Virus record (IMG/VR): IMGVR_UViG_3300046820_002137
Coordinates: 1 to 64,000 of that record
Length of the DNA: 64,000 bases
Strand: one strand, 5' to 3'
From: a virus
In this document: piece after piece, positions 1 to 64,000 of the stretch
How positions within the stretch are numbered: position 1 is the first letter of the stretch
Layout: each line of letters starts with the position of its first letter
Position numbers and translations under genes: made by a program
The notes under the pieces: generated by a model
What the model was told of the DNA's origin: nothing
Databases searched by the model: none
The model's input: only the letters and a program-made list of their open reading frames with translations

Positions 1-603
1 GTCCATTTGTTTTGCCGCGTCTTTAAATAATTTTATATAATCTTCAACTCCCTTAACCAAACCAGGACCAACACCAGGAACTTTTTTAACTCCTCTAGCA
101 AGAGGTTCCAATACTTTTGGAGCCCATGTATTAACTTTAGTAAGTAACCCAGCCAAAGGTCCTCCTTGTTTTGCAATTTCTGCCATTTTTGTGGCGTCTC
201 CGGCTAAAGATGCGGCTTTGAACGCTTTAGCGGATGAACCTCCTAGTTTAAATAACCCAACTACAGGTTTAGCTATTAAATCACCAACATAAGGTATCAC
301 TGAAATCCATGATAGAACCGCAAAAAGTTTATCACCTTGTCTCCAATAACTAATACCATTAATTAAATCAACGACACCTGTAGGGTCAAATATACCTACA
401 ATATCCCCAACTGTATTATACCATTTAGATTCTGTGATAAGTCTAGATTTTTCAGGATAGATTTGTTTTAACATTTCTAAAACAATTCTTTTTTCTTTAC
501 CTGATAATGTATCCCATTTTTCTTGGATTATTTTAATTCTTTCCTCATTATAAATCTCATCAATTTTTTTCTCAAGATTTGGGTCAAACGTTATTTTATT
601 CAT
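1..603 (-). CDS. Partial protein (runs off window) with pre-toxin TG-like hydrophobic hairpin; probable virion-packaged protein
   Basis: Not in ORF track; read manually from ATG at 603: MNKITFDPNLEKKLMEIYNEE...LITESKWYNTVGDIVGIFDPTGVVDLINGISYWRQGDKLFAVLSWISVIPYVGDLIAKPV..., open to position 1. Confidence 0.75.
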   Translation of the reverse strand, partial: MNKITFDPNLEKKIDEIYNEERIKIIQEKWDTLSGKEKRIVLEMLKQIYPEKSRLITESKWYNTVGDIVGIFDPTGVVDLINGISYWRQGDKLFAVLSWISVIPYVGDLIAKPVVGLFKLGGSSAKAFKAASLAGDATKMAEIAKQGGPLAGLLTKVNTWAPKVLEPLARGVKKVPGVGPGLVKGVEDYIKLFKDAAKQMD

Positions 604-637
604 GATAATTTTTATTTAATAAATATTTCATAAAACT

Positions 638-664
638 AAAAATGGGGATTTCTCCCCATTTTTT
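638..664. terminator. Intrinsic terminator, probably bidirectional
   Basis: AAAAATGGGGA-tttc-TCCCCATTTTT hairpin with A and T tails, just downstream of the 693..1235 gene. Confidence 0.8.
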
Positions 665-692
665 ATTTTATACGTTTCATATAAAAATTAGA

Positions 693-1235
693 TTACGCTA
701 AAGTACCTGGTGTTCTCGCAGAAGAGACCGGAGCTTGTTGTACTGGTGCTTGTTGTGTTGGTGCTGCCGTAGGCGCCGCAGTTGCTGGTCCTTTTTCAGG
801 GTCAGGTAATTTTGACGCGATTATTGCATCCAATTCTTTTTCTATACTAGGTAAAAGCGGTAATACTTTGTCTATCGAGGTTGTAATCATATTTACTTGT
901 CCTTTATAAACAGGTATAGCCGCGTTTTTTGACGAAGTAGTACTAGTTTTTAAACCTGTAAAATTATTTTTAAAATTATCAATTTGGCCCTTCATCCATT
1001 TGGCCCAAGATTGTAATTTTTGATGATTCGCGTCAATGTCAGGAGCTCTGTTAACACCTCCAGTTACAGCTTTACCTATGTTTTTACCAACATCAGCCAC
1101 TTTCTGAGCGGCTCCTTGTACTCCAGCCTTAACTCTTTGTCCTAATTGTTCATCAACATTTTCTTTTGTTTGATAGTGTTGTTCCAGTATCGCTCTTTTT
1201 TCTTCTTCAGTTAAATTATTAAATAAATTTTTCAT
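693..1235 (-). CDS. Hypothetical protein, probable virion internal protein, Ala/Pro/Gln-rich tail
   Basis: ATG at 1235 (MKNLFNNLTEEEKRAILEQH); TATTTAT motif upstream. Confidence 0.7.
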   Translation of the reverse strand: MKNLFNNLTEEEKRAILEQHYQTKENVDEQLGQRVKAGVQGAAQKVADVGKNIGKAVTGGVNRAPDIDANHQKLQSWAKWMKGQIDNFKNNFTGLKTSTTSSKNAAIPVYKGQVNMITTSIDKVLPLLPSIEKELDAIIASKLPDPEKGPATAAPTAAPTQQAPVQQAPVSSARTPGTLA

Positions 1236-1269
1236 GTTCTTTAATTTTATTATAAATATCATTTAAACT

Positions 1270-1300
1270 AAAAAAAATGGAGATTATTCATCTCCATTTT
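1270..1300 (-). terminator. Intrinsic terminator overlapping the methyltransferase stop codon
   Basis: AAAATGGAGAT-tattc-ATCTCCATTTT inverted repeat followed by a U run on the minus strand. Confidence 0.6.
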
Positions 1301-2141
1301 CAAACTCTAAAACTTGTTGACTCTTTTGGTCAACGAAGGATTGTATCCTTTCTATAGAAATCTTAGTATAATTTTCAGAAAGTTCAATGCCAATCCATCT
1401 CCTGTCTAAAGTTTCCGCAGCTACACAACTTGTTCCGCTTCCATTGAATGGGTCTAGTATTATGTCATTCTTATATGACAATATCTTAATAGCCTTGGTT
1501 GGGATGTCCATTGAAAATGTCGCTTTGGTCATTGGTCTTGAGTCGTTTAGGTATTTCCATTGTCCAAACACAAGTTCCATGAATTCCTTTTTATCCTGTT
1601 CGGTATATAACATTTTTGTCTTACCTTCTTCAGTTGTAATTGGTTCTCCCTTCCATTGTGGTTCACCTTTAACTTTCTTGATATGGTTTTTTTTGTAAGC
1701 TAATATTACACATTCTTTTGGGTTATAGATATATGGACTTGATGGACTCATCCAACTACCCCAAGCGGTTGTCTTACTTCTATGAGGACTATCCTCCTCT
1801 AAGTCAACAATACCGAAGAATTTAAATCCAATTTGTTTCATCACCTGATAGACTTCAGATACAAAAAATATTCTACCACCCTTTTCTTGTCGGTTAATCT
1901 CATAAGGAATGTTCAAAGCAATTCTTCCGTCATCTTTTAAGACTTTATAGGCTTCTGTGAGCCAATTCTTGCTGAACTCAAGATACTCATTGATTTCCAT
2001 GTCATCATCATGAGTGTCATACTTAATGTTCACGCCATATGGAGGAGATGTCACAATCAAATCGACGAATGATTCGGGCATTTCTTTCATTACCTCGATA
2101 CAATCACCATTTATTACTTTATTTATATAGTTTTCAATCAT
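1284..2141 (-). CDS. DNA methyltransferase, N4-cytosine/N6-adenine beta class
   Basis: GDC, VTSPPY catalytic motif then ILDPFNGSGTS SAM-binding motif and WIGIE; likely start MIENYINK at 2141. Confidence 0.93.
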   Translation of the reverse strand: MIENYINKVINGDCIEVMKEMPESFVDLIVTSPPYGVNIKYDTHDDDMEINEYLEFSKNWLTEAYKVLKDDGRIALNIPYEINRQEKGGRIFFVSEVYQVMKQIGFKFFGIVDLEEDSPHRSKTTAWGSWMSPSSPYIYNPKECVILAYKKNHIKKVKGEPQWKGEPITTEEGKTKMLYTEQDKKEFMELVFGQWKYLNDSRPMTKATFSMDIPTKAIKILSYKNDIILDPFNGSGTSCVAAETLDRRWIGIELSENYTKISIERIQSFVDQKSQQVLEFENGDE

Positions 2142-2271
2142 CTTGTCTATTAATAATATTTTTTCTCCACCACTTTCCAAATTTACTTTTTGGTTTATAT
2201 GATATAAACCTATCAAAGTATAGAATACTAAAAACAAGTATAGTTGAAATTAAGTAGATTTTCCAAACCAT
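2134..2271 (-). CDS. Small membrane protein (45 aa)
   Basis: Manual translation MVWKIYLISTILVFSILYFDRFISYKPKSKFGKWWRKNIINRQDD; fills the gap and overlaps the MTase start. Confidence 0.6.
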   Translation of the reverse strand: MVWKIYLISTILVFSILYFDRFISYKPKSKFGKWWRKNIINRQDD

Positions 2272-2272
2272 T

Positions 2273-2500
2273 TTATTTTTCTAAATTTTTAATTTTTCTA
2301 TCAAGATACCAAAGTGCTTTTTTGAGGTCCTGAAGTTCTTTATCTGAATCTTTTTTACCCGCTCTTGCAACATACTTAACCACATTGAATAGATAAGCGT
2401 CCATATCTAAACCCCAAGCTTCACATACTTTCACAACTTCATACGTATTTTCTTCACCGCCATAATGGTCGGGATGATTAACCATTTCTTTTTTTTCCAT
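2273..2500 (-). CDS. DUF3310-family phage protein
   Basis: VNHPDHY...NVVKYVARAGKK...DLKKALWYL signature. Confidence 0.85.
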   Translation of the reverse strand: MEKKEMVNHPDHYGGEENTYEVVKVCEAWGLDMDAYLFNVVKYVARAGKKDSDKELQDLKKALWYLDRKIKNLEK

Positions 2501-2583
2501 AACTCAATTTATCTTAATGGATTATTCAGTGTGCTCTTGGATTCATTTACACCATATGTAGCTTTAGCCTCTGATAACCCATT

Positions 2584-2772
2584 TTATTTTTGATTTTTTA
2601 CAACATAATAACCTTTACCATACTTACTTTCTTCAACTAATCCCTCATCTACCATTTCATTAATAAATTTTTCAGTGTCTTCTATTGAAATCTTTAGAAT
2701 ATGTCTTGAGATATATGTTATGTGAATTGGGAGTCTTAACTTATCCAATAAATTTTTTTTGATTGTATTCAT
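2584..2772 (-). CDS. Small hypothetical protein, possible winged helix
   Basis: ORF track; helix-helix-beta hairpin-like pattern (INEMVDEGLVEESKYGKGYY). Confidence 0.6.
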   Translation of the reverse strand: MNTIKKNLLDKLRLPIHITYISRHILKISIEDTEKFINEMVDEGLVEESKYGKGYYVVKNQK

Positions 2773-2914
2773 TTTCTAAGATTTTAAATTTATCTCTTAT
2801 TTCATTGGATTCAAAAATCATCATGTCATACTTTTTGTAGATTTCAAGTAGATTTGAGTCCAATTCTATTTCATTAATTTTGTTTTTTCCAACTATTAAT
2901 TTATTAAACCCCAT
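2741..2914 (-). CDS. Small hypothetical protein (57 aa)
   Basis: Manual translation MGFNKLIVGKNKINEIELDSNLLEIYKKYDMMIFESNEIRDKFKILENEYNQKKFIG; overlaps both neighbours. Confidence 0.6.
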   Translation of the reverse strand: MGFNKLIVGKNKINEIELDSNLLEIYKKYDMMIFESNEIRDKFKILENEYNQKKFIG

Positions 2915-3692
2915 TTTCTATAGTTTTACTTTCTTCTAATAATTTTTCAACTTTAATACTTTGATGAATTAAAGATATCACTTTTCTTTTCATTATTGGT
3001 ATCAAAGTTTCATCTAACGGAAACATTTCATGACAAACAACTTCAAATATAGGTAACTTACTCTCATTGTTCTTCTTATACGTGGGTGATGATTGTGATA
3101 TGAGTCCAATGACAGTCAGGTCAGTATTACCACTAAAAATTAACTTAGAGTCAGTTTTAAATTGGTTCTTAACACCTCTTATCTTTTTCATACTATATTT
3201 CCACACATATAAATCGTCCTTGTATTTTGTATAATAAAAACCTGTTTTACTTGATAGATTCTTCTTATTTCTTTTAACATTTGCTGTCACCGAATCATAT
3301 GCCAATGACCATAATGATTTGGCTATATTAAAATAATCAAACAACATAGGTTGACTAACTCTAATTATTTTTTGGTACTCGGCAAATTCCTCATCGTTCA
3401 AATTAGGAATATCCTTAACTTTCAAATCCTTTATAAAAATTTCATCATTATCTGTTGTTAACTTTTTATCGGTGTACAATATTTTGTTTTGTGTCAACAG
3501 TGTTTGAATATTACCCAAATGTATTGAAAGTTCTGTAAACATAGGGTAAATTCTCATTTCTTCCAAATTTCTATTCATCTTTTGGAAATATCCTAAAAGT
3601 ACATATTCTTTTTGTTCGGCATCGATTGTCCCATTAAAGAGCCAATCGGTATCCATAACAAAAGAGTTATTATTTTTAGTTTTTTTAGACAT
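2904..3692 (-). CDS. Hypothetical protein
   Basis: 262 aa ORF with TATATTTG box immediately upstream. Confidence 0.8.
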   Translation of the reverse strand: MSKKTKNNNSFVMDTDWLFNGTIDAEQKEYVLLGYFQKMNRNLEEMRIYPMFTELSIHLGNIQTLLTQNKILYTDKKLTTDNDEIFIKDLKVKDIPNLNDEEFAEYQKIIRVSQPMLFDYFNIAKSLWSLAYDSVTANVKRNKKNLSSKTGFYYTKYKDDLYVWKYSMKKIRGVKNQFKTDSKLIFSGNTDLTVIGLISQSSPTYKKNNESKLPIFEVVCHEMFPLDETLIPIMKRKVISLIHQSIKVEKLLEESKTIENGV

Positions 3693-3699
3693 CTTATCA

Positions 3700-3707
3700 C
3701 AAATATA
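3700..3707 (-). promoter_or_regulatory. Bacteroidota-type -7 box (TAnnTTTG)
   Basis: TATATTTG ends 7 nt before the ATG at 3692; upstream TTTG is only 14 nt away (shorter than consensus). Confidence 0.5.
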
Positions 3708-3733
3708 GTTGATATTGGTGACAAAAAAAAGAT

Positions 3734-5128
3734 TTACCCAATTCTCATTATATAGTAATGTTCATTATTGATATATTCCGTATCATAACTTCCGTCATAT
3801 GAAGCCAAAATCTGATACCCATCACTTTCTGCAAGTCCTTTGGCTAAAGAGTCCATATCAACATATTCACTAATATCCATACCGAATTCAGATAAAGAGC
3901 CTTTTGGGTCATTCATTTTATCTGATACCATTTCATCAATTTTTTCTTCAATCATATCCTCAGTTGGTTCCCCATTGGGTTGCATATTATCAATCTCCTC
4001 TTGTGAGCTATCAATATGACCTTTAATAATATCTATCTTTGACTGAATCTCATCATATCGTTTTCTGTACTCATCTGGGTCCTCAATCTCATCATTTAAG
4101 TTTTCTTGTTTTTGTTCTAATTTACTAATAACTCCTTCCGCCTTACTAATATATTCTTCGAGTTCCCGTTTTCTTTGTTCTTGTTCTTCTGAATCAGGTA
4201 ACTCACTTTCATCAAAATAAACGTCAATGTTACTCCTTACGTCATCATCATAAAAATCTTTGAAGAAATATTCAATTGCGTCGATATCTAAATGGTCGTC
4301 AATAAAATGGTCTCTTAAACCTTCAATACCGACCTCATCAAGGTAGTTTTTAGCGTACTCTAAGGCTGCTCTGTCCATTTCATATTCATCTCCAACTGCA
4401 AATTCTTGACCCTCTAAATCATCAATACCAATAACCTCAAACTGAGATAAACCGTAATAGCTATATTTCATTGATATTATACTATACACATCCGCCGAGT
4501 TTTGTTGTATTTCTTGAATTTTTTCCTCAACATCACTTATCTCATTCGCCAAGTCATCATCCTGACCTTCGGTTTCATTATATCTATTGGTTAAATCCTC
4601 CAAATCCGCTTTCAATCCCTCTAATTCTCCCTGTTTTTCACCTGTTATAGGTTTGATATCTCCATTACGGACCAAATGTTTAAATAAAGCTTGAGCCTTT
4701 AATCCATCATCATCTTCATTATCAATATCCCACTCATTATTTCTTCTTCTCTCATCGGCTTGATTTAGTTTTTCTTGTCGAATGGCCTCACGTCTTCTTC
4801 TATCTATCGGAGTTCCTCCATCCCATATGTAACCATTAACTTTAACGTCAGATAAATCATTAATTTTTGTGTTTCTAATATCTAATCTACCCTCAACATA
4901 TTTAACATTACCCAAAGAATCTGTTGGTGTGTCTGATAGGTCCAAATCACCGGTAATCCATATTGGTTTTCCTCCAAACATTTTGAGTTTACTAACACCT
5001 TTGCCATGATAACTTCCGAACTTCATTAGTTCTGTAAACTCCTCAGGTGAAATTTTGTAAAACTCTTCCTCACTTTGTTCTACCAATATATTCTTTACAG
5101 TATTTCTTAAACTTAGACTCTTTGACAT
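3734..5128 (-). CDS. Acidic coiled-coil protein with short LRR/beta-helix-like repeats; probable virion protein
   Basis: GDLDLSDT..SLGNVKYVEGRLDIRNTKI repeats; N-terminal ILVEQ motif; TATTTAT upstream; likely start MSKSLS at 5128. Confidence 0.7.
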   Translation of the reverse strand: MSKSLSLRNTVKNILVEQSEEEFYKISPEEFTELMKFGSYHGKGVSKLKMFGGKPIWITGDLDLSDTPTDSLGNVKYVEGRLDIRNTKINDLSDVKVNGYIWDGGTPIDRRRREAIRQEKLNQADERRRNNEWDIDNEDDDGLKAQALFKHLVRNGDIKPITGEKQGELEGLKADLEDLTNRYNETEGQDDDLANEISDVEEKIQEIQQNSADVYSIISMKYSYYGLSQFEVIGIDDLEGQEFAVGDEYEMDRAALEYAKNYLDEVGIEGLRDHFIDDHLDIDAIEYFFKDFYDDDVRSNIDVYFDESELPDSEEQEQRKRELEEYISKAEGVISKLEQKQENLNDEIEDPDEYRKRYDEIQSKIDIIKGHIDSSQEEIDNMQPNGEPTEDMIEEKIDEMVSDKMNDPKGSLSEFGMDISEYVDMDSLAKGLAESDGYQILASYDGSYDTEYINNEHYYIMRIG

Positions 5129-5219
5129 AATCATAAATATTTGTAAATTCAAATAAAATATTTACAATATACTCCAAATTTAGATATTTATGGTAAATAA
5201 ACGTTTAAAATAAAAAGAT

Positions 5220-5390
5220 ATGGGATGCGGGTGTAAAAACAAAGGTAATCAGGCTCAAGCTCAGCCTCAACCTCAGCCATTGAACCAGATTCAACCTCAG
5301 GCTCAACCACAACAAGCTCCACAACAGAGTAACAATCAAAACATTCAAGAGTCGATTAAAAAAGTTGTGGAAAAATATTACAGAAAATAA
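5220..5390 (+). CDS. Small MGCGC-motif, Gln/Pro-rich protein (56 aa)
   Basis: Manual translation MGCGCKNKGNQAQAQPQPQPLNQIQPQAQPQQAPQQSNNQNIQESIKKVVEKYYRK; TATTTAT upstream, terminator downstream. Confidence 0.8.
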   Translation: MGCGCKNKGNQAQAQPQPQPLNQIQPQAQPQQAPQQSNNQNIQESIKKVVEKYYRK

Positions 5391-5408
5391 TTTAATTTTT
5401 TGTACTTT

Positions 5409-5434
5409 AAAGGGGGTTTATAACCCCTTTTTTT
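5409..5434 (+). terminator. Intrinsic terminator
   Basis: GGGGTT-tat-AACCCC followed by a T run. Confidence 0.7.
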
Positions 5435-5490
5435 ATTTAAAGTATTTAGGATTTGAATTTTTTTGTTTATCTATTTCAAAAACATTTTAT

Positions 5491-6315
5491 ATGAAGTACA
5501 TTAATCCAAAATCGAGAAGAGGTATTGTGAATAAGTTTGCGGATTTTATTCTTTGTGAGATTCAAAAAGAAAAAAAATACAAAACAATAATTGAGATTTC
5601 AGACTTTAAAACCTTTTTGGTTGTTGCAGGAAAAACTGAGTCCAAAACTATTTTGGATTTAACTGAAATCAAGGAAAGATTTTATGAAGAAAATAAAGAG
5701 TTGATGGTTGACTTAAATTACGAAAGACTAAATGTAATTGATATAATTGAGTATGATAATATAGGATTTACTGGCACGTTTGAGTCTTATTTTGAATTTC
5801 ATAATACAATTCATCCTTATTTTCATGAAAAGGTGCTAAACTATGTATATAATCACATTGATGTTCAATATAATAGTTTAGACTTTAAAAAGGAATTAAT
5901 CTTTGATTTAGATTATGACCATTTGAATGAACCAAATTCTATGTTCAGTAGAAATTATATTTGCGTGTCGTCGGAATTCCCATATGGTTATAGTTTAGAT
6001 AATGGTAGAGCCCATCTTTATTACTCAGAATATATTTGTAACCAATTATTCTCATCCATTAAAACGGACAAAATAACTTTTAAAATTTCAGACAATAAAG
6101 ATGATAATGGTGATTTAGATATTCAAATTATCTCTAATTCACCTTATCTAACTGAAAAAATTAAATCTATGGTTTTGGATGTTTTTGATTTTAACATACA
6201 AAGATTCATTAATACCACTCTCAAGAAATATGATTTATCAAAAGAGATTGATAGTCAGTTAGAAACCAAACCATGGTTAAAAAAGGACCTAATTAACGAA
6301 TTATTTATTATCTAA
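5491..6315 (+). CDS. Divergent, probably inactive S-adenosylmethionine synthetase (MetK)-like protein
   Basis: Start MKYINPK at 5491; N- and C-terminal segments align by eye to MetK; catalytic motifs GHPDK, GAGDQG and GGGAFSGKD absent. Confidence 0.7.
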   Translation: [274 protein letters not shown]

Positions 6316-6836
6316 ACTCTTTTAGAATAAGATACGACTTGGTAAAAATCTTTTTTATCTTGACAATAATCACTAATCAAAATCAATAGATTTTTGAACA
6401 TAAAAGCGTTAGGTGTTTGTTTCTCACATCTAATGAATAATTCAATTAAAGTTGATACGAATTCAACTGAAAATTCGCCTAAATTATCTATTGTGAAATA
6501 CTTTTCACTAAAATAATCTTTATAAATTAATTGATAATTTTTTCTTTCTTCTTCATTATTAAAGGGTTCCATCTCATCATAAATCTCAATCCATTCATTA
6601 ACAAACTTACATAAATCATCAGGAGCAAATTTTGATTTGATAATTAAATCCACAATCCAATGTGTGTGAGATGGGGCTCTAAGTCGTTTGTTAGGTGCCT
6701 TATACTTAACAATAAAATCTAAATCAGGGTTCGCACCTCTCGAACCCTGATATATTACCACAATATTACCATCCTCCAATTCCCAAAAATTAATAGGTGT
6801 ATGGAGTTTACCATTTTTGTTAAAATTAAGACTCAT
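6312..6836 (-). CDS. Hypothetical protein
   Basis: 174 aa ORF coupled to the glutaredoxin gene; PSHTHWIVDL motif. Confidence 0.75.
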   Translation of the reverse strand: MSLNFNKNGKLHTPINFWELEDGNIVVIYQGSRGANPDLDFIVKYKAPNKRLRAPSHTHWIVDLIIKSKFAPDDLCKFVNEWIEIYDEMEPFNNEEERKNYQLIYKDYFSEKYFTIDNLGEFSVEFVSTLIELFIRCEKQTPNAFMFKNLLILISDYCQDKKDFYQVVSYSKRV

Positions 6837-7117
6837 TAACCAATGTGTTCTTTAATTATACTAACCGCTTTGTCCAATTCTTCATAATCTCTACCTGGCG
6901 CATACAAATGTGAAATAGGATTATTATTTGGCGATTCTATTACCATAAATGATGGTACAAAATCATTACTTGTTGCCTTAACAAACATATCATATTCATC
7001 TTTATTTTCGACTATGTCTCTATTAACAAATTCAATTTTTTCCTCTTTTAACATATTTTTGAACTGTTCACAGAAAGCACACCCTTTCATTGTAAATAAC
7101 ACAACTACCTTATCCAT
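6836..7117 (-). CDS. Glutaredoxin/thioredoxin-fold protein
   Basis: FTMKGCAFC active site and cis-Pro motif FVPSF. Confidence 0.85.
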   Translation of the reverse strand: MDKVVVLFTMKGCAFCEQFKNMLKEEKIEFVNRDIVENKDEYDMFVKATSNDFVPSFMVIESPNNNPISHLYAPGRDYEELDKAVSIIKEHIG

Positions 7118-7433
7118 TTAGTATACTATTAGCAAATTCTTTTATTTGTGATTCACCTAAAACACCTACTCTTGTAGATGATTCTTTACCGTTAGAAAAT
7201 GATTTAGTTGTTGGAATACTTCTAACTCCGTATCTTTGTGCAATTTCCCTATTTGAATCAACGTTTATGGTATAAAGAGATACTCCAAAATTTTCGTTAC
7301 GAAGTGATTGAGATACTCTTTCAAATGTTGGTTTCATCATTTTGCATGGTCCACACCAAGGGGCCCAAAATTCAACGACCATCTTTTCGCCGTTCTTTAA
7401 TTTTTGTTCAAATTGTTCTGTTGTTAATTCCAT
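7110..7433 (-). CDS. trxA: Thioredoxin
   Basis: FWAPWCGPCK and GVRSIPT motifs. Confidence 0.95.
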   Translation of the reverse strand: MELTTEQFEQKLKNGEKMVVEFWAPWCGPCKMMKPTFERVSQSLRNENFGVSLYTINVDSNREIAQRYGVRSIPTTKSFSNGKESSTRVGVLGESQIKEFANSILNG

Positions 7434-7435
7434 CT

Positions 7436-7756
7436 TTATTTTGATTTATTTAAATTGTGTATTGTGAATTCAGACACACTTTGTCTATCAATCGTGGTCA
7501 TGAATGTCACATCGGTTATAGGAGATTCTTCATCTCTTAGAATATAAATATAGATACCCATCGCATCATATTCAACTAATTTCTCTTTTATAAACACACC
7601 GTTATGTCTAAAAACGGATGAAAACCATATTGTTCTTGATTTAGAAGTTAGTTTTTCAATACGTTCATCGTTATCCATCTTTATTTGAATAAATGATGGT
7701 TCATAACCAAATGTGGCTTTGAACTTGTCGGTGCAAAATTTAGGTACTTCACTCAT
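7436..7756 (-). CDS. Hypothetical protein
   Basis: 106 aa ORF, tight packing with neighbours. Confidence 0.7.
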   Translation of the reverse strand: MSEVPKFCTDKFKATFGYEPSFIQIKMDNDERIEKLTSKSRTIWFSSVFRHNGVFIKEKLVEYDAMGIYIYILRDEESPITDVTFMTTIDRQSVSEFTIHNLNKSK

Positions 7757-7757
7757 A

Positions 7758-9488
7758 TTAGAAATTTAAATCATCATCCAAAATAGTAACTATGTCATTA
7801 CCTGCATAATCAAAATTAGTTATGTTTTTGTCCTCCCAAATTAAATCCTGAGAAGCTTTCAATAAATTAAAAATGTTTGTAGGTCTACCAGGTCTAGTTG
7901 AAATTCCAATAGGTTCTTCAAATTTAGAATCGGATTTAAATTCTTTACTACCAATTTTACATACAATTTTGGGTAACTCAAATAAATTATACACCAATGA
8001 ATTGTTCATTCTCTCATCCAAAATTTCAAGAGCAAAATTCCAATCAAGTCCAGGGTCTTGATTAAATCTACCTCTTGTTTGAACTCTATCAATTCTCATA
8101 GAATGTCCCATACTTATTCTATATTCAACCGTCAATCTTTCTTTAGATTCTTTATCACCCTTTCTAAGTGAAACAATTAATGCAGAAGCTCTTTGAATAT
8201 ATCCTTTAACACAATTTGACTGAACAAACGATTCTAAATTATACTCTTTGGATGTTTTTAAAATCTCAGGATAATATGTTTCAGTTTCATACTTAATCTC
8301 ATTTGAGATATAGTCAACAAACCTGTCTCCATAAATTCGAGTGTAAGTTCCTTTTGTATAATACTGATTCGACTCAGTTAGATTAAGGTGTTCTTCTCTG
8401 AATTCATCATAGGTAGTTGAGTTCCATCTAACGTGTTCAAACCTTCTAATATTTCTAATGAATCTAAAGTGGTCAATATATGTATGAACATCAACTTCGC
8501 CCTTAGCAACTAATTTGAATATTTCAAATATATTATTTCTCTCTTTCTTTGAGGTTATTATGGAGAAGTCCGCGTAGAATTCACTATTACAAGTGGATTC
8601 AAACATACTAATGATAACATCGTCACTCTGACCTAAGATATAATCTTTCCCAAAGAAATTTATGGCGGACCTAAATAAATTTGGATTGAAGTTGTCTACT
8701 TTATGTAAAATTCTTTTTACCTTGTCCCCCGTCAATCCATTTAAAGCCATTATGGAATCCAAATATTTTGGCCCATTCTTCTTATAATCTTTAGTTTTTG
8801 GTTGTGGGTACATACAACTAAACACGGCCCAGTTGTCACAAAGTTTGATTCCCTTTTTTGTCAGTATGGTTTTATAAATTGTTTGACTTGATATTTTATT
8901 GGTGTGATACTGTACACCAGGAATATTTGCCAAAAATTCTTTGACCGCATTGTGACCAAATATGTTATTTATTTTTCTTTCGGGGCGGTCCTCAAAAACA
9001 TGATTGTACCACAAATTTATTGTAATAATTGTGTCTGTGATAATATCTCTATCGAAAGTATGAATCTTAACATGTTTTAAAGCCTTTCGTTTCTTATGAA
9101 AATTAATTATTTTACCAACGTATAAACAATTTCGTTTAACATTATAAGAAACATAATGACAAGTGGTACTAACACGATAAAAAACTTCACCAACTCTTTT
9201 GGTTCGTGAATACATAAAGTATTTGAGGGTGACTTTATCCTCATTCTTAACTACAAAAATACTCAACCTTTTATGTGTTAAGGTACACAAGGTATTCTTT
9301 TTGTTCAATTCGAAATATTCTTTGGTAAGATTTGTGGACTTTTCAGCCCACGATGTTCTTAACCTAGTGTTTCCAAATATATCAAAAACATCAATCTCAT
9401 TTTCTTTTTCTCTATGTTCCAATACATTAAAGTCAAAGAAATCAATTGTTTGAAATGTCTCAAATTTTTGGCTATATACTTCTTGCAT
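7758..9488 (-). CDS. Protein with C-terminal PcfJ-like domain
   Basis: ESFVQSNCVKGY...IVSLR...RLTVEY...VQTRGRFN pattern. Confidence 0.7.
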   Translation of the reverse strand: MQEVYSQKFETFQTIDFFDFNVLEHREKENEIDVFDIFGNTRLRTSWAEKSTNLTKEYFELNKKNTLCTLTHKRLSIFVVKNEDKVTLKYFMYSRTKRVGEVFYRVSTTCHYVSYNVKRNCLYVGKIINFHKKRKALKHVKIHTFDRDIITDTIITINLWYNHVFEDRPERKINNIFGHNAVKEFLANIPGVQYHTNKISSQTIYKTILTKKGIKLCDNWAVFSCMYPQPKTKDYKKNGPKYLDSIMALNGLTGDKVKRILHKVDNFNPNLFRSAINFFGKDYILGQSDDVIISMFESTCNSEFYADFSIITSKKERNNIFEIFKLVAKGEVDVHTYIDHFRFIRNIRRFEHVRWNSTTYDEFREEHLNLTESNQYYTKGTYTRIYGDRFVDYISNEIKYETETYYPEILKTSKEYNLESFVQSNCVKGYIQRASALIVSLRKGDKESKERLTVEYRISMGHSMRIDRVQTRGRFNQDPGLDWNFALEILDERMNNSLVYNLFELPKIVCKIGSKEFKSDSKFEEPIGISTRPGRPTNIFNLLKASQDLIWEDKNITNFDYAGNDIVTILDDDLNF

Positions 9489-9499
9489 AAAAATAAGTT

Positions 9500-9531
9500 A
9501 AATGATGGGAGAGTTTCCTCTCCCATCATTT
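9500..9531 (-). terminator. Intrinsic terminator after the DUF932 gene
   Basis: 14 bp stem AAATGATGGGAGAG / CTCTCCCATCATTT with GAAA loop on the minus strand. Confidence 0.8.
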
Positions 9532-9533
9532 GA

Positions 9534-10283
9534 TTAGATGTAGGTCTCAGCGAGTTCCCACAATTTTTGGTTAATCATGGTGTCCATGGCCAGTGATGTG
9601 ATTGGTTTCACTTGACGTGATTTGCTGTTCTGTTGTTTAACAAATCCACCACGAATTAGTTTCTCTTGTACCACATTAAATGTGTTCCAAAGTGTCGGGT
9701 CCATGTCATCACGACGGATTGGATTAAGAATACTATCGATTGTCATAGTTGAGATATCCTCGGTATTCTTCCATCGGATTCCCATGGCCTTGGTTGCAAA
9801 ATCAACCTGTTTGTCTGTGCCCATCTTAACCTCAGTCATACGGTTAACAGAACGTTCTATCACAGGAGTTGACTTGATGAATGTTTCAGTAATCATCTCA
9901 ACCTCATCCATTGAGATTTTCATGTGACGTTGATTGAGTGATATCAACTCTTGTTGTGAGATAACAAGTCCGTTAGAACAAACTAGACGGAATAGTCCCG
10001 CCCCAATTTCGAGCTTTGTGGTGCCGTTGTGTGAATTGGTAATGATGGCTTCTACCAAAGAATCACCGACTTTGGGTAGGACTGAGTTCCTCATACGAAC
10101 TGAGTGTCGTCCAAACGGACCCGAACCTACTTGATTTGCCTTTGAGATTTCCCAACCTGCGTCCATAAATTTATTTACGACATCAATGGTGGGGACCATC
10201 ATATAACGGTCAGATAGTTTTGGGGATTTTTCAGTGGTGAATACTGATGGAGCTACTGATTGAAGTTCTTGGATTGTCATCAT
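9534..10283 (-). CDS. DUF932 (DUF945) family protein
   Basis: APSVF...SDRY...T; NSHNG; GLFRLVCSNGLV; TLWNTFNVVQEKLIRGG; NQKLW. Confidence 0.9.
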   Translation of the reverse strand: MMTIQELQSVAPSVFTTEKSPKLSDRYMMVPTIDVVNKFMDAGWEISKANQVGSGPFGRHSVRMRNSVLPKVGDSLVEAIITNSHNGTTKLEIGAGLFRLVCSNGLVISQQELISLNQRHMKISMDEVEMITETFIKSTPVIERSVNRMTEVKMGTDKQVDFATKAMGIRWKNTEDISTMTIDSILNPIRRDDMDPTLWNTFNVVQEKLIRGGFVKQQNSKSRQVKPITSLAMDTMINQKLWELAETYI

Positions 10284-10307
10284 GGGTTATTGTTTTTAAT
10301 TGTGGTA

Positions 10308-10339
10308 CAAATATATGTCGGAAACTCTATCCCACCAAA
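10308..10339 (-). promoter_or_regulatory. Bacteroidota primary-sigma promoter (-33/-7)
   Basis: TTTG-N20-TATATTTG upstream of the DUF932 gene, matching the established TTTG-N19..21-TAnnTTTG consensus. Confidence 0.75.
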
Positions 10340-10630
10340 TTAATTTAAACAAAAAGTTCCGAACTTGTTTTTAACAAATATTTTGTTAATAACTTCCAAC
10401 TCTTCTTTAGAACCCTTAACACCCTTAATATCCAATACAATATCAATTAATTGTTGATTTGTTAGAGTTACTTCGTCTCCATTTTCAACATTTTCAGTAC
10501 AGGCAACCCTTACTTTATCAAAAAAGATATCTTTCATTGAGGTTCCAATAAGTTCGGTTAAATCGTTTGGGTTTTTCTCAAAAAATGAGATAAGTTGGTT
10601 GAGGTAAATTTCAACATCAATGTTCTTCAT
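10340..10630 (-). CDS. Hypothetical protein
   Basis: 96 aa ORF. Confidence 0.7.
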   Translation of the reverse strand: MKNIDVEIYLNQLISFFEKNPNDLTELIGTSMKDIFFDKVRVACTENVENGDEVTLTNQQLIDIVLDIKGVKGSKEELEVINKIFVKNKFGTFCLN

Positions 10631-10642
10631 ACAAAATATTTT

Positions 10643-12007
10643 TTAAGTAAGATAGTAAAATCCTTCTCCTTCGTCAGACAATACCTCTTTAAGCGCCGGT
10701 GGTATCTCAACATTTGGATTTGCTCCTTTAAGATTGAGTAGGGCCAAATTAGGTATGTCCTTGATTGATTCTGGCAAAGATACTAAATCTTTGTTATTTG
10801 CCAAATTCAAAAACTTCAAATTTTTCAAATCACCCAAATTTTCAGGTAATGTTCTTACAATATTTGACATTAGTAAAGCATCAAGGTTCTTAAATCTTGT
10901 AATACTTTCTGGTACGTCAAGTGCAATATTTTCTTTTGATTTATTTGTAACAATAAGATGTTCAATTGTATCAGGTAAACTTTCAAATAGTTCTTCAAAT
11001 CCATAAAGAGCAATAAACTTACCGGCAGAACTATCAGGATAATTAACCTCAACTTTATTACCACCCTTACTCACCAATCCTTTTGCAAACTCAGGTTTGA
11101 AGAACTCTTTAAGTTCTGACATTGGTCCGTTAAGATATTCAACAAGATTGATTTGTCTATCGTGACGGTCCATAAATTGACTTGATGGGAAGTGGAACTG
11201 AAATCTTTCAACAGGAAGTCCTGATTTTTTACCTCTTTGACCTTTATCGTCATTAGGTAATACAACATACAATGGGCCATCCTTAATATAAGTGTTGAAG
11301 TAATTCAAACCAGGTGATGACGTACACCATCTTGATTCCCCTTCCTCAGGAAGGTAATAACCTCCATAGAAACAAGCAGCGTCTTTACCCAACGCTCCTT
11401 GGTCTTGGATTTTAACAAGAGTCCATGTATTACCTCTGAATATAATTTCACCTCCTGGATGTTCGTATGTCTTACTCGCCTCTTCTTTTTCAGATTTACT
11501 AGCCTTAGTTTTTTGTAGACTCAAATCTTTTGTTAACTCATAAACATCATCTGGAGTTAACTTATTAATATCCCTTTTATCTTGGGGGAATTGATTTTTA
11601 AACCTTTCGTATTTTTTAAGGTCATCAGTAACTTTAAACAAGTCCTCCAAGAATACACGTTGCCATTCCTTAACCGCAGATTTAACCTCAGGGCTATTTG
11701 GGTCAGTGATACCACTTTGTAGTTCAATTTTTGGATTCAAAAAGTTCTTTAACAACCATTGACTGTATTTTCCGACTTTAACATTCTCCATTTTTTCAGG
11801 AGTCAATGTGTCTATATCCTCACCTTGTGGTATTCTTGTAGTTGGGTCAGCTAAGATAATGGCCTTCAAAGTTTCAAAGTCCATTAATCCTTTCGCCTTT
11901 CTACCCTCACCCTCAGTACCTTTTGAAGGTTTAACCATTTTGTCATACAGAACTTGGAAACGTGATTGTTCCAAAATCAAATTTGTTAAAAGTTTTGTAA
12001 ATCTCAT
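10643..12007 (-). CDS. Protein with RWCT-motif domain and C-terminal leucine-rich repeats; probable virion protein
   Basis: SRWCTSSPGLNYFNTY...QFHF; LPENLGDLKNLKFLNLANNKDLVSLPESI LRRs; LILEQ motif; TATTTAT upstream. Confidence 0.75.
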   Translation of the reverse strand: MRFTKLLTNLILEQSRFQVLYDKMVKPSKGTEGEGRKAKGLMDFETLKAIILADPTTRIPQGEDIDTLTPEKMENVKVGKYSQWLLKNFLNPKIELQSGITDPNSPEVKSAVKEWQRVFLEDLFKVTDDLKKYERFKNQFPQDKRDINKLTPDDVYELTKDLSLQKTKASKSEKEEASKTYEHPGGEIIFRGNTWTLVKIQDQGALGKDAACFYGGYYLPEEGESRWCTSSPGLNYFNTYIKDGPLYVVLPNDDKGQRGKKSGLPVERFQFHFPSSQFMDRHDRQINLVEYLNGPMSELKEFFKPEFAKGLVSKGGNKVEVNYPDSSAGKFIALYGFEELFESLPDTIEHLIVTNKSKENIALDVPESITRFKNLDALLMSNIVRTLPENLGDLKNLKFLNLANNKDLVSLPESIKDIPNLALLNLKGANPNVEIPPALKEVLSDEGEGFYYLT

Positions 12008-12040
12008 TTGAATGTTTTTACTTAATAAATATCAAATAAA

Positions 12041-12883
12041 TTAAAAATAATTCATAATAAGTAGTTCCTCTCCCATATTTTGGGTCTGTCCTTTCTTAGC
12101 CGCGGCGGCCTTAGCGAACTCTTTCTTTTCCCACCTATATTGGTCTTCAGGAAACCACTCGTGCAAAAGTACGAAATCATAGTAAGATAACGAAAACTTT
12201 CCTTCAATAGTTTTCAACACATTTGCCAGTCTCTCGTGGTCGTCTCGGTCAAAATCGTGGTTTGAGTAGTAATTCTCGGTTTTCCAATACGGGGGGTCAA
12301 GATAAAAATAAGTTGTCGGACTATCAAATTCTTTTATAACATTTTCAAAGTCACCCAATCTAAAATGACTAATCTTATTGAAGTGTTCTACCCACTCAGG
12401 TTTTGATAGTTTGTCTCTGAATGTCAAATACTTTGACTTATACTTACCCTTCAAATCAATAAAAGAACTAGTCTCAGGTTTAGACCCACTGAATACTTGC
12501 GTTAGAACATAAGCATATTTTGCGGCAACATCGTAGTCAGGGTAGTTTATTGTAAATCCATCACCAAATATTTCTTTTTGGAATGTATTAAACTGTTCTC
12601 GGTAAATTGGTGGTGTCACTTCCTCTCCTTGTTGTTGACATGGTATTCTATTTACAGCAGATAACAAAACACCAGGGTTCTGTAAGCACATAAACAAGTT
12701 ATAGTTTAATGGATTGAAGTCGTTATAAACAACCCTTTTTAGTTTGGGGTATTGTTTCAAATCCATATTAAAGAAACACCAGAACATTCCTCCGAATGTT
12801 TCCACGTATGTTTCCATGTCAGTTGGGTAATATGGGACTATCCATTTACCTATTTTTGATTTTCCTCCTATGTAGCTTAGCAT
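12041..12883 (-). CDS. Dam-family (D12 class) DNA adenine methyltransferase
   Basis: YIGGKSK, YVETFGG, VYNDFN, FYLDPPY, LSY, ELLIMNY motifs; specificity not determinable. Confidence 0.92.
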   Translation of the reverse strand: MLSYIGGKSKIGKWIVPYYPTDMETYVETFGGMFWCFFNMDLKQYPKLKRVVYNDFNPLNYNLFMCLQNPGVLLSAVNRIPCQQQGEEVTPPIYREQFNTFQKEIFGDGFTINYPDYDVAAKYAYVLTQVFSGSKPETSSFIDLKGKYKSKYLTFRDKLSKPEWVEHFNKISHFRLGDFENVIKEFDSPTTYFYLDPPYWKTENYYSNHDFDRDDHERLANVLKTIEGKFSLSYYDFVLLHEWFPEDQYRWEKKEFAKAAAAKKGQTQNMGEELLIMNYF

Positions 12884-12889
12884 GATATA

Positions 12890-14146
12890 TTATTGTATTG
12901 TAAGGGCGTATTCAGAGTCCTTATTATTAATGTTTATTTTTTGTACTAATCTTACAACATGTCCTGAGAACTGAACGTTATTTTCACCACTTGCCAATTT
13001 AAACGAACTAACAACATTTTTTATTGTTGATTTTTGTTCAGCGCTTAATTCATCAATAATAAGAAGAACTCTAAGATTGGTTTTGAATGACTCTATTAAT
13101 AATTTTTCAATCTCTCTTTCGATTGAACGTTCTTTAATTTCGGGGTAAATTTCTTTTATCCAACTTATAAACTTAGTTGATTGGATTTCATTGTTATTTA
13201 TATAGTTTATTATTTTATCGACCCAACTTTCAACTGTTTTCATTCTTGTTTGTTCATCAGTTATAATACTAAATGCTGATGCAAATCTCATTAATTGTGG
13301 TATAACAACACTATTTAGATATGTGGATTTGTCAATTTCTCTGTGTTTTTTTTCACCGTAACATTCGTATTCAATTAGATTAATTCTAAATGGATTCTTT
13401 AATTTTTTATCAAATTCAATTAAGATTCCGTCAGGTATTGTTCTAATTCCTTGTACGTTATTTCCGTCAACTTTAAATCCTTTCGTTTTGAATAATCTAT
13501 TTTCAGGAATTAGTAATGTTTTTGTTTCAGGAAATTGAGGAAATAACATATAAAAATTTTCATTAACTAATGGTTCAAGTCCTTTAATTTTATCAGTTTC
13601 GTTTGAAAACTGAACCGTTTGAAAAGTACCCATGATATCAACTTTAACATTAGGTATTTCTTTTTCCAAATTTATGAGTTCTTTTTCATCTTCTATTGTA
13701 ATTTCCCCATATTCTTCATCACTATTCTCAGTAACATAATCATTTTCAAAATTAAATATTCTTTCTGTTTTATTGTTTGAAAATTCTTGTTCTAAAATTT
13801 TAATTGCTTCTTCATCATTAATTGGTTTTGCCCCTTGTATATATTTCATCGCCCAATATTTACCTCCAGCCTCTGAGAGTATTGATATATCAAATGGTTC
13901 ACAAAACTCAATTTGTTTTATAGTAAACACATTTACATATCTCTCAGCATCTTTCCAAGGTTTATAATCTGTTGGCTCATCTAAAATAAATCTTGCCCCG
14001 CACAAACTTTTTTTACCGATTTTAACAGCTAAATAAACTAAATCACCTGATTGGGCACCTCTGTTTGTAAAACCTGATACTTTATCGGTTAAACATAGAT
14101 TATAATTTTCAATTAAAACAGAACAGTGAGAAATTCTTACTTTCAT
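12890..14146 (-). CDS. EVE/PUA-domain + PD-(D/E)XK nuclease fusion, putative modification-dependent endonuclease
   Basis: N-terminal ENYNLC...GF...GDLVYL...PWKDAERY...W...IQG pattern; acidic linker; IPDGIL...LIEYE and IPQL nuclease motifs. Confidence 0.65.
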   Translation of the reverse strand: MKVRISHCSVLIENYNLCLTDKVSGFTNRGAQSGDLVYLAVKIGKKSLCGARFILDEPTDYKPWKDAERYVNVFTIKQIEFCEPFDISILSEAGGKYWAMKYIQGAKPINDEEAIKILEQEFSNNKTERIFNFENDYVTENSDEEYGEITIEDEKELINLEKEIPNVKVDIMGTFQTVQFSNETDKIKGLEPLVNENFYMLFPQFPETKTLLIPENRLFKTKGFKVDGNNVQGIRTIPDGILIEFDKKLKNPFRINLIEYECYGEKKHREIDKSTYLNSVVIPQLMRFASAFSIITDEQTRMKTVESWVDKIINYINNNEIQSTKFISWIKEIYPEIKERSIEREIEKLLIESFKTNLRVLLIIDELSAEQKSTIKNVVSSFKLASGENNVQFSGHVVRLVQKININNKDSEYALTIQ

Positions 14147-14246
14147 TTTACATTTTTTTTTAATAATAGTAAAGAAATCTCAAAAAAGCAAATAAAATAT
14201 TTATAGATTTGAAAATAACCCTTATATTTTATTTAAAATTAATAAT

Positions 14247-14417
14247 ATGGAAAACACAGTAATAGAATCTCAACCAAAAAAATCTTGTAAAAAATGTAAC
14301 TCAGCTGAGACTTTAAAAAAAGTTCCAAAAAGTATGATAGTTTTTACAATATACTTTTTAATGGCGGCGGTTTACGGAACTATAGAAATTGTAAAAGATA
14401 TCATATCTCTCTTCTAA
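14247..14417 (+). CDS. Small membrane protein with CxxC (56 aa)
   Basis: Manual translation MENTVIESQPKKSCKKCNSAETLKKVPKSMIVFTIYFLMAAVYGTIEIVKDIISLF. Confidence 0.65.
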   Translation: MENTVIESQPKKSCKKCNSAETLKKVPKSMIVFTIYFLMAAVYGTIEIVKDIISLF

Positions 14418-15330
14418 ACTTAACATAAAGTCTTACATAAAGGTCCCCTTTACCTCCAATCTTGAACCCTTTAGATTTCACTCTAAGGGGTTTTGACGTA
14501 TCAAACTCAATAGGGAAATTAACTCTAAGTTCCCCATCAGGATGAGGTACGCTAATAGAATTTTTACTTAAGTCTTCTAATGTTAGAAATGAGTTATATA
14601 TTAAATCATTACCTGATTTTTCAAATGTACCATCATTTAATAAGTTTATTTTTAGTATAAGATTACCATAAACCCCGTTGAATGAGTCACCCATTCTATC
14701 AACTCTCAGCATTTGGCCAGTTTCTGAACCATGAGGGATTACAAATGTCATAGTTTCCATTTTTGGTATTGTTCCGACCCCAGAACAAACACCACATTTA
14801 GTTTTTAAAGTAGAACCCTGTCCTCCGCATAAATCACAACTTTGTTGTACCATTTGTATGAACATACCGTTCCCCATTCGTACGGTTATAAAACCTTGTC
14901 CATTACATTTTCTACATGAAATTCTATCCCCTCCAGTTCCATTACAACTTTCACAGTTATGATTTCTTGTGTAGTTTATTGTTTTTTCTGACCCCATATA
15001 TGAATCAAAAATTGTTATGTCCACATTTATTACTTTTTCAGGGACATTATTCTTTTTACGTCGTCCTCCAAATTGTGAAAAGAAGTCTTCAAAAGGATTA
15101 AATCCCCCTCCCATTCCGCCAAATGGATTATTTTTTTCAGCATCATACTGTTTACGTTTTGATTCGTCACCGATTGTATCATAAGCTTCAGATATTTTTT
15201 TAAATACCTGTTCATCACCACCCTTATCAGGATGATGTTCAACAGCCTTTTTTCTGTAAGCTTTTTTAATTTCATCTTGTGATGCGGTTTCTGAAACCCC
15301 TAAAATGTCATAATAACTCTCAGCACTCAT
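14401..15330 (-). CDS. dnaJ: DnaJ co-chaperone
   Basis: J domain with HPD, G/F linker, four CxxCxGxG repeats, C-terminal domain. Confidence 0.95.
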   Translation of the reverse strand: MSAESYYDILGVSETASQDEIKKAYRKKAVEHHPDKGGDEQVFKKISEAYDTIGDESKRKQYDAEKNNPFGGMGGGFNPFEDFFSQFGGRRKKNNVPEKVINVDITIFDSYMGSEKTINYTRNHNCESCNGTGGDRISCRKCNGQGFITVRMGNGMFIQMVQQSCDLCGGQGSTLKTKCGVCSGVGTIPKMETMTFVIPHGSETGQMLRVDRMGDSFNGVYGNLILKINLLNDGTFEKSGNDLIYNSFLTLEDLSKNSISVPHPDGELRVNFPIEFDTSKPLRVKSKGFKIGGKGDLYVRLYVKFRREI

Positions 15331-15371
15331 AATCAATATTTAATATTATTCAATAATTCTTATTATTTGGT

Positions 15372-16013
15372 ATGGACTTCAATTTCCAAATTGTTTTATT
15401 CAAAAATAAAGTAAAAAAGAAAATAATCAATAAGTTTAAAACTTATAAAAAAACAAATAATACTTTCAAAACTCTCATTGAGGAGTCCAACAACGTTATT
15501 TTTCCTGTAAAGTATGAGAACGGTAACCCATCTAATTATGAACTAGCCATATTAGAAAAAAAGTCTAATAAAAAAGAAAAAGTATTTATCAAAGATGAAT
15601 TTGGTAGACAAATAAAGGTTGATTTGGACGACGATGAATTTACAATTAGTAAAATTGTTTCATTCAATGTTGAAGAAGAATTTTTGGATTATCAAACTAA
15701 AAAGAAAATAGATTCTAAGAATTTCATTAAGAAATACCTTTCATCCGCCGGTATTAAAATGATATCAAAATTAAATAACAAAATTGTGGTTCAGATTGAT
15801 GAGTCTTACAATTTGTTCACCTTTAAAAACACTTCGGACTCAGATAGATTTTTAGATGATTTGGGTAATCATTTACGTAAAACAAACAAAAACGATTGTA
15901 TATTAGTAAAAGATTATTCAACAATACACAGGAAATATTTATATGATATTTTGGTTAACCAAGGCTTCCCGAGGCATTATCTTCAGAGACATTCAACAAC
16001 TCATCCAAAATAA
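15372..16013 (+). CDS. Basic hypothetical protein
   Basis: 213 aa Lys-rich ORF divergent from dnaJ. Confidence 0.7.
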   Translation: MDFNFQIVLFKNKVKKKIINKFKTYKKTNNTFKTLIEESNNVIFPVKYENGNPSNYELAILEKKSNKKEKVFIKDEFGRQIKVDLDDDEFTISKIVSFNVEEEFLDYQTKKKIDSKNFIKKYLSSAGIKMISKLNNKIVVQIDESYNLFTFKNTSDSDRFLDDLGNHLRKTNKNDCILVKDYSTIHRKYLYDILVNQGFPRHYLQRHSTTHPK

Positions 16014-16221
16014 AAATAAATTCAACTCCTGATATATCAATTTTAAACTGTGTTAAATCAGGACTTATATTCTTGAATTGTTTTTTTGTTTCTTCGAAAT
16101 CATTTTTTTTCAACTCGACAACTATAACTTTTCTACCATTAACAAATAGATTATCTATCGCGTCAGAAATTAACGCCATTCTTTCTATCGTCCCATAAAT
16201 AATCTCAGAATTATTTTCCAT
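15955..16221 (-). CDS. Hypothetical protein
   Basis: 88 aa ORF in an overlapping gene chain. Confidence 0.6.
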   Translation of the reverse strand: MENNSEIIYGTIERMALISDAIDNLFVNGRKVIVVELKKNDFEETKKQFKNISPDLTQFKIDISGVEFIFILDELLNVSEDNASGSLG

Positions 16222-16370
16222 ATAGTAATCTTTTCCTTTTTAGGAATTATTTCCTCTTTTTTTGTCTTTTTAATTTCTCGGATAAACTTAAGTTTTTCGT
16301 TTTCAATATCTCGTTTATCCTTTTCTATTTCATTTTGTAACCATTGTAGTCGGCTTGAGTTCGTCTTCAT
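16185..16370 (-). CDS. Small coiled-coil protein with amphipathic C-terminus
   Basis: 61 aa ORF overlapping neighbours. Confidence 0.6.
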   Translation of the reverse strand: MKTNSSRLQWLQNEIEKDKRDIENEKLKFIREIKKTKKEEIIPKKEKITIWKIILRLFMGR

Positions 16371-16761
16371 TGTCTTCTAATTCTAAAGTTTGTGTTGACT
16401 TAATATCAAATTTAAGATTTTTCAAATTATTTAAACTCTGTTTTTCAAAAACGTTTTTTAACTCATCAACTTTGGATTGAAATAATCTTTCTTTTTCTTC
16501 TCTTTCCAAATTGTATTTGATGATACTTTTTACATTACCTGAAACCTTTTCAACTTCTTCTTCATTAAATTCAGAAACAAATGAAAATAATTTCTCTCCC
16601 ATATTTTGAGATTCCTGTTGTAAGATTTTGTCTTCTTCAATATACTTCTTAGGTAATTTCCATGATTCAGGAAAACTAACATCAAAACTAAGATAATTTT
16701 TTAATTTCCTGACCGATTGTAAGTAAGGAAATAAACTAGAAAATTCTTTATATAGACTCAT
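16330..16761 (-). CDS. Hypothetical protein
   Basis: 143 aa ORF. Confidence 0.7.
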   Translation of the reverse strand: MSLYKEFSSLFPYLQSVRKLKNYLSFDVSFPESWKLPKKYIEEDKILQQESQNMGEKLFSFVSEFNEEEVEKVSGNVKSIIKYNLEREEKERLFQSKVDELKNVFEKQSLNNLKNLKFDIKSTQTLELEDNEDELKPTTMVTK

Positions 16762-16765
16762 ATGA

Positions 16766-16951
16766 TTATCGAAATAAATAAGTTATGATGTATGAAACTG
16801 TTAACCCTAAGATAACAAGCTCCCTATCACTTTTCAAGACTCTTATGTCTGAATTTTGTGATAGGGCGCCTATTAACCTAACTGTTGCTCTTAAAACAAC
16901 TAAAACTGAAAAAATGAAAATGAAAAAAAATAAATTATCTATATTAAGCAT
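16766..16951 (-). CDS. Small two-TM membrane protein
   Basis: Likely start MLNIDN at 16951; two hydrophobic segments. Confidence 0.65.
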   Translation of the reverse strand: MLNIDNLFFFIFIFSVLVVLRATVRLIGALSQNSDIRVLKSDRELVILGLTVSYIITYLFR

Positions 16952-17126
16952 TCTCAGTTTTTTTTCTTTCTTCCAAAATTTCACCTCTCAAGGTTTGTAA
17001 CAAAGCCTTAAGTTCTTGAGCCGATTTTCTAGCTCTTGTTCCCGCACTTTTATTTCCCTTGAAGAATTTGGTCGCGTCTACTGACAACTCTTCTGTCAAT
17101 GACTTGATTTTTTCTAAAGTTTCCAT
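16944..17126 (-). CDS. Histone H1-like (Hc1-family) small basic protein
   Basis: DATKFFKGNKSAGTRARKSAQELKALLQTLR signature. Confidence 0.85.
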   Translation of the reverse strand: METLEKIKSLTEELSVDATKFFKGNKSAGTRARKSAQELKALLQTLRGEILEERKKTENA

Positions 17127-17204
17127 CGTAAATATTTTTTACAAATTTATTATTAATTAATATTAATTTTTCCTTCTTGGTAGTAAAGAGAAAAACAATT
17201 TTTT

Positions 17205-17672
17205 TTATTTATTCATATTTTTATCTAAATTTTTATAGACTGAACTTATCATATCTAAATCTGACTTAGTGAATGGTGTTTTTAGGTCAAAAAGGTCAAT
17301 AAAGAATTCAGTTACCGAATCTCTTACCTTTTTATTTTCTTGTTTGTAGAATATTTCTTCAAAAAAAGAAAAAAAATAATCAAAGTGTTCTCCTTTTTTA
17401 TTGAACTTTATTTTTTCTTTTTGAAAATTGTCAACCACTTTATTCCAACACCAAACAAAGTGGTTCACTTTATCCTCCTCAGACATGTTAACTTTTGTTT
17501 CACTAGGTGAATCCGATTCTCCCAAGTAAGTCTCAATAATTAATTCATTTAGTGATTGACAAAAATCTGAAAATAGTTCCAATTTTTCAGGTACTATATT
17601 ATTACTCTTAAACCACAAATCAACTTCTTCAGGTTTAACCTGTTTTGTAACGTAATTAAAAAAATTATCCAT
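17205..17672 (-). CDS. Hypothetical protein
   Basis: 155 aa ORF; start codon lies inside an inverted repeat. Confidence 0.75.
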   Translation of the reverse strand: MDNFFNYVTKQVKPEEVDLWFKSNNIVPEKLELFSDFCQSLNELIIETYLGESDSPSETKVNMSEEDKVNHFVWCWNKVVDNFQKEKIKFNKKGEHFDYFFSFFEEIFYKQENKKVRDSVTEFFIDLFDLKTPFTKSDLDMISSVYKNLDKNMNK

Positions 17673-17691
17673 AAGAAATTCTTATGGATAA
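17665..17691 (-). promoter_or_regulatory. 13 bp inverted repeat covering the start codon of 17205..17672
   Basis: TTATCCATAAGAA-a-TTCTTATGGATAA. Confidence 0.6.
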
Positions 17692-17719
17692 AATATAGTT
17701 AAGATATTTTAGATGTATA

Positions 17720-19033
17720 TTATTGAGTCTTTTGATTGTAACCAATTAAATTTTTCATTCTTTCGAATTCTTCATTAATTTTTTGATTTTTCTTTTCATC
17801 GGTAGACTCTAGTTTCATCAAAATTTTGTTAGCCTTTTCACCGTCTTGTGTGTCTTGGACAATTGGTTGTGGTGACTTATTATAAGCCTTTCTTTTAACT
17901 TTAGCTAACATATTATCTTTTCTTATTTTGTTTCTTTTTTTGTTAACTTCAGATTTACCGGTATTTGCCCATTTAGGATTATTTCCGGTTCTTGAAGAAC
18001 CCTCAATATTATCATTAATCCAATCTTCATTAGGGTGAATCTCATCATAATCAATATTCTCTAAAGCGGCCGCAGTAAAGTTGTCAATATAATCTTTAAC
18101 CGCATCTGATGGTTGATAAGACTTTTTATCCATCTTAGCTAATTCTCCATTTCCTTTTGGAAATATTTCAGGATTCATGTCGTAATTACCTTTAGAGCCA
18201 TCTTTCAAATAATCCTTCATTTTTTTAACCACAGACTGTAAATATTCTTTATTTTCTTTACCTGATGCTGTGTGAGCCTTTTGATAAACATTAAGACCTT
18301 TAGTTTTACCCATTGATTTTAATTTCTTTTCTTCTTGTAAAACAATATTTTCAATGAACTCAATCATTTCACTCTCAGTCATTTGAATAGACTCTCTTAC
18401 ATTAAACTTTTTACCCCCAACTTCAAATGTTTCATCACCATCTTTTTTTGCTTTAGCTAAAGCACCTGTAAAAGCATTTCCTTCTTCAACTTCTTCATCG
18501 GTTTCTTTTTTCATACTTCTTAGTTTTTTGAAGTCAGCTCCTGTTATTTTACCTTTAGGTTCTGCAACATCTATTCTAGATTGTCTTCCATGTAACTTTT
18601 CACTCACTTCACCGCCCATAAATCTTGCTTCATGATATTTACAAGCGGCATCATTATATTCATCACTACTTGTATCACAGAATTTGTTAATCATACCAGC
18701 AGGGTCTGAGTTAAAATTCTCTTCCTCTGCAACGTAATCAAATTCATCAGTTTCATTCATAGAACCAGATGAACACTGTTCACAAATTCCTTCTCTCATT
18801 TCTCCACCGCATTGTTCACAAACAGTACCATCCTCTTCGTAGAATTCTTCATTCATTCGATATCCACATTCAGTACATTCCCCCTCCATTAATGAAGACG
18901 AACCACATTGTTCACAAACTGTGTTATCACTTTCGGTTAATTTTGTAACCAATTCATCCGCTCTTTCTTCGATAGTTTCGTTTATAATTTTTCTTACTAA
19001 CGAATCGATATACTTATTTAATGACTTTTTCAT
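17720..19033 (-). CDS. Glu-rich probable head-associated protein with CxxC zinc ribbons
   Basis: CEQC/CTEC pairs; many I/L-x-E motifs; DVAEPKGKITGADF EF-hand-like motif; TATTTAT upstream. Confidence 0.7.
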   Translation of the reverse strand: MKKSLNKYIDSLVRKIINETIEERADELVTKLTESDNTVCEQCGSSSLMEGECTECGYRMNEEFYEEDGTVCEQCGGEMREGICEQCSSGSMNETDEFDYVAEEENFNSDPAGMINKFCDTSSDEYNDAACKYHEARFMGGEVSEKLHGRQSRIDVAEPKGKITGADFKKLRSMKKETDEEVEEGNAFTGALAKAKKDGDETFEVGGKKFNVRESIQMTESEMIEFIENIVLQEEKKLKSMGKTKGLNVYQKAHTASGKENKEYLQSVVKKMKDYLKDGSKGNYDMNPEIFPKGNGELAKMDKKSYQPSDAVKDYIDNFTAAALENIDYDEIHPNEDWINDNIEGSSRTGNNPKWANTGKSEVNKKRNKIRKDNMLAKVKRKAYNKSPQPIVQDTQDGEKANKILMKLESTDEKKNQKINEEFERMKNLIGYNQKTQ

Positions 19034-19068
19034 GCGATTTTTTTATTAATAAATATCTAATTTTTACG

Positions 19069-20004
19069 TTATAGTTTATCTTTTATCAAATTATATTCAT
19101 ATTCTATAATGTTCTTAACAACCTGTTCACTAACATTATATTTTTTACTAACTTCTTTAATTACTCTATCAAGAGTTTTATTTTCAAATATATTTAAGGC
19201 CTTGATATCCCCTTGGTTACAATAAGGAAACTTTTTACATTTCTTTTTTACTTGTACAAACTTTCCTCCGGGTATCTGTGTTTTTTTGTATGACCTTCCT
19301 GAACCTCGTTCATGATTACCTTTCATATTAACATCCTCAAAACCTGGAGCGTCATATGCTCCAGCTGAAGATGCTCCTGTTGCCTCAGTTGCTTCAACTT
19401 TTTTAGGTGTCTCTTTAAAACTTTTCTTAACAAAATCACTATTAGGATTAAATCCTACGGGCCCTACAAAAGCACCAGCAGAACCTGAACCTGTCGATTC
19501 CTTACTTTCAATTTTTTCTAATTTGTCGTAATATTTTGGGTCTTCAAATAAATGGTCCATTGATATTTCTTTGGCTCTTTCTTTGTCATCCGTATGTTCC
19601 ATTTCAACTTTAATACCTTTGTTAAGTTGTTTTTTTAACATACTTTCAACTTCTGATTTTTTTCTACCACCCTTTGAATATTTACCGACTAAATCATTAA
19701 AGGTTTTTTTGTCGGCCTTTCCCCCTTTTAACTTTTCTTCGTTAGTCTCTTTCTTTTTTCTACCTTGGCAATGGGCCTTTTGACTAAATCCTTTTGGGTT
19801 ACTACAATCTATACTTTTCTTATATTTTTCAGACCATTTTTCTTCAATTTCTTCATTAGATTCTATCTTTTTAGTTAGATTATTAATCTCCTTAAACCCT
19901 TCTCCAGCATCTGTACTCATTATATTAGAGTTGGTCATTATTTTTTTAGAAATCTCGTCCTTCAGTTGGGTGAGCATATTTTCTTTTAGTCTATCTTTAC
20001 CCAT
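19069..20004 (-). CDS. DUF5661-like modular protein, probable head-associated
   Basis: GIKVEMEHT...AKEISMDHLFEDPKYYDKL motif; WSEKYKKSIDCSNPKGFSQKAHC module. Confidence 0.7.
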   Translation of the reverse strand: MGKDRLKENMLTQLKDEISKKIMTNSNIMSTDAGEGFKEINNLTKKIESNEEIEEKWSEKYKKSIDCSNPKGFSQKAHCQGRKKKETNEEKLKGGKADKKTFNDLVGKYSKGGRKKSEVESMLKKQLNKGIKVEMEHTDDKERAKEISMDHLFEDPKYYDKLEKIESKESTGSGSAGAFVGPVGFNPNSDFVKKSFKETPKKVEATEATGASSAGAYDAPGFEDVNMKGNHERGSGRSYKKTQIPGGKFVQVKKKCKKFPYCNQGDIKALNIFENKTLDRVIKEVSKKYNVSEQVVKNIIEYEYNLIKDKL

Positions 20005-20005
20005 T

Positions 20006-20410
20006 TTAAATAACTAATAATAGTAGTACAAGGAATACACCTCCTGCGATAGTACCTCGTTTATACCACTTGAATTGTTTATTCTTAGAATCCAATTGAC
20101 TTTGTAGTTTAGTATTTGCTTTACCGTACTCAACAATTTGTCCATCTTTTTCTTTTATTATGAACTGATACGTTGAATCTTTTTTCTCCAAATAAGTTAT
20201 CATGGTATCTTTCAAAGATTCCCTTTCTTCTAACTTTCCTATTTTGATGTAGGCTTGAGTTAGTTCATCTTTACAACCATCATATTTAATTAAATCCTTA
20301 ATAATCAGTCTAGCTGTCTGAGTACTAATTTCTAGTTGAGTTGTATCTTTTTGAGAAAAACTTTTTAAGCTCAGAATGAGTATACTTATCAACATTAATA
20401 ACCTTACCAT
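20006..20410 (-). CDS. Exported coiled-coil protein with C-terminal anchor; candidate spanin component
   Basis: Signal peptide ending SFS-Q, coiled coil, C-terminal hydrophobic helix; overlaps the upstream gene by 86 nt. Confidence 0.55.
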   Translation of the reverse strand: MVRLLMLISILILSLKSFSQKDTTQLEISTQTARLIIKDLIKYDGCKDELTQAYIKIGKLEERESLKDTMITYLEKKDSTYQFIIKEKDGQIVEYGKANTKLQSQLDSKNKQFKWYKRGTIAGGVFLVLLLLVI

Positions 20411-20672
20411 TTGTTTGAAGTTTAATATCGTTTATAGTTTGGTCTACCGCCAAAATTTCGTTAGTTACATTATTTATGTCCGCATCTAATTTCAATAGTT
20501 TCTCATCAATCATAGAATTAACCGCAGTTGCGGAATCGATGGATATTTGTAAACTATCTATTTTATCATAGTGTGATTGAACATCAGTTTTAATCCCATT
20601 GGTCAGGAAAACTGAGTACCCTACCATTATCACTATGACAAATAACAATACCGTTTTTAAAATTTCGTTCAT
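20325..20672 (-). CDS. N-terminally anchored coiled-coil protein; candidate inner-membrane spanin
   Basis: N-terminal TM helix then heptad repeats; in lysis-like cluster. Confidence 0.55.
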   Translation of the reverse strand: MNEILKTVLLFVIVIMVGYSVFLTNGIKTDVQSHYDKIDSLQISIDSATAVNSMIDEKLLKLDADINNVTNEILAVDQTINDIKLQTNGKVINVDKYTHSELKKFFSKRYNSTRN

Positions 20673-21277
20673 TTTTCTACCTTATTTGTTTTTTTACGTG
20701 AAGCCAAAACTTTAGCCCATTTTGACTTAAACTTATCATAATAAGTTTTTAACTTATTAATCATTTCTACAAAATTTTCATCAGCCTTAATCATATCACC
20801 GTTGATGTACATTCCTCCATCCTCACCAATAGAAAAGAAAAATTCAATATCAAAATCGATAATTTTTCCTGACCATTCAACATTATTTGGATATACATTT
20901 AGTTTATTGAAGTCAACTAAATCTGATACCTCGTTAACAAACTCATCCATTGTTTCTTGGAATGCAATTTTATCATCGGTTGTCAATTCCAAATCTGAAG
21001 AATCTTTACCGTGTAGGACCATAATACCACCTGAGATTCTATATCCCTGACTTTTATCTCTATCGGGTTCAGTATCATCTTCGATTTTATCCTCAACAGA
21101 TTTAGCAATATTCATTTTTTTGGTTATATTGTCTGAAGCCAAATCGGAACCTTGTTCTGTTATGATACCATATCTATTCTTAATTTCACTTATCTGTTCA
21201 TTAATAGTATTATTCGAGAGCATATTTCTCGAAGCCTTTAACAACTTCTTAATTTCATCATGTGAATTGTTCATCAT
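20669..21277 (-). CDS. Hypothetical protein, probable virion protein
   Basis: 202 aa; TINEQ and IITEQ motifs in N-terminal region. Confidence 0.7.
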   Translation of the reverse strand: MMNNSHDEIKKLLKASRNMLSNNTINEQISEIKNRYGIITEQGSDLASDNITKKMNIAKSVEDKIEDDTEPDRDKSQGYRISGGIMVLHGKDSSDLELTTDDKIAFQETMDEFVNEVSDLVDFNKLNVYPNNVEWSGKIIDFDIEFFFSIGEDGGMYINGDMIKADENFVEMINKLKTYYDKFKSKWAKVLASRKKTNKVEK

Positions 21278-21863
21278 TCAAATATTTTAAAAATGTTTCG
21301 AAATTAAAGGCCGGACTCAAATCAGTATATATACTATCAAAGTTACTTTTTGAGGTTATACCTTTAAACTTCTCAACTCCATTTATACGTGTGTTATGTT
21401 CAACAACCTCACTTGGTATACCTGTCTCATCTAAAATTTTCTTACACAATTTAGCCGTGTATTCTATTTGTGTTTCGGTATAAGGTTGCCAAAAAAAATA
21501 GTCTCTCCATTTTTTTTCATAAGCATCACCCTTATAAATATCTCCAATCCAGTTAACATATTGATTATTTAACGGTTCTTTTTCTAACCATCCCAAATTT
21601 TCCAATGAAATAATTATGGAATTTCTGTTTATGTTTTCTTCTGAAAATATTTTAGAGTGAGATTCGTTTTCTAAAAGTTGTAATATCTTTCCATCTCGAC
21701 TAATAACATAGTTAGGTATTTTTTTATACCCACCGTTAAATCTATACTTCAAACTAAGGAGATATTCCTCAATATTTCTTGAGGTGTGTTGTAATATAAT
21801 TTGTTGTTTTTTCTTCTGTTTACCTGTCGGCTTGAAATCACCGTACTTGACAACATCCATCAT
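21258..21863 (-). CDS. N-acetylmuramoyl-L-alanine amidase (Amidase_2)-like protein with degenerate active site
   Basis: IILQHT, NYVISRDGKI, NRNSIIISLEN, YTETQI, TDLSPAF. Confidence 0.8.
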   Translation of the reverse strand: MMDVVKYGDFKPTGKQKKKQQIILQHTSRNIEEYLLSLKYRFNGGYKKIPNYVISRDGKILQLLENESHSKIFSEENINRNSIIISLENLGWLEKEPLNNQYVNWIGDIYKGDAYEKKWRDYFFWQPYTETQIEYTAKLCKKILDETGIPSEVVEHNTRINGVEKFKGITSKSNFDSIYTDLSPAFNFETFLKYLNDEQFT

Positions 21864-21883
21864 AATATATCACAATTTGTGAT

Positions 21884-22606
21884 TTATTTTCTATAGGTTA
21901 ATCTTTTTACCTGAGAATCAGTTTCAGTAGGTTCTTCTATAATTTCTTCTGTTTTGGTTTCTACTGGAACTTCCACTATTTTTTCAACCTCAATTATTTT
22001 TTCTACAATAACTTCTTTTTCAATTGGGACCTCTACAATCTTTTCAACGGGAACTTCAACAATTTTTTCCACTATAACCTCTTTTTCAACCGGTATTTGG
22101 ACAATTTTTTCCACTATAACCTCATTTTCTGTCACTTTTTTTCCACTATCGTACTTTGTAAAGAAGTGTAAAGATGTTAACGATATAATAGGAAGTAACC
22201 CCCCTTCTAAAAAAGCTAACCATCTTTTCAGTGAAATAACATCATTTACATCAGAGCCAAGTGATTCCCAAAGTGGTGAAGTCAATTCTACCCATGATTT
22301 GAATAGTTCACTGTTTGCATCGATTTCTTTATATGAGTAAAATATATTACCAATCATTTGTATTAAGGTAACCAACCCAAACATAAACCAAACTCCTCCC
22401 TTGATTTTATTGGTTGCCGCGACAAGAGCTGTCATCGCACCTACCTCAATTGCGATTGAAAGATAAATCGCCCAATTAATCGGGTTGGCTATATCATACC
22501 ATGAAACTACGTGGGAGATTGATATTCCCGCAACCAATATAATTGGTACTAGGAACATTGTTCTATTTGGATTATCCTTAATCCATTGTATAGACTTATT
22601 TATCAT
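21884..22606 (-). CDS. Multi-TM membrane protein with VEKIVEVP repeats; possible holin-associated
   Basis: Four hydrophobic segments then tandem V-E-K-I-V-E-V-P repeats. Confidence 0.65.
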   Translation of the reverse strand: MINKSIQWIKDNPNRTMFLVPIILVAGISISHVVSWYDIANPINWAIYLSIAIEVGAMTALVAATNKIKGGVWFMFGLVTLIQMIGNIFYSYKEIDANSELFKSWVELTSPLWESLGSDVNDVISLKRWLAFLEGGLLPIISLTSLHFFTKYDSGKKVTENEVIVEKIVQIPVEKEVIVEKIVEVPVEKIVEVPIEKEVIVEKIIEVEKIVEVPVETKTEEIIEEPTETDSQVKRLTYRK

Positions 22607-22899
22607 TACTGGGCTCTTAAACTGTCGATTATCTCTCCAATTTTACCCTGTCTATTAACGTCCATAATATCTCTGTCGGTTGATTGAATCATTCTTCTTT
22701 CGGTTTCAAGTCCTTCGATTCTGATTTCTTTTCTCAACTCAATGGCCAAAGAATCTATTTTTGCGTTGTTTAATTGTACTTGTGTTTTAACTTTATCTAC
22801 TCGAGAGTTAGTAGAACAAGTTTTCATAAAAATAATAAGAACTAATAGGGTCATTAATCTAACACCCCATACGTCCAAAATGTTTAAAAAATTTTTCAT
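22606..22899 (-). CDS. Membrane-anchored coiled-coil protein, possible lipoprotein
   Basis: Hydrophobic stretch followed by KTC. Confidence 0.6.
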   Translation of the reverse strand: MKNFLNILDVWGVRLMTLLVLIIFMKTCSTNSRVDKVKTQVQLNNAKIDSLAIELRKEIRIEGLETERRMIQSTDRDIMDVNRQGKIGEIIDSLRAQ

Positions 22900-22923
22900 A
22901 TCAAATTAGTTTTTAAATAAAAT

Positions 22924-22959
22924 AAAAAACCTTCTACCATAATAAATAGAAGGTTTTTT
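22924..22959. terminator. Terminator hairpin after the sigma gene, with TATTTAT motif overlapping its loop
   Basis: AAAAAACCTTCTA-N10-TAGAAGGTTTTTT. Confidence 0.7.
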
Positions 22960-22964
22960 GTTTT

Positions 22965-23765
22965 TTACATGTAGTCGAACAAAACCGAACTCTCATTCCT
23001 TAGTTTTCTTAGTGCCTTTTCTTTAATTTGTCGTACTCTCTCTTTAGTCAAATTAAAGTCAGAACCAATATCCTCAAGAGTTCTTGGAGTTCCCGATAGC
23101 CCGAAATAATCCAATATGATTATTCTTTCCCGTTCATCCAATACATTTAATAATCCTATCAACTCAGTTTTAAGAACATCTTTGTTATTAAACACCGCGT
23201 CAGGCATATCTGCGTCCTCATTCTTAATCACATCTACCAAAGTATCACCTTCCTCATTGATATTCATATCCAAATCAATAATTGATGGTAACATTTCAAA
23301 TCGGTCATCCAATTTACCACCCTTAGATTCAACTTCTTTCTTTGCTCGTTGGAGGTCCTGAACCACATTTACAGGGAGTCGGATAGTACGAGCGTTATCG
23401 TTAAGAGATTGTAGAATAGATTGTTTAACCCACCAAACCGCATAAGATATAAATCTCAAGTTTTTACTCCAATCGAAGTTTTGGATGGCCTTCAGTAGAC
23501 CTAAGTTACCCTCAGCAATCAAATCAGGAAAATCCAAACCTTGATTTTGATATTGTTTTGCTACAGTGATAACAAACCTTAGATTTCCTTCCAAAATTTC
23601 TTGATTAATCTCATCACGTTGTTGTTTGGTTAGGTTTTCAGATTGAATCATCTTAGCCAACTCACGTTCCCTTTCGGGTGTCATAACCTTAATTTTACGA
23701 ATATCCTTAAGATAATGTTGGATTTCTTCTTGATTAATCGGAATACCGGTGTTTTTTTCTTTCAT
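22965..23765 (-). CDS. RNA polymerase sigma-70 factor (RpoD/SigA-like, Bacteroidota type)
   Basis: YLKDI (1.2), NLRFVITVAKQYQNQGL, DLIAEGNLGL, FISYAVWW, RTIRLP, TLEDIG...TKERVRQIKEKALRKLR (4.2); no region 1.1. Confidence 0.95.
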   Translation of the reverse strand: MKEKNTGIPINQEEIQHYLKDIRKIKVMTPERERELAKMIQSENLTKQQRDEINQEILEGNLRFVITVAKQYQNQGLDFPDLIAEGNLGLLKAIQNFDWSKNLRFISYAVWWVKQSILQSLNDNARTIRLPVNVVQDLQRAKKEVESKGGKLDDRFEMLPSIIDLDMNINEEGDTLVDVIKNEDADMPDAVFNNKDVLKTELIGLLNVLDERERIIILDYFGLSGTPRTLEDIGSDFNLTKERVRQIKEKALRKLRNESSVLFDYM

Positions 23766-23766
23766 A

Positions 23767-24321
23767 TTATATGTTTGAGTATTTTTCTAAAAGTTGTTTG
23801 TCTTCTTCTGTCAGCGAATTTAAGCCATTTTCATTAATCTGGTCCAAAATTTCATCAAGAGTTTTGATTGGTTTTTTCTTTTTTAATCTTGGCAGTATCT
23901 CAATATCAATCTCATCATCATAATCATCGATACCCTCCTTCAAATTCTCCAAAGCCTCATCTAATCTTGAGAAAAAAGTTTGTGGTTCAACCAAATCCAT
24001 GTCATCGGAATTGGGCATTTCCTCATCTAAATCCTTTCCAAACAGATGTTCAAGGGTTGCTTCGTCAATTCTCGCATTAATTTCGAAATCACTATATGGT
24101 AACAAAAAGTATGAAACATTAATGTTTTTCAATATTTCTGTAACTTTTTTAGAAACCTCGTCAAATGGAGTTTCGCTTTTGAATGTATAGACACATGATG
24201 TATCCCCATAAAAAAACTTAATGTAGTCAACATTTATGTTTAAAATGATATTATCACATACAAGATTAACAAATTTATCTTGATTATCCGTTTCTCCAAA
24301 TATAAAAATAATGTACTTCAT
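23767..24321 (-). CDS. Hypothetical protein with DUF6576-like C-terminus
   Basis: LDEILDQINENGLNSLTEEDKQLL; TTTG-N18-TATTTTTG upstream (24334-24363). Confidence 0.7.
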   Translation of the reverse strand: MKYIIFIFGETDNQDKFVNLVCDNIILNINVDYIKFFYGDTSCVYTFKSETPFDEVSKKVTEILKNINVSYFLLPYSDFEINARIDEATLEHLFGKDLDEEMPNSDDMDLVEPQTFFSRLDEALENLKEGIDDYDDEIDIEILPRLKKKKPIKTLDEILDQINENGLNSLTEEDKQLLEKYSNI

Positions 24322-24348
24322 ATAATTTTTTTACAAAAATAAACAAAA

Positions 24349-26721
24349 CTACTGATTCACAAAACTAATGTTATCAACTTTTTCTATTCTGACAACATTA
24401 TCTGACCAATTTGTAACCAAAGGGTTGTGTGTTATTACAAATATTTTCTCAAAATATTCTTTAATTTTCTTAAAGAACTCAGATACCATATCAAGGTTTT
24501 CATTTGAAATTTTTCCGAATACTTCATCGAAAACGATAATGTTTGGTTTTGGTAAAGAACATATCTTACTTAATACCGCTCTTAAAGCCAATGATGCGAT
24601 TGTTCTTTCATAACCTGAACCAGATGACATTAACTTTTCAATTTGAGTATTATTATCAATCATCAAAAACTCAACCTCATTTTTGTCATTGATTCTAATT
24701 TCCAATCTAAAATGACAACTATCCTCAAGTAACCTTTGTAATTCAGAATTAATCAATGGCATCATTGTTTTCATAATTAGTTTGGAGATACCATTTTTTC
24801 CAAATGTTTCCAAATATACCTTATAAACCCGTTCCTTCGACGATTCTTCCTTAATTTTTTCAATTAACTTTTTATTTTTGTCAATCTTTTCATTAAGATT
24901 ACCATTTTCAAACTGATATCCTGTTATCTTTTTGTTGATATCTGTTTTTTCTTTTTCCAACTCCCCAAGTCTAATGTCCGCTTTTATCAACAATTCATCA
25001 ATCTTATTGTTAGCCTGAATTTTTTCTTGAGCTTGTTCGTATTTTGTAAGCTTTTCGTTAAGTTTTTCAATTTTCATGTTAAAACTTTCAATACTAAGTT
25101 CCAACTTCTCCTTGATTAACTTATTCTTTTCATACTCATCAAACTCTTTCTTTAGGTTAACAAATCCCTTCTCTTTGCTTGATAAATCCTGCATTAAGTC
25201 CTCAATTTCCTTTTTATGCGTGAGATATCCGTCAAGTTCTGAGATTCTTGATTGAGTAATGGCCGCGTTCATAAGTTCAATACCACAGTGTTCACATTTA
25301 ATACCACCGCTAACAGAACTTTTCAACTTTTCAATTGATGAGATATTGGTTTCAACTTCAACCTTTTTCTTAAACGCCGAGTTATATTCATCCTTAACCT
25401 CATCATGTTTGTCCTCGTGATAATATTCACTAGGTTCAACAACTTTAACTTCAGATAATTGTTTCTCAACTTGAGATTTTTGTGTTTCAAATCCTGAAAT
25501 TTCAATCTTAACTTTATCAGGTTGTAATAAACCAATCTCCTTATCAATATCCATGTGTTTGTTTTTCAACAATCCATCACGATATTCTTGTCCTTTAATA
25601 ATACGTCCTTGAACATCAATCAAGTTACCTTGTTCAGTTGTGATAAGGTTCTCATTGGTTTTAATAGTCTCCTCATAAGTCTCGATATCATTCTTAAGTT
25701 GTTCACTATTGTAAACATTTGATGTCATTGATTTTGAAAACTCAGAATAAATCTCCTTGCCCGCTTCTTCCTTTCTTTTTAAGAAATCCAAACCCATAAA
25801 ACGAGATAACACCTGTCCTCTTGCGGTTGGTTTAGAGTCAATCAATTCCTCAAGGTTTGTTGCCGTTGTTAGGATTGTCATCAAAAAGTCATCCTTAGAA
25901 CCAATTGATGTTTTGATAAACGCCTCAGTTTCTCTACGTTGTTCTCCAGTGAAGTTCTGTAAACTACCATCGGATAACTTTTTAAAGAAATCTAATTCAG
26001 TTTTAACATTCCATTCCCCTGACTTTGCTTTCTTTCTCTCAATGTTACGAACAATAATATACTCATCGCCATCAATAATAATTTCACCTTTAACCGATAC
26101 TTTATTCTTATCGGTAAATCTATTGAACACTTCTTCGGCCTTTGTTGTTTTAGTTGTTTCGTTGAAGAAAAGAAATAAAAGTAGGTCAACCGTCAGAACC
26201 GTCTTACCACCAAAATTTGGGGGATTAGACTCAACTACACTAATACCATTACACTTTTCAAAGTCCAACTTTTGGTTTTCACCATAAGATAGGAAATTTG
26301 AGAACTCAATGTTTTTAATATACCATCTCTTGAATGGGGACGCTTCTGACTGGTCTAACACCAATTTGTTATCTACCACTGAATCCAATTTGTAAACCTC
26401 TTCAAATAATTCCTCATTTGATTTGGATTTCAAATATGATTTGATTAGTTCATGTTGATAGTTCTTATCAAGAATGTTAAAAGATATGTCGACAGTATGT
26501 GTCGTCTCTTCAGTTATGATTGTTTTGGTTATAACATTCACATTGGTTGAGAAGTATTTTTTTTGAAAATACTGTCTAACACTTTTAATTTTTTCTTGAG
26601 TGAAGTTCTCAGCATAATCCTCCCAAACGACTTGTATATAAGGGTTTTCTAAATTTTCTACTTCTAAATCGTGAGTCATATTTTTATAATTAAAATTGGG
26701 TGGTGGATTAAACAAATCCAT
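24349..26721 (-). CDS. sbcC: Rad50/SbcC (T4 gp46-like) ATPase
   Basis: FSNFLSYG, Walker A variant NFGGKT, coiled coils with CEHC hook, SGSGYE signature, IIVFDE Walker B, ITH. Confidence 0.92.
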   Translation of the reverse strand: MDLFNPPPNFNYKNMTHDLEVENLENPYIQVVWEDYAENFTQEKIKSVRQYFQKKYFSTNVNVITKTIITEETTHTVDISFNILDKNYQHELIKSYLKSKSNEELFEEVYKLDSVVDNKLVLDQSEASPFKRWYIKNIEFSNFLSYGENQKLDFEKCNGISVVESNPPNFGGKTVLTVDLLLFLFFNETTKTTKAEEVFNRFTDKNKVSVKGEIIIDGDEYIIVRNIERKKAKSGEWNVKTELDFFKKLSDGSLQNFTGEQRRETEAFIKTSIGSKDDFLMTILTTATNLEELIDSKPTARGQVLSRFMGLDFLKRKEEAGKEIYSEFSKSMTSNVYNSEQLKNDIETYEETIKTNENLITTEQGNLIDVQGRIIKGQEYRDGLLKNKHMDIDKEIGLLQPDKVKIEISGFETQKSQVEKQLSEVKVVEPSEYYHEDKHDEVKDEYNSAFKKKVEVETNISSIEKLKSSVSGGIKCEHCGIELMNAAITQSRISELDGYLTHKKEIEDLMQDLSSKEKGFVNLKKEFDEYEKNKLIKEKLELSIESFNMKIEKLNEKLTKYEQAQEKIQANNKIDELLIKADIRLGELEKEKTDINKKITGYQFENGNLNEKIDKNKKLIEKIKEESSKERVYKVYLETFGKNGISKLIMKTMMPLINSELQRLLEDSCHFRLEIRINDKNEVEFLMIDNNTQIEKLMSSGSGYERTIASLALRAVLSKICSLPKPNIIVFDEVFGKISNENLDMVSEFFKKIKEYFEKIFVITHNPLVTNWSDNVVRIEKVDNISFVNQ

Positions 26722-26724
26722 ATA

Positions 26725-26919
26725 TTAAATTGGGGTAACGTCAACAACTTCTGAGTTGTTCTCTTCGGTCATTGCCGACATTTGTTCTTGATATTGCTGA
26801 AGTTGTTTTTCCAACATTTCAGTATATTCTTTTTCCATCTTACGACGAACGCCCTTGAGTAGGTTGTTACGATTTTCAACCTTTTGTTTGTGATTTTTTC
26901 TAGTTCTTGATTTTGGCAT
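26725..26919 (-). CDS. Small basic hypothetical protein
   Basis: Likely start MPKSRTRKNHK at 26919. Confidence 0.65.
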   Translation of the reverse strand: MPKSRTRKNHKQKVENRNNLLKGVRRKMEKEYTEMLEKQLQQYQEQMSAMTEENNSEVVDVTPI

Positions 26920-26929
26920 AATATTAAAT

Positions 26930-27274
26930 TTATAAATGATTAGTTTTTGGTCTGTTTTCTTCGAACCACTCAACAACTGAGTTAATAGCCCATACCGCCC
27001 CTGAAGCCATTAGTCCGTCAAAGAACCATGATATCCATTTTGGAGTTAGGAAAAGGTAATGAGAGGGGGAAATAAGTACAAGTCCCAAGAAAAATCCAAC
27101 CCATGTAGAAGTACACATCATACAGGACAATAGGTCAGAGAAGAATTTAAATACTGAGAATCTTACTCCCAATAAACTTATGGTATTTCTAAATCCTTCG
27201 AAAATACTACCATAAACCATAATGTTGGAGAACCCGTAGGCCAACACGAACCACGCAATTAAAGTTGTCATCAT
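26930..27274 (-). CDS. DUF1360-like membrane protein
   Basis: IFEGFR...LLSCMMCTSTWVG motif with flanking TM helices. Confidence 0.75.
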   Translation of the reverse strand: MMTTLIAWFVLAYGFSNIMVYGSIFEGFRNTISLLGVRFSVFKFFSDLLSCMMCTSTWVGFFLGLVLISPSHYLFLTPKWISWFFDGLMASGAVWAINSVVEWFEENRPKTNHL

Positions 27275-27286
27275 TTTTTGTTTGTT

Positions 27287-27784
27287 TTATAATCTATCTT
27301 TTAAATTTGAACTTTTCATGTAGAAAGCATAAGAAGTTTTTGTGAGATTTTCAAGGTCCTCAACCTTATTTCTTAATTCTTTTATCACATCATTCTTTTC
27401 ACCGAGTTGTCTGTTTAAGTTCATCAAAGTTTCCTGTAATTTACCACATTCAACTTCTTTTTGATTTTCAAGTTTACCTTTCAAAATATAAATTTCGTTT
27501 TGTAACTCTTCAATCTTTGTGTTATCAATTACAGGTTTTTCAATAAAAACTTCCTTCTCAACTATAACTTCTTTAATAACCTCTTTCTCCAATTCACGGT
27601 CAATAACTTCAGGTAATTGACCTTGATTTAATAAACCATACTTCTCTATATAATACCCCTTTCTGAAACAAAGTCTTGCGAAGTCATCAACTAACTTAAT
27701 TTCATTAAGGTCACAAAATGTCATCAAGTCTTTATAGTCTTGAATACTTAAATCAATAGTTAAGGAGTTTTTCTGTTCCATCAA
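27287..27784 (-). CDS. Coiled-coil hypothetical protein
   Basis: 165 aa; EKEVIKEVIVEKEV repeat then coiled coil. Confidence 0.7.
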   Translation of the reverse strand: MMEQKNSLTIDLSIQDYKDLMTFCDLNEIKLVDDFARLCFRKGYYIEKYGLLNQGQLPEVIDRELEKEVIKEVIVEKEVFIEKPVIDNTKIEELQNEIYILKGKLENQKEVECGKLQETLMNLNRQLGEKNDVIKELRNKVEDLENLTKTSYAFYMKSSNLKDRL

Positions 27785-28532
27785 TTATTTGGTCATAAGA
27801 ATTTAATTTGAATGATAGGAAAGGTTTTGGATTTACCAAATTAACAAACTCATATTTGTCATTTTCCACATCATATACGCCATATCCATGTTTTTCGATT
27901 GTCTCACCAAAGTTTTGTTGGATGGTTGACCCAATCATGTAAGCCTTCTTACCTCCAGGTATATTGAACACTTGTCTCTTATGTATGTCACCACACAATA
28001 CTAAGTCACATCCATCAAACTTATCAGATTCAAATCCACTATCAAACTTATATCCAACATCAGTTGTCAGACCTTGAACTGGACCATGGAACAATCCGAT
28101 TTTCTTTCTATCATTTTTTGTAATATCAGGTGGAATGTTGTGGTCCATAAGTGAATAGACACACCAATCAATATTTTCATCTTGATAAACACCTCTGTTC
28201 TTATAGTAAACAACCATTTCATTTTTCAATGAATCAACTACCGGTGTTAATGCATCCAACCTTTCCATATTGTTTTCAAGAAAGTCGTGGTTTCCCGGTA
28301 TCAATATTGTTTTTGCAATTTTAGAACACTCGTTTAATGTCCACGCTATGAACTCAACAAGTTCAGGTGTCATTTGGTTTTTACTATGAACTAAGTCACC
28401 CGTGAATACAATACGGTCAGGATTAATTTTCCTCCACTGACTAAATGCCTCTTCCAATATACTTCGGTATAGGTTATGGTCCTTAAACAACCTAACGTGT
28501 AGGTCACTAAAGTGTACTAGTTTTTTTATCAT
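27753..28532 (-). CDS. sbcD: Mre11/SbcD (T4 gp47-like) metallophosphoesterase nuclease, catalytic domain only
   Basis: SDLH, TGDLVH, PGNHD, FHG, GDIHKRQ, GSTIQQNFGE motifs. Confidence 0.9.
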   Translation of the reverse strand: MIKKLVHFSDLHVRLFKDHNLYRSILEEAFSQWRKINPDRIVFTGDLVHSKNQMTPELVEFIAWTLNECSKIAKTILIPGNHDFLENNMERLDALTPVVDSLKNEMVVYYKNRGVYQDENIDWCVYSLMDHNIPPDITKNDRKKIGLFHGPVQGLTTDVGYKFDSGFESDKFDGCDLVLCGDIHKRQVFNIPGGKKAYMIGSTIQQNFGETIEKHGYGVYDVENDKYEFVNLVNPKPFLSFKLNSYDQIIDGTEKLLNY

Positions 28533-28753
28533 AGTTGAGTTCCTTTATCAAATAAAGCAAATTCTTTGTTAACATATCCACACTTTTCACACATGTATGT
28601 AGGAAAAGGAACAAGGGTGTCCTCAGAACTACCTGTGTATAGTTTAGACACCCTTTTAATTAAAACGACTTCCTTAAAATATTCACTTCCACAACTTTCA
28701 CAAACCTCAGTAGGTTGTGTTTTCAAATCAATTTTTGGTAATAAATCTTCCAT
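28529..28753 (-). CDS. Zinc-ribbon protein
   Basis: CESC...CEKCG. Confidence 0.75.
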   Translation of the reverse strand: MEDLLPKIDLKTQPTEVCESCGSEYFKEVVLIKRVSKLYTGSSEDTLVPFPTYMCEKCGYVNKEFALFDKGTQL

Positions 28754-28799
28754 ATTTTTTTATGAAAACATACTAAACAAAAACCGAACAATCAAGTAC

Positions 28800-29336
28800 C
28801 TATCCTTTGATTGTTAAAAACTCAATGTTGTCTTTTTCCACAGGATTTGGTATCCAATATTTTAAATAATCTTTTTTAACACCCTGTTGTGCATATTTGT
28901 TAATAATTGGTCTACCCGTGTTATATGCTCCCAATACTTTTTTCCAATCTCCATACTTTTTAAAGTGTTGGGATAAAACTTTCATAGAAATATAAACATT
29001 CAAATCAATACTATCTTTTAGTTGTTTTTTACTTACTGGAAATCCTGCAAAAAATGAAGCGTATTGAGGCATAATTTGCATTGGTCCAACAGCGCCAGCT
29101 TTAGATACTTGTTTGTGATTATAATTTTTATGGTTTGGTCCTAAATAACCTGTCTCCATTCGTGCCACATTGAATGCGATATGAAGTGGTACGTCAAATG
29201 AGTCAGCATGAACTAAAATAGATTCATACATTTTTTCCGCATTTGTTTTAGGTTTACAGTCGGGATTTTTATGAGTTACTTGAGCGTAAATAAAAATTGT
29301 TGTAATAAGTGAAAATAAAATTAATAAGTTTTTCAT
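28800..29336 (-). CDS. Secreted lytic transglycosylase (SLT domain)
   Basis: Signal peptide ending IYA-Q; catalytic ET, GAVGPMQIMP, AYNTG. Confidence 0.9.
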   Translation of the reverse strand: MKNLLILFSLITTIFIYAQVTHKNPDCKPKTNAEKMYESILVHADSFDVPLHIAFNVARMETGYLGPNHKNYNHKQVSKAGAVGPMQIMPQYASFFAGFPVSKKQLKDSIDLNVYISMKVLSQHFKKYGDWKKVLGAYNTGRPIINKYAQQGVKKDYLKYWIPNPVEKDNIEFLTIKG

Positions 29337-29354
29337 AGCGTTTATTTTTTAGTG

Positions 29355-30209
29355 TTAAGATAAATATTGTTTCATATCCATAGAAAATACAGTATCAATA
29401 ACATCTTTGGGCACTCTAAACTCCTCAAAATCGGAATTTTCTTTCAATAGTACAATGATACAACCAAAAAAGTTAATATCCTCATACTTTGACCCTTTTA
29501 ACATTTCCTTAAGTAATTTTCCGTAAAATGGTAGTTGTAAAAAGTAGTGTCCTAACGCATTGTCAGGGTGTTTTTGGAAAGGAGCCTTCATTCTTTTTGT
29601 GAATTGGTTCTCCTCGAAATTTTTTGGCTTGTTAGTTTTCCAATCAGTTATGATTAACCCTACACTATTTTTATCTTTACCTTCGATTAACCAAACTTTA
29701 TCGGGTTGCCCGGTATAACCAAGACCAGGGTCACCTAAAACAATCTCGGTGTCCAAAAGTTCAGCGCCCCTTTCCTTCATTAGTTTTAGGTAATTAGTTC
29801 CAGCATTAATCATACTATCACCTTTAAGTATTTGAGTGAAATCACAATCAAATTCAGGAACCCTTACTTCTTTATCATAATCATACATTTCGAGTATTTT
29901 CTTTTCCAAAAAATAATGAACACGACTACCCATATTTGTTGAGTAGTCCCCCGCAGCTTTCCATTCGGCAAGTAATCTTTGTTGTTCCACGACATCACCC
30001 TTAGCCTTTTTTAATGAAATTTCTTCAGCAGGAAACTCCTCATAAAACTTTTTTAATAATTTAGAAACTGAAGGAAAGTTGTTTCTTATGTTCCCATCTA
30101 ACCCCTTCATATAATAGGTGTGAGTGTCCTCAACAAAGGTTAACTCAAGTTCTTTTCTTTTATCTTCAAGAATCTGTCTTATTTCAGACGCAATTTTATT
30201 TAATTTCAT
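29355..30209 (-). CDS. PD-(D/E)XK exonuclease (Cas4/RecB-like)
   Basis: HTY, PSVS, GSRVH, E...GQPDK, IITDWKT, LQLPFY. Confidence 0.85.
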   Translation of the reverse strand: MKLNKIASEIRQILEDKRKELELTFVEDTHTYYMKGLDGNIRNNFPSVSKLLKKFYEEFPAEEISLKKAKGDVVEQQRLLAEWKAAGDYSTNMGSRVHYFLEKKILEMYDYDKEVRVPEFDCDFTQILKGDSMINAGTNYLKLMKERGAELLDTEIVLGDPGLGYTGQPDKVWLIEGKDKNSVGLIITDWKTNKPKNFEENQFTKRMKAPFQKHPDNALGHYFLQLPFYGKLLKEMLKGSKYEDINFFGCIIVLLKENSDFEEFRVPKDVIDTVFSMDMKQYLS

Positions 30210-30583
30210 TTTTTATTCCTTTTTTTAATAATTCTATGATTTAGAAGTCCATTTCTTTTAGGGTCATCTTCGTTGTAATTAATAAACATATGTTTTATAA
30301 AAATTATAGGTAACATAATAACCGCAATTATTCTTAATATATTAAATGTAATAAATTTTTTTTTTACAATTATTTTATAGTCACCCCCAAATTTTTGGAG
30401 TAATAAACAAAATCGATTATTACCGTTTAATATTTTGTTATCAAATCCTACAGTTATAACACCTTTTCTTGGTTTATAACCTTCTTTTAAAAATTCTTTT
30501 TTAAAATTTTGTCTTTCGATTGTTTCGAAGGATACACAGTGACTTTGTTTAAGTTTATTTAATTCAATCCTTTTGAAGCTCAT
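30206..30583 (-). CDS. ParB/Srx-like domain with C-terminal TM helix
   Basis: ITVGFDNKILNGNNRF; paralog of the adjacent gene. Confidence 0.65.
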   Translation of the reverse strand: MSFKRIELNKLKQSHCVSFETIERQNFKKEFLKEGYKPRKGVITVGFDNKILNGNNRFCLLLQKFGGDYKIIVKKKFITFNILRIIAVIMLPIIFIKHMFINYNEDDPKRNGLLNHRIIKKRNKK

Positions 30584-30908
30584 TTTCAGATGATTTCTTA
30601 ATTTGTTGATGGGCTATAAAAAATGGAAAAAAAATAATAAACAATATAATGAATATGAATTTTATTATGTCGTAAGTAATAATTTTTTTTCTTACTATTA
30701 TTGTATGATTTTCACCGTATTCTTCTAATAACAAACAGTATCTATGATTCCCATTTATAATTTTATTATCTGAACCAACAATTATAGAATCTTTTCTTAC
30801 ATCATACCCTTGCAAAATAAAATTATCCTCTAATTCTTTTCTTTTTTTTATGTATTCAACACAATTACTTTGTTTTATATCTTTTAATTTAATCCTCACA
30901 TATGACAT
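30564..30908 (-). CDS. ParB/Srx-like domain with C-terminal TM helix
   Basis: IIVGSDNKIINGNHRY motif; hydrophobic C-terminal segment. Confidence 0.7.
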   Translation of the reverse strand: MSYVRIKLKDIKQSNCVEYIKKRKELEDNFILQGYDVRKDSIIVGSDNKIINGNHRYCLLLEEYGENHTIIVRKKIITYDIIKFIFIILFIIFFPFFIAHQQIKKSSENELQKD

Positions 30909-30909
30909 A

Positions 30910-31812
30910 TCAATATTTCATTTCACAATAAAAATCATTTATATTACCTCTTAAATCGCATACATCTTTATCTTTAGGTAAGTGGACAATTTTTATTTGC
31001 CCATATAACTTACCACCATTAAGTTCATAATATAATTTAACCGCATTATCCCATGCATCACCATCCAAGGCTATTATAATATTCTTTTTAACTTTATCGT
31101 ATAGAGTTTTAAATAGTAGCTCACTAATATGTTTCCCTAGCATTGGTATACTATTGGGTAAAAAAAATGCATCAAAAACTCCTTCTACCAAATAGATATC
31201 TTTATTCCAATCAATTAAGTGTTGGTTAAAGATTATCTTATCTTTTTCAGCTTGGGGGTTTTTATATTTGGCTCGTGACTTCGGGTCCCAACTTCTTGCT
31301 ATATAATAATTCAATTCACCCTCAATATCATATGATGGTACAATAATCCTACCAGCATGGCTCCCGTTATCACAAAAACCAATAGAATACTTTTCAATAA
31401 TATCATCGGTTATACCTCTGTTTTTCAAGTAATTATACGCTTGTTTATAAACAGGATAGATTGGGTTTGAATCCTTAAATAAAACAAAACTTTCAGGTAA
31501 CCTTAACTTTTGTTTTGGTTTCTCCTTAGGTTTTATGTCTTCAGGTTGGAAAAGTTTATAAACCTTTTTATGTTTTTTGTTTCCATAGTTGTCTATTAGT
31601 TTTCCAAGTGGTCCATGCATACCATTTGTTTCAGAGCAACTCCAACATTTATATACGTGTTGGAAATAATTGACCTCTAAATTACCCTTGTTTCGGTCCT
31701 CGTCACATAGGGGGCAGTTGAAGGAGATTTGTCCTCGATGTTCATAGTGCATCTTCTCATCACCAAGTATTTCCCTTAGTAATTCAACTAATATTTCTTT
31801 TTCATCGGACAT
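30910..31812 (-). CDS. dnaG: DNA primase (DnaG/Toprim)
   Basis: CPLC...CWSC zinc finger, YLKNRGI, KYKNP, VEGVFDA, ALDGDA, KDVCD. Confidence 0.92.
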   Translation of the reverse strand: MSDEKEILVELLREILGDEKMHYEHRGQISFNCPLCDEDRNKGNLEVNYFQHVYKCWSCSETNGMHGPLGKLIDNYGNKKHKKVYKLFQPEDIKPKEKPKQKLRLPESFVLFKDSNPIYPVYKQAYNYLKNRGITDDIIEKYSIGFCDNGSHAGRIIVPSYDIEGELNYYIARSWDPKSRAKYKNPQAEKDKIIFNQHLIDWNKDIYLVEGVFDAFFLPNSIPMLGKHISELLFKTLYDKVKKNIIIALDGDAWDNAVKLYYELNGGKLYGQIKIVHLPKDKDVCDLRGNINDFYCEMKY

Positions 31813-31816
31813 CAGG

Positions 31817-31847
31817 TAAAAATAAGGTACAAATTAGTTCATGTCAA
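31817..31847 (-). promoter_or_regulatory. Promoter for primase, near-leaderless
   Basis: TTGACA-N17-TATTTT (also TTG-N20-TATTTTTA) ending a few nt before the ATG at 31812. Confidence 0.5.
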
Positions 31848-31872
31848 CTTCACAAGTTTTATGGTCCTATTA

Positions 31873-31879
31873 TATTTAT
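31873..31879 (+). promoter_or_regulatory. TATTTAT putative late promoter of the plus-strand cassette (one of about 11 copies)
   Basis: TATATTTATA 17 nt upstream of ATG 31897; same motif precedes other virion-type genes. Confidence 0.55.
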
Positions 31880-31896
31880 AAAAATAAAATTAATAA

Positions 31897-32115
31897 ATGC
31901 CTTTAACTATTACAATAAACACTTTGAATGGGACGAGTCCTTTTGATGTATACCTATGTGATGACCCAATCACAACTTGTATATACATAGACACAATAAA
32001 TTCAGCGCCTTATGATTTTGTAGTTCCAACTATTTTAGAAAATTTAGGAGTTTATAATATAAAAGTTATTGATGATAACGGTTGTGAGGCAACAACAAAT
32101 TTAATTACTCCTTAA
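31897..32115 (+). CDS. Small beta-rich protein, paralog of the N-terminal domain of 35276..41503
   Basis: ITINTLNGTSPFDVYLCD...C...P...KVIDDNGCE vs VSINQITGCTPPYDIYVCD...C...P...KIVSILTGCE. Confidence 0.75.
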   Translation: MPLTITINTLNGTSPFDVYLCDDPITTCIYIDTINSAPYDFVVPTILENLGVYNIKVIDDNGCEATTNLITP

Positions 32116-32116
32116 A

Positions 32117-34033
32117 ATGGCGGCATGTGTAAATTCAAATTATTGTATAACAGGAACAGGTAACCCTTTGTGGGATGACTCTTACTCAATACAGGGAGGT
32201 CTTCACAATGGATATTCATATTTTCAAGGTATTACTAATGGGTATTATGTTTTTTTCTCGGTAGAAGGTTATTGGTGTTTGTCGGATACTTTAGATGGAA
32301 CTTGTTTTTTATCAGGTCACTATCCTTGTACAACAGATTGTCCTGATTTATGTGATGGTTTTTTTATAGTCAATATATGTTTAACACCAACTCCAACTCC
32401 AACCGTAAACTGTAGTGTATTTGACTTTGATGCAATTTTTGATTGTCAAGTTGCTGAAACTCCAACACCAACACCTACAATAACCAATACTCAAACACCA
32501 ACACCTACAATAACAACAACAAATTTTTGTCCTTTTATAGGTGTAAATGCCACTATACAAAATATACCCCCAACACCTAGTGTTACAACAACCGTAACTC
32601 CAAGTATAACCCCTTCACAATTCCCTAGAGATTGTGACTTTACAGGTGAGGTTACATTCTTCACCATTAACACACAGATATCGTGTCCAATTAGTAAACA
32701 ATTCCAAAATTGTTCAACAGGTGAAATGTATTACACAGCTGATGTTTTACAAACACCATATGGAACTACATTACAACCATTCGAGGTGTTTACATCTAAT
32801 GTAGATGGTGTTTACCAATGTATTACATTCATCGGATTTAACCAAAATGTAATAGGTATTAACGTGATACAACTACTTAACGGTCCTTTAGGTTATTCTA
32901 ATTTAAACGACTGTCTATCATTGTGCGCTGGAGTTCCTCCAACACCTCAAGTAACACCAACTCCTTCATCGACACCTCCACCATTTGGTTTAAGGACTTG
33001 TTCAGTTATTTACTTAAGTGATGAAAATGGTGGAACTGAAAGTAACATTTATTTATATGATGTAGTTACAAATGACAGTACTAAACTTTCATTCACCGAT
33101 GTTATTCCAGGTTATAGAGACATCGCTCATACAGATACGAAAGTTTGGATTCAAAATGAAAACGAGTTAAGAGAATGGGATATAGTTTCGTTACCATTCT
33201 CATCAACTTATATTGGTAAGATGTCGCTACCAGCTAATTTAACACTCAGTGATGGATTAGTCGCTAAAGATAATAATACATTAATTGGTGTAACCTCGTC
33301 ACCTCAAACTGTTGTAGAAATATCGGTATCAACCGGGGTTGTAAATTCATTTACTAATCTATTCTTAGTTCCATCAGGTAGAGAAATTTCAGGAGACATT
33401 AGTTTAACAACACAAGGAAATTTAATTATAACATATGTCAACACTTCAACAAGTCAGTCATGGATTACTGAACACGAATATCAAACAGGTACTTTAGGAT
33501 TTGTTGCTTACGAATTTGAATTGTCTCCAACAATTACACAACCTGAGGGTATATTCCAAGTAGGAGGTGTGACATACATTGTTGATAAACAAACAGGTTT
33601 AGTATATAGTTTAACAAACATATTAACATCACCAAGTTTAAACCTTGTCGAGACAATCGGAATTGACGTTGACGGTATTTCTCAACAATCTTCTTGTTTA
33701 AATAATCTGACTACAGTTTCATTATATGTATTTAGAAAATGTCCTAATACTAACTATTATATTGTTCAAACAGAACAATCTATAACTACAACACCTAATA
33801 GAGTTATTTATGACGTTGCTAATAATGAATGTTGGGAGTTCTTATACACCACAATAACGACCCCAACATTCCTACCAACAGATAATGTATTGTATTGGAC
33901 GGGTAATTATTTCCAATCTGTTTTATCTTCAGTATATACAACTTGTACATCTTGTATTAACACTAATATAAACCCACCTCCTCCGCCTCCCCCAGTAGGT
34001 GGCAGAAATACAATTTTCTTACATATAGAATAA
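32117..34033 (+). CDS. Cys-rich modular protein with PT linkers and beta-propeller-like domain; putative virion appendage
   Basis: 638 aa; TPTPT linkers; domain shared with 35276 and 48056 proteins. Confidence 0.75.
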   Translation: MAACVNSNYCITGTGNPLWDDSYSIQGGLHNGYSYFQGITNGYYVFFSVEGYWCLSDTLDGTCFLSGHYPCTTDCPDLCDGFFIVNICLTPTPTPTVNCSVFDFDAIFDCQVAETPTPTPTITNTQTPTPTITTTNFCPFIGVNATIQNIPPTPSVTTTVTPSITPSQFPRDCDFTGEVTFFTINTQISCPISKQFQNCSTGEMYYTADVLQTPYGTTLQPFEVFTSNVDGVYQCITFIGFNQNVIGINVIQLLNGPLGYSNLNDCLSLCAGVPPTPQVTPTPSSTPPPFGLRTCSVIYLSDENGGTESNIYLYDVVTNDSTKLSFTDVIPGYRDIAHTDTKVWIQNENELREWDIVSLPFSSTYIGKMSLPANLTLSDGLVAKDNNTLIGVTSSPQTVVEISVSTGVVNSFTNLFLVPSGREISGDISLTTQGNLIITYVNTSTSQSWITEHEYQTGTLGFVAYEFELSPTITQPEGIFQVGGVTYIVDKQTGLVYSLTNILTSPSLNLVETIGIDVDGISQQSSCLNNLTTVSLYVFRKCPNTNYYIVQTEQSITTTPNRVIYDVANNECWEFLYTTITTPTFLPTDNVLYWTGNYFQSVLSSVYTTCTSCINTNINPPPPPPPVGGRNTIFLHIE

Positions 34034-34045
34034 AAATAATAACTT

Positions 34046-35266
34046 ATGGACCAAGAAAAGATTAAAAAAAAAGTAAAAGAGATTTTTGAATCTAATGAAA
34101 AAATAACCGGAGTTTCTTTTGGATATAAAAAGAAAGATGGAAAAAGAACAGGCGAAATAGGGTTCTTAATTACCGTTAAAGAAAAAAAGAATGTTGAGGA
34201 ACTAAGTCCTCAGGAAATTATACCTCAGTCTTACTGGGTAGATGGTATTGAGTACCCTACTGATGTTATAGAAATTGAGTCTAACGAATTTTTAGCTTGT
34301 CCTTCTCAATGTTTAGTACAAAGCACTTATCCAAATATGTTCAAACAAAGACCTATTATGGGGGGATTGAGTATAGGTAATTCTTACGGCCCTTGTTGTG
34401 GGTCAGGTACTATGGGGTTTATCGCTGTTGATAATGTTAGTAACTGTTTGGTTGGTGTTACAAATAGTCACGTTGTTATGGGTATTGATTTTAGAAAATA
34501 CTATACCTCACAATGGAGTGTAAACTCTCAATTAATTAATGGTTTCTCCGATGGAGCTGCGTATCAACCTGGATTATATCCTACAGATGGTGCAAATCCT
34601 TCAACAGACGGAGTTGGTAGGTTAATAAGATACGTACCTCAAACACCACCTACTTCTTACAATAAAGTGGATGGTGCGGTAATGTCTTTAAGTGGTAGTG
34701 TAATAGATTATAATGAGTCATTTAAACAATTTGGTTTAAGTTATAACTCACCAATGGAATTTGCAACAACATCAGAGATAAATAATTTACTTTCAACTCA
34801 TGGTAGTGGAGGTGTATATTCTAGTGGTAGAACTACAGGTCCAAAAGGACCAGGTCCTTGTGAATTAAAAATAACCTCAATTAATGGTGTTGTTACTTTT
34901 TCTGACTCTTGGTTTGAAGATAGTATATTTTATGAAAGAGTTAATTCAGATTGTTTTAATCCTGTTAGGGGTGGCGATTCCGGTTCGGCATTGATTGCCG
35001 ATTTTGGTGGAACTTGGAAAATAATTGGATTAGTTTATATGGGAGCATTTAACAATTCTGGAGTCGCTCTATACGGTGGGGCTTGTCGAATTGACGATGT
35101 TGCCGAATTGTTGGATATTAGCGCTTGGGACGGAGGTCCTAATCCTGTTGTCAGTGTAGTTGAGTATATAACAGTTCCAGGAGGTAGTAATAATAATATG
35201 ATAACATGTAATGGAAAAGAATATTGGCAAATTGGTATGACCGCATTTAACAGTCAATGTACTTAA
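34046..35266 (+). CDS. Trypsin-like serine protease with N-terminal prodomain
   Basis: Triad motifs TNSHVV, VDGAV, GDSGS; GRTTG. Confidence 0.9.
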   Translation: MDQEKIKKKVKEIFESNEKITGVSFGYKKKDGKRTGEIGFLITVKEKKNVEELSPQEIIPQSYWVDGIEYPTDVIEIESNEFLACPSQCLVQSTYPNMFKQRPIMGGLSIGNSYGPCCGSGTMGFIAVDNVSNCLVGVTNSHVVMGIDFRKYYTSQWSVNSQLINGFSDGAAYQPGLYPTDGANPSTDGVGRLIRYVPQTPPTSYNKVDGAVMSLSGSVIDYNESFKQFGLSYNSPMEFATTSEINNLLSTHGSGGVYSSGRTTGPKGPGPCELKITSINGVVTFSDSWFEDSIFYERVNSDCFNPVRGGDSGSALIADFGGTWKIIGLVYMGAFNNSGVALYGGACRIDDVAELLDISAWDGGPNPVVSVVEYITVPGGSNNNMITCNGKEYWQIGMTAFNSQCT

Positions 35267-35275
35267 TATAAATGA

Positions 35276-38200
35276 ATGACTAGTGTTTCAATAAACCAAA
35301 TAACGGGGTGTACTCCCCCATATGATATATACGTTTGTGACGTATATGGTAACCAATGCGTTTGGGTTTTATACGTCGACACTTTTGTACCTCCACCAAT
35401 TACTATAATATTACCGTCTCAATTTGATGACGCCCCCGCGGCGGGAGTTAAAATTGTCTCAATACTTACAGGTTGTGAGGACTTTGAAATCTGTACCTGT
35501 ATTCCTGAACCTACCCCAACTCCAGTACCTACTTTAACTCAAACGATTACGTCAACTATTACTCCTACGGTTACTCAAACTTCAACAATAACCTCAACAC
35601 AAACTAAAACTCAAACTCAAACTCCAACCCAAACTTCAACAATAACACCGACTAATACTCAAACTCAAACAATAACCCCCACTAAAACTCAAACTCAAAC
35701 TCAAACAATAACTCCGACTGTTACAAAAACAGTTACACAAACTAAAACTCAAACTCAAACAATAACACAGACACCAACAATAACAAAAACACAGACTCAA
35801 ACAGTAACACAAACACCAACAGTTACAAAAACAGTTACACAAACTAAAACACAGACTCAAACAGTAACACAAACTCAGACAATAACTCAAACTCAAACAA
35901 TAACTCAAACAATAACTCCAACTATTACATTAACCCAAACTATCACAGTAACCCCAACAATAACAAAAACTCAAACACCAACTGTGACCCAAACTATAAC
36001 TCAAACTATAACAATAACTCCTACAATAACCAAAACTAAAACACCAACCAAAACTCAAACACAAACTATTACAATAACCAAAACAAAAACATCAACAATA
36101 ACACCAACTCCTGATGTTTCTCCAACAGTAACTCCAACTATAACTCCAACTATAACTAAAACTTCAACTATAACTCCAACTATAACTAAAACTTCAACTA
36201 TAACTGTAACTCCAACCATAACCCCAACTATAACTCCAACTGTAACTCCAACCATAACTAAAACACAAACACAAACTGTCACTATCACACCAACAACAAC
36301 TCCAACAATAACTAAAACTATAACACAAACTGTTACAAAAACTCAAACATCTACAGTGACACAAACTGTAACATCTACCATAACACCTACCATAACACCT
36401 ACCATAACTAAAACTCAAACACAAACAATAACACCTACAAAAACAATAACACCTACAAAAACAAAAACACAAACTGTGACATCAACTCCTGATGTTTGTT
36501 ATTGTTATACTGTTTTAAAGAAAAATCCATCAGCAGGTTGTAGTTTATATTGGACTGATTGTAGTGGGGTGTTGCAGTTAAGTGGTACCACTTCATTACC
36601 TGATGTTGAATTTTATCTGTGTGTTAGAAACAAGGATATAGGATTAAATGGTCTTTGTCCGATTGACTCGGTTGAATTGACCGAAGGAAATGTTTGTTTT
36701 TCTTATAACGACTGTCAACCAATAACCCCAACACCAACTAAAACTTCAACATTGACCCCTACTGTAACTCCAAGTCAAACTTCTCCTCCCGGAATTTCAG
36801 AATGCTCGGTAATATTAAACAGTACAAATCCAGTAAGTGCTTACACATATGACGTTGGTTCGTCAACTTTAATACCAATTAATATACCATCAATACTTTC
36901 ATCTCAAGATATTTCTCACATATGGCTAGGCTCCTCTGGGTATCTTTGGATGTATAGTAATGGAGGTCAAATAATTAGACAGTGGGCAATTTCAAGTTTA
37001 GACCCGTTTGTTATAAGTCCAACATTTACTGATATTAGTTATCCACCAGGCTTCCCTGGATTAGGTAATGGTTTAGGATGTATCGATTCAACAACTTTAA
37101 TTTCTTCAACCGCATCTAATCCGTCAAGTATTATTGAAATCGATATTTCAACTACTCCATTTACCTATACAACTTTAGTAACATTACCGTCGGGGTATGT
37201 AATTTCCGGTGATATATTGTTATCTACAACAGGTCAATTAATTTTCACAGTTAGAAGGCCTATTCCATTACCCGCACAATCATTCATATATCAATATGAT
37301 TACCCATCAATGAGTAATGAATTGATAATCGATATTACTTCAACAATCTCATCTCCTTTAGGTATTTTCCAAGATAGTGGTAATTTTTATATCGCCTCTT
37401 CAAATGGAACAATATATGAGGTAAGTACATCTTCTCCATATACCACAACTCAAGTTGATTCCGTTTCGTCTACTTTGAATGGTGCATCTCAATCTCCACA
37501 ATGTATAACAACTAGTTTCCAACCAATACCCCCTTCATTTTTCGTGGTAAGTGTTGCTTCAGGTTTAGACACCACAGAATCTTGTGAGAATTGGGTTAAC
37601 CCAATTAATAGATTTAATGTTTATTCGTCACCTTATGGTTCAGGCTCAATAACCGCTAATACTTCTTATTTTTATTCGGATTCATCTTTAACCACACCAT
37701 TACCATTTGGAAGTAGAGTTTCTGATGGCATTAAATCATATGAGATTGGGTCACTAGGATTAGTTATTAGTGATTCGACATGTGTAACCCCAACTCCAAC
37801 AATGACAAATACCATTACTCCAACTCAAACTATGACCATTACGTCAACAAATACCATTACTCCAACTCAGACCACAACTCCAACAGTGACAAATACTATT
37901 ACTTCAACTCAGACCACAACTCCAACAGTGACAAATACTATTACTCCAACTCAAACTATCACTAAAACAGTAACAAATACGATTACCCCAACCCCGACTA
38001 TGACTCTAACAGTAACAAATACTGTAACTAATACAACAACAATTACTCCAACATTTTATCCACCAGAAAAAGCTTTCTTTAGTGGGTGTTGTAAAGAATA
38101 CGGAAATATTTTAATTTATGATATACCATTTTCTGTTTTTTCAGGTTTGGTTGATAATACTGTTTACTATATTAATAACACATTCTTCAACGGATGTGCA

Positions 38201-41200
38201 ACATATAAAACAAATTTATCAAGTTCAATATTTGAATACCAATATTCTATAACAGATTCATTTTCATCTCAAACAGATTGTAATTCTTGTTCGGTAAATT
38301 CATCTGTATTTTGTCCTTCGCCAACACCAACGCCAACTAAAACATCTACAGTTACACCAACACCAACTAAAACATCTACGGTAACACCAACCCTAACTAA
38401 GACATCTACAGTAACTCCAACCCCTGCGTACTGTTTAGAAACTTGTGATATTATTTATACAAATTCAGTAAATGTAACTTATCTATATAGACCAGCAACA
38501 GATACTAGTTTCCTTCTTTTACCAAATCCTGGATTTTTAGTGAGTGGTTTAGCTCACTCCGCTAACAAATTATGGATGAATACTTCAAATTCAGCATTAA
38601 TACGAGAATGGGATATTACATTATGTCGTTTTTCATACACACCAAGTGCCACAATTAACACTCCTTGGAATGTAGGTGGGGGATTATTTGCCATAAATGA
38701 CTCGACATTAATTGTTTCTAGAACATACACCAATCAAACTGGTGATGTTATATACGAATTAGACGTTTCGGTCGCACCTCCATTATCCACTTTAAAATTC
38801 TCATTAGGATTTGAAAGAAAATTACAGGATATGGTATTAACAACAACTAACAAATTAATAACTATAACATTCAATATTAACACCTTAGTTTGTTTTTTGA
38901 ATCAATTTAATTATTCCACAAATGTAAATGAATTACAAATAACTTTACCTTGGGTTGCCGCTGGTTTATTCCAATATAATAACGAACTATACCTTGTAAC
39001 TCAAAGTGGAGGAAATTATTATAAGATAGATTTAACTTTTCCATTTAACTTAACTTTTGTTCAAAACTTAGCATTTTCAACAAATGACTTATCTCAAATA
39101 TACGGTTGCATAACATTACAATTTGAAATACCTACCCCTACTCCAACATTGACCCAAACTCCAACCATAACCCCAACCATAACTACAACAATAACAACAA
39201 CTCTGACTCCTACTCCAACATTGACCCAAACTCAATTACCAGTTATTTCGGAATGTTCGGTTTTATTAAACAGTTCTTCACCCGCTAGCGCATACACCTA
39301 TAATTTAGGTTCCTCTGTTGTAGTACCATTAAATCTACCAGATATAATTTCTTCACAAGATATATCTCATTTTTGGTCAGGTTCAACAGGATATATTTGG
39401 TTATATAATAATGTTTTAGATGTTATTAGACAATGGGAAATAACAAGTTTAAATCCATTTTTAGTTAATCCTTCTTATACAGATATTTCATATGATGCAG
39501 GTATAAGCGCATTAGGTAATGGATTAGGATGTATAAACTCAACCACACTAATATCTTCAATTGCCTCTAACCCATCACAAATTATAACTATCGATATTTC
39601 AACTAGTCCATTTACTTACACAACAATATATGAATTACCAAGTAATTATGTAATTGCCGGTGATTTACTATTAACAACTAATAATAAATTAATTTTTACC
39701 GCAAGATTAGTTAGTGTACCATCTCAGTCATTTGTTTATCAATATGATTTTCCATCTATGACTAATGAAGTTGAGGTGAATATTACTTCAACAATTACTT
39801 CTCCTTTAGGATTATTCCAAGATAGCGGTAATTTGTATGTAGTATCCTCTTCAGGTCAAATGTATCAAATAAATAATAATTATCCTTATAATTTAACTCT
39901 TATTGATTCGGTATCAACTAACTTAAATGGGGCATCACAATCACCTCAATGTATAACCACTGGATTAACTTACTATGAACCATTACAATTGACTTTTGAG
40001 AATTGTTGTGATGGGACAATATTATACGTTTATAACATACCTTTCTCCACCGCATCTACTATTAGTATTGGACAAACCTATTATATAGAAACAGATAATT
40101 ATTCAGGTTGTTATTTTAATGTTGTAGAACAAACTCCAAATTATATAAGTCAGTTTGTAGATATATCAACATTATTCTTAAATTGTATTGATTGTACAAA
40201 TTTATATAATTGTCCTGGAGTTACTCCAACCCCAACTACAACTGTTACATCAACAAATACCCCAACTATGTCAATCACACCAACAATAACTTTAAGCCCA
40301 ACTATAACTAAAACTGTAACCGTAACAAATACACCTAATGTTTGTTATTGTTATACTTTATTAAAGGAAAACCCTTCAATAAGTTGTGATTTATATTGGA
40401 CAGATTGTGATGGAGTATTAAAGGTGAGTGGTACAACTTCTCTACCTGATGGTAATTTTTATTTATGTGTTCAAAATAAAGTAATAGGTACTTCAGGTTC
40501 ATGTTTTGCAAATGCTGTTGAATTTACTGAAGGTGGAATTTGTTTCTCAGATATCGATTGTTTACCTCCGACCCCAAGTCCAACTACAACCCCCACCATT
40601 ACACCAACAGTAACAAGAACTCCAACGATGAGTATTACACCTACAATAACTTTAAGTCCAACTATAACACAAACCAACACTCAGACCATAACAATTACCC
40701 CGAGTCCATCTTCTTACCCTATTTTAGCCTTTGTTAGTGTATGGTCAGGTTCATCAGTTACGTTACCTTACAATGGAATTGGTACTTATACAGGAACAAT
40801 TTATTGGGGGGATGGTTCTGTATCTGCAAATACGTTTGCAAATAGGACTCATACGTACTCAGGTAGTGGTACATGGACAATTGTGATTGATGGTACTATA
40901 ACTGGATGGTCATCAGGAAATGCTCCAACTCAAAGTAATAAATTATTAGAAATAAAACAGTGGGGTAAAGTTAAAAATGTTTTTGGTCAGTCAGCCTCAT
41001 TTAGTGGATGTAGTAACTTGGTATTAACAGGCGTTACAGACACTTATGACTTTAATGGTGTAACTAATACTGTAAATATGTTCCCAGGTTGTACTTCAAT
41101 AACGACAATAAACAATATATCAAGTTGGAATGTTTCCGGTGTAACTAATCTTGGTAACATGTTTAATGGATGTATTAATTTTAATGATGATATTACTACT

Positions 41201-41503
41201 TGGGATGTTTCTAATGTAATTTCAGTATCTAACATGTTATATAGTGCAACTTCATTTAATCAAAATTTAGGTAGTTGGGATATTTCTAATGTATCTGGTT
41301 TTAGTGACTTTATGGCCTACTGTGGAATATCAACTGCGAATTATGATAATACTTTGGTAGGATGGGCTAATTTAACATTACAAACTGGAAGGTATTTTGG
41401 AGCGTATGGTTTAACATATACATCCGCAGGTGCGGGCGGAACGGCTAGAAGTTCCATAATCTCAAATTATTCTTGGAGCTTTGTGGGAGACTCTGGTGTA
41501 TAA
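35276..41503 (+). CDS. Giant modular Thr-rich adhesin/fibre-like protein with C-terminal BspA/DUF285 repeats
   Basis: 2075 aa; T-x stalks, three propeller-like repeats, Cys modules, IYWGDG PKD-like domain, WNVSGVTNLGNMF / WDVSNV repeats. Confidence 0.8.
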   Translation: MTSVSINQITGCTPPYDIYVCDVYGNQCVWVLYVDTFVPPPITIILPSQFDDAPAAGVKIVSILTGCEDFEICTCIPEPTPTPVPTLTQTITSTITPTVTQTSTITSTQTKTQTQTPTQTSTITPTNTQTQTITPTKTQTQTQTITPTVTKTVTQTKTQTQTITQTPTITKTQTQTVTQTPTVTKTVTQTKTQTQTVTQTQTITQTQTITQTITPTITLTQTITVTPTITKTQTPTVTQTITQTITITPTITKTKTPTKTQTQTITITKTKTSTITPTPDVSPTVTPTITPTITKTSTITPTITKTSTITVTPTITPTITPTVTPTITKTQTQTVTITPTTTPTITKTITQTVTKTQTSTVTQTVTSTITPTITPTITKTQTQTITPTKTITPTKTKTQTVTSTPDVCYCYTVLKKNPSAGCSLYWTDCSGVLQLSGTTSLPDVEFYLCVRNKDIGLNGLCPIDSVELTEGNVCFSYNDCQPITPTPTKTSTLTPTVTPSQTSPPGISECSVILNSTNPVSAYTYDVGSSTLIPINIPSILSSQDISHIWLGSSGYLWMYSNGGQIIRQWAISSLDPFVISPTFTDISYPPGFPGLGNGLGCIDSTTLISSTASNPSSIIEIDISTTPFTYTTLVTLPSGYVISGDILLSTTGQLIFTVRRPIPLPAQSFIYQYDYPSMSNELIIDITSTISSPLGIFQDSGNFYIASSNGTIYEVSTSSPYTTTQVDSVSSTLNGASQSPQCITTSFQPIPPSFFVVSVASGLDTTESCENWVNPINRFNVYSSPYGSGSITANTSYFYSDSSLTTPLPFGSRVSDGIKSYEIGSLGLVISDSTCVTPTPTMTNTITPTQTMTITSTNTITPTQTTTPTVTNTITSTQTTTPTVTNTITPTQTITKTVTNTITPTPTMTLTVTNTVTNTTTITPTFYPPEKAFFSGCCKEYGNILIYDIPFSVFSGLVDNTVYYINNTFFNGCATYKTNLSSSIFEYQYSITDSFSSQTDCNSCSVNSSVFCPSPTPTPTKTSTVTPTPTKTSTVTPTLTKTSTVTPTPAYCLETCDIIYTNSVNVTYLYRPATDTSFLLLPNPGFLVSGLAHSANKLWMNTSNSALIREWDITLCRFSYTPSATINTPWNVGGGLFAINDSTLIVSRTYTNQTGDVIYELDVSVAPPLSTLKFSLGFERKLQDMVLTTTNKLITITFNINTLVCFLNQFNYSTNVNELQITLPWVAAGLFQYNNELYLVTQSGGNYYKIDLTFPFNLTFVQNLAFSTNDLSQIYGCITLQFEIPTPTPTLTQTPTITPTITTTITTTLTPTPTLTQTQLPVISECSVLLNSSSPASAYTYNLGSSVVVPLNLPDIISSQDISHFWSGSTGYIWLYNNVLDVIRQWEITSLNPFLVNPSYTDISYDAGISALGNGLGCINSTTLISSIASNPSQIITIDISTSPFTYTTIYELPSNYVIAGDLLLTTNNKLIFTARLVSVPSQSFVYQYDFPSMTNEVEVNITSTITSPLGLFQDSGNLYVVSSSGQMYQINNNYPYNLTLIDSVSTNLNGASQSPQCITTGLTYYEPLQLTFENCCDGTILYVYNIPFSTASTISIGQTYYIETDNYSGCYFNVVEQTPNYISQFVDISTLFLNCIDCTNLYNCPGVTPTPTTTVTSTNTPTMSITPTITLSPTITKTVTVTNTPNVCYCYTLLKENPSISCDLYWTDCDGVLKVSGTTSLPDGNFYLCVQNKVIGTSGSCFANAVEFTEGGICFSDIDCLPPTPSPTTTPTITPTVTRTPTMSITPTITLSPTITQTNTQTITITPSPSSYPILAFVSVWSGSSVTLPYNGIGTYTGTIYWGDGSVSANTFANRTHTYSGSGTWTIVIDGTITGWSSGNAPTQSNKLLEIKQWGKVKNVFGQSASFSGCSNLVLTGVTDTYDFNGVTNTVNMFPGCTSITTINNISSWNVSGVTNLGNMFNGCINFNDDITTWDVSNVISVSNMLYSATSFNQNLGSWDISNVSGFSDFMAYCGISTANYDNTLVGWANLTLQTGRYFGAYGLTYTSAGAGGTARSSIISNYSWSFVGDSGV
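35507..36490 (+). repeat. Low-complexity coding repeat, Thr at almost every second residue
   Basis: ACN-xxx hexamer periodicity encoding TQTQT / TPTIT / TKTVT. Confidence 0.9.
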
Positions 41504-41508
41504 TAAAA

Positions 41509-41532
41509 AATCCCGTAAATATTTACGGGATT
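41509..41532. terminator. Perfect palindrome between convergent genes, probable bidirectional terminator
   Basis: AATCCCGTAAAT|ATTTACGGGATT. Confidence 0.75.
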
Positions 41533-41553
41533 AATCTATTTAAAAAATTTTAA

Positions 41554-42144
41554 TTATTTTTTATTAAGATAACTCAATACAACAGTATATGAGTCGGACA
41601 TATCAAAATTTTCTTTTTTGAGTGTGTTGTTTTTTGTATACATCCACTGAATTTGTGGTTCTCTTTTAGCCACTAAATCCCAAATTATTTGTTTTTTATC
41701 ACAATCTTTAGGATGTCCTCCAAATAAAACAAACTTACCTTTATCATTCTTTTGTACTAACTCAGGAAATGCGGTTTTTCTTGACTCATATGTTGAAATA
41801 TATTCAGGTACAATTCCAAGAACATCATAAACTTCTTTACTTATTAAAGTATTATATCTTAATAAAGTACCAATTGTGTACGCGTTATTTGAATTTAATA
41901 GTGGTTCTTCGATAACACACTTAACAATACCTAAACCCTTATACTCTTCTAATTTTTTTCTAAAAGAAGTTGATTTAAGAAGTAATTCTTCCATCTTGTT
42001 TTCTGAAGTTGGTTTAGGTCTAGGAGATATATGAGTTAACTCTAAAAGTTGTTTAGTGTTCATGTCAAATAGAGCCCAACCAATGGTTTTGGTGGATATA
42101 TCAAGTCCTAAAATTTTAGGACTTTCTTTTAAAGATTTCTTCAT
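41554..42144 (-). CDS. ruvC: RuvC-like Holliday junction resolvase
   Basis: ILGLDISTKTIGW, VIEE, DKKQ, DMSDS acidic motifs; likely start MKKSLK. Confidence 0.8.
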   Translation of the reverse strand: MKKSLKESPKILGLDISTKTIGWALFDMNTKQLLELTHISPRPKPTSENKMEELLLKSTSFRKKLEEYKGLGIVKCVIEEPLLNSNNAYTIGTLLRYNTLISKEVYDVLGIVPEYISTYESRKTAFPELVQKNDKGKFVLFGGHPKDCDKKQIIWDLVAKREPQIQWMYTKNNTLKKENFDMSDSYTVVLSYLNKK

Positions 42145-42148
42145 AAAA

Positions 42149-44542
42149 TTAAAAATCAAACTTTATCAAAAACTGTTGTATGCCTGTTCTTAGAACGGGA
42201 GACTGCATTTTTGATATAATCATAAGATTTTTGTCGTCATCGTAAAGACCAATGTCTGTTATATAAGAAGAAGTACCAGGGGTCCAAGTAGGATTTGTTG
42301 TATTTTGGAAATCAGCATTACCCAAATTAACTTTATATCTCATCTCATATATTGTCGCTTGAATGTCAGTTTCAATAGAACCATAAAAATAATATTCATC
42401 TCCAAAATTCAAAGTAATCCCTTGTTGACCTATTGTTGTTAATGAAATTAAGTCAGCCAAGTTAAATGGGGAGGCATTACTATAATCATCACTAGTTATT
42501 ACAAAAGTTGTCGATGAAAAAGCTCCAGGAGGAATAAACCCATTAATTAAATAATCTTGTAAATCCAATGTTTTATTAATAACCCTCCAATCAGATGGGT
42601 CGGGCCTTTGGTCCCCCTCAACTATTTGAGCTAAAACATAAAATTGGTCAGCAATAAAACCTTGTACATTTGAGGGTGAGGCGTCAGGAACATTCATACA
42701 GGCGAACTCATTACCAAAATTAATCGCAACATCTTTTGCAACAGAATCACAACTAGGGTTTGGACCTTGTATTTTTGAATAGTAATTACAGTGTAAAAAA
42801 TTAGTAAATGTTGTTGAATTATACATCAAATATGTTATGTACATATACTGAGTATTCCCAGTTAACAATCCATCATAAGGTGTGGTTCCGCTTCCTCCAC
42901 AAACATTAGGAACAACTAAGCTTAATCTAGGTGCTGGCAAAGTCCAATTTCGATTAGACTTATATGACATCGCAGCAATTATTTCCTCATCATCAATAAT
43001 AATAATATGGTCATCAGGAAATACTTTACCAATTCTGCTAGGATAACCATCTTCATTAGCATTACCATCCCAAAGGTGAAAATATCTATGACCAGGTCTG
43101 TTCATATCTTGGTTAAAATTTGATGTTAAATAATGAGCTTGGAATAAATTTAAAGTCGCAAACCCTGGAGGGTCTACCCAAAATGTTTGTCCGCTACAAC
43201 ATGTCGGTGATTTATGCCACATTAACCAAGGTATGTGTAATCTAAAATTACGCCCCTCTCCTGTTGTATCAGCAGGTAGTGATGGGTCATGAGCCTGCAT
43301 TGCAAACTTTTCCCCATAAAAATAATCTATAGTTTGATTTGTATAATGTATTATCGCAATTGCCTTTTGTTCTTCAGGTCTAACAGTTATTCTATCACCT
43401 AATGAGTTATTATAAAAAACAGAACTACTATCTGTTTGTCCAGAACTTGATGAATATCCATAGTATTCTTTACTACCAAGATATTCAACTGAACCAAATC
43501 CTGCGTAATCTACGTATGTTGATGACATTAACCCTGCCGGATTTTCAGACCAAGGAATATTCATATTCCAAATTTTTGTATCAAATTGGTCAGTATCACA
43601 AACAGATTCAAAATTAATAACATCATCTCTCCAATGTTCTCTTGGGGTAAGACTATCGTAAAGTTCAGTCATACCAGATGGGTAAAATAAAATTCTTCCG
43701 AAACAACCGCTCGCAAAGTAACTAAAGTTCGGTGTAGGTCTATCCAATTCAATTATATTATTACAAAATGAAACTACTTTATACGTTAGTATCGGATAAC
43801 AATTTGTAAATGACATTAAACATGGTGTAGGTTCAGGTGGGGTGCAAATGAATCTAGTAGGTTCAGGTGGACAATTAGTACCTGATGGGGTTGGTGTTGG
43901 TAATGGGGTTTCACAAGGATATTCAGGTTGTTGTGGGGGTGTTGATGACGGAGTTGGTGTTGGAGTAGGTGAAGTTGGGATTACACAACTACAATTATTA
44001 GCCCCAACTCCATTGTAATATATTGTTATAATATCTCCTGATTGAGGTAGTCTTAATATATTACTGTTACATGCTGAAAAAGACACCTCTATTGTATTAC
44101 TACCATTTAAAGTAGTCATATCAACAATATAGTTTGAATTTAAAGCTATATTACCTGTAGTAATAGCACTCCAATCTAAAGTACTAGCGGTTAAATCAGC
44201 ACTAAAAAATCCTCTCATAGCGGCGGTATTAAACACATCGTATATTTGAGAATCTGCATTTGGTACTCCATATGTGTTACCTTGCAAACCTTTAACGTAA
44301 TACGGATATTTGATATATTGTTTATTAGGTTCACATCCAAAACTATTATTATGAGAGTTGAATCCAGGTGTTAATATCATAGTGTCAAACTGATTGTAGG
44401 TTGAAGGTAAATTATAAGTAACCTCACAATCTCCAATTTGAAAATAAGATATATTAAAGTTACCTTGTGATAGTTTTTTTCTACCTGCGTCAGTTAACCT
44501 TGAATTTATTAGACCTGATGTATTTTTAAGTATGTAACTCAT
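42149..44542 (-). CDS. Baseplate/tail-fibre attachment structural protein
   Basis: LTDAGRKKL...FQIGD N-terminus and ITDIGLYDDDKNLMIISK C-terminus typical of tail-collar/baseplate domains. Confidence 0.65.
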   Translation of the reverse strand: MSYILKNTSGLINSRLTDAGRKKLSQGNFNISYFQIGDCEVTYNLPSTYNQFDTMILTPGFNSHNNSFGCEPNKQYIKYPYYVKGLQGNTYGVPNADSQIYDVFNTAAMRGFFSADLTASTLDWSAITTGNIALNSNYIVDMTTLNGSNTIEVSFSACNSNILRLPQSGDIITIYYNGVGANNCSCVIPTSPTPTPTPSSTPPQQPEYPCETPLPTPTPSGTNCPPEPTRFICTPPEPTPCLMSFTNCYPILTYKVVSFCNNIIELDRPTPNFSYFASGCFGRILFYPSGMTELYDSLTPREHWRDDVINFESVCDTDQFDTKIWNMNIPWSENPAGLMSSTYVDYAGFGSVEYLGSKEYYGYSSSSGQTDSSSVFYNNSLGDRITVRPEEQKAIAIIHYTNQTIDYFYGEKFAMQAHDPSLPADTTGEGRNFRLHIPWLMWHKSPTCCSGQTFWVDPPGFATLNLFQAHYLTSNFNQDMNRPGHRYFHLWDGNANEDGYPSRIGKVFPDDHIIIIDDEEIIAAMSYKSNRNWTLPAPRLSLVVPNVCGGSGTTPYDGLLTGNTQYMYITYLMYNSTTFTNFLHCNYYSKIQGPNPSCDSVAKDVAINFGNEFACMNVPDASPSNVQGFIADQFYVLAQIVEGDQRPDPSDWRVINKTLDLQDYLINGFIPPGAFSSTTFVITSDDYSNASPFNLADLISLTTIGQQGITLNFGDEYYFYGSIETDIQATIYEMRYKVNLGNADFQNTTNPTWTPGTSSYITDIGLYDDDKNLMIISKMQSPVLRTGIQQFLIKFDF

Positions 44543-44569
44543 TTGTTATAAATATACTTTTTAAAGTTT

Positions 44570-47500
44570 TTAAGTAATTACTACTTGACAATAATTACAT
44601 CCACTAATTACCGCGTTCGCCAGTGTGTAATTTTCAACCGCCTTAGAACTGTAGCAATAGTTAGAGATATTTTTAACTATCGTGGTAGTAGTTTCTACAT
44701 TAATAGAATCACCTGAAATCATGTAGACAGTGTTCCAATTCTCAGTAGAAGCCGTAATGTATTTAGAATTACTTTGGCAGCCTGCGGCAAAATTAGTTCC
44801 AGTAGATGTACTTGAACCGCTTGAACTTATCGCTTGTGGAACGTTGTTCAATTTTAATATGGAGTTAGTTGTAAGTGTGGATGCGGTTTGAGATGGCGAT
44901 GTATCAAACGTATTGGTATGTAAAACATCAAATATAATAGTCGTACCTGTTGGTAAGGACGGTGTGACGTTTACTATTGTATTATATTGTTTTGTAAGTG
45001 TGGTTGTGGTATTCGAAACTATAGATTGACTAGTTGTTAAATATAAATTGTATACGGTTATGTTTTGAGCAGAGGTTAATGTAATTTTTTGTGTAGTTGT
45101 TGCACCACTTAAGTCTTTACCTATCACAATATAATCACCACCTTTTAGTCCGTTAAAAATTGGGTAACTCTTATAAGTTGTTCCATTGTCTATTGAATAC
45201 TGATATGGGGGAGTTCCTCCTGTTACATTAAACACGATGGAACCATTAGATTCTTGTGTTGGGTTATTTTGAGATATTTTCATTCCTAATGTTGGATTAT
45301 ATGTACATAATCCTTGTGAAATTGTAAGGTCATACGATGACCCTGATATTGTATAAATACCAAATGGACTAACCGGATTGTGAGTCGCCTCAGATAAGAA
45401 CCCTGTCGAACCCGTTACCCCACTAGTCTCCCATTTTGTGGTATCGGTGTTAAAATATAATACCCAATCATCCCCTGTCTCACCACATGGTAATTGACCA
45501 GTCCAACTTGCTTGACCATTTATTTCACCATTATAAGTTAATTCAAAAATGTCCTCTCCACATTCAGACGGATTATCGAATGATGCACAAACATCACCAC
45601 TATAACATAAACCTTCGAAAACTCTAGCCGTTATTGTTGAATAGGTTGACCCTATAACCCCCCAACCCGTTACTGGTGGCGACTTAGGACTATAGTTTAA
45701 TATTTTATATGATTCCCCATAAAATCCTTGGATAAACCAATAAGGTTGTTTACTATCATTAACCCAATAAATTGAATAATCGCCACTGTTATCAACCCAA
45801 CTTGGTTTACCATTAATTAATCTTTGGTTATCATTAAATTGATATTGATTTGGTGTTCCATCAATTGTTATTGTAACACATAATTTTGGTTCGGGTGATA
45901 ATGATGTTGGCGAAATGGATAAAGTTGATGTGAAATTTTGAGGTCCTGAAACAACACAGACTGTAACTGCCGTAAAATCATAGTAATAGTCAGTAGTTGT
46001 TGCGGTGTATTCTCCAGGTAATAATTGGTATAAATTTGGTCCACTTTGCCCATTACTCCATGTTGTAAGATATGGTGGGGTTCCTCCAGTTATTGTTAAT
46101 GTTGCAGTTCCATCACCAACTACAGATTGTGAAGAAGTTGTAGAACATATCACCCCCATGGGATATAAAACAATCGGAGCACATTCATTACCTAATAAGT
46201 AATAAGTACCACATTGATTAGTTCCACTTACAGATGGATATAATGTTGTAGGGTCAGGGTCAGGTGGGTCACAACCTTGTAAAACGCTAGTAACTGTAGT
46301 TGCCGTACACGCGGAACAATTAATAAAATAATTAGACTGAAATAGATTAACACTAGCATCATAAATGATTGATGATGGAGGTATAGCGGTTCCATATACC
46401 TCGCAGCACCCTGTAAAATGACGCATTTCTAAATAATACGACTCACCAGGTATTGGTATTTTATTTTGTAAGGATTGAGCTACAGGTTGAACTCCAGAAC
46501 TTAATGTAAAATTATTTGTTGGGAAATTTTGTACCCCGAAAAATGAACTTGGGTTTCCCGAATCATCATCACAAATTTTAAAATAAACAGGAGGGTTTGA
46601 ACCATAGGAAGTACTAAACCAATCACTAGCACTTATACAAGTAGTTGGAGTTGAGTCCTGCCATTCATAAACAGTACCAACCGGATAAGTTGAATTTATA
46701 TTTAATATACTTAATAAGGTATTAGTTGACACTTCCCTACATTCCCACCAAAATTCAATATCATTCCAAAATATAATACCGTTTATATTATTATTACCGT
46801 TTTTTAATGTAAATTCAAAGGCATTTCTACCTCCAATTATACCCGCATCTGAAGCGTTAACAATTCCACATTGTGAATACACAACTAATAATGTATTAGA
46901 CGCAGGTGGTGTTGGTCCACCTCCAGTTGGAGTTGGGGTCTGTGGTGGTGTTGGTGTTATTGGAGGTGTTGACCCTCCTCCTCCCCCTGTTGGTGGTGTT
47001 ATTGTTGGAGTTGGTGTTGGGGTACCACCTGGTGGTACCGCCCCCATTGAATTTAATAGGGGTTCTCTAGCTCCTCCAGGTGCGAAAAGAGCTAAAGACC
47101 TTGATACTTGCCCCGGTGAAAACATAAACATACAAGCACTACGTGTATAGTCCATGTAATTCATCGTCATTTCAATTGGATTACCAGGGCAACTAGAATA
47201 GTGAGGATAAGCTGGGCATCCTGAGTTTGGTCCATCGTGTTCTGGTGTATCACTAACCCCATCACTAGCTCCACACCCACTACCTCCCCATATATGTTTT
47301 AAATTTAACCAGTGTCCTATTTCATGTACAGCAATCCTACCAATGCCGTATATAGAGTTAGACGGGTTTGGATTCGATATACTACCAACTGAAAAATATG
47401 ATATAACTATACCGTCACGTTCAGGTGACCCTCCCGGATAAGGGGCGTAACCACCTAAACCAGGTTCTAAAGCACACACCCAAATATTTAAATAACTGTC

Positions 47501-47965
47501 TCTATCCCAAGCATCAAATCCACCATCTGAAAAAAATCTAGGGTCATTTGGACCGTCAAAATAATCCAAATTAGTAGTTCTTCTCTGTATACCAGTTGTA
47601 GGGTCACCATTTGGGGCTCTTGACGCAATAGTAAATTGTATACCCATGTTACCCGCCGGTTGGAATATTGGTGGTACGTCAACTATATCAGGGTTTGTTG
47701 CACTAAAATCTAAATTTAATTGGTCTATTTGTGCTTGTAATAAATCATAGGAAACATTTTGTTCCGTTGTTTTATATATAACATGGAAAACTACAGGTAT
47801 TGTAATTATCTGAGTTGAAGTGTAGGAAGGATTAATTGCTAAAAATGCCGTTGTGAAATTTTCAACCGCTGTTTTTCCAGACGCGTAACTAGGGTCAACT
47901 AAGTTTAAATAATCCTCTTGAGCGTCTAATCCACAAGGTAAAGATATTTCAGTAAAACTACTCAT
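44570..47965 (-). CDS. M43 (pappalysin/ulilysin-type) zinc metalloprotease fused to a SprB-repeat structural protein
   Basis: IPVVFHVI, QIDQLNLDF, YLNIWV, HEIGHWLNLKH, DTP, NYMDYT Met-turn; GGTPPY..WSNG repeats. Confidence 0.88.
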   Translation of the reverse strand: MSSFTEISLPCGLDAQEDYLNLVDPSYASGKTAVENFTTAFLAINPSYTSTQIITIPVVFHVIYKTTEQNVSYDLLQAQIDQLNLDFSATNPDIVDVPPIFQPAGNMGIQFTIASRAPNGDPTTGIQRRTTNLDYFDGPNDPRFFSDGGFDAWDRDSYLNIWVCALEPGLGGYAPYPGGSPERDGIVISYFSVGSISNPNPSNSIYGIGRIAVHEIGHWLNLKHIWGGSGCGASDGVSDTPEHDGPNSGCPAYPHYSSCPGNPIEMTMNYMDYTRSACMFMFSPGQVSRSLALFAPGGAREPLLNSMGAVPPGGTPTPTPTITPPTGGGGGSTPPITPTPPQTPTPTGGGPTPPASNTLLVVYSQCGIVNASDAGIIGGRNAFEFTLKNGNNNINGIIFWNDIEFWWECREVSTNTLLSILNINSTYPVGTVYEWQDSTPTTCISASDWFSTSYGSNPPVYFKICDDDSGNPSSFFGVQNFPTNNFTLSSGVQPVAQSLQNKIPIPGESYYLEMRHFTGCCEVYGTAIPPSSIIYDASVNLFQSNYFINCSACTATTVTSVLQGCDPPDPDPTTLYPSVSGTNQCGTYYLLGNECAPIVLYPMGVICSTTSSQSVVGDGTATLTITGGTPPYLTTWSNGQSGPNLYQLLPGEYTATTTDYYYDFTAVTVCVVSGPQNFTSTLSISPTSLSPEPKLCVTITIDGTPNQYQFNDNQRLINGKPSWVDNSGDYSIYWVNDSKQPYWFIQGFYGESYKILNYSPKSPPVTGWGVIGSTYSTITARVFEGLCYSGDVCASFDNPSECGEDIFELTYNGEINGQASWTGQLPCGETGDDWVLYFNTDTTKWETSGVTGSTGFLSEATHNPVSPFGIYTISGSSYDLTISQGLCTYNPTLGMKISQNNPTQESNGSIVFNVTGGTPPYQYSIDNGTTYKSYPIFNGLKGGDYIVIGKDLSGATTTQKITLTSAQNITVYNLYLTTSQSIVSNTTTTLTKQYNTIVNVTPSLPTGTTIIFDVLHTNTFDTSPSQTASTLTTNSILKLNNVPQAISSSGSSTSTGTNFAAGCQSNSKYITASTENWNTVYMISGDSINVETTTTIVKNISNYCYSSKAVENYTLANAVISGCNYCQVVIT

Positions 47966-48055
47966 TTAAATAAAATTACAATTTTCCATTTTTATAAAAC
48001 TTGAACTATAATTAATAATTATCAAAATATTCAAAACAACTACAAAAAAACTATT

Positions 48056-50905
48056 TTATGGTATTAATTCCTCCGTTAAACATTCGTAATATTGATTACC
48101 AACCAATAAATTAGTAGGTGTTGGTGGTGATGGCATAACATATTCAAAAGTTACCGTATAAGGACTTGATGTATCTACAGAATAAACTCTTAAATCATCC
48201 TGATTCATAACGTATAATGTAGTTGCAATTTGGAATACACTATATGAAGAACCTGGTGGTAATAATGCTTGAGCTTCTAAATAACCAGTACTAGTATATT
48301 GACTTAAGAAATTATTATTATCAACGTCTAATGTTGTAATAAATATTTTACCAGTATTTGTGAAACTAATTGAATTTTTAATTTCAGTAAATGGAATTAG
48401 TGACAAATTGAATTTAGGAGTAACATTTCCATTACTTAGGTCAACTTGCATTAAATCATAGGACCCACTAACGTTACATAATAATGTATTACTATCGAAA
48501 TATGATAATCCATAAGTCAGTGTTTGTGATAAAATAATTTCTCTATTATATGTCAAATCAATAGGACACAAATTATTTATATCATATTCAAAAATACTAC
48601 CCCCACCGCCATCTAATACCCACAATTTATTTTCACTTCTTGTTATACCTAATGATGTAGTATATTGAGTTGTGGTTGGTAATATCTCATATAGATTAGT
48701 ACTAGGATTAAAATCATATACGTCATTATCTGAAGCGAATAAAACATCACAAACTTTAACACAAGCGACGTTACAAGTTTCACAGGAGATATCATATAAA
48801 ATTTTAACCGCAACGTTTACAACTAAGTCTGATAAATTATTTTGATTAATACCACAACCAGCAATAATTGTAATAGTACCATTTGGGTAATTAAATATTA
48901 TCTCATCTATACCTGTTATCTGTAATATAAGTTGTCTAATAGTTTCAAAAAAGACATTGTCCGTTGGATAATCTCCTAACCCATAACCATAATAAAATAT
49001 TTCACTCAATACCGCAGCCCCAATGGTTACTTCCGCAGTCCATGTTGTTTGGTTTAAAATACAATTAGTATCCCCCGCAGTTAAATCAAAATAACCCTCA
49101 GACAACATTTCTTTAAGTCCTTTTTTAACTATAATACCGTTGTCTTGGATATCACCATTACAAACATTATAAGTTTGCTGGGAACTAAACACTAAAGGTC
49201 CTACTAATGTTATATCTTTAGTTAAAGTACACCCATTACTATCATTAATGGTTAATGTGTAAGTTCCTGGTGATAAATTTATTACTGTCAATCCGGTTTG
49301 ACCATTAACGTTATTACTCCAAGTTAATGTAAATGGTGGTTCACCTTGTGTAATGAAAGTCGTAATACTACCATTGACTCCATTAGTTGGATTTATACCT
49401 TGTAAACTAAAGTCCACAGGTGGTATGGTGTCGATAATAAATGTTTCTTGTATTTGACAACCTGTGTCGTCAGTAACACTAATAAAATAACCCCCAACGG
49501 TTAACCCATTAAAAGTGTAATTAGTGTTTGAGGTCGTAACCGGTGGTAACCCGTTTACCTCGTAAGTGTATGTGGAACTTGTTCCAAAAACTTCTACATA
49601 TAACGAACCTACAGAAGTTAAACAATCGGCATCGGTAGTCGTAATCTGTATTGAAAAATTATCAATAGTGTTAATCGTAACGCTTTGGTAAAATGTACAT
49701 GGTCCATTATCACTTATATTTAAATCATAGATACCACCCTGTAAATTAGAAAATGTTATTGTAGGCACATTACTTGTTAGTGTTTGTAAAAATCCGCTAG
49801 TATTAGACAATACAAATGTGTAAATAGGGGTACCTCCAATTAGATTAACCGTTATAGTTCCTTGTCCATTGTCACACACACTGTCTGTGGTAATTATAGA
49901 TTGTAACGAAAAACCTCCAGCTGTTAGTAATGAGGTTTGGATTACGGTAGTACAAAGTCCAGCATCAGTTACTGTCACTGTGTACGGACCTGATGGTAAA
50001 TCTATAAAGGTATACGAATTAGAAAAACTAATGTCTTCAAATCCATTCGATAGTTGGTACCTAAATGGTGCCGTTCCACCACTTAGATATAATGTAAATG
50101 ACCCATCTGCAGCATAACATGAAGGTGGATTAAGAGTTAATGCAACTTGTCCTAACGATTCTACCAAATTTACATCAACTGATTTATTAACAACACACCC
50201 ATTAGAATCCGTAACTGTCACGTTGTATGAACCGTATGTCAATCCTGATATTGATGATGTTGTTTCTCCATTTGACCATAGATAAGTGTATGGAGCACTA
50301 CCGGTTAAACCTGTTACGAATAATTTACCTGAATTAGCAAAACATGCAGAATCATTTACAATGTAAAATCCATAATCAAATGAAGTTGATGATAATATTA
50401 TACAAGTTTCTGATTTTCCTGTACATCCCCCTCCATCATCCGCTATCACATACCATATTCCAGCAGGAACTGTGGTGGTGTAGAAATTATTTAAAGATGT
50501 ACCAGAATTGTAAAATCCATTTGTAGTTTCATAAACATAGTATGTCGATTCCCCATAAGAATTTGAGGTTTGAGCAGTTAAGCTACCACTATTTACACCA
50601 CATGTAGTATCAATATGGTCAGTTATAGAAACACACGCACCGCTTGAAATAAAAAAACTAACTAAAACGGGGTCAGGATTTGATATACAACTATCATATA
50701 ATTGAAAGGTATATGTTCCAGCGCTTAAATTGTATTCAGTGTATGTTGTAACTCCCGGCCCTAAAAAAACTAAATCAGTTCTTGGGTAAACCCATTGTAC
50801 TGAATAGTCAGGAGCACTACCAAAGATTTCCAAATTAAATATTCCAGAGTCAGTTATCGAGCAGTCACCAGTTAATGTTAAAAGGGTTTGTAGATTACAC
50901 GCCAT
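48056..50905 (-). CDS. SprB-repeat (Ig-like) protein with C-terminal propeller-like domain
   Basis: Repeated C..GS....GG..PY.Y.WSNG....L..G.Y...VTD..GC units; likely start MACNLQ. Confidence 0.8.
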   Translation of the reverse strand: MACNLQTLLTLTGDCSITDSGIFNLEIFGSAPDYSVQWVYPRTDLVFLGPGVTTYTEYNLSAGTYTFQLYDSCISNPDPVLVSFFISSGACVSITDHIDTTCGVNSGSLTAQTSNSYGESTYYVYETTNGFYNSGTSLNNFYTTTVPAGIWYVIADDGGGCTGKSETCIILSSTSFDYGFYIVNDSACFANSGKLFVTGLTGSAPYTYLWSNGETTSSISGLTYGSYNVTVTDSNGCVVNKSVDVNLVESLGQVALTLNPPSCYAADGSFTLYLSGGTAPFRYQLSNGFEDISFSNSYTFIDLPSGPYTVTVTDAGLCTTVIQTSLLTAGGFSLQSIITTDSVCDNGQGTITVNLIGGTPIYTFVLSNTSGFLQTLTSNVPTITFSNLQGGIYDLNISDNGPCTFYQSVTINTIDNFSIQITTTDADCLTSVGSLYVEVFGTSSTYTYEVNGLPPVTTSNTNYTFNGLTVGGYFISVTDDTGCQIQETFIIDTIPPVDFSLQGINPTNGVNGSITTFITQGEPPFTLTWSNNVNGQTGLTVINLSPGTYTLTINDSNGCTLTKDITLVGPLVFSSQQTYNVCNGDIQDNGIIVKKGLKEMLSEGYFDLTAGDTNCILNQTTWTAEVTIGAAVLSEIFYYGYGLGDYPTDNVFFETIRQLILQITGIDEIIFNYPNGTITIIAGCGINQNNLSDLVVNVAVKILYDISCETCNVACVKVCDVLFASDNDVYDFNPSTNLYEILPTTTQYTTSLGITRSENKLWVLDGGGGSIFEYDINNLCPIDLTYNREIILSQTLTYGLSYFDSNTLLCNVSGSYDLMQVDLSNGNVTPKFNLSLIPFTEIKNSISFTNTGKIFITTLDVDNNNFLSQYTSTGYLEAQALLPPGSSYSVFQIATTLYVMNQDDLRVYSVDTSSPYTVTFEYVMPSPPTPTNLLVGNQYYECLTEELIP

Positions 50906-53900
50906 TAATAACACAAAATATTAAAGTTTATACCGACATCTATTTTGATGTTAACACCAACTTTGTCAGTAGAACAACTCATGTCATAAATAATGACATC
51001 ATCGTTAGTTCCAAAATAATAACCATATCCTAAAGAATCTAAATTATTTAATGCAATATTAAGTGCGAAGTCCCACTCTCCAGTTGACGGTGAACTGAGT
51101 GGCCCTGTGTAACCAACACCATTATACGCCGGGTAAGAGACTACTTGTGCATTGTCTATTTGTATGATAACAAACCATTCGGAAGTTAGTGTGTTTAATT
51201 CACAACTATTTAACGAATAACCTATAGAGTTCAAGTACGAATTTAAGACCGAACCTAAAATTCCATCAAAGTCGGGTACTTGTGGATTATTACTAAATGG
51301 ATATCTTTGGCAGGTTACTGACGTGACAGCACATCCAACATCATAAATGTCAGTAGTCACAATACAAGGTCTGCAAGGTACAGGTACTAATTGACAACCA
51401 GCTTGTCTTCTCCATACAAATTTTTGTCTGTGAAATATAGAATTTTCATATCTAACACCTGTGTTCCATATTGTTGTTGCGGGTATCATTTGTTCAACCA
51501 GTCTAATCCAATAATCTCCAAGTCCATTAACATATTCCATCATATTTTGATACTTGAAGTTATTATTTTCTAATCCGGCTAGTTTTTGAGATTCTATATA
51601 TTTCCAATAAATCGACTGTAATGTCGGATATGCACTTGTTTTACCGTCGGTTTGGTATTGTCTATTTCTAACATTAATCATGTTTTTCCAAAAAGTTTGG
51701 GCAAACTCGAAAAATGTTTTTCTTTTTGGTTGTGGGTTAATTTGAGTCCAATCAACTCCCCCACGATATGGGTATTCTATTCTTGGGTTTGGATTACATC
51801 TAGTTGGTCTTGGTTCAAATAAACCTCTATTAGGTATTGGATAATTATATTGGGTTGACATATACCATACATCATACACAATTCCTTGTGCTGGATTTAG
51901 AAATAAATCAACATTTTTAGCATTTAATACTAATCTATCATCTTGTGTAGTATATCTCGCGTTAAAAGAACTATCTCTATTAATTCTTAAACCTATTTCA
52001 TTATCAACCCAGCTTTTATTGTTATCAACAACTGGTGATAAATTAAAACCTAAATTCATATATGGGAAATCCCTGAATCTATTCAAATATATTTGTCCAT
52101 ACGTGAATGGTGCCAACTCTGTTTGATAATTAGGATTAGACCCTGTAAAAACACTATTAGTTAAATCAAAAATTTCAGGCGACCTATGTGAAGGGGTTGA
52201 TTCAAACCAACCAGCACCCATTTGGAAATAATAGTCCTCGGTACTATCGGGAGCTAACGGAAACCCTTCATCATCTACAGGGTAATTATCTCTTACCAAA
52301 TCAACATCTTGTATTGATAATGCGGTAGTAAACCCTGTATATTTTACTCCGAATATTGAGAAGACATTTGTAGGGTCTAATTGTGGAGCTTCGGTAACAT
52401 ATGTTCCTCCTGATATCTGAGCGTAATACGTATTAAATTGTGATATGTTTATTTTTTGGTCAACCAAATAAATAAACTCATTAAACTCCACCAAAGCATC
52501 GGGAGCACCAATAAGTCTCATTAATATCTCAATTGACTTTCTTGTTCCCTTAGATTTAAACAAATAAGCAGAATTTAAAATTAAATTTCTATAATATTGA
52601 TAATTTAATTCATCTGGTGTTTTTTCAACACCTACACCTGAAAAAGAAGACTCGTTACTATTTTTTTCTCCAAAAACCGAACCTAAAAAGTCCTCATTAC
52701 TTATTGGTGATATGTTGGTTGTCCAACCTAATGTTTGAGCTAAATTTTTTAAAAGTTTTGATGGGATATCGTCTCCAACATTATAATTAACAGAATTCAT
52801 AAAGGCAAGAGCGTTTATGAATTTATTAACTTCATCAAAACTTCTACCATAAATCTGAAGAACTTTCTCCATTTTTTGACCTATGGTATCGAAATCTTTA
52901 TAAGAACCAGTAGTTAAGAATCTTGAAATTAAATTAGTCCTAAATGAATCAAAATATTCACTTATTTGGTTTAACTTTATTAAATATTGTTCGAATCCAT
53001 TTGACATAATATCAATGTTCCAAACACCATTCATTGGCCACGTTACACTCTCGGTAGAAATATAAAAACTTCCATCATCCGCCTCTTTAGGTACTCTAAA
53101 ATTAGAAGTATATATAGGGGTTCCATTTCTGTTAAGTAAAAAGTTTTCAACCTCGTCCAAATCATCACTATAAACTTTATTAACCTCCATATCATTTGGA
53201 CGTATAATTAAAGTGTCATAAGTTGTGGATGAACCTGAAAATGGATTACCGTTAACTGTTATAGTTAAAGTTCCTGTTGTTAAAGAATTAGTTGGTATTA
53301 TTTTTTTTAAAGAATAACCCGTTCCATTGTAGTACAAAGAATACTTCGAATATTCCGTTGTCATATTTCTTAACTCAGAAACCTCAATTTCTCTTAATTC
53401 AAGATTTCTAGTAGATGCCGTTGTAAAATCAATTCCAAATGGATTTCTGATTCTACTTATTGTTAAATTAAAAGTTGTTAAATCTTGAACAACGTCATAA
53501 ATAATATTTTGGGCCGTTGGACCATCTTTATAATTTAAACCAATTCTATTAGATTCAATACCCGCAGGGAAATAACTAATTATTTTGGTTACCGATGATG
53601 ATATCCTTTTCGCCATCGAACCAAACTGAACAAAATTAGTTACTTCAGATAAATCAAAATTAGGATATACTTTAAAATTATTTTCAAAAATAATTTTGGA
53701 TTGTTCTATCGAATAAACACCTAGATTCTCTAAATTAATTGGTTCTGAAAATACTCCAGTATAAAAAGTTCTATCAGATTTTTCAGTGATAGAGCTTGTA
53801 AAATTAAAATTCCCTTGCGTAAGTCCTCCCCCTTGGACTAGTTGAAATCCAACTAAATCATCCGAAAACGTTCCCGCTCCTGATGCCGGTGTAGGTGGGC

Positions 53901-53925
53901 AAATGAATTTTTTTTGTGTCGCCAT
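50905..53925 (-). CDS. Putative baseplate wedge/tail protein
   Basis: LLKNLAQTLGW...YYRNLILNSAYLFKSKGTRKSIE motif resembling P2 gpI / T4 gp7-like domains. Confidence 0.65.
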   Translation of the reverse strand: MATQKKFICPPTPASGAGTFSDDLVGFQLVQGGGLTQGNFNFTSSITEKSDRTFYTGVFSEPINLENLGVYSIEQSKIIFENNFKVYPNFDLSEVTNFVQFGSMAKRISSSVTKIISYFPAGIESNRIGLNYKDGPTAQNIIYDVVQDLTTFNLTISRIRNPFGIDFTTASTRNLELREIEVSELRNMTTEYSKYSLYYNGTGYSLKKIIPTNSLTTGTLTITVNGNPFSGSSTTYDTLIIRPNDMEVNKVYSDDLDEVENFLLNRNGTPIYTSNFRVPKEADDGSFYISTESVTWPMNGVWNIDIMSNGFEQYLIKLNQISEYFDSFRTNLISRFLTTGSYKDFDTIGQKMEKVLQIYGRSFDEVNKFINALAFMNSVNYNVGDDIPSKLLKNLAQTLGWTTNISPISNEDFLGSVFGEKNSNESSFSGVGVEKTPDELNYQYYRNLILNSAYLFKSKGTRKSIEILMRLIGAPDALVEFNEFIYLVDQKINISQFNTYYAQISGGTYVTEAPQLDPTNVFSIFGVKYTGFTTALSIQDVDLVRDNYPVDDEGFPLAPDSTEDYYFQMGAGWFESTPSHRSPEIFDLTNSVFTGSNPNYQTELAPFTYGQIYLNRFRDFPYMNLGFNLSPVVDNNKSWVDNEIGLRINRDSSFNARYTTQDDRLVLNAKNVDLFLNPAQGIVYDVWYMSTQYNYPIPNRGLFEPRPTRCNPNPRIEYPYRGGVDWTQINPQPKRKTFFEFAQTFWKNMINVRNRQYQTDGKTSAYPTLQSIYWKYIESQKLAGLENNNFKYQNMMEYVNGLGDYWIRLVEQMIPATTIWNTGVRYENSIFHRQKFVWRRQAGCQLVPVPCRPCIVTTDIYDVGCAVTSVTCQRYPFSNNPQVPDFDGILGSVLNSYLNSIGYSLNSCELNTLTSEWFVIIQIDNAQVVSYPAYNGVGYTGPLSSPSTGEWDFALNIALNNLDSLGYGYYFGTNDDVIIYDMSCSTDKVGVNIKIDVGINFNILCY

Positions 53926-54833
53926 TAAGATGTTATATTAGTGAAGTTTTTACTGAAATCGATATTATTACCTCTATCTTGTCTAACTTCAAATAATAAG
54001 TTATTAAATTGGTCTCTAATTTCGTATAAGTTATATTGTTTGTAAATGTTATTTTGAGTATCGTACATTGTGTAAATACCGTCATCAATAGCCTTGGTTT
54101 GATTACCGAACAGAGCGATTGCCATTGTTGAGAAATCGTGCTCAGCCATTTCAATGTCCAATGTTATTGGATTAAAAAACGTATTTGTAATTATTATATT
54201 TTGATTAGGTTGTCCAATATATGGAACCGCATTTGGTTTGTTTGAAGGTGATGATGATGGTGATAATGTACAGAAAACAATATTGGTATTATTATCAGTA
54301 TAACGATATCTTATGGCCTTTGCCGAAGTATTTGTTAAGTTTTGTACGACAGGTTCACAAAAGAAACTAGAGGTAATTATTCTAAAAAAATTAGGTATTT
54401 TACTACCGTCAGAATTTAAATATTCAACTCTAAATCCTACAAGTCCTTGTGTTACAAATTTGTTTCGATACTCAGAAGGAACCGAGTTTAAATCAATGAC
54501 TATCCCTCTAACATTAGGTAAGGACGATAAAACACCACAATCTAATATTGTAGTTCTAATCTGTGCAGGTCTAATATATAGTGTATAGATACCGATTCTA
54601 TTAAAGGTATCTACAGGTAATTTTAAATTATATAAACCACCTAAAATTTCAACATCTGCATTACCACCGGTATTTGCGTTATTGAAATAAGGTCTAAGTA
54701 AAGCCGCCGCATCTAACTTTGTCAATAAAAAATTACTAGTATCATCTCTAGATGGTGTATAATTTAATATGATTTCTACGTCCTCTGGTGAAACATCCGC
54801 CGGTCTTATTGTTCCATATGTACCTGTTGCCAT
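53925..54833 (-). CDS. Putative structural protein
   Basis: 302 aa beta-rich; in structural operon; TATTTAT upstream. Confidence 0.6.
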   Translation of the reverse strand: MATGTYGTIRPADVSPEDVEIILNYTPSRDDTSNFLLTKLDAAALLRPYFNNANTGGNADVEILGGLYNLKLPVDTFNRIGIYTLYIRPAQIRTTILDCGVLSSLPNVRGIVIDLNSVPSEYRNKFVTQGLVGFRVEYLNSDGSKIPNFFRIITSSFFCEPVVQNLTNTSAKAIRYRYTDNNTNIVFCTLSPSSSPSNKPNAVPYIGQPNQNIIITNTFFNPITLDIEMAEHDFSTMAIALFGNQTKAIDDGIYTMYDTQNNIYKQYNLYEIRDQFNNLLFEVRQDRGNNIDFSKNFTNITS

Positions 54834-54879
54834 TGTTTAAAAATAATTTGATTTTATTATAAATACCTTTTATTGTATT

Positions 54880-56061
54880 TTATGTGGATACAATATTGAA
54901 AAATCCATATCCATAATTCTCTAAATCCCCCACGTTATTAACCTCTCCAAGTCTTTGTATTCTTTCTAGCGCCGAGTTCTTACCTCTTTCAATAAAGACA
55001 TTAGAATAAACTTCGGTATCAAAAACAACGTTCATTAAAACTTCGTTTTTAGTAACTGCACTACATTCTAAATCAGTACATCCTGAAGAAGAAATTACAA
55101 ATATTGTTGTTCCATCATTGTAATCATAATAATCTATGTCATTAACGGTATAGGCTGTATAAGGTAATGAAGGATTTGGACTGTAAACAATTCCTATGGA
55201 CCCTGACGAACCAGTAACTAAAACGTTTGGTTTAAATTTACCGTCACCAATTCTTGTTGGGTCTCCTTTTCTTCCCCATTGTACTAAATCATTCAAAGAC
55301 GATTTAGTATAACCTGTTATTATAAATGGAATTGTGGTGAATTGGCAACATGGTACCGTAGTTTCACACACCGCATCTCCTGAAAAAATAAAGTCATATT
55401 GTAGTGGTGTTGTCGACCAACTTCCTCCTTGTGGGGTAAAAAATGCAGTCCCATTAGGATTTGTTGCTACTATATCAACATATGGTACAGTTATTTCTTT
55501 AACTATTACGTTGTATCCCCATGGACTTAATCCTGACATAGTAATTGTGTAAGTACCACTTGAAGAATATGTATGTTGGTAATAGTTCGGTGAAAATGAT
55601 GTCACTGTTTGAACCCCTGTTCCGTCACCCCAATCAACATAATAATTAGAAAACTCTAAATATTTTTTAAATTCTACGTCAGAGGTATTAAAGAAAAATA
55701 TATCAAATGGACTTGAGGTCTCTGCGGTGAATATAAAATTCATCATAGTATCTTTCTGAGTCACAGCACCATCGAATACAGAATAGTATCCTATATCAAC
55801 AGCGTTTTGACTTAAAAACACAGGTATTGACAAGTCACTTAATAAAGAGTCCCCGTTAGTTCCTCCTGACAGGATTTGAGTCATCGATGAATATACGTAA
55901 GTGTTTGCGGTAGTATTTACTGTTCTTGGGTCAGGTGGTAATATGCAGCATGGGTCAATCTCTCCATTAACCAAATATGTATTATCAATAAATGGTATTG
56001 GGAATAAATCATTCCTGACATTTTCAGGTGATATTCGTATGTAATATGACCTATCTTGCAT
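54880..56061 (-). CDS. Putative structural protein with PKD-like domain
   Basis: YYVDWGDGT...HTYSSSGTYTITM. Confidence 0.65.
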   Translation of the reverse strand: MQDRSYYIRISPENVRNDLFPIPFIDNTYLVNGEIDPCCILPPDPRTVNTTANTYVYSSMTQILSGGTNGDSLLSDLSIPVFLSQNAVDIGYYSVFDGAVTQKDTMMNFIFTAETSSPFDIFFFNTSDVEFKKYLEFSNYYVDWGDGTGVQTVTSFSPNYYQHTYSSSGTYTITMSGLSPWGYNVIVKEITVPYVDIVATNPNGTAFFTPQGGSWSTTPLQYDFIFSGDAVCETTVPCCQFTTIPFIITGYTKSSLNDLVQWGRKGDPTRIGDGKFKPNVLVTGSSGSIGIVYSPNPSLPYTAYTVNDIDYYDYNDGTTIFVISSSGCTDLECSAVTKNEVLMNVVFDTEVYSNVFIERGKNSALERIQRLGEVNNVGDLENYGYGFFNIVST

Positions 56062-56876
56062 TATTGTGGCGGATTTACATATTCATACCAATTTATGGGT
56101 GTTCCTATTCCTTCTCTATTACCAGTTAAAATATCATATATTTTATAGGTGTATGTTGAATAATCTAATTCTATTTTTTTATAAAAATAAGTTTCGGGTG
56201 GAAATAAATATTTTTCAGGTAATGTTCCTTGTGGTGTTGTCATCATTTTTATGAAATCACCATTCTTAGCATCAAAAAATTTAGCCGTCATGTAGAAGGT
56301 ATCTAGATTAATTACGTTCCGGTCTCTTAACCAATAAATAAAAAAACCTTCTTTTTTGCCAATATAATCTAATGGATATTCGGGGATTGTAATATCCACA
56401 TTACTAACAACCGGAGATATAGTAACATTTTCACTTCTTGGTCCATCTGATGATAATATAATTGTAAAATAATTTTTTTGAGTTGTGGTTATTGTAGTGT
56501 CATAAAAATCCAATTTAAAGAATGACTTTTTAAATTGTTTGGTTTGATAGTACACTTCGAAAGCCCCTAAAGTAGCCGCAGTAAAACTACAAACCCAATC
56601 AGATGCCGACGACCCAGGGACATCAACATCCGATAATGTAAAAAAATTAAACTTATATACAATTTCACTTAAATTAATTAATGGTGGAATATCATAATAA
56701 TCATGACCAAATCTAACAATTTCATAGTCTTTAGGTGAACCGATAATTTCCTCAACCACCTCGTCTTCATAAATTTCAATACTATCATTTCGGCCATGAA
56801 AATCCCATTTAATCTCGATAGGTATATCAATAGATTGGTCTGTTTTTGGTAATATGAATCTATAATTATTATTCAC
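56061..56876 (-). CDS. Putative structural protein
   Basis: 271 aa aromatic-rich; translationally coupled in structural operon. Confidence 0.6.
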   Translation of the reverse strand: MNNNYRFILPKTDQSIDIPIEIKWDFHGRNDSIEIYEDEVVEEIIGSPKDYEIVRFGHDYYDIPPLINLSEIVYKFNFFTLSDVDVPGSSASDWVCSFTAATLGAFEVYYQTKQFKKSFFKLDFYDTTITTTQKNYFTIILSSDGPRSENVTISPVVSNVDITIPEYPLDYIGKKEGFFIYWLRDRNVINLDTFYMTAKFFDAKNGDFIKMMTTPQGTLPEKYLFPPETYFYKKIELDYSTYTYKIYDILTGNREGIGTPINWYEYVNPPQ

Positions 56877-58662
56877 AGGGGTCTATAAATGGGTCTTCTA
56901 CATCATTAAATAGTTTATAGTTAGTTCCTTCAGGTATTAATTTAAAAATTAAATTTTTAAATGGATGATGTTTTCCATTCAAAAATGGTTGGTCTACTCC
57001 GATTCCGTTGGAATCTATGTAACCATATGAATACAGGTCTCTCCAAACAAAGGTATTTCTATTCTCAGAAAATGTTGCATAGTTAGGAATATCAACAACA
57101 TTTCTTGGGTCACCTTCCTCTAAATAATCTGAAAAAGCCCTAATTGGTATAGAATATAACGGTTGATAGAAATAACCCGGATTAAACTGAAATCCGTTGT
57201 CATTTTGCAACACACATGAAAAATTATTATTATTAAACTTAATTTTGTGATATCTATGTGAAATTACTCTTTCGGTTTGTTCATAATCATTCCATTCACA
57301 TAGGTCACCGTCTATAGTATCACCACTAACAAGAGGATTTGTATATATAAAATCGAATGGAGCCCCACCGGCGTTATTAACATATGGATATGGATTTAAA
57401 TTATTATAAGTTGTTGTATTTAAATATGTGTTAGAGTTTGGGGATGCCCACCATGTTGATGGTACCCCTGCCATTGGAACTAATGGTAGGTTAAAGTCAA
57501 ACCCCCATCTTAACCCCTCAGTCCACCCCATATATCCTTTCCAAATTACAGTTACGAATAATTCAGATACCGGTCTTTTTTGATTGTCTATTAATTTATT
57601 TAAATCAAAATCTTTATTAAAACTCAACGTATAAGTATCAGAACCTTCTTTCAAAGAAATTCTACCAACATTATTTGGGGTTCTTGCAGGATATTCATAC
57701 TTTTTTTCATTTTTGAATGGATTAGTTTCAAATCCTGAATTTACTAAAACAATATCTTCAGGATTATTCAAAATAATGTGTTTTCTTATATAATATTTGG
57801 ACTTGGATTCTACAGGTGCATTTTGTAAAATAACTCTTTTTGCAGTACCTTGTACTCCTGGATTGAATGTACCTCCTAAAAACCCAACATTAATTATGTT
57901 AAATATATATAAATCACTTTCGTAAGTTCCATCACCTAAAGAATAAACTTGGAATAAATTGTTACCTAAATAATCAAAACTTAATTCCACAAATTCACCA
58001 ACATTAAACCCATGCTTTACAGGACATACAAATGTAATTAACCTCCTACCGCTTAAAGTCGTGTCTCTTATATAAAAAGGTATTCCGTCAGCCACGTCCC
58101 AATTTAAATTATGAACAGTAGTACCATCATAAAGAATGGCGTTTAATGCTTCATTAACAATATTTTCATAAGGATAACTTATATAAAAACTCCAATTATA
58201 AGATGATGCACTTTTAGCTTGTAATATTTGATGATATTCAGGTGGCGTTCCTGAATCAGGTGCCGTGTAACCTAAAAAATTATAATCAGTTCGAATAAAA
58301 CTAAACTCATCGTACCCAGGAAATCCAGCCCATAAAGTTGGTGATGTGCCTCCCGTACATTGTATTTGAGCATCAATATTTCCATTAACATAATACAAAC
58401 TATTTATAAATGGTTCATATGCACTTACACCTGTGTATGAATTTTTAAATATAAAAGTAAGTTTAGACGCTGGTCTAAAAGTTGTGGATTTTTGTCTTTC
58501 TCTATCAAAAACAATTTGTAAATCAATATCAACACTTCTATCGTATTCCGTTAGTTCTTTAACAGTTTGTACAAAAGGTACCTTGATTGAAAAATCAACG
58601 TCAACGGCACTTTTATATCTCAAAGAACCTAATAAAAGTCTGATTTCTTGTTGATTACCCAT
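56869..58662 (-). CDS. Putative structural protein
   Basis: 597 aa; CPVKHGFNVGEFVEL beta-barrel-like motif; coupled in operon. Confidence 0.6.
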   Translation of the reverse strand: MGNQQEIRLLLGSLRYKSAVDVDFSIKVPFVQTVKELTEYDRSVDIDLQIVFDRERQKSTTFRPASKLTFIFKNSYTGVSAYEPFINSLYYVNGNIDAQIQCTGGTSPTLWAGFPGYDEFSFIRTDYNFLGYTAPDSGTPPEYHQILQAKSASSYNWSFYISYPYENIVNEALNAILYDGTTVHNLNWDVADGIPFYIRDTTLSGRRLITFVCPVKHGFNVGEFVELSFDYLGNNLFQVYSLGDGTYESDLYIFNIINVGFLGGTFNPGVQGTAKRVILQNAPVESKSKYYIRKHIILNNPEDIVLVNSGFETNPFKNEKKYEYPARTPNNVGRISLKEGSDTYTLSFNKDFDLNKLIDNQKRPVSELFVTVIWKGYMGWTEGLRWGFDFNLPLVPMAGVPSTWWASPNSNTYLNTTTYNNLNPYPYVNNAGGAPFDFIYTNPLVSGDTIDGDLCEWNDYEQTERVISHRYHKIKFNNNNFSCVLQNDNGFQFNPGYFYQPLYSIPIRAFSDYLEEGDPRNVVDIPNYATFSENRNTFVWRDLYSYGYIDSNGIGVDQPFLNGKHHPFKNLIFKLIPEGTNYKLFNDVEDPFIDPCE

Positions 58663-61600
58663 TAAAATTCATAAACATCAGTTTTTATCCACTTAACCAA
58701 AAATCTATCGTAAGCAGTTTTACCTAAGCTTATACCAAAGTAAAAATAATAGGGACCAGATGATGTAAAAGTTCGGTTACTATTACCTGGTGGTAATGGA
58801 GGTTCTGGGTCAATTTCTCCGGCCGGATTTACGTTGAATATATAGGCTTTATTATAAGTATACAGAGTCGGGTTTTCGGGATGCATAAAATCCGAATCCG
58901 GGGAAGATGCACCTAATCTGTCAAATTCTTGATAATACGAATCAAAAAATACGGGAGATGGGTCAGTGGCCCAATCATTATCTTGGTCACCAAAAATACT
59001 ATCGTCATCTGAATTTTGTTTTATTATCCACTGATAAATTGGAACTCTTTGTGAAAATATTGGTATGTCATTGTATACACATGGATTTGACAAATCACCT
59101 GTTGGGGTAACAACCAATCTATGAGGTGAAATCCAATCTCTTAATTGAACTTCTTCTTTATAGAATATTCCAAAAACGTTATTTCTAGCACCTGAGGAGT
59201 TTAAAAAAACCGAACTAGTAGGTACAATTGGAATTGAGTTTGGTTCAGAACCATAGTATTCGTCAGGGTCAAATTCTTTAATCCCTATTTGTGAGTTTAT
59301 GGCAACCATTTGAGCGTAGTCACCATCGACTTTTTTAAACCCTCTATCATTAAATAACCTTTGAATCATGTCGGTAGCGACCCCTGCAGCCCCGCCACCT
59401 AATATAGCCGCAAATTGTTCTAAAATTAAACCCGCAATACTCCTACTAAGTAATCTAGACAAGAAAAATTGACTTATTAATTCTGAAACATCTTTAAACG
59501 AGGTATGATATAAACGATTCATAACGTATCCATCGTATCTCGGGTCCAAAACCAATTCACTAGTATATTTGGTTCTAGGTCCCATATCCAAAATTGTAGT
59601 TGGATTTTGTAACAATTTAACATTTGCACCAGATGAGTCCTCGAATTCAATATCAAATGGACCAAATCCAAATGCGTTTGTTTTTCCAACAAATCCGGTT
59701 GGGTGTCTGTATGGTGAAGACCTGTAATATAATACATTGGTTTCGTAATCAGGAAATACTAACTGATTACAAGAACAAATATATGGTGAATTCTCAGGTG
59801 GTGGTGTAAATCTTACTTGATTCCTTACTGGATACATAAATAATGTTCCGTTTATCCACTGATTAGTAAACATATGTCCAAATACGTTTCTACAGGCCGC
59901 AAAATTCAATTTAATTCTAGCGGACCACTCAAACACCAAATAGAAATCTAAAGGGATTGTTAACATGGGGGCGGTTACCAATTTATAACATCCGTTTTCG
60001 ACTATTAGGTCTCTTTGTGGAGGACTTATACTAATATTACCTAAATTAACAACATTTCGATAACAATCGTTATTAGTGTCAGGTTCTAATATTATCATAC
60101 CATCACTATCGGTACTATAACATCGTAAAGGTGCTAATCCCGCACAATCCAAAGATTCCGCAACATTGTTAGGTAACGCCGGATTATTTTGTAATTCTGT
60201 CAAGTTGTCCGCAGCAGCACCAGCGTCTCCTGTTCCGGGTGGGGATGACGCTGAGGATACTAATCCATTATCATTAACAGTGTTAACTGCTAATAAATTA
60301 TTCGCCATTAAAGGATAACTAATTTCTATATAATGCCCTGTGGGTGTACTTGTACCATCACAATATAACATAGTACTTGACATAAATAATCTGTCCGACC
60401 TCATTACAATCCTTTCTGAATTATCAAAAATCATGTCCTCAATAAACGCAGGGTCATTGTTATATGGAACACAGTAATATGCCGAAAAAGGTGGACTAGC
60501 CTCAAATCCATTAGACCAATTATATATCGGTGGGGTATTGAATACAAAAGTAGTGGCATCAAATGGTGAGTATGACGCCGCTAATCTAGAGTCATTAGTA
60601 TAAACATATGAACCTCCTTCAACTATTTCATTAAGAAAATACCCCTTACAAGCTCTACCATTTGTGGTTGTATTATAAAATAAACCATTATTAGAAAATA
60701 AATCACCTGTAGTGTAAACGTCAGGTGCTATTGATGGGTAGGAATTGGAGCCACCATAAGGTCGATAGAAAGGAGAAATTGGTAACGGTTCAACCGAATT
60801 CCAAAAATCTCTAGTCATCCTATTATTACTTATAATTCTCAAAGTACCACTAGGTCCTAAAGTCTCAACAGCAGGGGGCCATCCGTCAATAGTATTTGTA
60901 TAATATGTAGAATCCATTCTTGAGTAAGTTGTTGTAGCACTAGATGTGAATGTTTGAAATAAACTAGGGTCTAAGGATAGTTCATATGATGGATGAAACA
61001 AATATTCACCAGGTGTATACACATCAGCACTACCATTAGAACCTAAATGTCTAACACACTTAAATCCTCCTTGGATTGGTATATTTAATTTAAAATTATC
61101 TTCAACAATATAAAATGGGTCGGCAGCCCATGCGGAATTAAAATCGGTGTCAACCCCGTACAATCTACTAATATCAAATCGGCATCTTTGTCTTGTTGAG
61201 TATGGGTCAACCCCTCTTACTAAAAAAATTAATTTCTGTAATGAAAAATCTTTAAGACAAGTAAAACCTAAGTTACCACTAGCACCGTACGTAGTGAACG
61301 GAAAGACCCAAGTAGGGGGATAATCGAACGGGGGAATTGGGGGAATTGTAAACGGATAACTATTATCCACACCGGCAACATCCGTTCTAAAAAGATACTG
61401 GAATGTGGTCATATCACTATTCATTACTCGGTTATATAGTGTTCCAGGAAAAGGGTTACCCACCGCTTGAGCTCTCGCCATATATTCTCCAACAGTTGTG
61501 TTGTGAATAACTTGGAAGTATTCAACATCCATTTGAAATTTAGCATAATTATTGTTAGTTCTTGCAGTCAAGTTATAGTAAGTTGGATTATTACCAGTAC

Positions 61601-64000
61601 CATCCGGTCTTGCCCATAATACTTCAGCATTATCTATTTGGTAATATAATATATCATCATCTGTAGGATTTCCGGGGTCATTAATCTCAATTACCGGAGT
61701 TCCTCTTGTTGACCCAGTAATTGCTCTATTATTAAACTGATTATCATTGGTTAGGCCAGTTAAATTTGGGTCTTGTGAATTTGTAGGTTCAATAAAAGAT
61801 ACCATTTGACCTACATTCCAATTTACAGATGGTTTAGCCATCAATATTATCACATTATCTAAGTGCCATTTACTAATACCATTCCCAGGTAAATCAATTG
61901 CAAAAGACGCCTTTATTCTATTATACCCTCCTCCAGGATTAAAAGCGCTTTCATCAAAATACTTAGCTTTGGTATTTAAAATATTAAGTCTTTCCCAGAA
62001 AGGTAAACTTGGAGAGTATATAAATTCAAATCCCGGTTCATCATCAATCTCAAATGGTACAGGATATGGTGCTCTAGATATTTCACTTCCATTATATGGT
62101 CTTCCCGCAATTATTAATCCATATGCGGCATCAGGATTTCCGGCCGGGCAAATTCTCCAATTTGAAGGTTGGAAAAATGGGGTGATGAAGGTTGATGCTC
62201 CTATTTGGTTTGCCGTATTTAATAAGTCAGCTCCTGCCGATGAAACCGAGCCAACACTAGTTTGACTACCACCATCTTGTGCCGGTTCATCACATGAGCA
62301 CATTTCACAATTAGGATAGGTTAACATTGGTAGGTTCATTGACCCATTTCGACATCTATCTTCGAAGTCATCAGCAATACCTTGGAATTTGTCGCACACC
62401 CTAGATAATGTATCACATAATCCACTTAAAAATCCAAATGGGGTTATATTTAAAAAAGAAGTTCCAGCAATAGAACAAATACCATCCGCAATTGCACATA
62501 TAAAACCAGCAATACCTTCCATAACCACCCAAAGAATACACACAATCAAACCAACTATATGTTTTAAAAGTATTACTGCAAATAATATTGGTGTGAAAAT
62601 TCCTAATATAAATGTGAACAATATATATATTATATCGTTTTGGAACATACCGTCGTTTGCGGGAAACTTATTGTGAGTACCCTCACATTCCTCATTCAAA
62701 ATATCTTTAATCGCAATTATTTTATATCTATTCAAACCACCTCTATGTTCGGAAATCATTTGTGACACAGTATAAACTTTACTGTGAATCATTTCATAAA
62801 ATCTGTCTTCACAATTAACCGCCTCATCAACCATAAGTAATCCGGTTGGAGTTAGGTTACCTCCTGAGTCGGTCTCTCCATATTCATTCCAATCCAAACT
62901 AAAAGCATAAGATGCTCTAACCTGTTTATACTGAGGACTAGCCAATAAAGTAGTTGTTGGTGCAATACACCCTACAAAAGCTTCAGTTAAGAAGTTAGCA
63001 TCTTGTATTGATGGGTCTTGGTCATAAGAATCCCAACCCCATTCTTTAATGTTTGGTACCAAAAAAGCGCCTCTAATAACTTCATTAGACAGTGAAGGCG
63101 CTTGTTCCCATTTAACTTTAAACCTATATTTTCCTTTTGTTGGTATACCTACGTTAGGGTCGTTAGAAATTTGTCTATTACCAAATTCATCAGTATAAAC
63201 ATAATCTAAATTCATAGGTACATCTATTAACCATGTCCCATTTTCGTCTACACATTTACCTCCATTTTCTAATTCATAGGTTTCAAGTACAGGTCTTCCG
63301 TCTGAATCTATATTTATAGTTTGTCTTATTGACAATAGTTCCCCAGGACCTGTAATTAAATTACACAAATTTCCAATTTTTTTTCTAGCCTTACAGTTTC
63401 TTTTCACCGCCTCTTTATCAACATTAGAAAATATTGACCCCATAAAAATAGCCGCGGGTTCTATTTTGATACCAAATTCTTGTGATAAATCAAAATCTAT
63501 TCTTGTAATACCTAAATAACATATTTCAGGTTGTCCCCATAATGGAACTACTTCAATAGTTCTATTTGATTGTTTTATTTGTGGTAGTTCTCCTAAATTT
63601 GTAGACGCTCTAAATTCAGTTCCTGATACTTGCTGTTCATTAGCTAAATTAAGTCTTATCATATCCTGTGGTGATAATGAAAATTCACCAATATCCGATA
63701 AGTCAACATCTAAGTGAACTATTTGAGTACCGACAGGTACTCCAAATAACATAAAGTCACCACTATCATTTGTTTTAGTCGTATATTTATAATATTTTTC
63801 AAAAACCTCGGAAACTTCAGGTATAATTAAAACGTCTTCCCTCGATGGAAAAGTACCTGTTGGTATATGACCTCCGTGTGATTTTTCATAAGGAAGTAAA
63901 TTATAACGATATCCGTCATCATTTAAGTCATTGAGGGTCTTATATGGATAAATGTCATTGAGCGTAGGATTATTTTCATCACTATCTGATAATGGTATAA
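58662..64000 (-). CDS. Very large putative structural protein with internal hydrophobic helices (5-prime partial)
   Basis: Frame stays open from 63752 to the window end (..YRYNLLPYEKSHGGHIPTGTFP..KTNDSGDFM); over 1770 aa. Confidence 0.75.
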   Translation of the reverse strand, partial: IPLSDSDENNPTLNDIYPYKTLNDLNDDGYRYNLLPYEKSHGGHIPTGTFPSREDVLIIPEVSEVFEKYYKYTTKTNDSGDFMLFGVPVGTQIVHLDVDLSDIGEFSLSPQDMIRLNLANEQQVSGTEFRASTNLGELPQIKQSNRTIEVVPLWGQPEICYLGITRIDFDLSQEFGIKIEPAAIFMGSIFSNVDKEAVKRNCKARKKIGNLCNLITGPGELLSIRQTINIDSDGRPVLETYELENGGKCVDENGTWLIDVPMNLDYVYTDEFGNRQISNDPNVGIPTKGKYRFKVKWEQAPSLSNEVIRGAFLVPNIKEWGWDSYDQDPSIQDANFLTEAFVGCIAPTTTLLASPQYKQVRASYAFSLDWNEYGETDSGGNLTPTGLLMVDEAVNCEDRFYEMIHSKVYTVSQMISEHRGGLNRYKIIAIKDILNEECEGTHNKFPANDGMFQNDIIYILFTFILGIFTPILFAVILLKHIVGLIVCILWVVMEGIAGFICAIADGICSIAGTSFLNITPFGFLSGLCDTLSRVCDKFQGIADDFEDRCRNGSMNLPMLTYPNCEMCSCDEPAQDGGSQTSVGSVSSAGADLLNTANQIGASTFITPFFQPSNWRICPAGNPDAAYGLIIAGRPYNGSEISRAPYPVPFEIDDEPGFEFIYSPSLPFWERLNILNTKAKYFDESAFNPGGGYNRIKASFAIDLPGNGISKWHLDNVIILMAKPSVNWNVGQMVSFIEPTNSQDPNLTGLTNDNQFNNRAITGSTRGTPVIEINDPGNPTDDDILYYQIDNAEVLWARPDGTGNNPTYYNLTARTNNNYAKFQMDVEYFQVIHNTTVGEYMARAQAVGNPFPGTLYNRVMNSDMTTFQYLFRTDVAGVDNSYPFTIPPIPPFDYPPTWVFPFTTYGASGNLGFTCLKDFSLQKLIFLVRGVDPYSTRQRCRFDISRLYGVDTDFNSAWAADPFYIVEDNFKLNIPIQGGFKCVRHLGSNGSADVYTPGEYLFHPSYELSLDPSLFQTFTSSATTTYSRMDSTYYTNTIDGWPPAVETLGPSGTLRIISNNRMTRDFWNSVEPLPISPFYRPYGGSNSYPSIAPDVYTTGDLFSNNGLFYNTTTNGRACKGYFLNEIVEGGSYVYTNDSRLAASYSPFDATTFVFNTPPIYNWSNGFEASPPFSAYYCVPYNNDPAFIEDMIFDNSERIVMRSDRLFMSSTMLYCDGTSTPTGHYIEISYPLMANNLLAVNTVNDNGLVSSASSPPGTGDAGAAADNLTELQNNPALPNNVAESLDCAGLAPLRCYSTDSDGMIILEPDTNNDCYRNVVNLGNISISPPQRDLIVENGCYKLVTAPMLTIPLDFYLVFEWSARIKLNFAACRNVFGHMFTNQWINGTLFMYPVRNQVRFTPPPENSPYICSCNQLVFPDYETNVLYYRSSPYRHPTGFVGKTNAFGFGPFDIEFEDSSGANVKLLQNPTTILDMGPRTKYTSELVLDPRYDGYVMNRLYHTSFKDVSELISQFFLSRLLSRSIAGLILEQFAAILGGGAAGVATDMIQRLFNDRGFKKVDGDYAQMVAINSQIGIKEFDPDEYYGSEPNSIPIVPTSSVFLNSSGARNNVFGIFYKEEVQLRDWISPHRLVVTPTGDLSNPCVYNDIPIFSQRVPIYQWIIKQNSDDDSIFGDQDNDWATDPSPVFFDSYYQEFDRLGASSPDSDFMHPENPTLYTYNKAYIFNVNPAGEIDPEPPLPPGNSNRTFTSSGPYYFYFGISLGKTAYDRFLVKWIKTDVYEF

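Follow-up and report, generated by a model that had tools for sequence, protein, structure and literature searches.

A protein with a predicted methionine adenosyltransferase fold and replaced catalytic motifs is a core gene product of uncultured freshwater jumbo phages

Introduction

The closest described relatives of the phage protein reported here are the methionine adenosyltransferases (MAT, MetK), whose catalytic residues in the E. coli enzyme we take to be Asp16, Lys17, Lys165, Lys265, Lys269 and Asp271. The 'prozyme' of trypanosomatid AdoMetDC, a dead-paralogue regulator of a metabolic enzyme, provides a second point of comparison. Prozyme-type regulators are likewise dead enzyme copies that are held under selection and act by pairing, but they are encoded, as cellular paralogues, in the same genome as the live enzyme with which they pair, whereas here the live enzyme would be that of the host and the pairing is hypothetical.

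The MAT active site is situated in the dimer interface and is built from residues of both chains, and in the E. coli enzyme Asp163, Arg229 and Phe230, all of which fall within the middle region, contact SAM (PMC8727953). The same paper describes archaeal MATs, in which, as in the phage family, the fold has outlasted extreme sequence divergence. By published description, the archaeal enzymes keep activity and a functional, diverged active-site interface, whereas in the phage family the alignable catalytic residues are lost. The SAM lyase (SAMase) of phage T3 would share with the phage protein only a hypothesised target, the host SAM supply. SAMase cleaves SAM and binds and inhibits host MetK (10.1101/2023.02.27.530186; PDB 8bb1). 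It is a small accessory early protein with an unrelated fold and a known enzymatic mechanism, and our analysis found neither similarity to it nor an equivalent activity for the MAT-like gene.

For the comparison with MAT we used EC 2.5.1.6, the Pfam families PF00438, PF02772 and PF02773, E. coli MetK (8bb1_A, 7lnn, 1xra) and Ureaplasma MAT (6rjs). The phage protein shares with these enzymes the overall three-part fold (Z 18.4, 263/274 residues aligned), colinear N- and C-terminal sequence blocks and, in a by-eye alignment only, a similar C-terminal Pro-Trp...Asp tail. It differs in being only ~12% identical and 110 aa shorter, in having the HPD motif, GAGDQG and the Lys-rich phosphate loop replaced, in a middle region that is halved and in some members absent, and in belonging to a family that is restricted to viral and metagenome contigs and lies under the curated model cut-offs.

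Results

The gene and its neighborhood

We analyzed a 64-kb window of viral DNA, which contains no tRNA genes and whose features around the MAT-like gene are collected in Table 1. The reading frame of the MAT-like protein (P0001) is real, and it is an intact, full ORF without stops in 77 of 80 related loci. A longer, TTG-started version of the same frame opens at 5365, but use of this start is unlikely because all 78 full-length coding sequences (the window and 77 loci) share an M at the aligned start position and because the extension would take in the terminator-like hairpin at 5409-5431. Searches with P0001 returned 0 Pfam families at E ≤ 10, no match in PHROG or NCBIfam (in the latter no TIGR01034/metK or other MAT model at E ≤ 1) and no tblastn match among 50,697 phage records. 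The top score against the ESM Atlas, 0.78, was under the useful range, and Rfam had no match in 5100-6400.

Table 1. Features in and around the MAT-like gene (window coordinates)
Feature	Position	Strand	Description
SAM-dependent DNA methyltransferase	1284-2237		within 7 kb of the MAT-like gene
Conserved 262-aa gene	2904-3692	-	divergently transcribed; function not predicted; in 78/80 loci
Conserved acidic coiled-coil 472-aa gene	3734-5152	-	divergently transcribed; in 78/80 loci
Cys-Gly-Cys peptide gene	5220..5390	+	56 aa; constant same-strand upstream neighbor of the MAT-like gene
Intrinsic-terminator-like element	5409..5431	+	GC-rich hairpin then T-run, between peptide ORF and MAT-like gene
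Conserved upstream region	5432..5490	+	putative own promoter and leader of the MAT-like gene; TATTTA ~50 nt before ATG
MAT-like gene (P0001)	5491..6315	+	274 aa and stop; compact, probably non-catalytic protein with a predicted S-adenosylmethionine-synthetase fold
SAM-dependent DNA methyltransferase	12041-12883		within 7 kb of the MAT-like gene

The peptide and MAT-like genes are a two-gene plus-strand island. In 79 of the 80 related loci the MAT-like gene is preceded by a same-strand peptide ORF of this type, whose stop lies 92-109 nt ahead of the MAT-like ATG in 68 of 72 strict matches. The 56-aa peptide has a conserved Met-Gly-Cys-Gly-Cys-Lys start, a variable Gln/Pro/Thr-rich middle and a conserved, basic, helix-like C-terminal end, and its pI is 9.6 as against ~4.9 for the acidic MAT-like protein. 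Terminator-like sites number 5 in the region where 0.4 would be expected, and by eye the upstream regions of relatives have stems that differ in sequence within the same architecture. A hairpin terminator in this position means that the two genes may be functionally independent. The stretch between hairpin and ATG probably serves the MAT-like gene as a promoter and leader of its own; of 41 unique upstream sequences, 36 have TATTTA at -70..-35. The TATTTA[T/A] core also stands ahead of 33 of the 100 genes called in the 120.6 kb record to which the window belongs, many of them large, and the timing class that the motif would indicate is ambiguous.

The MAT-like gene is a fixed syntenic core gene of its lineage. 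When the 262-aa gene was used as an independent anchor, the MAT-like gene lay alongside in 45 of the 45 loci with enough flank. The 262-aa protein was modeled with a pLDDT of 81.4, and its model had no fold match in the PDB at E ≤ 0.001; the 56-aa, 106-aa, 174-aa and 472-aa neighbors gave nothing or coiled-coil noise against Pfam, PHROG and NCBIfam. Besides proteins without assignment, the surroundings encode thioredoxin, glutaredoxin and methyltransferases, and the MAT-like gene is located outside the structural gene block. Short contigs from X24, the sole RNA run, cover the genes for glutaredoxin and for the 262-aa and 472-aa proteins; the MAT-like gene has none, but such contigs cannot show absence and the library may contain DNA.

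Relatives that carry the MAT-like gene include jumbo phages of 282-322 kb, and the lineage is one of uncultured freshwater jumbo phages of ~280-320 kb. The closest isolate phage matches to its SbcC-like protein are below 26% identity. The host is probably a member of the Bacteroidota, to which a SprB repeat in a fiber-like protein offers a hint. The initial annotation had recommended looking for an intact metK elsewhere in the genome; a real metK is absent from the 120.6 kb record itself and from five relatives that are 96-100% complete.

Sequence and structure comparisons

The initial annotation had aligned P0001 by eye with both ends of E. coli MetK. Taken alone, this likeness is within what chance would give, judged by sequence: the best pairwise BLASTP match to E. 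coli MetK (P0269, from NC_000913.3) has an E of 0.30, is misaligned and is not significant. HMMER and hhalign align the same blocks as those chosen by eye. When a profile built from 50 homologues was searched against 177,635 PDB sequences, exactly two matched, at E 0.021 and 0.022, both of them methionine adenosyltransferase from Ureaplasma, in a colinear alignment that pairs residues 12-64 with 20-73 at the N-terminal end and 171-242 with 263-336 at the C-terminal end. With hhalign, A1 against E. coli MetK alone placed 171-234 onto MetK 271-336 (E 0.085) and the local mode against 81 mostly gammaproteobacterial MetKs gave an E of 0.13, these runs providing no full residue map and a usable C-terminal block alone. 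Sub-threshold matches to S-AdoMet_synt_C (PF02773) were present in 12 of 50 members (best E 0.003), making this the most frequent family among all their weak matches, and the PF02773 model picked up the MAT-like gene itself in three of five complete relatives (E 0.0015-0.009). The curated cut-offs of PF00438, PF02772, PF02773 and NCBIfam metK were reached by none of the family members examined (P0001 and 50 members).

The AlphaFold2 model of P0001 (pLDDT 92.3, pTM 0.90) matched 165 PDB chains at E ≤ 0.001 in Foldseek, and the 27 matches listed, from ranks 1-48, are all MAT (E 2e-12 to 4e-11, probability 1.00, TMq 0.56-0.64). VIA-align found 167 chains at Z ≥ 8 and superposed the model on residues 8..381 of E. 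coli MetK with an rmsd of 4.6; among the matches listed for P0001 by either program, every one is MAT. In the model, the 274-aa form has the three-domain MAT architecture of three beta-alpha-beta-beta-alpha-beta units with one flat sheet face. Profile and model comparisons together indicate that the MAT-like protein is a true relative of the MAT/MetK fold.

Replaced catalytic motifs and the middle region

In the PDB profile alignment the place of the GHPDK motif (with His14 and Asp16) is taken by Lys7-Ser8-Arg9-Arg10-Gly11, such that Ser8, Arg10 and Gly11 stand opposite His14, Asp16 and Lys17. Ser8 is 94% conserved in A1, and position 10 appears by eye to be variable in the family alignment. 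At the position of the MetK phosphate loop the family has the motif Ser-x-Phe-Pro-x-Gly-x-Ser, and an ungapped extension of the hhalign alignment sets Gly166, Asp170 and Gly172 opposite Lys265, Lys269 and Asp271. GAGDQG and GGGAFSGKD are both missing from the P0001 sequence.

Between its N- and C-terminal blocks P0001 has ~58 aa, against ~118 aa in MetK, and this stretch is deleted outright in family forms of ~230 aa; at 12% identity, residue equivalences between the middle regions of the two proteins are unreliable. These points agree with the initial annotation, which had reported KSRRG in place of GHPDK, the disappearance of the two glycine-rich motifs and, overall, an intact ORF that retains the fold without the chemistry; it had put the loss from the central domain at about 100 aa. 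With the binding residues for ATP, methionine and metals lost, we infer that the MAT-like protein makes no SAM, and it is extremely unlikely to be a SAM synthetase.

Conservation and distribution

The MAT-like gene is under purifying selection and is not decaying. Close pairs have a dN/dS of 0.05-0.12, the 25 closest pairs span an omega of 0.05-0.22, and the median over 152 pairs is 0.23; neutral decay across relatives, which would have counted against the initial annotation, is not what is seen. Across members at 20-86% identity G47, G166 and D230 are invariant and N14, D84, S161 and S226 are at least 90% conserved. The best-conserved residues (Ser8, Asn14, Asp84, Tyr88 and Ser161-x-Phe-Pro-x-Gly166-x-Ser168) appear to fall at the positions of the MetK HPD motif and phosphate loop, forming a putative patch on the old active-site face that is placed there solely by sequence alignment and strand periodicity.

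The family comprises 409 proteins, or 325 representatives at 50% identity, and occupies 280 places in viral contigs. A pattern scan found it in none of the species genomes, and among the sources searched it is confined to viral and metagenome contigs. A weak search for longer, fused forms found none. A UniProt relative in BFVD is annotated as uncharacterized, and full-text literature searches found no description of the family.

Discussion

We hold, with moderate confidence, that the MAT-like protein is a viral pseudoenzyme, the product of a phage core gene, that binds a partner or ligand via the remodeled face of its former active site. It would be a methionine adenosyltransferase (MetK) descendant that has shrunk to 274 aa with its three-part fold kept, and it would act by binding and not through SAM synthesis. 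The binding surface would be the remodeled former active-site and dimer face. A phage-internal protein or a small ligand would be favored over host MetK as the partner, and the basic 56-aa peptide would be the first candidate for pairing with the acidic MAT-like protein. Among the options raised by the initial annotation, a repurposed scaffold fits best. The conserved residues could also be purely structural, and a new catalytic activity in the remodeled pocket is possible.

Such an activity would make the protein a MAT scaffold with a new pocket and another reaction, with a nucleoside, a nucleotide or the Cys-Gly-Cys peptide as a conceivable substrate. Strong selection, the constant pairing with the peptide gene and a conservation that is not evenly spread but strongest at the former phosphate loop and where helix 1 begins (S161, P164, G166, S168, N14 and S8, plus Asp84, nearly invariant, on a strand) speak for this reading. 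We nevertheless consider it unlikely, given that the protein carries no signature of metal or phosphate binding, that the basic residues with which MAT holds the triphosphate are all gone, that some members dispense with the middle region, and that no fused or adjoining enzyme points to a pathway.

It is less probable still that the protein poisons or regulates host MetK, with the dead MAT-fold protein pairing with MetK monomers across the flat sheet and inactivating or modulating SAM synthesis; the outcome, no more probable, would be a weakening of SAM-dependent restriction or BREX, or a retuning of the methyl supply. The dimer-face sheet is part of the fold that the phage protein is predicted to share, and such pairing would hit SAM synthesis because each MAT active site draws on both chains (PMC8727953). 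The phage is without a real metK, and T3 SAMase, which both cleaves SAM and inhibits its synthesis (10.1101/2023.02.27.530186; PDB 8bb1), sets a precedent. However, genes for two SAM-dependent DNA methyltransferases lie nearby in the phage, which therefore needs SAM itself. Furthermore, the MAT-like gene is a fixed core gene and not a variable accessory one, and its products diverge to ~20% identity and in some cases lack a third of the fold, whereas the MetK interface is highly conserved. MetK dimers are also stable, with the consequence that a poison subunit would meet mostly newly made chains. A predicted complex of the MAT-like protein (A1) with Swiss-Prot METK_BACTN gave an ipSAE of 0.00 in 2 runs, made with no control pairs, and counts on neither side of the question of binding. 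Core-gene behavior, middle-region loss in members and the two methyltransferases mildly disfavor any role in SAM depletion or accessory counter-defense.

About as improbable is that the MAT-like protein and the Cys-Gly-Cys peptide make up one module, either a device for handling a peptide or ligand or a pair that seizes host SAM metabolism via MetK. A purely structural or scaffold role, as a component of the virion, its assembly or a replication compartment with no tie to SAM or a ligand, is slightly more doubtful again: core-gene behavior and fixed synteny would suit it, as would an upstream TATTTA like that before many large genes here, but the location outside the structural block, amid thioredoxin, glutaredoxin, methyltransferase and unassigned genes, does not, and such a role would leave the conserved polar residues of the old active site unexplained. 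That the protein still makes SAM as a minimal synthetase with unconventional residues is very improbable, for although the modeled 274-aa form has the complete fold and archaeal MATs stay active despite very divergent sequences (PMC8727953), no alignable catalytic position retains a residue that could bind phosphate or metal, GAGDQG and GGGAFSGKD are missing, the middle region is halved or deleted, and no MAT model reaches its cut-off.

In the solved structures compared, the MAT fold is that of a single, nearly universal enzyme with one reaction. Here, a large virus-only family appears to keep this fold under strong selection with the chemistry discarded, which would imply that the MAT scaffold can be re-used. 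Members without a third of the fold would provide a natural deletion series for that scaffold. Were the proposed pseudoenzyme to partner with host MetK or SAM, phages would have a new means of controlling the methyl supply; were its partner the Cys-Gly-Cys peptide or some other ligand, the MAT fold would gain a new function. Should the protein and peptide form one module, in either version, jumbo phages would be using an inactive version of a universal metabolic enzyme in a new way. The MAT-like gene is also a clean marker for an abundant lineage of uncultured freshwater jumbo phages.

Resemblance to SAM synthetase

The initial annotation had described P0001, the 274-aa product of the MAT-like gene, as a catalytically dead mimic of the SAM synthetase MetK. 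Pairwise similarity is not the basis for this likeness. P0001 gave no match to Pfam (E ≤ 10) or PHROG, no MAT match in NCBIfam and, as a single sequence, only a chance match in the PDB, and BLASTP against E. coli MetK returned E 0.30 in the wrong register. The 409 relatives found at E ≤ 1e-3 are nearly all 268-278 aa long; all are unnamed or 'hypothetical', and none has a precomputed Pfam domain. The likeness is borne out instead by profile and structure evidence. Searched against all PDB sequences, a profile of 50 homologues (A1) gave exactly two matches, both to Ureaplasma methionine adenosyltransferase (E 0.021 and 0.022), with the N- and C-terminal blocks colinear, and the blocks originally picked out by eye are those aligned by HMMER and hhalign. 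S-AdoMet_synt_C was the commonest weak match when the A1 members were scanned one by one (12 of 50, best E 0.003), and in three of five complete relatives this model matched the MAT-like gene itself (E 0.0015-0.009).

The AlphaFold2 model of P0001, built on A1, has a mean pLDDT of 92.3 and a pTM of 0.90, with 220 of the 274 residues at 90 or above. Foldseek matched the model to 165 PDB chains at E ≤ 0.001, and all of the matches listed are MAT (E 2e-12 to 4e-11, probability 1.00). VIA-align gave Z ≥ 8 for 167 chains and aligned 263 residues with residues 8-381 of E. coli MetK (Z 18.4, rmsd 4.6). At the level of profile and predicted structure, the resemblance to MetK is confirmed.

We assign the start of the gene to the ATG at 5491 and not to a TTG at 5365 that would open a longer frame, because Met stands at the aligned position in all 78 full-length coding sequences (the window and 77 related loci) and because the GC hairpin and T-run fall within the putative TTG extension.

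Features of the MAT-like locus and of other parts of the window
Feature	Position	Strand	Remarks
N6_N4_Mtase (N6/N4 DNA methylase)	1284-2237	-	SAM-dependent; E 1e-35
262-aa gene	2904-3692	-	45 invariant residues across 23 homologues
Small ORF, 56 aa	5220-5390	+	upstream of MAT-like gene, same strand
GC hairpin and T-run	5409-5431	+	between small ORF and MAT-like gene
MAT-like gene (P0001)	5491-6315	+	intact ORF, 274 codons and stop
174-aa gene	6312-6836	-	convergent with MAT-like gene; in only 33/80 loci
Glutaredoxin (93 aa) and thioredoxin (107 aa) genes	6836-7433	-	adjoining each other; conserved beside MAT-like gene
D12/Dam-class DNA methyltransferase	12041-12883	-	SAM-dependent; E 5e-18
2075-aa protein	35276-41503	+	DUF285 at its end
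Fibre-like 1131-aa protein	44570-47965	-	Peptidase_M43 domain and SprB repeats

Loss of synthetase residues

MetK residues carry their literature numbers, which equal the E. coli MetK (P0269) sequence numbering minus 1. We take Asp16, Lys17, Lys165, Lys265, Lys269 and Asp271 to be sites with roles in MetK. In the A1-PDB profile alignment, Ile12 of P0001 pairs with the Ile that follows MetK Gly-His-Pro-Asp-Lys; Lys7-Ser8-Arg9-Arg10-Gly11 therefore occupies the place of this motif, as had been proposed, with Ser8, Arg10 and Gly11 in place of His14, Asp16 and Lys17. hhalign sets Asn171-Gly172-Arg173 opposite MetK Val-Asp271-Arg, and ungapped extension of this alignment puts Gly166 at Lys265 and Asp170 at Lys269. 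The other two reported motif losses also hold: GAGDQG is absent from the P0001 sequence, and Gly-Gly-Gly-Ala-Phe-Ser-Gly-Lys-Asp is replaced by the family motif Ser161-x-Phe-Pro-x-Gly166-x-Ser168. The central domain, said to have lost about 100 aa, is indeed shortened, the extent found here being ~58 residues (98-155) between the N- and C-terminal blocks against ~118 in MetK. These residues form one helix and four short strands in the AlphaFold2 model, and in A2, a broader family set reaching down to 20% identity, a group of members ~230 aa long lacks roughly residues 110-150 entirely.

According to a study of MAT divergence, the active site lies within the dimer interface and SAM is contacted in E. 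coli MAT by Glu55, Gln98 and Ile102 of one chain and His14, Asp163, Arg229, Phe230 and Asp238 of the other (PMC8727953). Among these, His14 and Glu55 are alignable and neither is kept, P0001 having Ser8 and Lys48 (position 48 varies by eye among the A1 and A2 sequences); the remaining contacts lie in loops of P0001 or in its shortened middle, and equivalents there are not placeable. It is extremely improbable that P0001 still makes SAM. The scaffold is common to both proteins, but P0001 fails every sequence-defined test of MetK membership. It is thus not a MetK but stands for a branch of the MAT-fold superfamily that is new, specific to viruses and non-catalytic, and no published description of such a phage family was found in those parts of the literature reached by full-text searches.

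Distribution

When 1.84 billion representatives were searched exhaustively with a profile, 325 matched at E ≤ 0.001 (222 at 1e-10, 89 at 1e-30); those listed, 150 in number, span 69-288 aa, and none has the length of MetK. A pattern and tblastn scan of prokaryote genomes, one for each of 185,579 species, did not find the family. IMG/VR holds it at 280 places, on contigs of up to 322 kb, and BFVD contributes a single structural relative, 208 aa long and uncharacterised, from an uncultured phage. Five relatives of 282-322 kb are 96-100% complete, two of them with terminal repeats. The look for an intact metK elsewhere in the genome, as proposed in the initial annotation, gave nothing: no MetK match rose above the cut-off in these five or in the window's own 120,573-bp record (41% complete by CheckV), of which the window is the first 64 kb. 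Close relatives are also represented by DNA in metagenome runs from freshwater and lakes, three of which carry pieces 90-99% alike. The SprB/M43 protein and the DUF285 protein give a hint of a Bacteroidota host.

Selection and conserved residues

The MAT-like gene is a full-length, stop-free ORF in 77 of 80 related viral loci from IMG/VR. The other three were excluded by length and contig-end filters; in the case of L009, the gene appears as two ORFs. The 77 loci contain 47 distinct coding sequences, forming 1081 pairs; Nei-Gojobori dN/dS for the 152 pairs with dS 0.05-1.5 has a median of 0.23 (range 0.04-0.51), and the 25 closest pairs give 0.05-0.22. Gly47, Gly166 and Asp230 are invariant in A2, Asn14, Asp84, Ser161 and Ser226 are at least 90% conserved there, and Ser8, Tyr88, Pro164 and Ser168 are also highly conserved in both A1 and A2. 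Together, dN/dS and the conserved residues show strong purifying selection on an ORF that is intact, as first described, and not in neutral decay. The best-kept residues lie where helix 1 begins and in the former phosphate loop, the place where MetK holds the triphosphate, and Asp84 and Tyr88 lie within or beside the strand 81-87. Because the best-conserved residues cluster at such positions, the former active-site face may still be the working surface.

Genomic setting

The gene order is rigid: a 262-aa gene (-), a 472-aa acidic coiled-coil gene (-), the small ORF (+) and the MAT-like gene (+) are followed by a minus-strand block of an optional 174-aa gene, glutaredoxin, thioredoxin, a 106-aa gene and a 576-aa PcfJ-like gene. 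At the 80 loci the 262-aa and 472-aa genes each occur 78 times, glutaredoxin 68, thioredoxin and the 106-aa gene 67 each, and the PcfJ-like gene 65. In the reverse test, from the 262-aa gene, the MAT-like gene was present at all 45 loci with at least 3.6 kb on the relevant side; this test drew on the best 80 of 182 loci of the 262-aa gene, on contigs partly common to the 280-place set. Counter-defence genes are usually patchy in presence and, unlike them, the MAT-like gene behaves as a core gene. The 262-aa protein is modelled with confidence as a helix-plus-sheet structure (pLDDT 81.4) with no match at E ≤ 0.001 among PDB structures. The two DNA methyltransferases stand on either side of the region; within the fetched flanks, N6_N4_Mtase is found in 38 and the D12 methyltransferase in 30 of the 80 loci. 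The stop of the MAT-like gene overlaps the end of the 174-aa gene by 4 nt (6312-6315).

The small ORF and the MAT-like gene form a plus-strand island inside a minus-strand region. The small ORF opens with a conserved Met-Gly-Cys-Gly-Cys-Lys-Asn-Lys, continues through a variable stretch rich in Gln, Pro and Thr, and closes with a conserved basic segment; its product matches no family in Pfam, PHROG or NCBIfam. This type of ORF is present at 79 of the 80 loci (72 by the strict pattern, seven with a variant C-terminal motif); none was found upstream of the MAT-like gene at L018. For 68 of the 72 found by the strict pattern, 92-109 nt lie between its end and the MAT-like ATG. The two genes are always separated by a GC stem, variable in sequence (and compensatory in pattern by eye), with a T-run, and a TATTTA element follows the hairpin, at -70 to -35, in 36 of 41 distinct upstream sequences. 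Across the 120.6-kb record, 33 of the 100 genes called have TATTTA followed by T or A no more than 90 nt before the ATG, the usual case being a large gene with the motif 5-35 nt upstream; before the MAT-like gene TATTTA stands at about -50, further off than usual. The two genes probably give separate transcripts. The MAT-like proteins are acidic (median pI 4.9, net charge about -11) and the peptide is basic (pI 9.6). At 15 related loci (among them L019-L022, L025, L029, L048, L050, L053, L073, L078 and L080-L082) the interval from the homologue of the 472-aa gene to the small ORF contains an additional ORF of 195-205 aa that the window lacks; by eye, the N-terminus of this ORF looks like that of a GIY-YIG homing endonuclease.

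Proposed function

We have established the MAT fold, the loss of synthetase residues, selection, virus-only and core status, and the lack of a phage metK. Read as a whole, P0001 is probably a pseudoenzyme and binding module. It would bind through the remodelled active-site and dimer face of the old MAT fold, in our view most plausibly to a small ligand or to a partner from within the phage itself. The next reading, that this pocket has acquired a new enzymatic activity, is unlikely. Pairing with host MetK, as the initial annotation suggested, seems to us less likely still. A poison of host MetK sits uneasily with a phage that needs SAM, as it encodes both an N6/N4 methylase and a Dam-type D12 methylase, and with a core gene never absent at testable loci. 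A family in which a third of the fold can be missing and 80% of the sequence can change is also a poor fit for docking on MetK's very conserved interface; and because MetK dimers are stable, nascent chains would be the main target open to a poison subunit. None of the four points is decisive, and a regulator that stimulated or redirected MetK would escape the objection that the phage needs SAM. The initial interpretation is supported in part, in its MAT fold with synthetase residues lost and in a gene under selection. The finding is a real and unusual family of viral pseudoenzymes.

Follow-up and report, generated by a model that had tools for sequence, protein, structure and literature searches.

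A predicted modification-reading nuclease as strain-specific cargo ahead of a conserved methylase gene in a giant freshwater phage

Does a nuclease gene that abuts a DNA methylase gene form one system with it? The question arises at a locus of a giant freshwater phage, within a 64,000-base window (the whole stretch of DNA analysed here) of a 120.6-kb record. The gene for X418, in which we predict a modified-base reader joined to a nuclease, ends 6 nt before the methylase gene (12884-12889, stop to ATG), and both ORFs lie on the minus strand (Table 1). A first-pass annotation proposed that the methylase marks GATC on foreign DNA and that the nuclease cuts the marked DNA, the phage being immune through absence of the site. 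It also considered a type IV-like enzyme directed against modified DNA, and a recent unrelated insertion. The record is 41% complete (CheckV), so other partners could lie off-contig; neither terminal repeats nor circularity were found in the whole record.

Table 1. Positions of genes, predicted X418 domains and insertion features at the locus (window coordinates).
Feature	Position	Strand	Description
D12-class DNA methyltransferase	12041..12883	-	280 aa, DPPY motif; conserved across the phage group
X418	12890..14146	-	418 aa; predicted PUA-superfamily reader and PD-(D/E)XK-like nuclease; from ORF list
X418 nuclease, residues ~171-418	12890..13636	-	Predicted PD-(D/E)XK-like core with helical insertion; domain model pLDDT 85
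X418 linker, residues ~131-170	13637..13756	-	Acidic, poorly conserved; pLDDT 44-67 (blocks 131-180)
X418 reader, residues ~1-130	13757..14146	-	ASCH/YTH/EVE-like (PUA superfamily), putative modified-base reader; VIA-align and Foldseek
Inserted cassette, ~1.28 kb	12884..14174	-	X418 and a few flanking bases, between conserved upstream region and methylase ATG
Conserved intergenic region	14147..14246	-	Ancestral methylase upstream/promoter region, now ahead of X418
56-aa ORF	14247..14417	+	Divergent; CxxC motif, hydrophobic tail; region conserved in L078 and L084 (alignment A3)

The methylase has 543 viral relatives, and the best 80 of these (75-97% identity) were used to compare loci. X418 is present in none of the 80, while the gene order DnaJ-methylase-LRR-o96-DUF932 is kept. 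The slot is empty in 29 of the 80, where DnaJ lies 198-375 nt upstream, and in other relatives it holds a LAGLIDADG endonuclease gene, an ORF of ~810 aa or other genes. In alignment A3 the cassette is absent from two relatives (L078 and L088), a different insert of ~2.4 kb occupies the same point in a third (L084), and the insert boundaries are precise. L078 and L084 carry an almost identical intergenic region, which borders on either the methylase gene or the other insert, and ~90 nt of upstream sequence are conserved and stand directly ahead of the methylase gene in relatives. Empty sites were also recovered from two other freshwater lakes, in which contigs join 12883 to 14162 (run X3) and 12885 to 14175 (run X7) across the insert. 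Cover over most of X418 was absent or short in runs X3, X4 and X7, and only the joining contigs were used. One contig of lower depth, from the source run, departs from the window at 12894.

X418 as strain-specific cargo in a hypervariable slot ahead of a conserved methylase is strongly supported by these observations, which bear out the earlier thought of a recent unrelated insertion. The adjacency of the two genes is an accident of insertion, and they are not a co-evolved pair; the expected co-occurrence of nuclease and methylase in related phages was not borne out in any of the 80 methylase loci.

X418 had also been credited with a promoter-like sequence of its own. One sigma-70-like match does lie just 5' of its ATG (14173-14145, minus strand), but the region's total of 16 is not above chance, as shuffled sequence yields 13.2 +/- 3.9, and the upstream region derives from the methylase gene. 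No intrinsic terminators were found between 11900 and 14500. X418 has taken over the upstream sequence of the methylase gene, and the two genes probably share a transcript.

We detected nothing over threshold for X418 in Pfam, PHROG, NCBIfam or PADLOC. Pfam searches with 38 family members at E<=1 gave no match to EVE (PF01878), ASCH, YTH or PUA profiles; the sole result was a sub-threshold DUF7669, in 16 of the 38 aligned members. Comparison with PDB sequences by phmmer and by profile search returned chance-level rows only, and sequence similarity to VcaM4I was undetectable. Of 10 relatives of variant length that the profile search returned, nine were domain-free in Pfam and the tenth had only TPR. 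Profile searches thus confirm one of the two domain assignments made earlier, the methylase (PF02086), and leave the X418 reader and nuclease unmatched.

X418 has at least 450 homologues, from phyla that include Bacteroidota, Cyanobacteria and Bacillota. The great majority are bacterial and chromosomal, their contexts vary, and cultured carriers include Paenibacillus, Clostridium and Anabaena strains. The nearest bacterial copies (73-81% amino acid identity) lie in low-GC islands (0.29-0.34) with flanks of 0.41-0.49 GC, and synonymous sites are near saturation. Phage copies are very rare. IMG/VR contains only nine matches, all distant (41-51%), and tblastn against 50,697 GenBank phage records gave zero. 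A blastn search of positions 11000-15500 against GenBank phages found three matches of ~100 nt at 74%. The family is compact and uncharacterised, its members are predicted stand-alone nucleases, and Pfam has no model for it.

This distribution bears on whether X418 is a selfish, homing-type gene that would spread by cleaving the genomes of co-infecting phages that lack it. LAGLIDADG genes occupy the same insertion point in seven relatives (L127-L131, L139 and L118; Pfam matched all three that were tried), and forms with and without the insert occur side by side in natural samples. Both observations fit such a gene, but a family that is bacterial, chromosomal and so seldom found in phages does not, and we know of no homing endonuclease family with the architecture of X418. 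We regard homing as improbable.

The AlphaFold model of X418 (pLDDT 81.7) has two domains, and the linker between them corresponds to variable, gap-rich columns in alignment A1. VIA-align of the predicted reader gave Z scores of 11.9 with an ASCH structure (5guq; 118 aligned residues, rmsd 2.5), 11.9-10.7 with YTH domains (7ng2 at 11.9) and 11.7 with PH1033 (1wmm), the last also matched by Foldseek at E 8e-5. VcaM4I (6yex, residues 1-128) aligned with Z 9.4, and the EVE structures (9.4, 8.3, 7.5 and 7.1) fall below the 11-12 of ASCH and YTH. Foldseek E-values for the reader range from 8e-5 to 1e-2, with YTH domains at ~2e-3. Residues F26, Y38, W64, D66, Y70, F85, W98 and K107 are invariant in 38 sequences. 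We assign the modelled N-terminal fold to the PUA superfamily, nearer to ASCH/YTH than to EVE.

For the predicted nuclease domain, nearly all top VIA-align rows are PD-(D/E)XK nucleases, at middling Z of 6-8.1 (8.1 for Upx, 7.7 for FokI, 7.6 for NucS, 7.5 for HamA and 7.3 for XisH). Foldseek with this domain alone gave zero matches at E<=1e-3. P238-D239, E259-Y-E261, K273 and Q284 are invariant in the 38 sequences, and the motif reads D...ExE rather than the canonical D...ExK. A profile search with the domain returns one architecture only. The original description, an EVE-like reader with a PD-(D/E)XK nuclease, therefore holds for the PUA-superfamily fold and, given middling Z and the ExE motif, may hold for the nuclease, but it does not hold for the EVE subtype, which no profile matched and to which ASCH and YTH are preferred.

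Most bacterial X418 homologues stand alone, and defence islands are a common setting. Frequent neighbours include McrBC, GmrSD, type I and type ISP restriction systems, YhcG, Uma2, HNH and toxin-antitoxin genes. A methylase of the type found in the window was not detected by tblastn at any of 67 bacterial X418 loci. Neighbouring ORFs could be scanned at 64 loci; when the two closest on each side were considered, a DNA methylase catalytic domain turned up at seven loci and was missing from the other 57. A minority of homologues, one of them viral, have an adenine or N4 methylase nearby: in a Bacillus sp. (L045) the homologue is followed after 296 nt, on the same strand, by a Dam-family methylase (152 bits), and there are N6_N4 methylases directly upstream in L022 and L023, a D12-like methylase upstream in a viral locus (L074) and another ~1.9 kb downstream in L005. 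Since methylase neighbours occur in a minority of loci, a functional link between homologue and methylase may exist in some lineages. At the level of whole genomes, a D12 methylase scores over cut-off in 14 of 24 X418-bearing genomes and in 5 of 14 controls; the idea that X418 excludes D12 methylases was dropped on these counts. The three cyanobacterial genomes with an X418 homologue all encode Dam-family methylases (260-273 bits), and a single-contig 5.1-Mb genome (G002) with a 79% identical X418 copy has no D12 methylase.

These data also bear on type II restriction-modification, in which X418 would cut an unmodified site and the adjacent methylase would protect it. The tight spacing on one strand, the comparable Dam-family or N6_N4 adjacencies at L045, L022, L023 and L074, and the D12 methylases carried somewhere in more than half of the X418-bearing genomes are what such a system would produce. 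Against it, the genes are not co-inherited in either direction, in phages or in bacteria; contigs from two other runs show the empty site; most bacterial loci have no methylase close by; and G002 keeps a close X418 copy with no D12 methylase at all. A PUA-type reader is moreover the hallmark of modification-dependent rather than modification-blocked enzymes, as described in part of PMC6765204. We consider a type II arrangement distinctly unlikely.

A defence-island setting is also compatible with a device for abortive infection or interference, in which the nuclease would be switched on when the PUA-like domain detects either a modified RNA base or a modified nucleotide in free form, for example m6-dAMP from degraded genomes. 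Top folds for the reader include RNA-binding YTH and an ASCH protein with RNase activity, and a PUA-Cal-HAD defence module has been reported to bind m6-dAMP, as the Metis system has been reported to sense m6dAMP. However, the tested PD-(D/E)XK partners of PUA-family sensors that are treated in the relevant part of PMC6765204 act on DNA, and we saw no sequence sign of oligomer or filament formation in X418. Ligand- or RNA-directed activity is, in our judgement, a minor possibility.

The neighbouring methylase is clearly of the D12 class (PF02086, 66.3 bits, E=4.7e-18, cut-off 22, profile positions 1-241 of 253) and falls in phrog_56. Its score against the NCBIfam Dam family TIGR00571 is 55.4 bits, under the cut-off of 114.85, and no match was found to the E. 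coli Dam equivalog model; the cyanobacterial enzymes mentioned above reach their 260-273 bits on the same TIGR00571 model. The earlier placement of X418 beside a Dam-family adenine methylase is thus correct as to adjacency and D12 class, and the label 'Dam-family' applies no further than the class, adenine and GATC being putative targets only. The only PDB sequence match of the methylase is M.CbeI (7M6B, E 6.7e-6), and the LDPPY motifs of the two align. All three enzymes, Dam included, have the D12/alpha-class fold and the DPPY motif in common, although M.CbeI is an N4-cytosine methylase, as given in part of PMC8616854. The methylase has a dN/dS of 0.03-0.04 relative to L078 and L088, and in GATC-free phages purifying selection on it is strong. 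The phage also has an N6_N4 methylase of its own.

GATC is absent from the window, as had been noted (0 against 165 +/- 12 in shuffles), and also from the whole record of 120,573 bases (0 against ~315-355 expected). The absence extends to 62 of the 80 related methylase-bearing loci, none of which has X418. Loss of GATC and retention of the methylase are therefore independent of X418. The other 18 loci have orthologous methylases (75-78% identity) and normal GATC density. Of 30 genomes drawn, regardless of X418, from the order to which the host likely belongs (Cytophagales), eight are nearly GATC-free. GATC loss is older than X418 and is also common among Cytophagales genomes.

The proposal that the methylase marks a phage-absent motif, GATC, on host or competitor DNA for X418 to read and cut was weighed against these results. 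The complete lack of GATC in the record, a methylase kept at dN/dS 0.03 in GATC-free phages, and two genes with one common upstream region are all as it would require. So is the modelled X418 reader, which matches YTH, a fold that reads m6A, no less closely than it matches EVE. An Atlas row further ties the nuclease part to RAMA-domain clusters (TM 0.39/0.52), which is a lead only. The distribution of the genes argues against it: no related locus pairs the methylase with X418, most of those loci are equally GATC-free, and 18 keep both an orthologous methylase and their GATC sites. The methylase scores 55 bits where the Dam-family cut-off is 115, and its sole PDB sequence relative modifies N4-cytosine. 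Carriers of X418 homologues coexist with Dam-family methylases (3/3 in cyanobacteria) and have D12 methylases at least as often as controls do. Hosts like the eight nearly GATC-free genomes would, moreover, offer nothing to mark. The first-pass annotation's marking of GATC by the methylase and cutting by the nuclease is accordingly not supported. Mark-then-cut by the adjacent pair, with a host that is perhaps itself GATC-free and self protected by site absence, would leave marks on foreign, co-infecting DNA alone, for a newly captured X418 to read through a YTH/ASCH-like pocket and destroy; this is very improbable, and we give as little credence to its milder form, in which X418 would be the first PUA-superfamily nuclease to read N6-methyladenine or N4-methylcytosine in DNA.

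The scarcity of GATC is an observation in its own right: the site is near-absent in 62 of 80 related phage loci and in about a quarter of the sampled Cytophagales genomes, and this is a more surprising by-product than the X418 finding. We dropped the idea that X418 presence tracks GATC-free genomes, as eight of 30 genomes of the same order are GATC-poor regardless. DpnII (PF04556) and MutH/Sau3AI (PF02976), sought as causes of GATC loss, were each found in none of five incomplete genomes (the phage record, an Emticicia MAG, a pair of MAGs from Saprospiraceae and a further genome). We found no description of GATC-free Cytophagales or their phages in the mainly open-access literature searched.

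We conclude that X418 is probably a type IV-like, modification-dependent, stand-alone nuclease, carried as strain-specific cargo and placed beside the methylase by accident. This upholds the part of the earlier interpretation that saw a type IV-like enzyme against modified DNA, and agrees with the predicted reader and nuclease architecture and with the solitary or defence-gene context of the homologues. The fold assignments, made on a predicted model, the insertion and the solitary distribution of homologues are what the analysis shows; modification dependence, the target and the gain to the phage are inferred, the first of these from architecture and context. The reader would flip a modified base into its pocket and so license a nearby cut by the nuclease. 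X418 would need no protecting methylase and would have only to tolerate the marks of its carrier genome. Its likely value to the phage would lie in attacking host or rival-phage DNA that bears other modifications.

Fusions of a PUA-superfamily sensor to an HNH or PD-(D/E)XK nuclease are established modification-dependent enzymes, and part of the same source describes their ORFs as 'rarely nearby methyltransferase ORFs' (PMC6765204). The EVE-HNH enzymes VcaM4I and TspA15I resemble X418 in having an N-terminal PUA-superfamily reader and a C-terminal nuclease in one chain, and in needing no cognate methylase, as X418 probably does not. Their nuclease is HNH, whereas that of X418 is PD-(D/E)XK-like, and the X418 reader is nearer ASCH/YTH than EVE; VcaM4I is reported to act on 5mC/5hmC. 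The layout predicted for X418 recurs in MspJI, AspBHI and YenY4I-type enzymes, with an SRA or PUA reader and a PD-(D/E)XK nuclease (YenY4I is given as PUA-DUF3427-PD-(D/E)XK in part of PMC6765204). AspBHI (4oc8) has weak nuclease similarity to the X418 C-terminal domain (VIA-align Z 4.7). X418 differs from these enzymes in having neither SRA nor DUF3427, and in reader subtype.

Carriage of a modification-dependent nuclease by a virus has a precedent in HhiV4I (PUA-wH-HNH), and HhiV4I and DpnI, both dependent on G6mATC, are precedents for reading adenine methylation (part of PMC11037411). In these enzymes a winged helix reads G6mATC, whereas the X418 model has no winged helix, and X418 homologues, in contrast to HhiV4I and DpnI, coexist with Dam-family methylases. 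In McrB of Thermococcus gammatolerans (6p0g) the N-terminal domain is YTH-like, aligns with the X418 reader at Z 8.7 and serves as a PUA-superfamily reader in a type IV system; it acts together with McrC and a GTPase motor, whereas X418 consists of one chain. Prokaryotic YTH and ASCH domains are predicted sensors of DNA 6mA, and for ASCH this role is described in the corresponding part of PMC11037411 as 'not confirmed by experimental data'.

X418 would add an uncharacterised family of at least 450 members to the class of modification-dependent enzymes that combine a PUA-type reader with a nuclease. Its specificity is worth measuring because the predicted reader is nearer ASCH/YTH than the cytosine-reading EVE and SRA domains, and the protein is a candidate reagent for detecting DNA modification. 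The locus is also a caution that a nuclease next to a methylase need not mean a system. For the biology of the phage, it points to a giant freshwater phage that swaps nuclease-type cargo in one slot ahead of a core methylase gene.

The gene for X418, a 418-aa putative PUA-superfamily reader and PD-(D/E)XK-like nuclease, ends six bases before the ATG of a D12-class methylase gene on the same strand, and our ORF calls agree with the first-pass annotation on this point. The annotation also gave X418 its own promoter-like sequence. However, approximately 90 nt upstream of X418 align with a conserved region that adjoins the methylase ATG in related phage loci (L078 and L088). Thus, the supposed promoter is the ancestral upstream region of the methylase. 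Sigma-70-like matches across 11900-14500 number 16, no excess over the 13.2 +/- 3.9 expected by chance, and no terminator-like sites were found in this interval, including the gap between the two genes.

Features identified in the window, in X418 and in bacterial loci with X418 homologues
Feature	Location	Strand	Basis or remark
Second DNA methyltransferase, N6_N4 (beta) class	window 1284-2237	-	PF01555, E 1.1e-35
D12-class methyltransferase, 280 aa	window 12041-12883	-	ORF; PF02086
X418, 418 aa	window 12890-14146	-	ORF
Cargo hot spot upstream of methylase	window 12884-14246; equivalent slot in L077-L156 (related phage loci)
Two very large proteins with SprB repeats	window 44570-50914	-	one with a weak, sub-threshold match to the type-9-secretion C-terminal sorting domain
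PUA-superfamily reader-like domain	X418 residues 1 to ~130		Foldseek and VIA-align on predicted model
Acidic linker	X418 residues ~131-170		low model confidence
Group II intron reverse-transcriptase genes	L006 3985-5253 and 7363-8631		flanking X418 homologue
193-aa MmeI N-terminal-domain ORFs	L018 5417-5998; L019 83-664		directly before X418 homologue

The insert of about 1.28 kb comprises X418 and a few flanking bases, placed cleanly between the conserved region and the methylase ATG. X418 is present in 0/80 methylase-bearing loci from related phages, so the co-occurrence expected of partners in related phages is not seen. It had no match in 50,697 GenBank phage records, and only nine in IMG/VR (41-51%). 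Contigs from two other freshwater runs bridge 12883 to 14162 and 12885 to 14175, omitting 1278 and 1289 bases. A 537-base contig of the run that is probably the source (depth 11; the X418 contig has depth 28) departs from the window at 12894, and 20 letters of its loose end agree, by eye, with the end of the different, ~2.4-kb insert found at X418's insertion point in L084. At least two forms of the slot thus coexist in that sample. The closest bacterial copies of X418 (73-81% amino acid and about 76% nucleotide identity, with synonymous sites near saturation) are low-GC genes (0.29-0.34) within flanks of GC 0.41-0.49, and six of seven are GATC-free. Unrelated insertion of the nuclease, raised earlier as an option, is borne out by the related loci, the alignment and the bridging contigs, and we conclude with high confidence that X418 is an insertion and not the methylase's partner.

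The site immediately before the methylase is a hot spot for cargo. The slot is empty in 29 of the 80 related loci, where DnaJ lies 198-375 nt upstream. A LAGLIDADG endonuclease gene occupies it in L127-L131, L139 and L118 (Pfam match in 3/3 of those run), and an ~810-aa ORF with an NPPY motif in L077, L086, L087 and L101; this ORF is split in L084. Among the ORFs of L077, L084, L086 and L101 compared with Pfam, only that of L086 matched Eco57I, weakly and below threshold. Other genes, including a TonB-plug-like gene or small unknown ORFs, fill the slot in the remaining loci.

We identified at least 450 homologues of X418. A genome scan recovered 67 bacterial loci (Bacteroidota, Cyanobacteria, Bacillota, Ignavibacteria, Planctomycetes and others), none of which matched the window's methylase by tblastn (0/67). 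The two nearest ORFs per side were considered at 64 loci (227 ORFs; three short loci without a neighbouring ORF were left out). A DNA methylase catalytic domain occurs near the homologue at seven of the 64 (L007, L012, L016, L022, L023, L045 and L046), and a TaqI_C fragment lies near it in L053. Frequent neighbours are McrBC (with an EVE domain on the McrB subunit), GmrSD, type ISP and type I restriction genes, as well as YhcG, Uma2, HNH nucleases, AbiEii-like ATPases and toxin-antitoxin pairs; at other loci the homologue has housekeeping neighbours. Modification-dependent enzymes with a PUA domain are described as showing the same scarcity of methylase neighbours; in the wording of one paper, their ORFs are "rarely nearby methyltransferase ORFs" (PMC6765204). 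Exceptions that count against our reading are a methylase in a Bacillus that follows the homologue on its strand after 296 nt (L045; 152 bits on the Dam-family model), N6_N4 methylases immediately upstream in L022 and L023, and D12-like genes upstream in the viral locus L074 and ~1.9 kb downstream in L005.

Some loci show signs of rearrangement of their own. On a 5.1-Mb Chitinophagaceae contig (L006), a 79%-identical homologue lies between two reverse-transcriptase genes of group II introns that score identically, which suggests a mobile or recently rearranged patch. In two cyanobacteria (L018 and L019) the homologue lies 3 nt downstream of an ORF limited to the N-terminal domain of an MmeI-type enzyme, which gives the impression that the homologue displaced or interrupted a type IIL restriction gene.

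The methylase itself is a stable gene of the phage group. We identified 543 relatives in IMG/VR, the best 80 of the 543 at 75-97% identity; dN/dS against two relatives is 0.030 and 0.036, and the gene order DnaJ-methylase-LRR protein-o96-DUF932 is conserved in related loci. The earlier assignment to the Dam family holds for the class only: the protein matches PF02086 (66 bits, E 4.7e-18) and has a DPPY motif, but scores 55.4 bits on the NCBIfam Dam-family model (cut-off 114.85), on which cyanobacterial D12 enzymes reach 260-273 bits. Its sole match among all PDB sequences is 7M6B (E 6.7e-6), with no Dam structure at E<=1. This is M.CbeI, an alpha-class N4-cytosine methyltransferase according to its depositors (PMC8616854). 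Judging from these scores, specificity for GATC, or for adenine at all, cannot be taken for granted. A second methyltransferase is encoded as well, and two or more types of methyl mark are probably present on the phage DNA.

The IMG/VR record (120,573 bases, linear, 41% complete by CheckV; the window is its first 64 kb) has genes for T4-type baseplate, sheath and tube proteins, gp32, ribonucleotide reductase, DnaB and a sigma factor. Related contigs extend to 294-322 kb, and thus it is one piece of a very large phage from freshwater. The SprB repeats and sorting domain are host-surface-like and point to a Bacteroidota host.

As noted previously, GATC is absent from the window (0 vs 165 +/- 12); it is also absent from the whole record (about 315-355 expected) and is by far the most depleted 4-mer. 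This absence had inspired the proposal that the methylase marks GATC on non-self DNA, which X418 then cuts while the site-free phage is immune. However, 62 of the 80 related loci, all without X418, have 0-1 GATC (loci of at most 10.8 kb, for which 14-34 would be expected, and about 31 when full-length), so GATC loss does not depend on X418. Counts of 8-42 are seen in the remaining 18, whose methylases are orthologous (75-78% identity). On independent contigs, GATC is also all but missing from an Emticicia MAG and two Saprospiraceae MAGs, and the rpoB locus has 0-1 (12-17 expected) in 8 of 30 genomes drawn evenly from the Emticicia MAG's order. If these are hosts, a GATC methylase would have no sites to mark. 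D12 methylases are nonetheless present in the two Saprospiraceae MAGs, at 150-197 bits. Five incomplete genomes or records searched for DpnII and MutH/Sau3AI genes yielded none, and we found no account of GATC absence in these phages or bacteria in the literature searched. X418 homologues coexist with a strong Dam-family methylase (260-273 bits) in all three cyanobacteria tested, and D12 methylases above cut-off occur in 14/24 X418-bearing and 5/14 control genomes; the family neither requires nor excludes them. Given this coexistence, the X418-independent loss of GATC, the weak Dam score and the N4-cytosine relative, we regard the proposal as very improbable.

X418 was unrecognised by the Pfam, PHROG, NCBIfam and PADLOC profile libraries, and EVE, ASCH, YTH and PUA (Pfam, E<=1) were found in 0/38 aligned family members. 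An AlphaFold model was built from the 38-sequence alignment (mean pLDDT 81.7). The N-terminal domain matched PH1033 (8e-5), YTH domains (from 1.6e-3), MJECL36, ZmASCH and the T. gammatolerans McrB N-domain in Foldseek. VIA-align Z values are 11.9 for ZmASCH, 11.9-10.7 for seven YTH entries, 11.7 for PH1033, 9.4 for VcaM4I, 8.7 for TgMcrB and 7-8 for other EVE proteins. Thus, EVE-like, the term first used for the reader, holds at the level of the superfamily, with ASCH and YTH as the closest subtypes. In prokaryotes, domains of these two subtypes are described as predicted readers of 6mA in DNA, for ASCH without experimental confirmation (PMC11037411).

For the C-terminal 255 residues, modelled separately (pLDDT 85), Foldseek gave no match at E<=1e-3, but PD-(D/E)XK nucleases make up nearly all top VIA-align rows (Upx 8.1, FokI 7.7, NucS 7.6, HamA 7.5, XisH 7.3 and BstEII 7.2, Z values that are middling by the tool's own warning). 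P238-D239, E259-Y-E261, K273 and Q284 are invariant across the alignment. The third catalytic position is E rather than K, and K273 may supply the active-site lysine. Because the fold list is homogeneous and these residues are invariant, a PD-(D/E)XK-type active site is likely. A C-domain profile recovered only 95 of 1.84 billion representative proteins; the full-length ones all share one layout, with the domain beginning around residue 160. The family is thus compact rather than a shuffled module.

X418 would then be a stand-alone modification-dependent nuclease, gained as cargo and expressed from the methylase's upstream region, with a reader pocket that inspects a flipped modified base. It could be useful against foreign DNA with marks that differ from the phage's own, and would have to tolerate the products of both phage methylases. 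We slightly favour modification-dependent DNA cleavage. PUA modules reportedly bind free m6-dAMP in recent work, and we keep alive the alternative that X418 senses a ligand instead of reading marks on DNA. Fusions of PUA readers to nucleases and virus-borne modification-dependent nucleases, the kind to which the favoured reading would assign X418, are already described (PMC6765204, PMC11037411). X418 would represent an undescribed family of this kind, in an unusual carrier.
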